A stretch of DNA of 51,923 nt, counting the filler, from Dirinaria sp. TL-2023a (Eukaryota): NCBI GenBank assembly GCA_051941275.1. It is 2 parts of 2 records of this genome, joined end to end, with 100 filler letters (N's around TTAATTAATTAA, not from the genome) between each part and the next. Parts side by side here need not be neighbours in the genome. Positions count along the whole stretch, not along the records: positions 26,044 to 51,923 come from JAVEBF010000168.1; 1 more part is not named here. The stretch is one strand, 5' to 3'. The notes under the pieces are model-generated. The model made no database searches, had not been told where the DNA came from, and saw nothing but the letters and a program-made list of their open reading frames with translations. The translations under genes were made by a program, and so were the position numbers. Within the stretch, counting starts at the first letter, position 1; every line of letters starts with the position of its first letter. This document shows, one piece after another, positions 1 through 51,923 of this stretch.

Positions 1-205
1 ATCCAATCCAAAACGAAATCAGAAAAATATTTATATATGAAGGGGGACGGGATCCATTTGCTATTAACAAGACCCTTCTGTTTTCATTTGCGTGATGTAG
101 GATACTGTTAGAGCTTCGTAATCAAGGGGACGCGATATCTATTGAAAAGTACGACAAAGTCTCATAGTATAGAAAAGGGTCCGCCAGACGATGCAAAAGT
201 TCCAC

Positions 206-2102
206 TCAATCTATCCGAGGCACCAGTCGCGTTTTTCTCACGGTCTCAGTGTCCGCTCCGAAATACCGCTCGCATTTGAAACTGTAGGCGCGAGAAGATT
301 AGCGTATGAGCAATGATCTCATATAGAATGAGGGAACCGGGTTGAATTCGGAGCCAGTAGACTCCGCTCAATTCAATGGTGGGAAGAATCTCTCACCTCC
401 AGTTCAAGCCGCCAATAACCATGTTGGCGCATCCTTCGATGTACCGTTGCACATCTGCATCCACGCCTTCCCCCAGTAGCGGCACGTCGGCAAGCGCGAG
501 GAACCACTCCCGATAGCGGGTTTTAATCAGATTTTCGACGACATCGTAGCTGGCCTGGAGGGAGAGACCTTGGCGCCGGTAGATGGCGATCAGATTGTAT
601 TCGCATCCTTCCTTCTGCGAAGCGATGGAGTTAGACATATGTGCTTGTGATCTGCGCTGGTGGCGGAACTTTAGGAAATGGCAGGCGCTCACTTGTTCTT
701 TGTAATAAGATAGGATATCATTTTGGCTGGGAATGAGTGTTAGCTTTGGATGTTGGAAGAATGATCCATTCGCTGGAGACAGAGGGGCAGGTTGAGGCCT
801 CGTGAGCATTCAAAAATGGTTGAGGTAATTCAGTACGTACAGGATAGTCAATTCTGCCGACAGACGTTCGATGCGCTTGACCGAACTGTGATTCATCACT
901 TCAGGGAGGACATTCAAGCTGTAGCAATACCTAGGATTTTCTCAGCACACGGCTTGTCAAAAACTTGCCCCTCCCCAAGCATTCATCTCCCGTGTTGTTC
1001 TCTTTGGAATGTATGTTTCATAAGGGTAGAGCTTACTCCAAAAGAGCGAAAGCTGCGGACGTCCCTATTGTCGAACGTCTGAGATCCATATAGGATACGG
1101 GATCAAGGTCTTCGACGCTCGTATGACCCTTCACTTGCGAGAAAACCCCCCAAACTAAGTCGGCCATGGAGGTTTTAAATCGGTAGCGAACATCTTGAGT
1201 TGAATGAGTCAACCAAGAAAGACACACATATAAGCACAAGGCTAAGTTTCCATACCTGCAGAAGAGCCCTATATAAATTCGGTCAGTCAATGAGCGGTTA
1301 GGTTGGACGCTTGCTAGAAGGTATTTTATAGATGAAACTACTCAAATACCTTTGCCAATTGTATCCAAATATCTCGGAAAACATCTACCAATGACTGATA
1401 TTTTCCGAGATCCAGCTTTTCATCAATCTGATCTTCCATCGTTGCAAGGATAGCCTTGACCAATTGCTCTGCCGTGGATGGATCGTTGTTGAATTCGCCC
1501 TCGTCAAAAGCTATTCAGAACCATCAATCCCAATACTTTTGAAATATTGGGTTCCCAATCGGTCCTTTGTACTCACGGTCATCAAAGTCAAAAGCCTATG
1601 AACAAAGCGGATCGTGTGTTAGCGACCTTCGCTATTATTTGCACAGTGCTCTGGATTTGCAAACAAGAGATGCGGCACAGGGGCGAGCAGCATGTACCCA
1701 GTTCAACCAATCCCCTAGGCAGCGAAGTCTCTCCGCACCGGCATCTGGAACAAGGACGCTGGCAAGGAACGAAAAGTTTGCTTTCTTATGTTTTTTGGCT
1801 TTTTTGGCATCGTAACCGGATTCTCTAGAGTTGCACCCGCCTTAGTTAGCTGCAACCAGTCCTCAGAAAGTTCTCAATTCTCTCATGGCAGCGTACTCTG
1901 TGATCCAGCTTTCCGACTCGGCTTTGACACGGGCATAGTTGGGGTTTACACGTGGAGGTTGCGCGCAGAAAGACAAGAATAAGTCTGGTATTCTGACGTT
2001 GTCCGGCTCGGCGTCTACGGGGGTTATGGTGAGTTTGGTCGAGGAGTCCTGTAGAGGATCCGGGAGCGGAGGAGCGCTGCTGAGAATACTTTGACAAGAC
2101 AT
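206..2102 (-). CDS. Class I terpene synthase (likely sesquiterpene cyclase), 10 exons
   Basis: Hand splicing at GT-AG introns gives VRIPDLF..PPRVNPNY, DWLNW-AFDFDDPFDEG (DDxxD), RRSTIG (pyrophosphate-sensor Arg region), QNDILSYYKE (NSE/DTE motif) and WSFKCERYF (WxxxxxRY). Stop TGA at 206-208. Micro-exons at 1577-1595 (19 nt) and 1256-1268 (13 nt). Confidence 0.93.
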
Positions 2103-3049
2103 AATGGCGTCGAATTTGATTGAACCGGTTTTGTTATACTTCCAAGGGCGGATGTTTCTACAGCCAGTCTCAATAGGAGAATCGCGAATCTTTTATGCTG
2201 CCGCATCCGGATATGGGCGCTCTGGCCGAGTGCAAGTAAGGGCATGCAGCAACCATATCGTTACTGATTCAGCGCATTGTTCACTCAGCCCATTCGAGAT
2301 CAGGGCCGGCGATTGCCGATCATGAGATGAAGATTTGAGAGCTTGGAGATGATATTCGGAACGTCCGAAAGTGGACCCGCCAATGAATTCAAGCGATCGT
2401 GCGCCATCTTGCATAAGATGGTTGTAGAAAGTGGAGCTGAAGCTGATATTGAGCTTGGCAGTACTATGATATTAAATTCTCCTAACGGTACTGATCATAA
2501 GCAATGATGAATTCTGAAATACCATGCGTAGTCGAACGGCTAAGAGTACCAATGCTCGCAGTTTGTAGCAACATTCGGACAATAAAAGCGACCGGCCTTA
2601 CCTAAAGGGTCCTAATTTTCTGTAAGCCTCAAGCCTTATTTGGTATAACCTGCTGATCACTGATCGTGTTGCTCTATTTCGAATGACGATCACGTAAGGC
2701 GTAGAGTCGGAAGCAGAGGTCGCAACACTTGGAAAAGTCTGACATAATGGATTGAACGTTCAACCGAGTCCGGTATGTGAGATATTGAACGTACGTATCA
2801 GGCGTACCAGGAGTATCGAGAAGCCGCATGCGTTAGTATTCCTTAGATGCCCGCACTGTGTGTACTCCGAAAGGTAAAGTAATGTATACGAACCACACCA
2901 CAGCTTACTCAGCCCCCACACATACTCCTACGCCCCCGCATGTACGGCCTCAAATAAGAAAAGCGTCTCGAAAATTTCCCTGGTCCCGGTCCTGCCTCAA
3001 CTCGCAACACGCTCGTACTCGTGCCTTACTTCTTCTTTCCTCCGCCAAA

Positions 3050-3571
3050 CTAGCCACCTACGCTCTGTCCTGCATTCATGACCCCTTCTCCTTCACCACT
3101 AAACGCATTCGAAGCACTGGCTGCCCACGAGCTTTGCTGCTGCTTCGCCTGCGCGGTGTCCAGGGGACCCGTGTCGCCCTTCCCGGCTCGGTTGACGCCC
3201 TCCTTGCTTACACCTTCACCCACAGGTGCCAGGCAGCCGCCCTTGGCTAGCTGACTGCCGACACCTTCAGCGGCGCCGTCTTGAATGGCGTCGATATTCT
3301 TGTCCCCCGTGATTTCGGTTTTGCGAAGCTGCTCTGTAGTGGGATGGGAGAGGTATTAGCGACTGCATGATTAACGAGAACGTGGAAGATGGTAAGAGAG
3401 AAGGGAATAGTAGAATCATCTGAGGGCACGGTAGAGACGCTTACCTTTGGTTGTGTACGAGGTCTTGTTCTCGCCGAACCAGGCAAGCACTTTATCCTCA
3501 AGCCATGGCACGTAGGCGGTATAATACTCCTCGTATTTCCTGCTGTACCAGGATCTCTCGTTGTTAGACAT
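3050..3571 (-). CDS. Small conserved fungal hypothetical protein, 2 exons (not in ORF track)
   Basis: ATG at 3571: MSNNERSWYSRKYEEYYTAYVPWLEDKVLAWFGENKTSYTTK; intron 3334-3444 (GTAAGC..CAG); then EQLRKTEITGDKNIDAIQDG..GEGVSKEGVNRA..SVGG*. Resembles an uncharacterised Pezizomycotina family (recognised from memory). Confidence 0.75.
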
Positions 3572-4191
3572 GACGGCGACTTGCGCGATGTCCTAGTCTG
3601 CGCTTGACCACGAAATAGATGGCTAGGGAATTTGGCTATCTTGGTTATTGATATAAAAATTGCAATCACTTATCCGTGGCTCTGCTCCAGGGACGCGACA
3701 TCGAGCACGTGGAAAAATCACCTTACTATCGTCGTATGACGTCTTTTCGCGGCTGCCCAAATCTTGTTTCGGTCGTCCCAGACCGAGTTCTTAAGGGCAA
3801 CCAAATCCCGTGACTGTGGGATACGTCAAAGAAAATAAAAACGTCAGTACTGATATGAAGGCCATTGCAAATCCGTCGAACAACCACTGAGCGAGCCCAA
3901 CTGGCCAACAATCTAAGCAAAGCAGCTGTGGCTAGACATATTTCTGTACAACCATGGATTGCTAGAGCCTTCTAGAGAGTGGTCGCAATTACTCTGATGG
4001 GAGCTATGTACAAAAGATATTGCTATTGGCATAGTCATGTTCGTCTGTCCTATTCCAGCATACTCAAAGCTTGGACTTGGCGACTTCAGCAACCCTGTCT
4101 GCCTGTCAGTACTCAGCCACGTTAGTCGGATCCTACTTTAGTGACGACTATCATTGCTTTTCAATGACAGGGCTCAACGAACCTTGACCAC

Positions 4192-5175
4192 TCACAAGTG
4201 CGTGTGGTAGAAGTCGAGTAAGGTACTGTATCCGCGCTCATACTCTTTTCTGACCTTCTCGTTCTCAAGATTGCCTCTACAGTTTAGTCAGTACGAAGAC
4301 TCCGATCGTTAGATGTTGTGCATAAGCCATCTACCGAGCAGCCATCCAACCATGGATCTGGTCAGAAAAGGTCTCAACGTGGTGAGCTGTCTTGAGATTC
4401 TGTTCGAACCCTGTGACGGCTTCCTTGTCTTCGTCGCCTGACGCAAGCATGCAAAGCGGAATTTCAATTCCCTTTGCATCATTTGGATCTACCATCGCTG
4501 GATGAACCTCGGCAGCAGCGCTAAAAGGCGTGCCAGATTGGCAAGCCAGCGAAACGATCTAATCGTCGTGATCGTCAGGATCGTGTCAATTCAAGAAATG
4601 TTAGCACAGGCGCACCTTTCCACCCCAGCACATGCCCAGAACACCTAGTGTGTTGATTTTTGAGCTGTATTCCTTTACAGGCTTCACCAAGCCGAGAAGC
4701 TTTTCAGCAGTCTTCGGCGGCGATGCCGGCCCCTGGAAGAAAGCACCCAGCTTCTCGCCCTTCTCTTTGGTGTCCGGAGGGTACCAGCTGCGATCTGCTG
4801 GCTTGCCCTCGAAGAAGTCCGGAATGTAGACCTGGTACTGGTGGTGTTCATCGTCGGAATGTGCTAGGATATCCGCACCTTGGAGAACCTGGGGGCTGAA
4901 ACCAAAAATGTCAAAGATGACGATAATGGCGGAAGTAGCAGACGAGGGGCCAGTCGTGTCTGTGCATTGTCAGCTCGACATCGAACACAATGCGATTTGG
5001 AGGATCTACAGGTCTTCAGGCCACCAATGTCGACGAATTTTCCCTTTTCCTGATAGCCTTTTGACACCGCAGGCGGAACCGTGCAGCAAGCCTTTCCCCG
5101 TCAGTATCACAGAATCAGTGCAATGGATCGGGTCGTAGCATCAATAGGTACCTCACTGTGCCCATGGTGTGCCAT
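4192..5175 (-). CDS. Dienelactone hydrolase family protein (AIM2-like)
   Basis: Spliced product MAHHGHSEACCTVPP..GLKTYTTG..FDIFGFSPQVLQGADIL..PDFFEG..GMCWGG (Cys nucleophile)..HPAM..DED..QIHGWMAARG..FYHTHL*; four GT-AG introns. Confidence 0.92.
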
Positions 5176-6578
5176 TGTGAACTTGGTCCTGATCTTCACT
5201 TGATTTGGATAGCGTTTGAGTCTGAAAACAACAGATGGCAAACCTTGGTTCAGTGTTGCAATTGTAACAAATGTATATCTCATTGCATGATGTAAGGTCA
5301 GGTAGGCGTAGTGCCGAATGTAAAATTCATCCCGCTATACAATTTAGCAGCCGCATCGTGGGGCAGGAAAACGTCATCGCTTTCGGCCCTTAAAGGCAGA
5401 TCAGAACTGCCGAGCAAATCACGTGATCGTTGATGAAGTCTCGCTGCTGTATCGCACCTGGAAATGCTGACTGCAGGAACATACATACCCTGTTTTGCTT
5501 GGCCTCGCTTCAATCTCCAGATTCGTGGAAATTTGTCAGACTATCGCAACGCTCCTTTACCCTTGAGTTAGACCGCAGCGTAGCCGGGTTGTCATTGAAT
5601 ACCGGTTCCCCACTTGGTATGAACCATGGATTCTAAAATAATTACTGCTCAAACCGTAATTGTCAGGTCTTCTGATGCTTTTGTGATTTACTGGCAGGAT
5701 CATATAGTGGTTCATTTCAGACTGATTCCGTACTGGGTTTTATTACCTCAAACTTGCCGATACCGATAGAGAGAGTAAAGCTGGAGTGTAGGTTTTACTG
5801 GTACCTCGGGTGGTTTCTAGCAGTGGCTGCAACGAGTGGGTATTTCGCGGCTATGCTCGTGCTGACTCAGTATAAGTTATGAGTTGTAGCATAATCTCTT
5901 ACATGACTTGATTCCGTGCTGCCGGCAGAGTTATTCAACTGATCAGATTCAATGTATAAGTCCCGGAAAGTACCCTCTGATAAGCCAGGTGTTGATCGTG
6001 GTTGCAAATTCCGCGAGGCTTGCTTACCTGTGTGTGCTTCGTCAGTGGCTACGCATTAGATGCAGGCTTTTAGAAGGTTCGAAACGCTTACAATGCGGTA
6101 AAGCGTAATGAAACAGTTTAATCGATTGAGATTTCGATGATCTGTCTTAAGGGCCTGCTATTCAGCTGGATGCGGTAAAATCTGCTTCCAATAGTACATC
6201 GCAGCAATTTAATTGGTAGTGCCCCTCACCGACATCGGCAGCAATGTCAATCCATGCTCGATTCATAAAACCGCTTAGAGAAGTACTCTTGCTCATTCAA
6301 TTCTTCTTAGGTTGCTTGGATGAATAACGACTGCTCAAAATCTGCACGACTTAGAGCATATGTTCGTGTAAAAGCGTTGTCGTTATTTCAAAACCGCACA
6401 ATTGCAGAAGCAATCACAGTAGAACGGCGCTTTACAGCGTCCAGGCACCCTGGAAGACAGGCATGACTCAATTCCGTTGAAAAAGCAACAAGATGTGTAA
6501 TGAGTCAATGATTGTGTAAAGATAGCGAGGCTAAATCTCGTTCCATGGAGCGAATGCATGGAAACCCAAGGCCTAAGA

Positions 6579-8937
6579 TTACATATCTTCATGCGTATGC
6601 GATCGCCTTCTGTAGGGTACTGTAGGATTTGAAACCATGGTTGATCTCCCGTCGCCTACGTTCTTCCGATGGTAACACGTACATGTCAGATATTGCAGCG
6701 GTTCATCCCGATCGTCTGAGGCTAGAACAGTTGCCTCGTTCTGGGAGAATTCCCAGAGATCTATTCCGCATTCTGCAAGGGCCGATGCGAACCGTCCACC
6801 GCAAGACAGGAAGTCGTAGATTTGGTGCACCTCTTTGGGAGGGGCAGAATCTTTGTACAATGCAAACGGAAGACAGTCTTGACCAATGCTGGACCTCCAC
6901 CAGGCAATTCGGGTTGGCGTCTGAAGTTCGGCACTTTTTGTGTGTAGCCAAGCCCCGGCTCGTATAAGTGAACATATGACAGCGACGCCGTGATCCTGCA
7001 TCAAAGCATCTTGCATGGTGGAGTATCCGAACTCCGAAACAAAAGTAACGTGAATCATCTGTTTTTCAACCAGCTTGCCCATGTTGGGGGTTGCTTCTGC
7101 TTCTTTATGATAAAGCATGTCTGAGGCGGGATTGAAACTGCGCGCTTGTAGAGCTACACTAGGATTGGGCTCCATGGAAAATGTTTCCTGCGTCAAAAGA
7201 TAATGAATGATAGGCGTCAACTGTGGTAGGTCGAGAACGCGCCGATATTTGCAAAGATTCTGGAGTAAATTATTGGAACATCGATTCTCGAAGTGCTCAA
7301 AGTTTGGGTCGCAGTTTGCTTTCTCTACAAGCAAGCGTACGACATCCAAGACATTGTCTACGGGAATTATCTCTGTAATAGTAGCTTCATCTCCAGTTTT
7401 TTTGCTGAAAAATGGCAGCATATCAAGCGGAGAGCTTTCATAGACCAATATCAGCAGACTAAGTCTAACACTACGCTGCACGAGGGACTGACTTACTTGC
7501 CGAAATCGTCCACGAGACCCGTGGTACAGCCTTCGTCAATGAGCAATTGAATTAGTCTCATACTTTGCGACTTAGCAGCCATCTGCGGCATGGTTAGCTA
7601 CACGTCTCAACAGCTTTCTTAGAATACGAACATGCATCAGACCGCGGCCCCACTCATCGACAGTATTGACGGACAGTTGCCTTGTATTTAAAAGATATAG
7701 GATCATCTCAGTGTTTCCTGTTCTGCATGCTTCGAAAGCGGGTGACGTAAAGGTTACAAGTGGATTATACGTAGGATTCATGCTGAGAGAATATCCGCTC
7801 TTGGTATTACCGAATTGCAGATGCACGCGCCAGAGAGCTGGCCGGGCCAACCACGAGCTTGGCTTGAATTTAAAAGCGGCCCTGTAAAAATACTCAGAAG
7901 GGGCATCCATAGGCCCTAGATCGTTGCCCAAGGGATACTTGAACGTCCCAGTGAGGGCAATTTCGACTTGACCAAATATGGTCTCAAATCTTTTCCGCGT
8001 GGTTGCGTGCTCGAAACGCTGGTGAAAAGAGGAGTCCCGTGCTACAGGTTTGGTCGGTGCCTCAGCTACGGTTATGAATGGGCCAGATTTTGTGGCACTT
8101 GACGTTGAATACACTGGCTTGGGACTTGCAGATCCCTCAGCTTCATTTTCGATCGTTTCTGCACCGTTTTGCTGGTGTTCCTTTCTGATGCGCTGGAAAC
8201 GATCACTTTCCTGAGCATGAAGGTCTCGAAAACCGTCTTGCAAACCGTGCCGAATATATGAATTGATACTCGATTCTAAGGCAGCGATGACTGTACCTGG
8301 CATTGTGTTATTGTTGCTGGCTTGTAATGCATTGACGATAACCCTGGTGTCTTCGCTAAATCTGACCTCAAGTGCTTGCATTGTTCGCGTGGTCTGACAC
8401 TGCTGACTAGCGATCGATGCCATTGCACTTGTGAAGAAGGTCGTGTTTCGCGCTGCGAGCATACTATCACTTCTCAGCAAGAATTGACTCTGAAAGCCAG
8501 TGCTAATACCTTGCAAGAGACTGCCGTGCTAAGATCAGAGTGGTTTTCATCGACTCTAGGTTTGCGCGGAAGTGGTCTAAGTTCTCTTTGTGGAAGACAA
8601 CCTTCACGGACTTCCATGTTCTTTGCACCTTGCCTTTGCTAATATCGATTTTCAATTTGTCTGCAAGCGTTTGGAGCTCCCCGAGGCAGCGCTCACATTG
8701 AAGCAATGGTTCATGAGTAGGAAGTGTCTCCGAAGGCCCAGGGAGCAGTTGTTCCTCAGCATGTATCTCATGCAGAACTCTTTGAAGTAGTAGCAAGTCA
8801 TTCGCAAGCTCTCTCACATGGGACGGCGTATCCTTGAGCGATCTCCAAAAGTTATGTAGTTTCAGTGCCATTTCGGCGAGTTGTAATGCGATCGAAACGG
8901 TCGCAAAAACGCCACCGGCAACATCGAGTCCTGACAT
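6579..8937 (-). CDS. HeLo-like/SesA-type N-terminal domain protein with ankyrin repeats, 4 exons
   Basis: The N-terminus MSGLDVAGGVFATVSIALQLAE..FWRSLKDTPSHVRELANDL is typical of the fungal STAND N-terminal (HeLo-like) domain. Intron 8464-8509 joins ORFs 8503-8937 and 7572-8516. Ankyrin-like AFEACRTGNTEMILYLL..VDEWGRGLMHMAAK..LIQLLIDEG follows. No Walker A/NACHT seen. Confidence 0.75.
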
Positions 8938-9643
8938 GACGAAACTTGGCTTCTTGGGTAGTCGAAGGGTCGTTCGGGTACAGCATCATGGAGTATCGAA
9001 TAGTCTCTCGAGAGTGGTTGTGACCATTTCCATTCTCCGAAATCTGATCGCTCGATAATTCGGTGTATTGGGCCAGCATCTTGTCCATGGGGAGACGCTG
9101 GAATTAATCACCTTGAAAGCCTGGCAATTCTGAGAGTACCGATAGTCAACGGGTCTTCTTGGTCTCAGATTTTAAGGCGGCGCTTCGAAATAGGCAGTCA
9201 TTGGTGGTTGCTCGGTTGGTCAAGGGTTAAGGGTTTGGCTAACCCCAGCACGCCCATCCTAGAGGCCCTCGGCCCCTTAGGAGTTAGGTAGAGTGGTGGC
9301 TACCCTACCTAATATTAGACGTGTCTCTAGCGGCTTTATAGCGGTTATGTAATTGCAGTACTTTGTAAGGTACTTCTTCCCCGCCTGCCCCATGGGCTCA
9401 AGGTATCTCCGTCCCGACTAGCGAAACGCTTCTACTTTTACACCATTCTCTCTCTCTTCTACTGACCAATGACTTCAACTCTCGCCCATGTCGGATCTCC
9501 AAGTATTCGAGAGTGCTGTTGGCAGCATGCATCTCGTTCAGTCTTCAGTCTCCCATAAGGACTCATCTGGATGACGTTTTGAAATAATGCCGTTGAGCTG
9601 GTCATAGCTTCAAGCCAGCTCTAACGACGCCACGAAGCGCGAA

Positions 9644-11079
9644 ATGGTTGAAACCGATGAAAATCCTGCACAGCCGGATGTGACACTGATTGCGGCTGAT
9701 GGAGCTCATCGGCAAATCAAATTATCTTCGTTAGATAGTCAGGTCCAGGAAAGGACCGATGAAACGTACCCTGAAGGTGGAAGCCGAGCGTGGTTCTCGG
9801 TCGCTAGCTCGTTATGCGCCATGATGTGCTGTTTTGGGTTGATGAACACCATTGGTACCTTTCAGGCGTACATCGCAAACCATCAGCTTAAAGCATATAG
9901 TGTGTCTGATGTTGGCTGGATTTTCGGCCTTTACCTATTCATCGCCTACTTCAGTGGTATTCAAACAGGTCCTTGGTTTGACGCTCAAGGCCCAAAGTGG
10001 TTGATGGTGGCCGGAACACTTTGTCTTGTCGCTTCCATGATGCTGCTCAGTGTTTGCACGCGTTGGTTGACCTTTCTTCTCAGCTTGCTCTCCCTCACGC
10101 TCCTCGTGTCGGCTTCGATCGTCGACTGATTACATACTCAGATTATTACCAATTTTTGCTCGTATTCTCAATGCTAGGCGGCCTTGGTACTTCTATGATA
10201 TCGAGCCCTGCCATCGCGTCCATTGGCCACTTCTTCAACCGGCGCCGAGGGTTGGCCTCCGGAATCGCAAGCTGCGGCGGATCCATTGGTGGGATAATCT
10301 TCCCGTCGATGCTCTCGTCTCTCTTCACCACTGCTGGCTTTGGATGGGCAACTCGAGCGCTTGGATTCATGTTCTTGTTTCTCCTTATAATTGCGACTTT
10401 CTCTATTGGGTCCCGTTTACCACCTAAACCGCTGTCAAGGCAGAATGTCCTTCCAGATCTCACCATGTTCATGGACACCACCTTTGTTATCATGACTATC
10501 GCTATCTTTATGGTTGAATGGGGCCTTTTCGTTCCACTCAGCTACCTGACCTCGTTTGCGTTAGCCGCGAATATAGATCAGCACTTTGCTTACCAATTAC
10601 TGACGATACTAAATGCTGGATCCTTCCTTGGACGCTGGGCGCCAGGCCTCCTTGCAGACAAGATTGGAAGATTTAACACTATGATAATTATGATTACTCT
10701 GTGTCTTATTACAACATTGAGTCTCTGGTTGCCAGCCACATTGGTTTCAGATGCATCACAAGCGAAATCTCTGTCGATTGTCTTTGCTCTGGTTTTTGGC
10801 TTTTCTTCTGGCAGCAACATTAGTCTTGGACCAGTATGCGCCGGGCAGCTTTGTACGACTGAGAATTATGGTAGGTTTTTTGCCACTTGTTATACATTCG
10901 TCGGCCTCGGCACACTAGTTGGTATACCAATTGCAGGCGCAATACTAAGACGCGATGGGAATTCCTATATTGGGCTCGTCGGTTTCACGGCTGCCAGCTA
11001 TGTCATTGGTTTGTGCTTCTTCGTCTGGGCGAGAGTTAGAGTTGTTGGCTGGAGCATGGGAAGAGACGCATTTTATTGA
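9644..11079 (+). CDS. MFS monocarboxylate-porter family transporter (Mch4/Mch5-like), 2 exons
   Basis: YPEGGSRAW motif, GPWFDAQGPK, HFFNRRRGLASGIA, ADKIGRFN and about 12 hydrophobic segments. Intron 10062-10141 joins the two ORFs in frame. Confidence 0.92.
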
Positions 11080-11627
11080 GCGCTGGTATGTGGGTGCATG
11101 ACAATGACGACTAGAAGAAGAAGCTTCGACATAACTCTTCTGACGAAGATTGCTGTTGCATGGCCGGCATCAGCAAATCGTTGATACGAACACCAAGTCT
11201 TGACTCGAAAGCGAGGAGTAGAATGCAAGTGTCAAAGATCAGATGCTTTAAGCCACTGCTCACGGAACAAAATCTTCTATTTGAATTATTCTAAGTGGTA
11301 CCAAAGTCGGACAAAACGATAATTCTTTGGGTAAAACAGCACAAGATGTGAGCTGCCCGCAATTTTATACGAGATGATCGTTAAGTAGGCGACTGGCAAA
11401 GTCCAAGAGTCTGGCGACTTTTTTCAAATTGATGAGTCAGACTGGAATATTGGAGCGTGCTAGATCTTCTACCATGCATCGCCAACGAGCTGATGTTATC
11501 TGAAAAGCTCGAATCCCATGCTGGCGACCGGAAGCCATACGCAGACATGGTATTCCACTTCATCTAGCGCAAGCTAGTATCTAAGATTCATGTTCTACTT
11601 CTCTGCAGCAGTTCTTCCGCTGTTACA

Positions 11628-12094
11628 GTACCTCCGCATAAAGTCTGCGTCCAAGTAAAACTCATCTCTCGCGCAATTATGAAATGACTTTTCGAAGATC
11701 GTTAATTCTTTTCAGATTTCAGAAAGTTTCAGACGTTTATTATAGACTTCACGAACTCAGAAAATCCCCCAAATTATTTGTGTGTTTTGGACAGCATGCA
11801 GATATCTACCTTGGGTACAACCATCGTAAAGTGTAAGAAAACCACGATTTTCTCATACAAATCCGGGTATTTTCCAACATACATTCGCTCTCACGCACAT
11901 TCCGATCAAGACTTCAAAAAATAGTTACCAAAATCCTGAATCGGTAGCATAACGTATACTGATAAAATTTCTACCTTTTCCTCAAGCGACAGGGGACTTT
12001 TTTTTTTATAACTACGAGTTTTTGGGTGTTGCGTTAGAAATTGACGAATTTAAATGTAAAATGCTGCTTGGGCCGCAGACTTGCGTGTTAGTAC
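11628..12094. mobile_element. Degenerate MITE-like element, family A copy 1 (about 465 bp)
   Basis: Imperfect terminal inverted repeats (gtacctccgcataaagtctgcgtccaag vs reverse complement of the end, gtactaacacgcaagtctgcggcccaag). AT-rich, non-coding, and aligns by eye along its length with the reverse complement of 13851-14307. Confidence 0.65.
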
Positions 12095-12597
12095 AGTGCA
12101 AAATCTTGTCATCAGGGTACGACGATCAGAAAAAGGCATAATCCTGGGTACGATCTGATCAAAGATTTTTTTCTTCTCTTTTTTTCAAAATGTTGTTTTT
12201 ATCGTGAGCTGGCTATCAGTTTTCTTATTCAGTAAATGGATGGTATTGGCTACTGTTATTTGTTATTATGTTACATCCAGATATTATTCCAGAGAGGGTC
12301 TTACCTGAAGAAGTGATTTGAGACTCGTTGGGGTAACTAGCATCTCTCGCCAAGGAGAAGCATGAACCCGTCTCTGCATTGTCATCTAACGCATCACAGC
12401 CACCGTACCGTTCATTTTGATGGTATGCAGTACAAGCATTGTGGCTGATCTCAGTCTTTGTAATTGTGACTTTGTTTTGGATATGCCTAATCAAAGCCAA
12501 CGATAGGTCGAAACTTTTGTTTCACATAGGACAAAAAATTCAAGCCGGTCAAATCCGAATAATCCATCAACTCCTTCGCTGACACGGTTTCAACGCA

Positions 12598-13389
12598 TTA
12601 CTCACCAGAAGCAACTCCCATATACTGCTTAGCAACCCTCTCCAGAAACGCCACCATCTCCGGAGTCAGACTCAGATACGGACTATGACTCGCCTGAAAC
12701 TCCTCAACCGCAACCTCAACCCCAGCCTCCCTCACAGCACAAATCTGCCGATCCTGCCACTCAGGGAACAAAACGCGATCCTCGCTCATCCTCAAATACG
12801 TACTCGGAACCTCTCGCCACGCAGGATACGTGACCTGATCCGACATCGCAGCGCCCGCCTGCCGAACAAGCATGTCCTGCATCCTTTCCGCAACCTCAGG
12901 ATCCACATCAGCATAAAACAGCGCCACCGGCGGCTCGCGCAGGAACGTCGTCCCTGTGCGCTCATCGCGCTCCACGGGCTCGGGGACCGGTCGCGGAAGA
13001 CTCGCGCTACCGACGCTTTCGCCAACTTGCAGCATGAAGGCACACATGTAGATCAGGTGCACCACGCCGCCACCGCTCAGGTTTTGAGCCCCGCGCGAGG
13101 TTTTGGATAGGTCCCGCACGGCTTCGGACCCGGCGGCTCCGCCGTAGGAGTGCAGGAGCATGATCACGTCTCTGGATTTGGAGAGTAGAGGGAGGAGGTG
13201 AGAGCGGATTGTTTGGGCGTCGGTGGAGAGGGTTGCGGCTGGGTGGGTGCTTGGGGAGCAGGTCGGGAGGAGGGGGCATAGGACTTCGAAATTGGCACGG
13301 TGTAGTTGGGCGATGAAGGATTCGTAGTGAGATGGCGTGTGCCATGCGCCGTGGACTAGCATAATTGCGGGTTTGAGGTTCGATGCCAT
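12598..13389 (-). CDS. Alpha/beta hydrolase (Abhydrolase_6 / methylesterase-like), single exon
   Basis: LVHGAWH oxyanion motif, HSYGG nucleophile elbow, EDRV acid and ASHSPYLS catalytic His; 263-aa uninterrupted GC-rich ORF. Confidence 0.92.
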   Translation of the reverse strand: MASNLKPAIMLVHGAWHTPSHYESFIAQLHRANFEVLCPLLPTCSPSTHPAATLSTDAQTIRSHLLPLLSKSRDVIMLLHSYGGAAGSEAVRDLSKTSRGAQNLSGGGVVHLIYMCAFMLQVGESVGSASLPRPVPEPVERDERTGTTFLREPPVALFYADVDPEVAERMQDMLVRQAGAAMSDQVTYPAWREVPSTYLRMSEDRVLFPEWQDRQICAVREAGVEVAVEEFQASHSPYLSLTPEMVAFLERVAKQYMGVASGE

Positions 13390-13850
13390 GCTGAGAATTT
13401 CTTTTTGTGGATTGGTAATTTGGTAGCGTTAAATCAGTAGCCTGATCAGGATTCCATCTCAAGCCATGTACTCAAATCGCAAATATCCTCTCTAGCTAGC
13501 TCTTTGTCCCGCACATTTTTAAATGGTGAATTTCGTTCCAGAACACTGATGAATGTCGGGTCTTGGGAAAATTGCTCTCAGTGCTTATCAGCAATGTAAA
13601 GCATGTAACGTCCTACTGCCAATTCTCATATGAAACTCCTGCACGGATCTCAGCGGATGCAGCTACATAGAAAATAAGCTGTGCACATTTATGTTCCAGA
13701 AGCTGACATAAATGATGAACGAGGTTTTTTTCCGCGGGTGAAAGATGTTGTGCATCGATGGCGGTTGAGGTTCAATCCTTCAAGCCCACTGAACTACTGC
13801 GCCTCATGTCAGCTTCGGCCGGCTAGCGAGCCAAGGCTCAAGTAAGTATA

Positions 13851-14307
13851 GTACTAACGCAAAATCCTACGTCTAATCCCCCTTTTACATCAAAACCCAT
13901 CAACTTGGTAGACGACGCACAAAAATGTTCACAATTGACGAAGATTATTTCTCTTGAGAAAGTTGAAGAAGTTATCAGAAAACGTTGTTCTATCTATTCA
14001 GAATTTTTATTGTCATCTTTCGACGTTCTGAGCGTGCGCGAGAGTAAATGCATAATTGAACATGTTCGAATTTGTATGAGAAAGTTATAATTTTTACTTA
14101 CGATCGCGTGTATGAGAATGCTGTTCGAAACACAGTATCGTTTTTGAAAATCCGAGTTAGCGAAGGTTTGAATAGAGTGAATATCTGAAACTTTTTGAAA
14201 GTTTGAAAAAATAAGAAGAGTAAGGTATCTAAATTTTGTTTGTTAAATGCGCAGAAGGTGAGATTTGGTGCAACATAGAGCCTGGACGTGGACTAAGGCA
14301 GAGATAC
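13851..14307. mobile_element. Degenerate MITE-like element, family A copy 2 (inverted relative to copy 1)
   Basis: Reverse complement shares colinear blocks with 11628-12094, e.g. aaagtttcaga, tgtgttt.g.acagcat, tttctcatacaaat.cg, aaaat.ctgaat, atgtaaaa, gttagtac. Confidence 0.65.
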
Positions 14308-15577
14308 GTGGGCAGTCAAGGTCATTCGAAAACTACGCCTTACGTCAGCTTGGGCAGAGTATCGAGCCTGTCTGCCGCCCACGGCCAGCTGAAGCGCAAG
14401 TAAGTTTCAAGGGGAGACCGGGCCGGCGGCAAAGTACGGGCTACGGAGGACAACGCCATAAGGTACTGTACCCATCGTACATACCTTAAGTCACCGCTAG
14501 CGCAGCCAATGCCACTAGCGGGATCAACTGAAGGTCGCCCCGGGAACCACCCAATATGAATTGTGACCCGGACGCGCCAAATTCCTACCTAGGATGTAGT
14601 TTTTCTCTGCATGGCCTACTTGTAGTCAGCTGAACGACTTGGTCTTGGCGTACATGACGCTGGCCAGGCCTTTTGGTATCTTGGAACCTCCGTACTATAT
14701 TAGCGTTTCTGGAATTTGGGTCGTCTCTGGCAATTTGTTGGCCTTGGGGCCAAGTTGTCCAGAGTGATATCAAGGTCTTCGGCTTTTTCGAGAATGCCTT
14801 TTTTTTTTTGGTGAGAAATCCCATTGCGATTCTGGTTTTCTGACGCTGTGCGATTAAAACCCGCTTAGACCTAGGTTCACACACAATCCAGAAACAACGA
14901 TCTTCAAATTTTTCCTGGAACAACATAACATCTTTTGTCGCAGAGGTTGATAATTTGGTAAGCGATTGGGAAATCTAAACGCCGCCTAGGCTACTCAACC
15001 ACGCATTCAACGCGCTTCTGAGCCTTCTAGTGCACTTGCAGCATGCACTTATGGATGGATACAGATTATGTGCTCCCCCTCTAGATGGCGAGCATGTGTG
15101 GAGAGGGAATGCTCGCATCCGCGATTGGCGAAAAAGGTACGAGGAACTACTTGATCGACTCTGCTCTTCCTCGATCCAGACTTAGGGACGGTTAGCATGA
15201 CCCATTCAGAACAAGTCTCCGAGCTCCTCCCCCAATACAATAAAACACCCTGTAAGATTTCTGTAATGATCGCTGCTTCAAGCCAATCTAGAGCCAGGGA
15301 TCTGTTTCATGTACCGTACATGCATAATGTGTGATGGTGACTCCACAATAGCTAAAATTGGTAGCAGAACGGGCAACTTCGATTCCATGGCACAGGAGGG
15401 TCATGGCGCTAGCCCGGCTGGCTGATGTACCCCATGGATTCGAGGTTCGAATTCTAGGGTGACTTCTTTTGCGTAGCTCGAATGCTGATTATTGTTGACT
15501 TCGTATTCACATTTGTCCAAGCAAGAAGCCATTGATGGAATTACTCGTCCACCCAATAAATCAATTATGCTACCCTT

Positions 15578-16930
15578 ATGGCTCCCGCCTCTCACTCAGC
15601 AGCCGACCATAATCCATCGCCGACGGCCGAGGTGTTGGTCGGCTGGGTCCTTGAATCTTCGGGACGGGGCTCTCTGGGTCTTATTGTGACCTGCCTCTTT
15701 ACCATTTTCTTATGTACCTGGGTGGTGATACATGCGAGAGTCTACAGGCGCCCATCGCATCGCCTGTTACACAAGATGGCTTTGTTTATCAAAGCCATCA
15801 TTGCTCCTGAATTCATAGCCGTCGAAGGGCTGCAAGAATGGAGCCAGTCGCAAAGAATGGTGAAGGACTGCGCAGAATTAACAGGAGGACGTCTGAAGCT
15901 CATCCACGCTTATTACATTAGTATGCTCGCTCTCAGGTACCGCACGCCACACGGTTCACGAGTGATATGGCCGAATCAGTTTACCTGGATGTTACAGCAG
16001 GGCCTGGTCAAGTGGGACGATCACGCACAATGGGGCCTAGCTGAGGAGAATATACGCGACAAGAGTAATGCAGACGGCGCCACAAAGTTGCTGGCGCTCG
16101 CCCAAGTATCTTGGTTTGCTGCGCAAAGCGTAATGCGAAGTGTTCACAAGCTCCCTCTCGCTCAACTTGAATCTATGACTCTCAGCTACATCCCTTTATT
16201 CGCGATCACATATCTCTTCTGGTGGGTAAAGCCCAAAGATGTAAAGACTCCATCCGTCGTTGACCTTCCGGACATGCTTCCAGAGCAGAAGGCAATTTTC
16301 GATTCAATGGCTGTCAGCAATAATTTCGATGACGAGGGTCTGAAAAAGCAAGAGTCGCTATGGACAATCTGGGCCCTCACACCTCGAGTTTTCGAAAAAG
16401 AGGCCGCTGACAAGGAGTTTCTCGAAGCTCAGCAAAGACGAGACATGGCTTTCCATGATCTCAGACCAATCCTTGTGCGTCAGAACGAGTTCGGTGTGAG
16501 ACTCAAAGGTAGAAGCTCGGCTGTTATGGTGCATGATGGCAAAGACGTTCAAAAAGAGACAGTGGTAGCAAATTGGGATCCTGAATTGTACCATTCAAAG
16601 ACTCTATGGCCAATAACATGTCTTTTTGGAGCTTCTTTCGGCGCGCTCCATCTCATAGCTTGGTACACCCAATTTCCGACGTCTACTGAGCGGTGGTTGT
16701 GGCGTGGGGCGGCACTTGCATCGATTGCCTCTATGCTGGTATTCATGCAATTTAAAAGGGTCGTTGTCCGCTGGGGTGGACCACTGACTTTGATAAGTCT
16801 TGTTTCGCCAGTCGTGTATCTTCTCAGCCGCGTTGTCATGATAGGCGGTGTGATCGCGGCGTTCCGAGCTTCCGACCCTGCCATATATGATACTTATGTT
16901 GTGTCGACATATTGGGTCCACTTCTTGTGA
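15578..16930 (+). CDS. Uncharacterised fungal multi-pass membrane protein, single exon
   Basis: 450-aa ORF with VGWV..GRGSLGLIVTCLFTIFLCTW..H, IIAPE, IRDKSNADG..K..Q..WF, FGALHLIAW..FPT..E..LWR; hallmark motifs of a widespread unannotated fungal membrane family. Confidence 0.85.
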   Translation: MAPASHSAADHNPSPTAEVLVGWVLESSGRGSLGLIVTCLFTIFLCTWVVIHARVYRRPSHRLLHKMALFIKAIIAPEFIAVEGLQEWSQSQRMVKDCAELTGGRLKLIHAYYISMLALRYRTPHGSRVIWPNQFTWMLQQGLVKWDDHAQWGLAEENIRDKSNADGATKLLALAQVSWFAAQSVMRSVHKLPLAQLESMTLSYIPLFAITYLFWWVKPKDVKTPSVVDLPDMLPEQKAIFDSMAVSNNFDDEGLKKQESLWTIWALTPRVFEKEAADKEFLEAQQRRDMAFHDLRPILVRQNEFGVRLKGRSSAVMVHDGKDVQKETVVANWDPELYHSKTLWPITCLFGASFGALHLIAWYTQFPTSTERWLWRGAALASIASMLVFMQFKRVVVRWGGPLTLISLVSPVVYLLSRVVMIGGVIAAFRASDPAIYDTYVVSTYWVHFL

Positions 16931-17294
16931 GACTAAGTGAAAGTATTGTAATAAAAATATCATGTGTATATAGCGTACGGGCTTTACTTAGCGATATATC
17001 TAGAATCGTGCTGCGCTCCGGTAGAATCGAATGTGTGGTGCTTAAAATCTCGCCTAGCCACAGTCTTGGGATTTTGAATGATGGAGATTGTCGATCTCCT
17101 TTCCTGGCTGTTGGTCTCTGATGCCTTTCTGCGCAGTAGCACGACAAAGCAGAAAACAATGAGCGTACGAAGGAGTTCCATCTGGTTATTAATATTCAAA
17201 TCCATCTAGCCCAAAATTTCGCAAAAGAGGCTTCAAAAATTTGATCGACTCCACATTCATACAGGTTTCGAATCTTCCATATCTCTTGACTAGA

Positions 17295-18484
17295 TCATTC
17301 TAGCCGCGGATTTGCAGCTTCGAAGATGCGCATGACAGCCATTGTGACTACCGGGTTGCCCATGACAACATCATGTAATCCAGTTTTAAGTATCTCCTCC
17401 CTTATGATGCCGTTCTCTGTGCGCCACTCCACGACCGATCCCGCTGCACCTAAATTCGTCTTTAATTGAATTTTCAGCTCCTCGAGCTCGTTATAGTTGA
17501 TACCTCTAGGTGTAGTCGCATTAATAGCATGCCAAAAGACGAGCTCCGAGTGATGCCATGGAATGTCATAGTCATCCTCGGCATGGATAATAGTCAACCG
17601 ATATCTTTCCCCATTAGCTTCATTAGTGCGTATATATTCGGCAATACGGTCTTTGCTTGACCATTTGACACGTATAAAAGTGCTAAGGTGATTGAACAAA
17701 CGTGGGAACCTCGCAAGTGGTGATAGAAGAGGGATTGTGCCGCCGAGAGATACGTGGACACGAGCGTCGCGACGTCTAGAAAAGGTGCCACAAGGACAGT
17801 TCCAGCGAATATTACGGGCGGAGACTGCAAAGCAAAGTGCTCCGAGACAGCAAGGCTCACAGCCGTGCCGAGGGATTGGCCGAAGATTAGGATCCGGGAT
17901 GACGGAACGCCAGCGACATGTGTCGCCCAATCAACGACTGCAAGGGCGTCGAGGATGAGTCCACGCTCAGAAGGCGTGCCAGGGCTGCGTCCAAAGCCCC
18001 GATAATCGAAAGTCAGGACATGGATTTTATTGGGGTTCCCTGCGGACAATGCGCGATAGTTAGGAACTCTGTAGCCAGAGCCGACAGTACCTGCAGCTCC
18101 ATGGAAATGAATCACGAGCCGCGCTTCGGGGTCACCGCGCAGTAATGTGAAGGCGTAGCGCGATGTCATATCAGAGATAAAGCCGGAGGGCTCCGCAACG
18201 AGAGCCGATTCATGCTGGCGGTAGAGCTCGATGGGGAGAATGTGCCAGGCGAACAGTGCTCCACCAGCAGGACATTTGATTGAGAAAGGCGTGGCCTGGT
18301 TACGGAGAAAGCCGAATGATTCAGGAACCTCCAGATCTTTGAACCAGGTCATTTGGATTTTGTGAAGGTACACCGCATGCGCTTGAAAGAACGAGGTGGT
18401 AAGCAGCGCAAGGAGACCAGCATAGAGCCCCACTAACACCGCTGCTGAGACCGAAATATATTTCAACACGAGATAAGGCATCAT
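17295..18484 (-). pseudogene. ABHD12-like alpha/beta hydrolase interrupted by a 1-nt frameshift (pseudogene or sequencing error)
   Basis: Frame 1 carries HFHGAAG, FDYRGFG, GQSLGT up to VSTY. The natural continuation GGTIPLLSPL..IIHAEDDYDIPWHHS..GLHD is in another frame from about 17749, and no intron signals are present at the junction. Confidence 0.75.
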
Positions 18485-19397
18485 CAAGTCACGATGTGAT
18501 AGAAGCCGATAATGTAAGTTTAAGAATAAGAATGTGAGACTGAAACTGAATGTGGAGAAAAGATCGCAGTTGGTTAAATGCAGATTATTTCTTACGGCGG
18601 GACTGTAAGGTACCTGTTCTCCGAAATTAGATACTTCAGGTACCACCCCTTGAAAATAAGGTACATTATTCTCTGCCTTATGTATGGACTTACAGCTACG
18701 GTTGTTGATAAAGTCCTGGCTAGCGCGATCACTACCACTAGTGCGACCAACTGGAGGTCAACTAGAGGCCGCGCCGGGCTATTACCCAGACTCGCCGGAT
18801 ACCTGAGTCAATCTACCACCCGGATCGTACCTGTGTTCGCCTTAAACCATACATGTACTCACCCGAACAGCCTTGTTTTAGCGTACAGCGCGCTGAAATG
18901 GCTCTTAGCGCGGTTCTCTCCATCCGCACAGACTACCTTAAGGTATCTATCTACCTTAAGGTACCTTACATTGATGAACTTTATCTTACTCGGTCATCCT
19001 AGCGATCAGCAGGTTTCCCAATGTTTATAACCCTAAAAAAACCCTTACAAATACCTCCAAAACAAGGGCTAAGGGAGTCTATGCCTGATCCAGACTAGCT
19101 CTTCCCTTATTCACATCCTGCATACCTCCTCATTTCTCGATACTCTCCACTTCAAAACAGTAGATGTTATCAACACAAGTGGCATATCATAAGCCTGATT
19201 GGCGTACATGGATAATAAAATCAAGGGATTATCAGACGTGTTTTCGATGGCATTCTAGACCGGATGAGACTTCTACCAGAAGGAGCAGCTTTGAATGACA
19301 GCATATTACATTGAGGGCGCAGGATTTCTCAAAGATTTTGATATAGTCATCGGACCAATAATATCTCTGTAATGACGGAGATGAAATTCTGTCGTTC

Positions 19398-21738
19398 ATG
19401 GAGCGTCCCAAAAGCCGTCGAGGCTTCAGTTATACCCTCCGGGGATCCGGAGATACCGAAGAGCAAGAAAACCTTTTACCAGATGAGGAGCACATGAGCG
19501 ACCCTGCAAACGATATTCCCGTCCCACCCAACCCTCATGCACATCTACCAGTCTATACCACAATCCACCGGTATGTTCTGACACTGCTCGCCTAATTTTC
19601 AGCGAACTTTGAACTTACGCCATCTAGTTTGAGGCAGGATATCATTAGCGCCATTGGTTCGTGAATCCCTACCATTGCTGTGTACCCGTTGACAGTGCAA
19701 CAGATGATCCATATAGCTTCGAACAGCTAAGAAGCCCGCGCATGAATATTGCAGTCCTACGACCCATGGTGAATCGTCTTTATAACTTACATGACATCTC
19801 TATAGGTAAGCCTTAACCAATAGAGGAAAGTTATGCTGCATCTAAAATCAGCGGGAAGTGTACTGTCTACTCGTCAATAAAGTCCAATTCCAGCGTGAAC
19901 AGACTTATCATGCCCATCATCATACGGTTAACAATACCAGAGCTGCCTTCTGCGAAATCTTAGCCAATAGGGTCTTGCGCAGAATCGAAGAAGACAACCC
20001 TGGCCGGAAGGGCCTATTGCTTTTGGCAAATGTGCTCGTTGCAGGCTTCGAGCCGTTCCAGAATGCCCCACCAGAAGTCTTACAAGGTGTGAAGCCAGCA
20101 CGCGACTGGGTGAAGCGACGAAGAGACGACTATAAGAAGAAATCACCTGCTCTTGAAGTCGCCATTATCTCTGAGAGCAAGATACTTCTCAGCTCATCTG
20201 CATGTTCAAGAGTGGTGGACGCCATCTACACTGGCCGTTTGATCTACACTCCGTATTCTTTCCTCGATATTCTACCAGATCACTACAAACACAAGCCGAT
20301 CTCGCTCTACAACCCTGGAAAAGCGCCGCTCCTCAATCAGTATCGGCTCATAGTGCCCCGTATCAGCAACATTCTTGACACTGGCCAGTTTGTGGTGCTG
20401 CTTGTGCTATACATCCTTGTCATGGCCGATGAACGCTACACGACTTTCACCACCTACGAACTATGCTTTTGCGTGTATGCTTTGGGATGGTCCCTGCATG
20501 AATTTGCCACAATCTTAGAGCACGGGTGGCAAGTGTATACACAGAACCTTTGGTCATTCCTTGATGCAGGCTTCGCCATGATCTATGTCTTATATCTCTG
20601 TGTCCGAATGTATGGCTTCGTAGCTGGAGATATGAGGGTCAGTCGAACTGCCTTGGAAATACTAGCAACTGGCGCGCCTGTCTTGATACCTCGACTGGCG
20701 TTCAACCTGATGTCGGAAAACATGCTCTTTCTCTCGCTACGAGACATGATGGCAAATTTCACCGTCTTGTCCTTGCTAGCTATCTGGTGCTTTGCTGGGT
20801 TTCTACTTGCTATGGTTTGGTTAGGAGATGGGTCCCACCGTCCAATAACCGTCTCGAAGTGGATGCTGTATGTTTGGTTTGGTCTTGACGGGACTGGAAT
20901 ACAAAGGTCTTTGGACTTCCACTGGTTTCTCGGGCCAGTGCTCATGGTCATGTTCGCATTTCTCGGAAATACGCTGTTTCTCACTATCCTCGTTGCTATG
21001 CTTACCAATACGTTCTCCAGCATTGTCCAGAACGCTAATGCAGAAATCCAATTTCGGAGAGCTGTGTTGACCTTGGAAGGCGTCAAAAGCGATGCAATTT
21101 TCGCTTACCAACCACCACTCAATGTTCTGGCATTGCTGATATTGCTGCCTTTGAAATCATTCGTTTCACCACGTTGGTTTCACAAGGTCAACGTAACAGC
21201 TGTGCGGACGCTGAATGCGCCCATACTTCTCCTCGTTGGGTGGTATGATAGAAAATTCCTGTGGAAGCATGCAAAACCGAAAGTGTACGAGCAGAGCAAG
21301 TCTCGGAGCCGCTTACGCTTTTGGGATTTCTCTCGATTTTCTGTCCATGGAGATATCCAAGCCGTATTTGACTCCGAACCCCCTACTAGCATATTCGAAG
21401 AGGTTTCGGACGATGAAGAGGCGGGTGATGCTCACGCCACAGCTGAAAGCCCTTTCTCAACCCACGGCAGGCAGAATGGTCGTAGCTCGGGGAACCGAAA
21501 GATGTCACGGAAAGACTCAAGTGCATCCATGGTTGGGCTGACGGAGCATTTGTCCGATATATTGGGTGAGCACGGTGGTAGCTCCCTGAAAGTCCGGCTA
21601 GAGAAAGTGGAAGCATCGACGGACAGGATCGAGAATATGCTTAGGAAGCTGATCGATGAATGTAATGGAAACATTGGTGTAGGAGAGGCAGGCGGAGCAG
21701 ATGACGATGCAAATGAAGAGGTGATAGTTGAAGGTTAA
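19398..21738 (+). CDS. TRP-type (Yvc1-related) non-selective cation channel, 4 exons
   Basis: Introns 19571-19627, 19657-19703 and 19806-19858 give LPVYTTIHRLRQDIISAIDDPYSFEQLRSPRMN..VYCLLVNK..; ALEVAI, RLIVPR, six TM segments, GNTLFLTILVAMLTNTF (S6-like), C-terminal coiled coil. Confidence 0.85.
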
Positions 21739-22117
21739 GGTACGCTCCATGATAGATTAGTGGTATCAAACACCGTGTTGATGCATTAGCTGTCATATGT
21801 GAGCTGAATTGCATACCAAAGCGTCTATTCAGCCACGATGGTGACTGTATGAGGAGATCTACTAAATCTAAAGAAGCTTCTATCCATCATCCTCTCGGAC
21901 TTCCTGAATCTGTCCCATTCCCTGCTTAAAATTGTGCCTTCATGTTGTACTCCTCCGACTGGGCGGAATGCCGGCCCGTAGCGGCCGCCCTAATCAATCT
22001 TGTGCAAATATTACTTTAGCGGGTTCAATCGTTCTTAAATAAAGTACTTTGATTATTACATCTTATGACCGATCCCACCAAATTACCCTCTGGAAATAGT
22101 ACGAGTATGGTACAATA

Positions 22118-23364
22118 ATGCTAATCTCACTTACAGTCGGGAAGGTCGATGCTGGTGTGGCTGTGCTGCTAACAGAAGATAAAAGACTGGTAAATTCCTA
22201 GTTCTACTATGACTTTGATGTCTTGACTGAGAAATTCAACAGATCGAGTTCCCATCGATACTCCTCCCACCCTCGATCTCCTCCGGTAGCATTGTCGATA
22301 TCACTGTATCGCGCAATACTGCGTCCGAAGCGGCGGCGCAGAAAGCCTTCTCAAACCTCCAAACCTCCATCCTGAACACCTTTGGTGTTACTTCGCCATC
22401 TCAACCCGTCCTCCGCTGTCGCAATGCTACACAAACCTCTGTAGTCCTGGAATGGGATTCTATCGATCTCGCTACAGCGGATTTACGTTCCCTTAGCTTA
22501 TATCGTAATGGCAATAAAGCGGGCGCTATTCCACGCCCGATGGAAATTACAAGCACGAAAATCAGTGGCTTGGCCGTCGATACGGAGTACACCTTCTTCC
22601 TCGTACTGAAAACGTCGGCAGGCACCTACAGTAGTGAGAAGCTGGCGGTGAGGACGCACAAAATGACGGATCTATCAGGTATCACAGTCACGCCAGGGTT
22701 CTTACCCGCACCGTTGAGGGAGTCCTTGAGCGGCGCTGTCGATAGGATCGGAGCCAAGATCGCTGAAACTGTCCGGATCGACACGACACATTTCGTTTGT
22801 ACGGAGGGAAGAGGCAGGGAATGGGAAAAGGCCGTAGAAATGAATATTCCTGTGGTTAGGCCTGAATGGGTTGAAGGCTGCGAAAGAGAAGGTCGAATAG
22901 TTGGTGTCAGAGGATACTACCTCAATGCTGACCCAAGGTTGCGGCAAGTTGGGCAGGGCGTGGGTGTGCAAAGCCAGCAACAACAGCAGAGTCGGGTTTC
23001 GCGCACAGACAGCCAGTCCACGCTTCCGAATCGGTCACAGCAAGCTCCCCCATCCTCTACCACACTTGAAACTTCAAGATCAGCTCAGCAAGCCACAAGT
23101 CCTACCAGTGAGACTGGACCAGCTCCCACACCGCCAGCTAAAGATACGCCTGCTGCCGATAGACAATCACAGCCACAGCCCGATACACCATCAACAGTGC
23201 AGTCTGTTGACTCGGACCCAAGTCAGCACCCCAAAGTTTCGGTCACGTCGCCTTCAGAGCCAGATCATGATAGGCGCTCGCAGTCTGAAGAGCGTCAAGC
23301 CAGCAGCGAGGAAGGAGAAAGCTCGACACCTGCAGAGTCAAACTTTACCGAAGTATCGTTATAA
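22118..23364 (+). CDS. CHS5: Chitin biosynthesis protein Chs5 (exomer subunit; FN3 + BRCT), 2 exons
   Basis: MLISLTVGKVDAGVAVLLTEDKRL | IEFPSILLP (intron 22190-22242); TKISGLAVDTEY, THKMTDLSGITV, IDTTHFVCT, IPVVRPEW. Confidence 0.96.
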
Positions 23365-24477
23365 GACAAAATTTAATTACCAGACTTGGCAATTCCAAAT
23401 GTTCATGATGGAAACCGATCTGACCGGCTTATCCGGCAGGGTTGAAGACTTGTATTTCTACGCATTTCAGAAGAAGATACCCTTACGCGCGCTCTTACAA
23501 GGCTGTCGATGTTCAATTCAGAGAGCCAGATTAGCATCCAGATAGATTAAGCATGCAGTTAGATGGGTTGACGCTCGATTTAATTCTAATTACAGGCTCA
23601 AAGTCCGTTCTCGGAGCATGGTTTCCCTGAGACCCTACTATCTCTCGTTTCACCTGGTGCGCATGCTGCATTGAAGGTTCAGTTCTGACCTCGATCTTTT
23701 GTGCTCGTTAGAGAATAGATTCAAATATTACGTACTTTACAGGCTGATTTCATCTTCCTCTTTTGACCATGCATAACTGCATACATCAAAGATGCCCTAC
23801 TGCTACCTGTAGATGGAGGAGAACAAGAATATATAGCTTATTACTCCCACAACGTTACCTTCCTTCTCGGTTTTGACGATCCATACCCATACAAGACAAC
23901 CAGGATTGAGTTACCAATTAATGGGCAGAAGCCACGTATTCTACAGTTCGAAAGTATTCCCAAGTCCTTCAATCATTATCTTCTTTATTGGGAGTCGATT
24001 ATTGCAAATTTCTTGTAATTGGGAGTAGCTTGACAGGTAGTGGTAATGGTACAGAATGTGAATCATTCATGACTGAGCTACGTTGAAACTGCACCACTGC
24101 CCGCACGATCAGCAATTCACAAACCGATCGTGATGAGAGATTGTACCCTCAATTCGATGTCAATTTCCATCAGGAAGAGTCAGGCCAACTTCGTAGTAGT
24201 TTTGGAGCTTGCTTTGAGAGAGTCGAGTCTTATAACGTGACGCACTCGTACACCGGCAAACGGCCTGATTGGTTTCCGTACTCATACCCCACCGTTCGAA
24301 GCAGAACCCAGGGTTAGGGTTGAAATCGCTGTAAATGACCAACGGAATCCATTTCCCGCCACCGAAATCTCTCCCACTAGCTGAATTTTTCTAAACCTTC
24401 CTTTCGCGATACAGCGTCAGCTCAGTATCGAAACATAATCGCGAAATCCCAGTCATAAACGGTTCCGATTTCGAATC

Positions 24478-25587
24478 ATGGGCAGAATCGGCGATGGCGA
24501 TGTCCACGCCGCCTACGTCGAGTTTCGCGCGAAGGAGACTGACAAAGTAAGACACGTCTCCCCATCAACCTCCATCATCCATCTTCCAATGTATCTCATC
24601 CCTGGACATGGATTCTCCGTCTATCCTTCCTCAGCATTTTTGGTTACGCAGAGGAAGGTACACCCACATTCATCGTACTGACCTCTCCTTTGTATCAGTG
24701 TCTCTCGGCACAATGCATCTACTGCCAATCGGTCCGCGCCAAAAACACCTCGCGTCAACGCCAACATCTCCTCGAATGCCCCAACTACCTCTCCGCCATG
24801 AAAGAGCACAACCCCGACAACCCCATACTCCATGAAGCCGTGAACGGGCCTCCGGTGCAAACAACCCCCGCCAAGACGCCGAAGAAGCGGGACCACGAAA
24901 CCATGATCATGAATTCTGCATTCCAGGGCACCAGCACCATGGCCCACAGCTATCCCATCCCCACGCCGAAGCTGGAGAGAGATTTCCAGATGAGTGTCCA
25001 GTTGAACCCGAAGATAAGCGTGGGACCTGGTATATGGGGGCAGCGTAACTGGTTGAGCTACATAAGTGGGCATTGGAATGGTAGATGGGGCAAAGGGACC
25101 GTTGTGGTAGGACTTCCTCTCGAACCCTCTCGATCATCTACGGCGCGCCGTACATTTTTTTTTTTTGGCACCGAACTCTTAGCTAATATCGGAGTGTTGC
25201 AGCCAGGTGGCCAAGACTCTCAGCTCGTAGCTCCGGATCTCTCGACCCATCACGACGCTACCTACCTCCTCCAAACACACGACCACCCTCCAGCCTACAT
25301 CTCGGTCAAGGCGGAAGGATGGCGCGTCGGTCCCCGCGACATCCTCGAGAAGCTCGAGGATCCCTCGGTTGCGGACGAGGTTGATCCGAAGAGCTATTCC
25401 TTCCGCTTGTTCGTGCACATGGAGACGGGCGATACGAGGTACTTGCACTTGAACACGGGCATGTGGGTCGGCAGTGGAGTCAGGAGGGGTACTGAAGGTC
25501 AGTCTATATCTCCATTTTAATTTCCACTGACAGGATCTTTGGCTAACGCACAAGGTAGTCATCTATGACGCTTACCGCGTTATTTGA
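24478..25587 (+). CDS. DUF3237 (UPF0311) protein with N-terminal C2HC (BED-like) zinc finger, 4 exons
   Basis: MGRIGDGDVHAAYVEFRAKETDK | CLSAQCIYC..RQRQHLLEC, then GQRNW..GHW.G..G.V | PGGQD..YLLQTHD..YSFRLFVHMETGDTRY..LN..WVGSG.R | VIYDAYRVI*. Confidence 0.85.
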
Positions 25588-25943
25588 GCCAGGCCTTGAT
25601 TGACCGGAGTTTCTGGATCCCGGTTATGGGGCAGCATTGGCGTTGGAGCGAGAATGGGTTAAGGGTCCAAATTAAAAAGGTCCTAGACGGGTCGTCTAAA
25701 GTAGAATAGAGGTACCAGTCTTTTAACAGCTTGTATTCTAGTCCTTGCTGATTTGCATCTCAACCCAAATCCGAGCCTCTAACCTTTGAAACCACCTACG
25801 CAGTACTCCCAATCTGTGAACAACTTCCAGCGCATTATCTGAGAATGCAATTGAACCCCTTAATCGGCATGTGGGACCCCAAAAAAATAGCTTGCCTGAA
25901 TTCGGGAAGCAAGTCAGCAATCAATTATCAACCTCCCTCCTTT

Positions 25944-26043
25944 NNNNNNNNNNNNNNNNNNNNNNNNNNNNNNNNNNNNNNNNNNNNTTAATTAATTAAN
26001 NNNNNNNNNNNNNNNNNNNNNNNNNNNNNNNNNNNNNNNNNNN
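25944..26043. other. Assembly gap with artificial linker (44 N + TTAATTAATTAA + 44 N)
   Basis: N runs flank a palindromic 12-mer (25988-25999) with stops in all six frames; exactly 100 nt in total. Confidence 0.97.
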
Positions 26044-29000
26044 GAAGAAAGATCATGGAACGATCGAAAAGTCTAGAGACTTTGCATGACCGGGACAAAG
26101 CTGGTGTACTTAAAAGCAGAGCATAAGGCACTTTCTCATGGTTTGCCAATCAGTGCTTGGCGTAGGACAAGAGATGCGCAAGGGCGTTCGAAGGAAGGCT
26201 ATGTCAGCACAGAACAGACACAGGCCATGACTCGTGATGAAACCGACGAGCGTCGAAAATCAAATTAATTCGTCGTCGGCAAAATCAATAGGAGACCAGG
26301 GCTTTATCCACAACCATGGGACTTATCCGACTGAAAGGCACGTTGACTGCCAGGGTTTTTAGAGTAGACAATGCTGATCCCCCATCGTGGTGAGCATGTG
26401 GCGACCAGGAACAGGGATGCTGGTAATATCTCGACGTTCAACGGCCTTAAAGAGCTTAATTCGTCGATGATCTGCTCTCCGCCTTCCACGCGCCATCCTA
26501 ATGCTTCTGAGCAGTGAGCACTGTTCCTCTAACGGAAGGGTTGTGACACCCTGTGCATCATTATTACGCCCTAGGGTCGCATTGGCACGTACGGTCGAAA
26601 ATGTGGCTAGTTAGATCCCCGGGGGGTTTGGAGATACCTTTGGACCAACAAGAAGCTCTGTTAATAATAATGACATGCTCTGTTGACGGCTTCATTCTCG
26701 TCCGAGGAAGAGCCATCACCCTACCACTCAAGTGTGAGCGCAATCACAATGATCTTCTCTCCCCTCCTTCAGCTTGACATCCGCCGTGACCGCGACTCGA
26801 TACCTGATGGTAGAAACACCTTGCACCTTTTCGGCTTAGATCGTCGAGCAATAAGCGAGTGACTGAAGACGAAGGTAAAGTAGGCCTTTGGCACAGTCAA
26901 GCCACTGCCGCCATCACTTGCTTTGACAAATACGAAATACGCAGTGAGTAGGGCGTAGAGTTACTCGATTGAATAGCCACTCGAAGTAACTGTGCTCGTT
27001 CCCTTGAGCCCTCGAAAGCGTCGGAGACTTTCTGCACCAGTCGTGCAGCGGATGTCAATTGGTAGGCTTCGAATAGGATGCAATCAGTCGGCGTGGGAGA
27101 TGGGGTGCATTGTGTTTCTAGAGTACTGAAGGCCGATGTCGATCTTGCCCGTTCATGCCAGTCCCTAAAGGTAGTCGCATGCCAATACCTCCTAGCTGCC
27201 TTCTACAAATCATCGTGTCCGATTGCTAGTCCAAGGACCGCAGATCAGCTCCTTCACGTGAATCGATCGACAGGCCTTCGCCGGCCACCCAATGAAGAAT
27301 TGGCGTGATAGGAGACTCCAGTCGTGCCTCAGGGAGCCATCGCGCTCGAGCACTGACTTCAGCGGTTACAGCACCCAAGCAGGCGTCGAAGAAGCGAGTG
27401 GTTAAGGCGGCATAGGGCGTTATGGTTGGTATCCAGGCATGTTCATACGTTACGTGGCTTACACTGGAGTGAAAGCCACGGGCACGCTTGCCAGGGGTTG
27501 CATGCAGTCAAAACCTCCGGACTGCCGCCAAAACCGCAAGGCTGCAGGATTGGGTCATTTCGCTCTTCGATCTCGCCGAGCAGCCTCGTCGTGATTGGCG
27601 CGCAATACTCGACACACATGCTGCTCCATCTCCACATTTCCCATATGCCGACTGGATAATTCAAGCACTGTGAACGATACGGCCATTCAATGATCGGTAT
27701 CACCTGGTAAGGTATTATGGGTACACACCGTACGGGCTGAAGACTGAAACCAGTGTTTGGTATCTTTTAATCGGAACCTGAACACCCAAGGTACCTACAT
27801 TAGTGTTGCTGCTTTGCAAGTACATGTAGAAGCACCGTCGTTGTGACTACCTGCAGTAGTCCACCACCGTCTATGCTACCTTACGAGCTTACCTACTGTA
27901 GAAGCGTTTCCGAGTTTAGCGCCAAGGATCCGCGCTTCCACCACGTCAATAATAATAATATTCGACTTGGATCCTGACGTGCTCTTTGTGGGGCTCCTGA
28001 ACGTCGACATTTGATCTTCTGTTTTTGGAGCTTCGAGCAATGAACTTCTCTTTTCGATGTGGAACTCGCCATCCTCAATGCTCGCGCGTTCCACCGACCC
28101 ACAGCCCCATCCGAGGTACATCCGCCAATGACAACTTAAGCGCCGTGTGAAGCCTACCTACATGTACTTTAAGTACAGCACAGCTACCTTACTCGTACAA
28201 CTCGAGCTGAGACCTGCCTGGAGCAGTAAGCATCGTCGCCACACTAAGTTTTCGACAGCGATAAAGACTTCAGCTTCGGGTTCACACTGGTAGCCTGAAC
28301 CCTCCCCAGCGACGAGGGTGCTGAGGGTGCCTCCACGAGCGGAGTGATCAACACTCTTATTGTTTCTTTGGAGGGTTGCATTTATTGCACTTCGTGATCT
28401 CCAGAGCGAACGATTGGCGCTATGCTCGCGAGTCTTGCAGATCCCTCGCGAGCTGGAAGATCCACAAAACGATGGTACGCCCGTAGCCTGTCAGTCGCGT
28501 TGTCCACAGTTAACCTCCCAGTCACCGAATTCACTGTAGATTAATAATTCGAATGACTCTAGAGGATTCACCGACCTGGCCCTGATGGAAGGAGTGTGAA
28601 CCTTTTTTCCATCCGTTTGGAATTTGCCAGGAGGACCATCGTCATCTTGTCTACCCATGCGTAATGCAGCTGGGGTTCAACCAGCCGACCAGTGTGGTGG
28701 AAGCTGCCGAGGAGCCGAGCCATGAACGGGATTCTCCGCTCGGAAGAGTATTTGTTACTGGTTCCAATTGCCGGTGAGTAGGGACGACATCACGACACCA
28801 GATCCACATCATCTGATGTTGAGTCTTTCACCACCGTGCTCTGCCTCATCAACGCTTCCGGACCACTTTGCACAAAACCCAAGCCGCAGAACCCAAGCCG
28901 CGGCGGGCACATTGGAATGTTTTTGGCACCGTACTTTGCAATTAATGTATGAGGACTGGTTCGACAAAATCGGCCAGTAGCAGCTACGTATGTCAGGGTA

Positions 29001-32000
29001 AAGCATAAGGTACCTTGAGGACCCAAACCCCTGCCAAGGCATCCACACCCGATCCACAGAAACCAGTGAAACCACTCGTACTCTACCTTAGATAATGTAC
29101 TCGTACCTTGTAACAGCTGTTTATATACGTGATCCTTACCATACACCTAAGGTCGGTACAACAGCTGCTAATCAGCGGCTTACCTTAGCGGGAAGATACA
29201 TATCACACGTCTTATAATAAGCGACTTGAAATACCGGACCAGAAACGCTTCCCAGTTGCCAGTTGCCACACGCCTCGACTAAATCCGTCTTTCCTGCTTG
29301 TTTCATCACACAAGGTCCGAGCTTCTTCCACGTGCGAGCAATTCTCCGAAAAATCCTGCCATTAATCCATTATTGTCTTGTCGGGAGGGTTCTCGCATAT
29401 CCGGGAGTGCCAGTTGCTGGTAAGAAGTCGGCGCCAGGATTACCATGTTGGCTAGGAAGGTAATGCAATCTGCACGGTACCTCATGGTTTTGCAATCAAA
29501 ACCTCTCGTCGTTCTACAGCGTTCTGTTTGCAGTGATCGACACTGTTCTGCTGGATCCATGATTAGCATCCATGAGCCTCTAGGGAGTACTACTCTCAGA
29601 CTGTCTGAACTTTTGCAAGACCGCCGTCACGAGCGCGCTTCTACCTTACTGCTCCGTTGAGGATCTAGTCTGGTGCTGGGGATTTCGGTCCATGCTTCGA
29701 AAGCTGCATGGCGTTGGCGGAAGTAGCCGATCGCCATGAGTGCTTGAACTGCTTCCAGATCTCGTTAGACCTCACGCACAAGTTCAGCCTCCACAACCCC
29801 CACACCTTCTTTTAGCACATTGGACGGCCGGCCATTTCTGTGGACCGCAGATGGCAAGGCCTGGAATGCCATGAGGATTGGTTGGATAGATCCGATACAG
29901 ATCCGGTTTCGAAATGGTTTGTCGGGTATCGCATATAGGTAGGATAAGCTTCTCTTTCGCTTGCCCTTGATCAGCAAACATTAATTGGGAATTTGGTAAA
30001 TCCACGAACCCAAACGTTCTACTATTTCAATGTCGGCTTCCACGTTCGGAAAATCTGTTCTCTGATGATACAGCGTCCGACCTAGTCTACGCATAGAATT
30101 ATCCCAAGATGCGTAGATAATTGGTTATATTCGACGATCTGCTTTGGCTTCGCTGTTCAACAACTGCGACATCTTCGTCCGCATTGGAACGGCCCCGCCC
30201 GCTGAAACAGATGGATGTAGGAGTTGGTCAGTGCTCCCTCATCACATTGCCTACATGGTCTAAGATTGAAACTCTTTCCACTTTACTGTTCTTTGGCCTT
30301 CTATTTTTATCGTCGAGGATCACTGATCGACATATCCTCACAGCTTTGTGCATGGTTGCTCATGGCTCACCCTCTAGGATTAGACGAGACTTAGGTACTT
30401 CAAGCCCTCAGTCCTTTGCGCGTAGCAGTACCGAGTCTTCGTTTATGTTGTGGTCCGTGTGCAACGATCATCCCAGCCATTGTTCCATGTATCGCGGAAG
30501 CTATGTACACTCAGACATCGCGCCGATCAGCACATTCATCTCTGGCGCGATACAGAATAGCAGTACCTGCCATTAAAATGGTAACACCGCTAGAAAACAA
30601 TACCTAGAGCTGGAGCATGCAAACACAGCTTCTGCCCAGCTTCAGCTCATCTTGTATTGGCTCGTACGAGGGTACTCTTAAATCGGCATGCTCCATCCAA
30701 GAGTCGCCTGGGATATCCAGCTAGGGTCTATAAGCCGTCCAGTCCTCACATGGCCGAGGACGGGCGTCCTCGATGTCTCTGTTTTCTTCTCGCAAGCGTA
30801 GCCGGACACCTCTACATCTCTAACCCTGTTCAATGTACCGCTTTTGGCTCTGTTTCACCTTCTACACTTGCATCATCTGTGGTCTTTCGCTGGCTTATCG
30901 ATATCGCCGGCATTAGAGATTATGGACTCCATCGCCAATGTGAGGAGCATAGCCCCATACCTATAGTTGAGGCTGGCATTGGGTCGCAAAGCACAAGGCT
31001 ATGCTGACGCGGGTAAGTGAGGCATACCGACTGCTACTTCACTCAGTACCCAATCTACTCACCACTATGTGGTATCACCCTGGTCGTAGCCGGATCGCCG
31101 TTGATCTTCCATAGCGCTCCGAGTTGTCGCAAGTTAGCCGAGTTATAACGACTTTACGCTATTCTTAGGGCATCCGCCTTCTATTGTAGTGCTACGGACA
31201 TGTTTGACTGCATGTAAAGTTGCTACCGGCAATTGGGATTCTTGATAGTGTAAGCCTCATTAGGATGCCTCTCCGGGCGTGTCTCACTCTCACTTTAAAG
31301 GTCTTGAGAATTCGCCTGACATGATAGTTGTATTGGCGAGGGCCGTGTTATTGATTTGACATAATCGGCCAGACTCTCGAGCGCATACCATTACGTACTC
31401 GGAAAATAACTGGGCGCAAGCGAAGCAGATATTCGTGGAATCTCCTAATTGGTCTCAGCCAGGGCTCACTGCTACCGTCATACATTCATAGCACACCATC
31501 AAGGGCTTCGCATGGTAGCAGAAACAGAGGGTGTCTGGCATTTTCGAAGAGGAAGCATTGAGAGGAGGTATCACTGTTCGCCCTGAACACAGCCTTCCAG
31601 CACTTCAGATGCTGCAAGTTGAGATAGTACCTACTGTACTCATGCTCAAAATAGCACAGCGGCACGATCTTCTGAGGTACATGGCCACTGACGTCCTTTG
31701 CAATCCTCAGATACTTGTCTAATTTGACGGAAAGTTTAGATGGACGCTTCCTTACTGATATGTCGATTTGACGAAAGGTTCAGCTCGTTCGAAAACAATC
31801 ATCTACGACAAGGCATCCTCCCAATTTATTTGAGAGCATCTTACGTCATGAAGGCTTGATACCGAGTTTCCGATACCGTAAGTTGACGGATCGTTCTCAA
31901 GTCGCATCGGATCGTCGATTGAAGGCTTAATTACCTCGATGCTCTTGCTGAGTGGCATGTTGATTGATGCACTAGTAAACAAGCCGATGAGTGGAAGATT

Positions 32001-32729
32001 GGCCAGGTCAGTTCAACAGCATATCTATCACTCGACAAAATTTTACGAAATGCAAAAATTGTTCAACAACGAAGCAGTGAAAGAGCTATACTCGGTCCTC
32101 CGTCGCTAATGTATCTCGGCGATCAGATAGAACGGGTAAAAGGTGCATGACCTTCACGTCCTCATCCTCTTTGGGTGTAGCTCACCATACAAAGTCAAGC
32201 TGTTAAGGCGTCGATAGAGGAATCACCGTTTTGACGAAGAGTATCCACTGGACCACGTAGGATTTGCGCGCACATCTACGCTCAAGAGCTTCTTAATAGA
32301 TCATTGATTACAATAACGGTTCACTAATGGCATCTTGATAGAGCTTGACCTTCTAGGAGCATGGAAGTATGTTGAGAAGATATTAATATACCTCGGGACA
32401 TGGAATAAGGAATGGCATGAGTAGGTCAATAGATAAGATCATTGACTTCTTGTAGGTTAGACCTCTGCTAAAATACTCGAAAGAGGAAGCTCTACGTTGC
32501 TTGTAGCATCGATCTCGTGCGATGTGACTGTACTGTCTCTCAAAAGAACGACGATAGCTCTAGACTCAAGTATTGAAGAGATTGCTCCCTCGTTCACTGT
32601 TCATGTATCGAAAAACATGAGATCGGTACCCGCACTCTTTTCCTTATCATCGCTCTCCCAGAACTTGCCTCAGACTCCTCATACCTGATCTCTTCCATGC
32701 CCCTGCAGCTTTTATGAGCGTCGTGACTG

Positions 32730-33152
32730 CATTTAGCGTGTGCATGTGTGTTGCGAAACCTTGGCACCTCGAAACTCTACCCTCCCCTAGATGTTGCATG
32801 GATCCACTCGATGCTTCAGAATTTAAATTGCAACAGTCATCTTTTTCTAGCATCTTTTAACACTTCTAACGATTTGTCGATTTGACAGTGACACTTTTAC
32901 GGCGAATTGGTCCATCGTCATTTCGTGAAAACGTTATTTTGCTGAAATCCTGTTCTTTCGCTAGCGCTAGAGAGGAGCGACTACATTGAATTCTGAGACA
33001 GGAAAAGATCGAAGAGAGTTTATTTGATAGGTGGAAAGAATTTTTGACATTGAACGAGAGTGATGTGGCGGCAGCGGGATCCCTTTAAAAAAAAAAAGTA
33101 GTTAAAATTTCGAGATGCCAAGGTTTCGCAACGCACATGCACACCCCAAATG
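32730..33152. mobile_element. MITE-like element, family B copy 1 (about 425 bp, about 45-bp TIRs)
   Basis: Left end catttagcgtgtgcatgtgtgttgcgaaaccttggcacctcgaaa; reverse complement of right end catttggggtgtgcatgtgcgttgcgaaaccttggcatctcgaaa. Non-coding; no clear target-site duplication. Confidence 0.8.
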
Positions 33153-33483
33153 TACTATGAATACCTTATGATTGGAAACCTCACTTTCGTCTCACACCCT
33201 CTGTAGCTCGTTTGTCTCTTCACTCCTGTTAACGCTTTATATTACAAATTGAGAAGATAGGAAGGAGATATGTGCAATACTTTGAGGTATATAAAACATG
33301 AAATTGTGCGTTAAAAGAGCAAAGGAAAATGAATTTTCCTCCATAAAGCGAAGCGGTGGCGTTGCTTAATGGATAATTCTAATCATGCACGCTTTTCTCC
33401 AGTGCGAATCTCGCTACCTTCGTCTCCTCTTTCTTGTTCACAGTGCGTCAAAGACATTGACCAAGCTTAAGCATGTCACGATT

Positions 33484-35303
33484 TTATCTCTGATGTAAGA
33501 ATTCCAAAGCCCCGGGCACATTGTCTCCAAGTCCACATACTGTTCTGAAGTCTCCTACCTCATCACCCCTCCTGTTGATAAATGCCAGAAACTCCTCAAG
33601 CGGACAGCTTGAGCCAGGACCAGACGTGCAATTCGGTAGGGCGACTATGCCATCATTAATATTAATGCGGATGAAAGTGCTATTGCGAGCATCTTGCAAA
33701 ACGCTATGCTGAGTATTTTTGCCATCCTCAGCATGGTCATGGTAGGGTTTATATTGTGATGAAGCGTGAGTAGGATTGCAAGTAAGGCGCTCGAAGATGA
33801 CGCGGCCACTCATCGGCGTCACTTGGGAGAGGCGCCAGATGCGCGACGGGTCACGATAAGTGGTTGGGAGGCTGGCGGGAGAGTAGAAAATACCAAGGGC
33901 AGCAAGCATAGCAACGAGATTGCCATCATGAACACTAATAGTGTTTAGTTAAATGATTTACCCTTTGAGAGCTCCTTAAGAAGCTAGGAACATACAAGCT
34001 CAAGAACATCTTTCCAACATCCGGCCCTTGTTGAAGCAACTTTGCGGTAGCATTCAGCCATAACCATCCCATAGGCGCTCCAAACTTGTTGCCTGGTCCA
34101 GCTCGGTAATAGAGAAGGATGTCTCTGGCATACTCGAAATTGCGCCAATCCTCGTGGGTAAACACTGCGCACCACGGACTACCACCACGAGTTAGTGTCT
34201 CGAATCCACACATTTCTTGCATTGAGTAGATCTCTTGGTCTGTAAATGGAAGATGCGGGTTCTGTCTCCGGAAACGGACCCCGATCTTATGGAGATAAGT
34301 AGCGGAAAATTTCGCAAGCTGGATGTAGCCATAATTGTGTCCAAGCTCGCTGTCACTGCGGTATCTTAAGCAGGTGTTCTGCGGTGTTAATGTGTTTGCG
34401 CCCAAGTTTGAGGAATCAGAGACAATATGCAGTGTCGCAGTAGACGCCCAGTCGAGTCCAAAAAGCCCGTGCGCAAAGTATTCAGCAGTGTCAACGACAC
34501 GCTTGGTGGAGCTTGCCCAGAAGTTCAGTCTGTGTGGGCTCGAGCTTGAAGGTAGGAGATGCGAGTAGCGGGTCCGGAGCTTAGTACCGGTACGGAAAGC
34601 ACTCATTGTGCCGGCATAAGGGCCGGTTCTGGTGAGCTGATCATGTTGCGCAGAGGAATCTACCGTATCATTCAGTATATGAAAGCTGGTGATATCGGAT
34701 GAAGCCGGCGTACCATCACAGAAGTATTGCCATTGATTCACGAATCCGAGGTCGCCTCGAAGTGTAACATTCGATTGCCTGATCCTCTCGAGGAGCTTCA
34801 GCATCCCTTGTATAGAGTCAGCTTCTACCCCAAAGCTGTTGACCAGGCCAAGCAAATAATGAGAGGGATCGTTAACCCACTGCCTCCTGCGCCGGCAGTA
34901 GGATAACGTTCAGCGTGTCTCGAGATCTGGTAGCATAGGTAAGCATTGAGTAAATCTACGGACTCTACGCTTGCTAATATGCCCACAGGTGCTCTTGACT
35001 AACCATATGTACTTGCTCGACCTGGCAGCCGGCGGGCGGCGCAAAGCCCGCCTGCTCGACACCATCTAGCTTTTGGATCCATGGCCCGTTCCCACCAAGG
35101 TGGTATAATATATCCGGGTTGGGCTCGTCTTGCGGCATGCATACTTTTGGCAAGAACCATTGAAGGTTTGACACGTAGCGGCTGGCCCAGCCATTGTAAT
35201 TGGCGCGAAATACAGGCAAAATGGTGGTAAAGTTGGCAATGAGCACAGCTCCCAGGCCAGCGCAAGCGAGGGCGAATAACGGGACACTTGCAAGGACCTG
35301 CAT
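33484..35303 (-). CDS. Histidine acid phosphatase / 3-phytase-like
   Basis: Hydrophobic N-terminus, HLGGNGPW, GCQVEQVHM | ISRHAERYPT (RHGxRxP variant on a short exon near 34880-34930), MCGFET, WCAVFT..W..FEYARD, FVHDG proton-donor motif, RININDG..C.SGPGSSCPL. Confidence 0.92.
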
Positions 35304-35429
35304 AAGGTACGAGTCCCTACCTTACCTTAGGTACTACAGATACCTTCAGGTACCCTAGATAGCAGCGAAGTAGGTGCCTGACTTTTAGCAGGGTACTTTA
35401 AGCGAGGCCTGCTGGGTGACCAGCAAATA

Positions 35430-36256
35430 ATTTGGCGTGTGCATGTATGTTGCGAAGCCTTGGCATCCAAAGTTCTTTCCCTCCTCTACTTATTGTCGTC
35501 CATCAATGTCTTCCTTCTCAATTCGATGCTTCAGGATTAAAAAAGGCACCCACTACGACCACACCATCCTACTTTGCTGACACACCATCTTCACTTTGCT
35601 GCCCACATCGCCCTGCCCACTCATTGTTCTTCATCTATTAGTGGCTGTCTCAGATTTTTTCTTTAACATCTTCAATCTACTTGAACGATTTGTCTATTTG
35701 ACGATGGCACGTTCGTGGTGAATCAGTTCATCGTCATCTCGTGAAATCGTCGTTGCTTGAAAGTCACACTCTGTCAAAGCAGAAAAGTGAATAGACTTCA
35801 TTCCGAGTCATCAAAGAGATCGAATACATTAACACGTGAAAATGAGTATTTAGCGGAAAGGGTGGTGTGTCAGTAGAGTAGAGTGGTGTGGCGGCAGTGG
35901 GAGCCTTAGAAATCAAAAGTCATCTCTTTCTAGCGTCTTTAAATACTTAACCATTTGTCGATTTGACAGGGGCTTTTTCAGAAAGACTCGATTCACCGAC
36001 ACTTCGTGAAAACGTTATTGTGCTAAAAATCTCGTTCTTTCGTTAGCGCTAGAGGAGCGACTACATTGAATCCTGAGACAGCAAACGATCGAAGAGGATT
36101 CACGTGATAGATAAAAAGACTTATTGACACGGAACGAGAGAGATGTGATGATCGTAGGATTCCTTCAGAAAGAAGTTACCTTGCAAACTGTGCATGTAGG
36201 GAAGGATAGAATTTCGAGATGCCAAGATTTCGCAACGCACACGCACACGCCAAATG
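35430..36256. mobile_element. MITE-like element, family B copy 2, with a nested insertion
   Basis: Same TIRs (atttggcgtgtgcatgtatgttgcgaagccttggcatc ... gatgccaagatttcgcaacgcacacgcacacgccaaatg) and same interior as 32730-33152 in direct orientation (atttgtcgatttgacag, ttcgtgaaaacgttatt, gaggagcgactacattgaat.ctgagacag). Confidence 0.8.
35541..35910. mobile_element. Nested inverted-repeat element (about 370 bp, about 55-bp TIRs) inside family B copy 2
   Basis: aaggcacccactacgaccacaccatcctactttgctgacacaccatc matches the reverse complement of about 35860-35907 (aaggctcccactgccgccacaccactctactctactgacacaccacc). The outer element alignment resumes after it. Confidence 0.65.
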
Positions 36257-36689
36257 GACGCTAAATGGCCATCTGACACGCTTTGCCTTCGTAAGATCTT
36301 ACGTACAGTACATACAAGGCATGATGCTCGCAGTTAATTGAAGATGCGTTTGAGCCAAGACCATTGGATGCAACCCTGACTGTGAGGGAGCACCTTCCCA
36401 AAAGCGATAATCCACATCACGATCGAATTCGTATATTTCTCCCTTTCTGTAATTCCTCGTGCAAGCTTGCAGCCCCGACAGGGTTCCAGTGTGGTTGCAT
36501 TGATTCGTGTACATGAAATTGGCTTTCTATGTCTGCTAGTGACTCACTTTCAGGCATGCATATTTGTGACTCAAGATGTGTATATATTGCTGTTTGACAG
36601 CGAGAATCCTGATGAAACTCTTTGACCAAGTCTTGTAATCCTTTCACCGAATCCATACATTTCAACCCATTTCCTGGTTGTATACAAAC

Positions 36690-37389
36690 ATGCCTTTGGT
36701 TCTACAAAAACTCAAAGTCGACGATGTTGAGCGCTTGACTGATATCCTGTATGCTGCTTTTGCCGGAGATCCTTGGGGCCGCATAATGTTCCCGGTAACG
36801 CCTCCCATGAACGCTAGAGGCCCAACCATTCGACATTACCGCAATCTGCTCCAGAACGATCCCACTGTCGAATTGACCAAGGTTGTTGACACAGAGACCG
36901 GGCAGATGGTGAGTTTTGCTCGCTGGGAAATCTACTATGAGGAACGGCCGGAAAGCGAATACAAAGCCGAGAACAAAGAGAAGCGCGAGTGGGATGAAGG
37001 TACAAACACTGAAGCTACGGATGCTTTGATCGCTCGCGTCGGCGAAATTGATGAGAAAATAATGGGTGGGAAACCGCATCTCCGTAAGCTCGGCCTCAGT
37101 ATTCTGTGAATGCATAGCCTGACATGACTGAGTAGATCTCGGCTTGCTCAGCACCCACCCGGACTACTATCGAAGAGGAGCAGGAGGTATGCTTGTGAAG
37201 TGGGGCACCGAAATTGCCGACCAGAAAGGCCTTCCCTGCTTTCTTGAAGCGACCCCCAACGGCTATGGGCTTTATCTTAGACATGGATTCGAGCATATAG
37301 GAGAAGCAATAGAAATGGATATGTCTAGATTTGGAGGTCAGGGGATCTATCAATGGAAATGCATGCTAAGATCTGCAAAAGGGACCTAG
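36690..37389 (+). CDS. GNAT family N-acetyltransferase, 2 exons
   Basis: MPLVLQKL..KVVDTETGQMVSFARW; intron near 37084-37134; LLSTHPDYYRRGAGGMLVKWG (motif A), LEATPNGYGLYLRHGF (motif B). Confidence 0.92.
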
Positions 37390-37691
37390 CCTGCTCGTCG
37401 TTCCAGGGGCGAATTCGAGAAAGAAATCGCTAGGAAAGCGCCAGGTAGATAGCTTGGCTTTATTAGCTTTCTGCTGCCGACGACCTGAGCGAATGCAGCT
37501 GCCTGAGGTTTTCGACAGCTTTAGCAAATTTCAAGCTGCCAGCAAGCGATTAGGCTGGATGCAACTATGCTTGAGAGACTAGGTATTCTTTTATTATGAC
37601 CTCCTTGGCTTACCTGCTCTACACAGGCGGGAGTAGGATGCAAGACTCAGAGCTGCGGAAATTTTTCCACAGAATGCATTTGAGAGCATCA

Positions 37692-38324
37692 TTAAGACGG
37701 GACTTCGTTATTGGTCTGAGGTTTAGGCCTCCTTTCGGCCTTGGACGACGTGCTTCTCTGACTTTTCCGTGGCTGGCGTCTTGCACCTTGAGGAAAGCGC
37801 TTATGTGTGCCACAAACATTGCAGGTAATGACGAGGACGTCCGCCCATGGTTTCTTGCGGTCACGGCTTGCATTCTCGATTCTGCTGGTGGAAGTCGACC
37901 CCGCAATGAGAAGGCCGTGGCACCTTTTGCAGATGGTATGTTTCAGCTCAGGGTTGAGCCGGATCTGGGTCTTCAGAGATATAGCTCTAACGGCAGAGAG
38001 TAATTGGTGTACTTGACCTGAACTGTTGACAGGTTGCGAATCGCTCGAATGTTGAGCTTGATGATTATCAATTCCTCGACTGGTGCTTTGAGTGGCTAGC
38101 ATGTTTGCTTTGACTGGCTCTGCTTGGGAGCTTCTCGTCTTTTCCTTGTCCAGTTCCTCATCTCTCGTAATCGCAGAATGCTTTTGCGATTTCGGGTTGG
38201 AGGTTTTGTGCATATGAAGCGCAGCTCGATACAAGTAGGAAATCCTGGACTGGAGGTGCTTTGGAGGGCCGCGGCGATCTCCCTTCTTAATTTTAGTGCG
38301 GGCCTTTCCCTTCTCTAAGTCCAT
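37692..38324 (-). CDS. RNase P/MRP subunit, Rpr2/Rpp21/Snm1 family
   Basis: HLQSRISYLYRAA, ISLKTQIRL..LKHTICKRC..L..G, TCNVCGTHKRFP (two CxxC zinc-ribbon pairs). Start uncertain (38324 or upstream 38387). Confidence 0.88.
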   Translation of the reverse strand: MDLEKGKARTKIKKGDRRGPPKHLQSRISYLYRAALHMHKTSNPKSQKHSAITRDEELDKEKTRSSQAEPVKANMLATQSTSRGIDNHQAQHSSDSQPVNSSGQVHQLLSAVRAISLKTQIRLNPELKHTICKRCHGLLIAGSTSTSRIENASRDRKKPWADVLVITCNVCGTHKRFPQGARRQPRKSQRSTSSKAERRPKPQTNNEVPS

Positions 38325-38827
38325 TAGGGCGAATGTACGAGTAGTAATGGAACATCGAGCCTCGTCTTTCTGTGCTCCGTCATACACAATAGAGAGCGCT
38401 TATCAATAATAATAATGAAGGCGTGTTGTGACGGGCCGGGGAGAATGAATGGGTCCGAAATTGGACTAGCGCGGTTTTCCTTAGCCGATTGCAGCGCCTC
38501 TGGTGCCTTTTTCTTCCCTCCCTCCAGCTTCATCCCCCGTTCCCATCAATCATTCACGTTCACTCTTCAGACCATCACCAAATCCCTCAGGCAAATTCCA
38601 TTCCACAAGGTCTTTACTCTTCCCTTATTTCCGTTTATCGAAATCATCATCATTATCATCATCGGCAACATCATCGAGACGACTTTTCGGTACTAGACAA
38701 CTCCGCCGAGTCGTTTACGGCCACTTCATACCAGACCCACGAATCTGTCTGCGACCTTCACACCAAGAACTTGTATCCGTTGTACCTGCCCCTCTCTAAC
38801 CTTTTGAATCCCCAAATACTACGCAAA
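38325..38827. promoter_or_regulatory. Probable bidirectional promoter between Rpr2-like gene and SUB2
   Basis: About 500 bp between divergent start codons, with pyrimidine-rich leader sequence on the SUB2 side; inferred from gene geometry only. Confidence 0.5.
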
Positions 38828-40805
38828 ATGTCTCACGAGGAGGACCTTATCGACTACTCCGACGAAGAGCTTCAGACAAATGAAGCGACAACAGCAGCAC
38901 CAATAGATGGTGTCACAAACGGCACCGCGGCAAAAAAGGGCGACTTGACCGTAACCGGCGGTGGTGCCGACAAAAAGGGCAGTTATGTCGGAATACATTC
39001 GACTGGTTTCCGCGACTTCTTGTTGAAGCCAGAGCTTCTACGAGCCATCACCGACTGCGGTTTCGAGCATCCATCGGAGGGTTAGTCATGACATTTCTCC
39101 CACACTCCCTTCAGTGCCAGAAGTCCCGAAGTCCGTCCATCTTTGCAAGAGAAGAAGAGCGTCGTTTGCCATACCGGATCTGCTGGCGAGTCAAGCTGGG
39201 TACTACGATCCAGTTTGAGTGTATTACAGCTGCAGGCAGCAATGATGACCGATAGCGTTCAATCCGGGCCTGTATACCTTATCGTCGATCTCAATGATCG
39301 CAAAAGTTGGGCTCTTGAGGTTGTGTGCACACGGGGATGCCTTGACCATCGCGCAGGCTCAGCGTGTCTGTTAGACATCAGATCCCTTATTGCTTCCTAC
39401 GGGTTTGGTGCTGTTCAGTGGTGGCATTGGGGTTTTGACTTTCGCCTGACGTCGGATACTGTACCAAAGCAAAGATGGACGGACGCGAGGCAATATATCG
39501 TCGCTGCCTTGAATTTATTCGAACGAACAAAGTCTAACATCGGCTGTGCGTCACAGTGCAACAAGTTTGCATCCCGCAAGCCATCCTTGGAACAGATGTC
39601 CTCTGCCAGGCCAAATCTGGACTCGGTAAAACGGCCGTCTTCGTCCTCACTACACTTCAGCAAGTCGAGCCAGTGCCAGGCGAATGCGCCGTCCTGGTCA
39701 TGTGCCACACCCGCGAACTAGCCTATCAAATTAAAAACGAGTATGCACGGTTTGCGAAGTACATGCCCGAAGTCAAGACGGCAGTGTTCTATGGTGGAAC
39801 ACCCATGCAGAAAGACATCGAAACGCTCGCCAACAAGGATACACACCCCCATATCATCGTCGCGACTCCAGGTCGTTTGAATGCGCTCGTCCGGGAAAAG
39901 AAGCTACGACTTGGTAGCGTCAAGGTCTTCGTGCTCGACGAATGCGACAAGATGCTGGATCAGATTGGTAAGTTCAATCCAACTTCATCTGGGTGCATAC
40001 AATCTAATTCAGCGATCCAGACATGCGTCGCGACGTCCAAGACATTTTTCGAGCCACTCCTACTCAGAAGCAGGTGATGATGTTCAGTGCAACACTTTCG
40101 CAAGATATCCGACCAATCTGCAAGAAATTCATGCAGAACCCTCTGGAAATCTATGTCGACGATGAAACAAAGCTGACACTGCATGGTCTTCAGCAATTCT
40201 ACGTCAAACTTAGCGAATCAGAGAAGAACCGGAAGCTGAACGAATTGCTCGATACCCTTGAATTCAACCAAGTCATCATCTTCGTCAAGAGCACTCTTCG
40301 GGCTACAGAGCTCGACAAGCTTCTACGGGAGTGCAATTTCCCTAGTATTGCAGTCCACTCCGGTGTTAGCCAAGAGGAGCGGTAAGCATTGATCTCCTCT
40401 CTTTTTTTCCAAGGACTTTCATTGACAATGTGTCAGTATCAAACGCTACAAGGAGTTTAAGGAGTTCAATAAGCGGATCTGCGTCGCAACCGATGTCTTT
40501 GGGCGTGGTATTGACATTGAGCGCATCAACCTGGCTATCAACTACGACTTACCTGGTGATGCCGATTCCTACCTCCACCGCGTCGGTCGAGCCGGACGTT
40601 TTGGGACAAAGGGTCTCAGTATCTCATTCGTAAGCAGCGATGATGACCAGAGCGTGCTGAAGGCGATTGAGAAGCGGTTCGAAGTGGCTTTGCCGTAAGT
40701 CATCCCCTGTTCGTACGGGAAATGGTGCGTGGCCCCATTGACTAACATGGTTCCAGTGAATTTCCTGCCGAAGGCGTAGACTCGAGCACATACATGGCAA
40801 ATTAG
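38828..40805 (+). CDS. SUB2: ATP-dependent RNA helicase Sub2/UAP56 (DECD box), 5 exons
   Basis: [49 protein letters not shown] | [30 protein letters not shown]; ends STYMAN*. Confidence 0.98.
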
Positions 40806-41094
40806 AGCGCGGGCGGTCAAACTATACGATGCCTTTAAAGACTGCCACTCTTTATTGCGCTGCTCTCACACCAACAAAATTGTGCTTATGCTTGTCACAC
40901 GGGTGGAGATAAATTGTTTCACATGGTTTATTTTCGGGGTCGCCAGGCGATGTACTCTAGACGGAAGCATGTCTTAGGCAGCACCAGCAATGCTTCAGTA
41001 TCAATGCTTCAATTTTGAGCTAAAAAGTGACACTGCTCTAGGCCAATGAATTTTTGGGGTTTCACAAAGGCAAGACTTTTGTAATGATGTGGTG

Positions 41095-42225
41095 CTATAA
41101 ATCCTCGTCCTCGACCTCCTCCATCTGCACTGCCCTGCCTCCCTCTGTCGATGATATCGACTCTTCTGCAGCGCCAGCTGTCTCCGCATCCTCCATAGCC
41201 ATCTCCCGCGCAAACCTCTCCTCTTCATCTAACAACCTTCTCCTCTCCTTCTCCCTCTCATCCGCATCACCATTGCCCACAACCAGCGTAGTGTCATTCC
41301 CCATGCTGGTCCCACTCTGAACCCCATACCCAGCCCTCTCTAACATTTCCAGCTCCTCTTCCTCCAATAATCTCCCTTTCCCCTTACTGGCATCCAGATT
41401 CTTCCTCACAGCCGCCGGCACAAACCTAGCCGTAGCCTCCTTCTTCAAATCCCTGACCTGCGGTTTGGCCTCGTACACCGTCCTCCCTCCACCTCCCCCT
41501 CCTCCTACACCAAAATTCCCAGCACCATTCACCGGTTTACTCGGCAACGACAGATCCAATTGCTCCGCCTGTTCTCCTGTCGCCGCATGAAAGTCTCCCC
41601 TCCTGTTCCCCAAGGGTTCTAAATTCGCATTCCCCCTCCCCCGTCTCGGAAGTGGGGGCGGCGTATCCCTCGGCATCGGTATCGCACGAACACTCTCGTC
41701 CGTCTCACTCCCTGTACTACTATCTTCCCTTTCTGGGCCCTGCCCTGCTCCTCTCCCTCTGCCAATGTCTCGATCATCCTCATCCCTCCCCCTCTTCCTC
41801 CCAGCTATCACTCCTCCTGCACCTCCTCCACGCGCGGGGACAAGATCAGGTCTCGCATCCCTCGCTTTCTTGACGCGAGCGAGCTCCGCCTCTAGATCCT
41901 GTAGCTGCTTCTTGTCCCGCGCGCTGAGGCTGCCGGGGTCGACTGCCTTGAGATCTGCAATCTGTCGCTCCAGGCGGGAGGGGTTGCGGGTTGCAAGGCG
42001 GGCGGTGCGGGAGGCGGCGACGGCGGCTTTGCCTGTGGAGTTTAGGTGAAGGGCGTTAGTATGTTCATGTTGACTGGACTGTAAGGTACCTTAGGGTAAG
42101 GAATAGTATGCTTAGTGGGAAGTGGGACAGCAGTGGAGGAGCAGACCTTTTTTCAGGGCTTTTTGCTTCTCTTGCTTGCGGTGCGCTGCAGCGGGGTTGA
42201 GGGTGCGGTCTTTGTCTTTCGCCAT
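41095..42225 (-). CDS. WW domain-binding protein 11 (Wbp11)-domain protein, 2 exons
   Basis: MAKDKDRTLNPAAAHRKQEKQKALKK | GK..ARLATRNPSRLERQIADLK..LEAELARVKKAR; IPMPRDTPPP, YEAKPQVRDLKKEA..FVPAAVR, VQMEEVEDEDL*. Confidence 0.85.
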
Positions 42226-42706
42226 CTTTTGTTTAGCTCGATGGGGGAAGAAGCTTCAGGAGGGTCCTCCTGAATGTTCGAGATCTATTTCGTGGTGAAG
42301 GACTCATCTATACCTGGTTAGGCTTCTAGCCATCTTTAAAAACACGCAGAATTGGGCGTGGCTGTTAATGAATGTGGTGGCGTGCAGAGCCATGTTTACT
42401 TATGTCATCGCATCAGTGGCTTGGATACGGCTATAAAAGCACATGAGGCTGGGTTCATTTCACATTGCTTTTTCATCGACAACGGTGGCATATTTAAGCA
42501 TGCATAGCCCGTAGGCTTAAGGCTGCATTTATTCCTAGCACTGCAGCGAGCGTTCATCTAGCATACACACCCCATTGCACAATACTCCACCATGCCAGGC
42601 AACGTTATCCTCATTGCCCCAACGAGGTCCTTCCAGGAAAGGAGCCGCTCGCGTACGCTCCGAAAGACAAAAGGAAACCGGACGTAGGGGGTATCATAAG
42701 AAGCGC

Positions 42707-43479
42707 CTATTTGTTGCTGGAGCCTGATTCGGAGATCTTGTTAGCGATGTCTGTGATGTGGTGAGTCTCGATCTTCTAAGGTGAAGAAAACAATGAAAGC
42801 TTACCAGAGACGGTGTCGGAAACTGTCTTGGCAGCGTTGGAGGCTAAGTCCTGAGCAGTCTCGAGATAGGATTTGCCAGTCTCAGAAGCTTCGCCAGAAG
42901 AAGGTGCTTTCTCAGAGGCCTGGCTGGCGAGATTGGATGCAGTGTCCTGAGCACTCTGGAGGTAGCTCTTTGCGGTGCCTTGAACATCACCACCGGAGGA
43001 CGGAAGGTTCTCTGAAGCTTTGTTGCTGTAGTCGGAAGCGGTATCCTGAGCACCTTGCAAGAAGCTCTTGCCTTGATCCTGGGCACTATCTGCTGTAGAG
43101 CGGGTCTGGTCACTGAGCTGCTGGGTGGTCGATTTCGAGTCACCTGGCGAAGTATTCAGGTAAGCCTTGTTCGTTTTCTCCGTAAGATCAAATTTCGACA
43201 GTATAGAGCAGATTTGAGGGGATCACATACCTGGTTGCACACTGCCGGCTAATTTGTCGCCATAAGAAGTAGCAGACTCAGAAGCCTTGTCGAGCCCCGA
43301 CTTCTGGGAATCGGGAGTCAACTTCTCTTGGGCTTGTTCACCAAGGCCTTTACGTCTATAGCACAGTTTTGTTAGCTGCTTGGAAGCGAACAAAAGGTTT
43401 TTTGGCCAAAATTTTAGATAGAGAAATTTACAGTATGTGGCAAGGGATGTTTGTAAGAGACTTACCCAAAATCAGACAT
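42707..43479 (-). CDS. HSP12/LEA-like hydrophilic stress protein with repeated C-terminal extension, 4 exons
   Basis: MSDFG | RKGLGEQAQEKLTPDSQKSGLDKASES..DKLAGSVQP | GDSKSTTQQLSD (Hsp9/12 signature), then three KS(F/Y)L..AQD.AS repeats; last exon IANKISESGSSNK*. Confidence 0.88.
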
Positions 43480-44065
43480 CGCGGGCAAAGATTTCAAATA
43501 AGAAAGTGGTAAGGGGTTTTGGAAGTTAGCAGTTGGAGATCGAAGATACTTCAGTGCTAGTGAAGAATTGAGGACGAGTTTGGGGGAATGGAGGTTTGAG
43601 AAGAAGAAAAATCAACACAGGTGGGGGTTTTGTAGGCGAGGATAAATACCCCACTTGCGTAATGTGCTCAAACAGGCACACGATCACGTTAGAGCTTCTT
43701 CACATGCCAAAACACGGCTGCACCTGCCTTCCAACACCCACACAACCTCACAGTAGAATGAGTCTACAAATTCATGACTTCACTTTACACACCCTCAGCA
43801 CTTCCTCTGTTCTGGGTGACACAGCATGTCTTGCTAGACTGTCACTGGCTACCTAATGGATGATACATCATTGCTAAGGAGCGCTCAAAAAGGCTTATGG
43901 AGCTTCTAGGTGTTGTCAACGATGCAAGGCTGGATCTATTGACCGTATCTCTCTCGAGATTTGAGCATACTCCGCATAACCCATTCTGGAATTGCTTCTT
44001 GTGAGACAACAATATTGAAATTATTCGGCGTTGCTGGAATGGAAGTATCGTCGGCATGGAAACAA

Positions 44066-44590
44066 TCACTGGGCTGAGGGTGCATCTTGGATCACCACAA
44101 GAAGGAACTTTGGATCTATGCGATACGTCAGTTATAATTATCTCTGGCTCAGTGGTGTTTCCAGCTACTGACCCGGGACGATGACAATCTCATTCCTGCG
44201 GGTTCGAAGGCGCAGAAGCCGCATCTCATCCGAAGCATTCATCCCTTCAGCAAAGCTCTGAGCCGAAGACATGAAGGAAAATACCATCCTAGCAACCTTC
44301 TCCGCGTCTTTATCCGCATCACTGCCCAATCCATTGGGCCCGCCGTCAGTAGCTGAAACATTTCCAAATGACTCAGTGGCTGGGGATGAGGGTGCATTTG
44401 TGGATTGCGCTAGTAGTCCGGTGCTTCGGATGATAGAACCATCATTCTTTGAGAGAACTAAAGTGGACTGTACGCCAGGTTTCGCTGCCAGTCTGGACAG
44501 AACCTCGAGTGTCGTCTCGCCCTGTTCTTGAAGCTTCAGCAAGCCGCTACATCTTAATTCGATTGGAACACTGACCGTAGTCCGACTCAT
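44066..44590 (-). CDS. Roadblock/LC7 domain protein (dynein light chain roadblock type), 3 exons
   Basis: LSRLAAKPGVQSTLVLSKNDGSIIRSTG, RLLRLRTRRNEIVIVP | DPKFLLVVIQDAPSAQ*. Confidence 0.88.
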
Positions 44591-45224
44591 AGTAGAATTT
44601 ATGACAACTACCTAGTCTCTAGTTCAGGTCTGGACTAGGTTCTCACAAGGTGAATATTGAGCCTGCGCCAGAGTTCCGAAGAGTTGTAAAAGGTTGGAAT
44701 GATTCGCAAATAGTGCCCTCTGGACCTATTTTTCAGTGATGATAAACTTAATCAGGGAAACTTCCATCACGATCTCCAACACAGACAGTCGTAATTGGCT
44801 TTGAGACTGCCATAGAGGATCTTGAGCGCAGTCAAGCTTAAGCAGACTAAAGTTTGTAATGTCCAAACCGCAAATTTTACGATCTTGACCCGCCCTCACA
44901 ATGACCGTCAACACATGCAAGGGCCCTTCTAGGGTTCAGAGTGCCTTTTCGCCGTCAGCTGCGGTAAAATTCCACAAATTTTTCAAAGAAGTACCAAAGA
45001 TGAGGTGTAACAGTGTCTCGAATTCTCGTTGCAGCATATGGTTCGCTTCATGAGCTTTGCGCGCTTGTCATCAAGAAAACTTACAGAGTCCTTCCCAAAA
45101 TTGCGCACTAATCGATGGAAAGAACTTTGTACTACAGTGTCTTCAGAAGTTTGATCTAAATGCAGAGTCCTAATGTCGCCTCTTGTTGGAGAAGACTGAA
45201 GAAGCCACGACCTTTGGAAGACCA

Positions 45225-46341
45225 ATGGGTTCCAGTGCAAAAAAGAAGAAAGATAGGAAGAAAGATTTCCAGGTTCGCATGAGGGTGAAAAAGCTGCTCA
45301 CTGAACACCACTAATGACGGACAGAAACCCAAGCTGAAAGTTGGTAAAGCGAGGCCAAAACCTAGTAACTTCACGGACACGAGCTTCAATGCAAGATGTA
45401 AGATATTGGCTTTCGCGAAACAGCCGTACAAGCATTGACGTGCTCTTCTAGCTATTGTGCTCAATCAACAGTCTCTAAGCAGCGTTGCACCTTCTGCCTT
45501 GTTGCAATTTTCCCACCATGTCGGACTCCTCACAGCTCGGTCGGACACCCAGCGTCGGGATTCCCTAAATTACCTTACCTCTGCTATGGCCCGGCCGCCA
45601 CAGGAGGCTCAGATCCACCTACCTGTTGCTATACTGCTACCAAAATTGCTGCCATTGACACTGGACGGCAATAATGGAGTGCGTGTGCAGCTTCTGAAGC
45701 TACTTCGTTCTCTACCCGTGGAAGACGTCAAAGATCACATGGAAAGTCTATCCTTGTACATTCGAGCAGGACTTACTCACCTTGCGGCTGACATTCGCAC
45801 TTCTGCCCTCGAGGTCCTGGGTTGGGCGCTGGAAGCTGACAGCGAACAAGTGGTTTCTTGCCCTGGTGGATGGGTAAAGACTCTCAAAATTCTACTGACC
45901 ACTCTGGCTTGGACGGATGATGCTACACTTGCCGGATGGACATCCAGTCGTGCTATCATCGGTCGTACAAGTTCAGGCGATAAAAGCGTTGCCAGAGCAC
46001 TCAGTATGCTTGCAATGTTCCTACGCGCTGGTCTTGAGATGCCCAAGGAGCCAGAAAATACTACAGGAGTGCAAGTGACTTTCCCACTATGGCATAGAGA
46101 GTGCCATATGCTGCCTCGGAGATCCAATGCATACGTATACTTAGACTTGTTCGGAAAGTCCAAGGACAGGGAAGAAGAAGCTTATGAGGATAGAGAAGAG
46201 AGGCAAAGAGTATTTGCGGCAATATTCCAGAGCAAAGTTTGGAGAGGAGCGGCAGCTGCACGTAAGGAGGGTGGGGAGATAGGCAGAGCTGCTGTAATGC
46301 TACTGAATATCCTAGAAGACTCTAAGAGCGCTCAACAATAG
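45225..46341 (+). CDS. IPI1: Pre-rRNA-processing protein Ipi1 (Rix1 complex), 3 exons
   Basis: MGSSAKKKKDRKKDFQ | KPKLKVGKARPKPSNFTDTSFNAR | SIVLNQQSL; LLPLTLDG..VR.QLL.L, YIRAGLTHLAADIR. Confidence 0.93.
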
Positions 46342-47320
46342 AAGATCAGTACTGATTTTGTTGCACGTAGGTGTTCCAGTCTTAGCGACCTATTCTCTCA
46401 TCCCATGATAACAATAAAAATTTTCAAAGTTTTTAATGAAAATACGTGCAACTGCCTACAGCATCTGAAAAATCTTGGAATATCAATTCCAGTTGGAAGA
46501 CTATTTCTTCGATGCGCACATCATCTACCTTATCGTACTTTACCTACATACCTACATGTACTCTACCCCGAGGTGGTACCTCGGTAAGGTAGGTACGTTA
46601 TATGTGAGTATAGAATGACGTCACTGTGCATAACTAAGCTAAGCAAGGTTTAGTGCATCAAGTAAATCGCTTTATAACAGACTTTCGTCACGTCAAATAT
46701 CAAAATACGATTCAAAGCCATCAACTCGCGATAAGGTAGCGATCCCTTCTCCTCCTGCACTGCATCAAATATTTACCTTCCAATATTGTTGAGGCAATAA
46801 CGACAAGAACAAGATCGAGTCTCTCTCTCACTATTGGTCGATTCACTCAAAGTTCACTAAATTTTCACCTGTGATCGAAACTTGAGATAGTCTATGAGGT
46901 CGTTGTCTTTGAAATACTATTTCGAAGGTAGAAGTCAAGTAGGTTCAAGATCGTCTTAAACGTCAATAAGCCTATCCTGGCGTGCGTTTCATGCTTCAGT
47001 AAAGTCATTAATGTATTTTGATCAGTGCTATCTAAATTTAGTTTTTTTTTACTACTGGATGCTTCTGCTTCGAATCTAATCACGATCATTTATAATCCTA
47101 TTATCTAATAAACTTGCTATTAATTGTTGGCTCCTCTTCGCTACTTTCTAGCTGCAAAGGAATTGTCTAACTGACTTACGCTTCGAATTTAGTTAACATC
47201 GAGAATTAGCTAAAGTCGGCTGGCTCTTTAACGCTTAAGCAGAAGGTATATATCAGCTATTGAGTCGCAGTAAAGTCATTCACTATTGATTAAATTCGTC
47301 TGTTTGACCGGTATATAGGA

Positions 47321-49331
47321 ATGAGGACTTCGCTAGGCTCGAAACACCGTGGGAGGCAATCGGTAGCAAAACAGAACGGAAACACTGAGCTTGTTCACAG
47401 CTCACCTGAAGCTGAAGGAATAGATGATTTCGATGAAGATAATTCTGATGAAGAAAATGAGGATGGTTTCCACGACCAACGGATGCCTGAACAGCATCCT
47501 GCGGTTAGGACTACAGTACAATTGATGGGTACATTGACTTTCCTATCTATTACGGAGCTCCCAATGTTTGCTAAGGTTTTGCAGAGCTAATGGATGGGGA
47601 TCGTCCTTATTTGGATCTCAATCCGCATTATCAGCGTGAAGTCGTGTGGACTCGGAGCGCAAAGCAAATGCTAATCGACTCAATGTTTCACGGCTTCTTC
47701 ATCCCACCAGTGAGCTTCGAGTCAACTAAGTGGTCACCTTCGCCGAAGCTAATTCAGCGCAGGTCATCTTCAATGTACAAAAAGTGGTTGATGAGAATGG
47801 TGCGTCTAGATACATGCGAACTTGTGTCGATGGCAAACAGGTCAGTAGACACTCAGTGCTCTGTATGAAAGGCGCTGTCATTAATCATGGACAGCGGCTA
47901 ACGTCCATCCGTGAGTTCATGAGAGGGCGATTACCATGGAAAGTTGGCAAAAAGGATTGGTAGGTTTGAAGCACCCTCCTACATAAAGAAAGTTACTCAT
48001 TGTGATCTGTACAGGTATTACACGACACCAATTAAGGAAGATGGCTCACGGATACCCAAAGCAGAAACCAAGTCTATACTTCCCGCAGGACAAAAAGAGC
48101 TCTTTGCGAAGAAAGCCTTACTGTGTGTTGAGTACAAAGACTTGACTGAGCAACAGGAAATTGAGTTGTTCCAGAGGGTGCAGCTTGGAAAGCCTCTAAC
48201 CAAGGCAGAGGTTTTTCGGGCTTCGCAGGGTAAATGGCAGGACCTGGCCAGAGTCTTTGTGCAAGAATACTCAGAGGTCATCAATCGTAAATCTTCGACT
48301 CATACCTGCTGGAATCAAGCTGACCCGCTTTAGTTTCTCGACAGAACAACCGTGCTTCTGGATTCTGGGCAGTGCTTCAATGCTTCGCACAGATTGTCGA
48401 GTGCCAGGATCCGGGCGGCCCAAACGGTGTGCCTAGATTGCGAAATCGAATACCCGCCATCGAGCAGCTTTGCATGATTGAAGACGCCCTTGATGAGACA
48501 ACAGAGAACCATCTCCGCAAAGTCTTCGACCGGTTCTCAGAGCTTGCCCGGGATTATCCCTCGACCTTTGAGAGCAAACACTACAAGAGAGCTAAAGCGT
48601 TCTCGCCGATTGAGCAGCTTGTCGTTTGCGCTATGATATCTGAATGGGGGGATAGCCGCTCTAACTGCATGCTGCATGGAGATATCCTTTTGCTGCGTAA
48701 AATGCTCCGAGACACGACAGAGGAGCTGAGAGGAAATTGGGCATGCTGGAAGATGTCCTGGGATTACATTGATGAGCTAGAGAGTTATCGCGGAACTACC
48801 GACGGAAGCACGGCTGAGAAGCGCCCATCTAAAAATGAAAAACGGAGCACTCGTCGTCAGGGAATCGGAAATCCGCTACCATTGGTAAGAGCCGCAGGCC
48901 CTAGTGCTGTTTCAGGTGCACCTAAAGTACCTAGTATGCTTCCACGTGACGAAACACCGGCAGAACCCGATGAAGATTATCGCCCGCCAGGCCAAAGTCG
49001 AGGTGCAGCTCGAGGTGCAAATGTGGCTGGGCGTCGACAGGCTCCGAAGGTTACCATGTCCAGTACGGCCCCAGTACATACTACTACTCTACCTTTTGCC
49101 AGAAGACGGCCCATGGATCCCCCCGAAGACGAGTCCGATTCTAGCTCAAGCTCGGATGACGATGCTACTTTGAATGGAACAGCTGCCGCGAGCAGTGCAA
49201 CCTCGAACACTACGGCGAGCTTAGCAAGAAAGAGAACCATCTTGGATCTCGGCACCGGCAGTAATGCTGCTCAAGACCTGGAGGCCAAGAAGGCCAAATT
49301 GAACGCTACCCGGGTCAAGCAGGAACCCTGA
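47321..49331 (+). CDS. DUF262 (GmrSD/ParB-Srx superfamily) domain protein, 6 exons
   Basis: Introns 47529-47584, 47710-47762, 47841-47894, 47960-48014 and 48287-48333 give one frame: LDLNPHYQREVVW..LIDSMFHGFFIPPVIF..CVDGKQRLTSI.EF..EIELFQRVQLGKPLT. Start codon less certain. Confidence 0.88.
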
Positions 49332-50131
49332 CGGCCGGATTCAGGTGATCATTCTGCAAAACGCTTTTATGAGAACGCCGAGGATAACCCCGATATCTGA
49401 TACTTATTGTTTTGCATCCAAGCTTAGGAGTTTGCTGAGCGGGCTTCGGAAAAAGTGGTTCGTCGATTTTGAGAGCAGAAATTATTTTGGTCTCTTTGCT
49501 TTGCTTGCTGCACTATTGCATTGGAGCATCCTTCAGGACCAACAGAGCCTTCGCAGCTATTTTTGATCTGACATGAGCATTGTTAATGTTACAAGCTACT
49601 GCTCGCTGCTTTACTCTTATTAGATGATACGATAGAACCCGACTCTCTTTCTGCTTTCAATTCGCAATCACATTTTTTCGCTATGAGAGCCTCGCAAAGT
49701 ATAGAGCACATAAGCCTGTCCTAATGGTGTAATTGGTTCCAATCGGGGATGCGTCATTCAGGGTTCCTTTAAGGTAAGGAGTAATAATATACTAGGTAGG
49801 TAGGTAAGGTAGTGTCAGCAGTTGATAAGGTAGAGGACCCTTGATACCTATCTCGGATACCTACCTGTAGACACCTCGGCACACACGCCTGGGCTTGGCA
49901 CTCGCTAAATCTTTCCCTCTTCTTAGCTCCAATCAATATCTTGGCATGGATTCCGGCTCCACCACCGATGAAAAGTACAAGCTGCAAGAAGCTTTCTTCG
50001 CCAGCCGACTGTGGGAGATCTTGCTCGTACAATCGAGAGAGTGTTGGACAGAGCTGCTTTTCTCTTCTTCTCGTATTACATCTCAAGCAGTCAGACACCC
50101 TTTCGCATAAGCGTATCCGACCTCCGCCATC

Positions 50132-51019
50132 ATGGATCAAGCAAAGCTAGCTAAGCTGCAGCAGTCAGTCCGGATTGGTAAGTCATAGTCTTGAGAATTG
50201 CGCAACGGAATTCACACTTTGCTCTACTGTAATTTAGCTGATCGTGGTTTCGTACAGGGTGAGCATCCTCCTTTTCCCACCTCATGTCCGACCAAATACG
50301 TCAAGACTACAAACTCGTTCCCTTACTCGCTACTGCACGGTCGTTTCGGGCAAACGAGAGATCTACGATGTCATATGGCTTGGATCATAAGCTGACGCTT
50401 GGTTGGTCACAGGGGCAAGGGAACACCGCGAAGAAAACAGAAGAAAGTCCACAAGACATCGGGGACGGACGACAAGAAGCTGCAGACCTCGCTGAAGAAG
50501 CTGAACGTGCAGCCCATCCAAGCCATTGAGGAGGTGAATATGTTCAAAGAAGACGGCAACGTCATACACTTTGCTGCGCCCAAAGGTATGTCTGTCCGCA
50601 CAGCTTAGTCTCATCATGTAGAAGCGGACTACTGGAAAGTGTGCAGTCGCGTATGGACAGTAACTCTTACCACCATCGCTACATCCCATGTGGCCTACTT
50701 TACAGCTCTGCCTTTTCCGTTTTATCTCATTCTTACACCATAGGGTCACGCTAATATGGGTTTGTAACCCTCAGTCCACGCATCTGTCCCCTCCAACACA
50801 TTCGCCATCTACGGCAACGGCGAAGACAAGGAACTCACAGAGCTCGTCCCCGGCATCCTCAACCAGCTCGGACCGGACAGCCTAGCCTCGCTCCGAAAGC
50901 TGGCGGAGAGCTACCAAAGCCTGCAGAAGAAAGAGGGCGGTGGCGAGGAGAACAAGGATGACGATGACGATATCCCGGACCTGGTCGCTGGGGAGAATTT
51001 CGAGAGTAAAGTCGAGTAA
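50132..51019 (+). CDS. EGD1: Nascent polypeptide-associated complex beta subunit (BTF3); exons 50132-50177, 50258, 50413-50585, 50775-51019
   Basis: [50 protein letters not shown] | [35 protein letters not shown]. Confidence 0.97.
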
Positions 51020-51923
51020 TTAGCAAGCCGACTTTGCCCAAACGAAGTGACAACAGGGAGAAGGGGGACGCTTCTCTAGCTGTACAGCAATCTGAAGAGT
51101 AAGGTAGGGGAAGAATGATAGTTCCATCTCCTGGGTAAAAAAAGAAAAAGAAAAGAAACATAATAAAGCTTGACGGGCCTTGCAGCGGCTGCATTTTACG
51201 CCCACAGTAGGGACAGCATGCATGCTCAGTCCATGGGAAACCGGAACATTTGCCTGCAGCCGCACCTCAATGGTCTATATCCCGAAGCGCGATCTCTTTC
51301 TCACTTGCAAGCCATTCTTGCATTTCAAATTTCCCCCAAACAATCTTCTCCCGTAATGATCCCGAAAATTCGTCCTTCTCAATATGCCCCCAATTCCCGC
51401 TCGTTCTTCATGAAGCTATACCCGATACCGATACCCCTTTCCGCCCCTTTTTCACAAACAACTTCCCATTGCCCAAACAGGAACCCCCTCCCCCTTCCTC
51501 CTCAAATACTCACCCCCCCAAACAACAAACATCTCTCACCACCCACTCCAGATCCTTCTATCTTCACACTCCCGCAGCAAGCATGGTCGCCTACCTACCT
51601 ACCTACCTCCATATCTATCCATGACCCTATCAACAAATCCCATCTCTCCCCCAGTCCTAATCTTTCTCTATTTCCACCTTCCAAAATAACCCCTCCCCCG
51701 GGGCTCCTTTCTTTCCCTAGTCATTTTCTCTCTCTCTCTCTCTCTCTATATTCCCCAACATCAATCCGTCAATTCATTCATTCCATCTATAGCCTAAAAA
51801 GGCGTAAGTATGTACTAACTCCACTTAAATACAAAAAAAGTAAGGTACGGTTTCCGGGAATACGGATCATGGTACTAGAGGGGAGGATGGGAGGGGATGG
51901 ATCGAAGTTGTAATGGAAAAGGG

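Follow-up and report, generated by a model that had tools for sequence, protein, structure and literature searches.

The locus considered here raises the question of how the conserved N-terminal part of NAC-beta can be encoded when the exon that carries the start codon and the next recognisable exon are one nucleotide out of phase with each other. The gene is found at positions 50132-51019 of the window, i.e. the whole stretch of DNA that was analysed (51,923 nucleotides, filler included, from Dirinaria sp. TL-2023a). The answer favoured by the evidence set out below is that the missing nucleotide is very probably supplied by a real, constitutive one-nucleotide exon, the G at 50258, flanked by two complete and independent U2-type GT-AG introns.

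The gene, its product and the clash of reading frames

NAC-beta, known as EGD1 in yeast and BTF3 in animals, is the beta subunit of the ribosome-associated NAC chaperone. Translation of the window in the open frame that includes G 50258 yields a protein of 154 residues, which was assigned to the NAC-beta/BTF3/EGD1 family from the concurrent presence of the NAC domain, of a basic N-terminal segment and of collinearity with BTF3. The translation of exon 3 matched the Pfam NAC domain (PF01849) with an E value of 2.3e-15 and a score of 56.7 bits (cut-off, 21.3), and, over its full length (residues 1-57), it could be aligned with positions 22-78 of human BTF3 chains of solved structure (E, ~2e-17). 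The predicted protein also contains, ahead of the NAC domain, an RRK-x-x-KK segment, a motif with an established role as the ribosome anchor. A protein search with the same exon 3 translation returned 920 matches at E ≤ 1e-10, the top ones being 100% identical over 57 residues and named from Teloschistaceae lichen fungi (Xanthoria, Seirophora, Flavoplaca), which points to a lichen-forming ascomycete of this group.

The gene can be described with the following features.

49990..50131, + strand: 5′ untranslated region (minimum extent; the RNA contigs, which derive from a close relative, start at 49990-50004)
50132..50177, + strand: coding part of exon 1; ATG at 50132, 15 codons and the first base of the split Gly codon, ends ..CGG ATT G, phase 1
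50178..50257, + strand: predicted intron 1, 80 nt; donor GTAAGT, acceptor ACAG
50237-50242, + strand: branch-site-like GCTGAT of intron 1; A at 50241, 16 nt upstream of the intron's 3′ end
50258, + strand: predicted one-nucleotide exon, G; middle base of Gly codon 16 (G-G-G), context acAG/G/GTgagc
50259..50412, + strand: predicted intron 2, 154 nt; donor GTGAGC, acceptor CACAG
50391-50396, + strand: branch-site-like GCTGAC of intron 2; A at 50395
50413..50585, + strand: exon 3; starts G GGC AAG GGA ACA, phase 2; contains the basic motif and the first part of the NAC domain; covered by RNA contigs
50586..50774, + strand: intron 3, 189 nt, ordinary GT-AG; skipped with GT..AG ends in 4/4 RNA contigs
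50775..51019, + strand: coding part of exon 4; TAA at 51017-51019; covered by RNA contigs
51020..51133, + strand: 3′ untranslated region (minimum extent; RNA contigs end at 51101-51133, just before an A-rich stretch)

The split Gly codon is completed by the first base of exon 3 (50413). The downstream frame is fixed by the NAC domain and by the BTF3 alignment and, with exon 1 ending in phase 1 and exon 3 beginning in phase 2, joining them directly breaks the frame. Indeed, the direct join of 50177 to 50413 leads to a frameshift with a stop after 42 codons (approx. 27 past the junction), while inclusion of G 50258 gives a 154-codon open frame with the conserved R-I-G-G-K-G-T sequence.

Single-intron alternatives were sought by enumerating every GT/GC..AG pair in the region. 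There are 25 such combinations that maintain the frame, every one of which alters or deletes conserved residues and was rejected for this reason, and RIGGKGT was restored by none of the pairs enumerated. The nearest option would use a poor donor (GTCATA at 50182) and insert one residue to give IGKGKGT. At this locus, then, the flanking exons are one nucleotide out of phase, no canonical single intron rescues the protein, and the interval between them contains an AG/N/GT sequence that divides it into two halves of workable length (80 and 154 nt), each with its own branch site. The exon ends, both donors, acceptors and branch sites and the single G had been located by the first-pass annotation at positions that all match the window, and translation confirmed its statement that direct joining would cause a stop about 27 codons on and the loss of conserved sequence.

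Transcripts of a close relative

The RNA data consist of four runs of one lichen-metagenome sample and study, in the form of assembled contigs rather than reads; the share of sampled words in each of the four runs was 0.16-0.18. Each run provided one contig of 700-821 nt, with 95-99% identity to the window, a range which indicates that the source of the RNA was a close relative rather than the window's own strain. The contigs span the region from ~49990 to ~51133.

All four contigs align with the window to position 50175, continue with CG and resume at 50412, so that they read CGG ATC GGG GGC AAG, with five G and an in-frame I-G-G-K; they also carry a synonymous T-to-C change at 50176. The aligner placed the junction as one skip with non-canonical ends. 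The mature mRNA of the relative contains the extra nucleotide in 4/4 contigs of the one sample, and the five G that RNA spanning the junction had been predicted to contain were read in each of them. The included form was the only one found, and neither splicing intermediates nor lariats were seen, with the proviso that assembled contigs drop rare forms.

On their own, the letters of the mRNA do not reveal the origin of the extra G. A single 234-nt intron with its boundary shifted by one base, running either from GT to CA (50178-50411) or from TA to AG (50179-50412), gives exactly the mRNA of the RNA contigs; the extra G would then be that of the donor or that of the acceptor, and the internal AGGGT would be irrelevant. 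Because the mRNA could not separate these readings, the genomic DNA of orthologous loci was examined.

Survey of orthologous loci

The pattern used to scan metagenome contigs comprised the acceptor YAG, an unspecified base and the first residues of exon 3 in back-translation, with the upstream sequence left unconstrained. The scan is conditional on a phase-2 acceptor, and lineages with another gene structure are not retrievable with it. At least 115 fungal loci were matched, and full flanks were taken for 80 of them. In 107 of the 115 loci listed, exon 1 could be recognised (M..KL..Q..R-I/V/T), and among these matches it ends in phase 1 (G/GT) in 107/107 cases, so that each locus is short of one base just as the window is.

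The internal yAG/G/GT core is present in all the evaluable loci (113/113, among the matches listed), as expected from the proposal in the first-pass annotation that an AG-N-GT core should recur in orthologues. Among the eight listed loci that lack a recognisable exon 1, six have the core, four of them being cut upstream, one having its exon 1 interrupted by a further intron (L074) and one R-L in place of R-I (L096); the remaining two, with only 13 and 84 nt of upstream sequence, are not evaluable for the core.

Among the matches listed, the 107 intervals between exon 1 and exon 3 correspond to 88 distinct sequences and to 70 clusters (11-mer Jaccard ≥ 0.2), which are not phylogenetically independent. 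When flanks of at least 40 nt were required on both sides, the core was found in 88/88 sequences and 70/70 clusters of these matches. For comparison, 200 dinucleotide-preserving shuffles of each cluster representative contained it with a mean frequency of 8.4% (maximum, 37%), and intron 3 of the same genes, which was taken as a control and could be located in 63 of the 70 representatives, contained it in 0/63 cases. From its presence in every cluster, set against the shuffles and the control introns, the AG/G/GT pattern is judged not to be a product of chance.

The properties of the core were determined on the 70 cluster representatives, the best of several core candidates having been picked in four. 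The AG, the exon G, the GT and a pyrimidine at position −3 were each observed in 70/70 clusters, while in the donor that follows the microexon an A at +3 was found in 68/70 and a G at +5 in 66/70; in the 50 nt that precede the acceptor, a YTRAY motif was observed in 69/70 clusters for the internal acceptor and in 68/70 for the final one (all among the matches listed). Across the clusters the consensus is yAG/G/GTAnGy, with separate branch sites, and the window's microexon donor is of the rarer form GTGAGC. The two donors also differ from each other. The A at +3 is present in 68/70 microexon donors and in 43/70 upstream donors (Fisher p ~1e-7) and a C at +6 in 34/70 and 4/70, respectively (p ~8e-9), both p values being calculated on clusters that are not independent.

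Among the matches listed, the upstream intron would measure 53-487 nt (median, 94) and the downstream one 63-252 nt (median, 129.5); the core is never less than 53 nt from either end of the interval. The entire double-intron interval has a median of 234 nt, ~2.7 times that of the control intron 3 (88 nt), in the same set of matches. When the window was aligned with five lichen-type loci, the identity within the interval was 31-41%, and correspondence was confined to the splice sites, the branch sites and a tAG-G-GTaAG island.

These data bear directly on the single intron with a shifted boundary. Its equivalence with the one-nucleotide exon at the level of the mRNA holds in every orthologue, the donor G and the acceptor G being always present, and the non-canonical ends reported by the aligner for the RNA junction are those that it calls for. 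However, it leaves unexplained the internal yAG/G/GTRNGy element with its branch site, retained by 70/70 clusters of the matches listed within sequence that is otherwise unalignable, the distance of this element from both ends of the interval and the length of the interval itself, compared with a control intron that never carries the core. It would also need a constitutive non-GT-AG boundary in all these lineages. A shifted boundary is, thus, regarded as very improbable, both as the structure of the intron and as the origin of the extra G.

An error of sequencing or assembly, with one G missing at 50412-50415 or at 50177 next to one ordinary intron, would be compatible with the window taken by itself, in which a run of four G is found at the acceptor and the G count rests on the assembly. 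However, the same phase clash occurs in 107/107 loci of independent assemblies, and the base that follows the acceptor is A, C or T in 69/70 clusters, with no homopolymer (both among the matches listed), so that the probability of such an artefact is negligible; the homopolymer error that the first-pass annotation had indicated as a way to disprove its proposal is, in general terms, ruled out. Polymerase slippage or editing on the G run was also rejected, since 69/70 clusters of the matches listed have no G run at the junction. In the 70 clusters of these matches, the split codon ends with A in 25, T in 22, C in 22 and G in 1, a spread that fits what would be a synonymous GGN position.

Taken with the mRNA of the relative, the core of the orthologues strongly backs the initial proposal that G 50258, placed between two complete GT-AG introns, gives I-G-G-K.

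Phylogenetic breadth

The loci were named from their nearest blastx match among 80 named proteins, out of 196 database proteins retrieved (120 in one search and 120 in a second one, 76 of which were new). Class labels were given to the 80 proteins, with five lineages checked in the taxonomy. The protein is too conserved for fine taxonomic assignments, so only the closest matches were used, and 26 of the 70 clusters, with fewer than 125 residues identical to any of the 80 named proteins, were left unassigned. Representative close matches are the following.

L001: nearest Wilcoxina mikolae, 139/145 identical residues, Pezizomycetes
L007: nearest Ophiobolus disseminans, 143/144 identical residues, Dothideomycetes
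L034: nearest Rhinocladiella mackenziei, 136/141 identical residues, Eurotiomycetes
L063: nearest Mollisia scopiformis, 130/139 identical residues, Leotiomycetes

Xanthoria is placed in the Lecanoromycetes by the taxonomy. Loci closest to members of five classes imply that the arrangement predates the divergence of those classes and, from these sequence matches, it is old and widespread in the Pezizomycotina, much of which inherited it from a common ancestor. Among the matches listed, no locus was tied to Sordariomycetes or Eurotiales, an absence that is uninformative given the phase-2 anchor of the scan.

Public gene models

The 196 proteins were also used to establish how the junction is represented in public gene models. 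Only 8 of the 114 NCBI-sourced models carry the correct RIGG/KGT junction, and the other 106 are wrong at this point. In 74 of the 114 the junction that follows exon 1 is incorrect, with read-through, an added residue (IGKGKGT, IGDGKGT) or a deletion (IGKGT); 24 have no exon 1 and 8 lack K-G-T itself. Erroneous models often place invented residues directly before the basic N-terminal motif, or drop the N-terminal exon, and those of Aspergillus are wrong at the junction in several different ways. Curated protein databases may have silently corrected the protein.

Among the 82 proteins from other sources, 28 carry RIGG/KGT, mostly from contigs of ~1 kb, as expected of open frames on transcript assemblies, on the assumption that the callers of these frames do not splice. 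Exon 1 is lacking in 44 of the 82, and 43 of these 44 have S or R two residues before K-G-T, which is what the AG of the acceptor and the free base after it encode and is the signature of unspliced DNA.

Among the named models, I-G-Y-V follows exon 1 in Cladophialophora, Emmonsiellopsis and Tothia models and I-G-Y-I in Chaenotheca; I-G-Y-V is the product expected of exon 1 followed by G and GTAYGT.., but little weight was given to this indirect indication. One open frame (P0149) proceeds from exon 1 to G plus GTACGT.., to exon 3 and into intron 3, and it may derive either from a transcript from which only intron 1 had been removed or from the DNA of a species that has no intron 1; no close match to it was found among the loci examined.

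Proposed splicing pathway and possible role of the exon

In the arrangement with a one-nucleotide exon, donor, branch site and acceptor are separate for each intron, and both lengths are normal for fungi. With complete signals and a short length in each half, the two introns should be separately recognisable by the intron-definition machinery of filamentous fungi. Splicing of both would ligate ..ATT G, G and G GGC AAG.., and would rebuild the Gly codon of R-I-G-G-K-G-T, just before the basic RRK-x-KK stretch. A single base separates the 3′ splice site of intron 1 from the 5′ splice site of intron 2, so that the two splicing reactions would be set up in sequence rather than simultaneously, and the sequential removal of the introns put forward in the first-pass annotation is plausible. 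If splicing is co-transcriptional, removal of the upstream intron first would be the likelier order. Exon 1 plus the G would regenerate a usable 5′ splice site after the first ligation, with a recursion-like step in which one base is kept. Joining of exon 1 straight to exon 3 would instead produce a frameshifted and early-terminating transcript.

Such a transcript has a possible regulatory meaning, in that the one-nucleotide exon could be real and, in addition, its skipping could generate a frameshifted NMD target that tunes the dosage of NAC-beta, this being the reason for its retention. The skipped form would stop after 42 codons, and the arrangement has been kept for a very long time in many lineages. 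However, the included form was the only one in 4/4 RNA contigs, even if contigs drop rare variants, and long retention may equally reflect a low rate of exact intron loss near the 5′ ends of genes, as deduced from established models of reverse-transcriptase-mediated intron loss. NMD tuning of NAC-beta is, at this stage, pure conjecture and is considered unlikely. Similarly improbable is the more ambitious proposal that this may be the most widely conserved one-nucleotide exon so far observed in fungi, fixed in an abundant housekeeping gene before the Pezizomycetes split from the other Pezizomycotina and kept by selection instead of inertia; its double splice, recursion-like and of obligatory order, with a frameshifted and NMD-prone product when the exon is skipped, would act as a gauge that ties the dosage of NAC to splicing fidelity or capacity.

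One-nucleotide exons probe the lower limit of the spliceosome and are invisible to gene finders. The NAC-beta locus would offer at least 70 diverged natural versions of one such exon in a highly expressed gene, with genetically tractable fungi among the relatives, so that splice-site crowding, the sequence in which introns are removed and the skipping of exons could be addressed by direct experiment. A practical consequence is a repair rule for gene models, based on the search for an internal AGGGT with a phase-1 donor before it and a phase-2 acceptor after it, which could correct existing models and reveal further cases.

Comparison with known systems

A full-text literature search, with most subscription journals outside its scope, retrieved no paper in which a microexon or a one-nucleotide exon is connected with NAC-beta, EGD1 or BTF3. 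Several systems are, however, related to the proposed arrangement to different extents.

Long introns of Drosophila undergo recursive splicing by way of ratchet points, zero-length exons in which AG and GT abut and nothing is retained. The NAC-beta locus resembles them in the juxtaposition of a 3′ and a 5′ splice site and in the 5′ site that would be regenerated after the first ligation. It differs in that ratchet points serve the stepwise removal of very long introns with no base kept, whereas here the introns are short and one base would be kept. The identification of the locus as a zero-length recursive site was rejected because a G is always present between AG and GT, among the matches listed, and is found in the mRNA.

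Stwintrons, as defined in a 2017 paper (PMC5587772), are formed when an internal intron interrupts the donor, the acceptor or the branch signal of an external one, which becomes canonical only after the first excision. The likeness consists in abutting spliceosomal introns in Pezizomycotina, in excision events that are consecutive in stwintrons and plausibly so here, and in positions that are one nucleotide apart. However, in NAC-beta both introns would be complete from the start and non-overlapping, with the one base between them kept in the mRNA. With GT, branch motif and AG intact in both introns, the identity with stwintrons as described in that paper was discarded, and the comparison with them in the first-pass annotation proves to be inexact, as both introns have their splice signals uninterrupted.

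True one-nucleotide exons have been described in plants. Arabidopsis APC11 contains a one-nucleotide microexon (Guo and Liu 2015, PMC4674806), and one-nucleotide exons of APC11 and VPS55 are reported across land plants, where their omission from annotations leads to wrong N-termini (Yu et al. 2022, PMC8831610). As described in these papers, the plant exons resemble that of NAC-beta in being constitutive, flanked by two introns, deeply conserved and misannotated. They differ in belonging to another kingdom and to other genes, and plant lineages with intron loss or alternative use are documented. One of the two plant microexon papers (PMC4674806 or PMC8831610) also reports a shift from G to A in the donor adjacent to the microexon, which was read as producing a stronger site; it can be set beside the +3 A of the present microexon donor, found in 68/70 clusters of the matches listed versus 43/70 for the upstream donor.

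Among fungi, the long-read annotation of Coprinopsis cinerea includes thirteen one-nucleotide exons (PMC12230235). The five files of its supplement that were examined contain neither a NAC-beta term nor a list of the genes with one-nucleotide exons. Full-length transcript support and the frame that is broken when the exon is omitted are, according to that work, features that bring these fungal exons close to the present one, from which they differ in that Coprinopsis is a basidiomycete.

The closest precedent is the one-nucleotide exon of Fusarium CYP621A (Nelson and Syed 2026, PMC12940212), which is described as having an AG/G/GT core whose G takes the second position of a Gly codon in a conserved motif, as being supported by transcript reads and as lying in a double intron more than twice the usual intron length. 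It is the first case in a fungal gene according to its authors, and NAC-beta is not mentioned in the abstract, Results or Discussion of the paper. The core, the codon role, the phase-1/phase-2 clash and the long double intron are the same as in NAC-beta. However, CYP621A is a rarely expressed P450 and its exon was described in 20-24 genes of one genus, while here the gene encodes a housekeeping chaperone subunit and the loci are closest to members of five Pezizomycotina classes. With one-nucleotide exons already known in plants, in Fusarium CYP621A and in Coprinopsis, NAC-beta is a further case and not a new kind, the value of which lies in the depth of its conservation, in the abundant housekeeping gene that contains it and in the scale of the misannotation that it explains.

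Reading frame of P0149 across the junction

The database NAC-beta protein P0149 (JGI source) is an open frame of 105 aa that starts in exon 1, continues as I-G-Y-V.., which corresponds to exon 1 joined to the single G of the microexon and then to GTACGT.., passes through an 87-nt stretch resembling intron 2, enters exon 3 and runs on into intron 3. Such a path would be that of either a transcript from which only intron 1 had been removed, or the DNA of a species in which intron 1 has been lost. If P0149 derives from a transcript lacking intron 1 only, splicing of the upstream intron first would be shown.

Gene models in Aspergillus

Comparison of the NAC-beta proteins of Aspergillus section Fumigati (P0174, P0180, P0182, P0189, P0161 and P0166) revealed N-termini that disagree among themselves, the faults being read-through, translation of exon 1 in the wrong frame and fusion with a neighbouring domain (PF16663). 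Thus, these protein models suggest that the same NAC-beta annotation problem may be present in this medically important genus.

Repeats around the gene

The following repeats were found around the NAC-beta gene in the window:

49793-49812, short (TAGG)n-like run, upstream of the gene
51590-51610, (CCTA)n-like run, downstream of the gene, in the opposite orientation to the (TAGG)n-like run
51730-51750, (CT)n microsatellite, downstream of the gene

The first two, spaced by approximately 1.8 kb, bracket the gene, and the (CT)n microsatellite lies inside a long pyrimidine-rich, proline-codon-like stretch (approx. 51380-51760).

Core and donor in the orthologous loci

Among the orthologous fungal loci, L074 carries an additional intron within exon 1, after M-D-H-E-K-L-A-R, whereas in L006/L056 and L011 the upstream intron is unusually long, at 475-487 nt, and the downstream intron is short, at 82 nt. 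The yAG|G|GT core is intact in all four.

When the two donors of the same genes were compared across the L001-L115 set, whose 70 clusters are not phylogenetically independent, A was found at position +3 of the microexon donor in 68/70 clusters, as opposed to 43/70 at the upstream donor, and C at position +6 in 34/70 as opposed to 4/70. In a plant study, a change from G to A is reported for the donor adjoining a 1-nt microexon.
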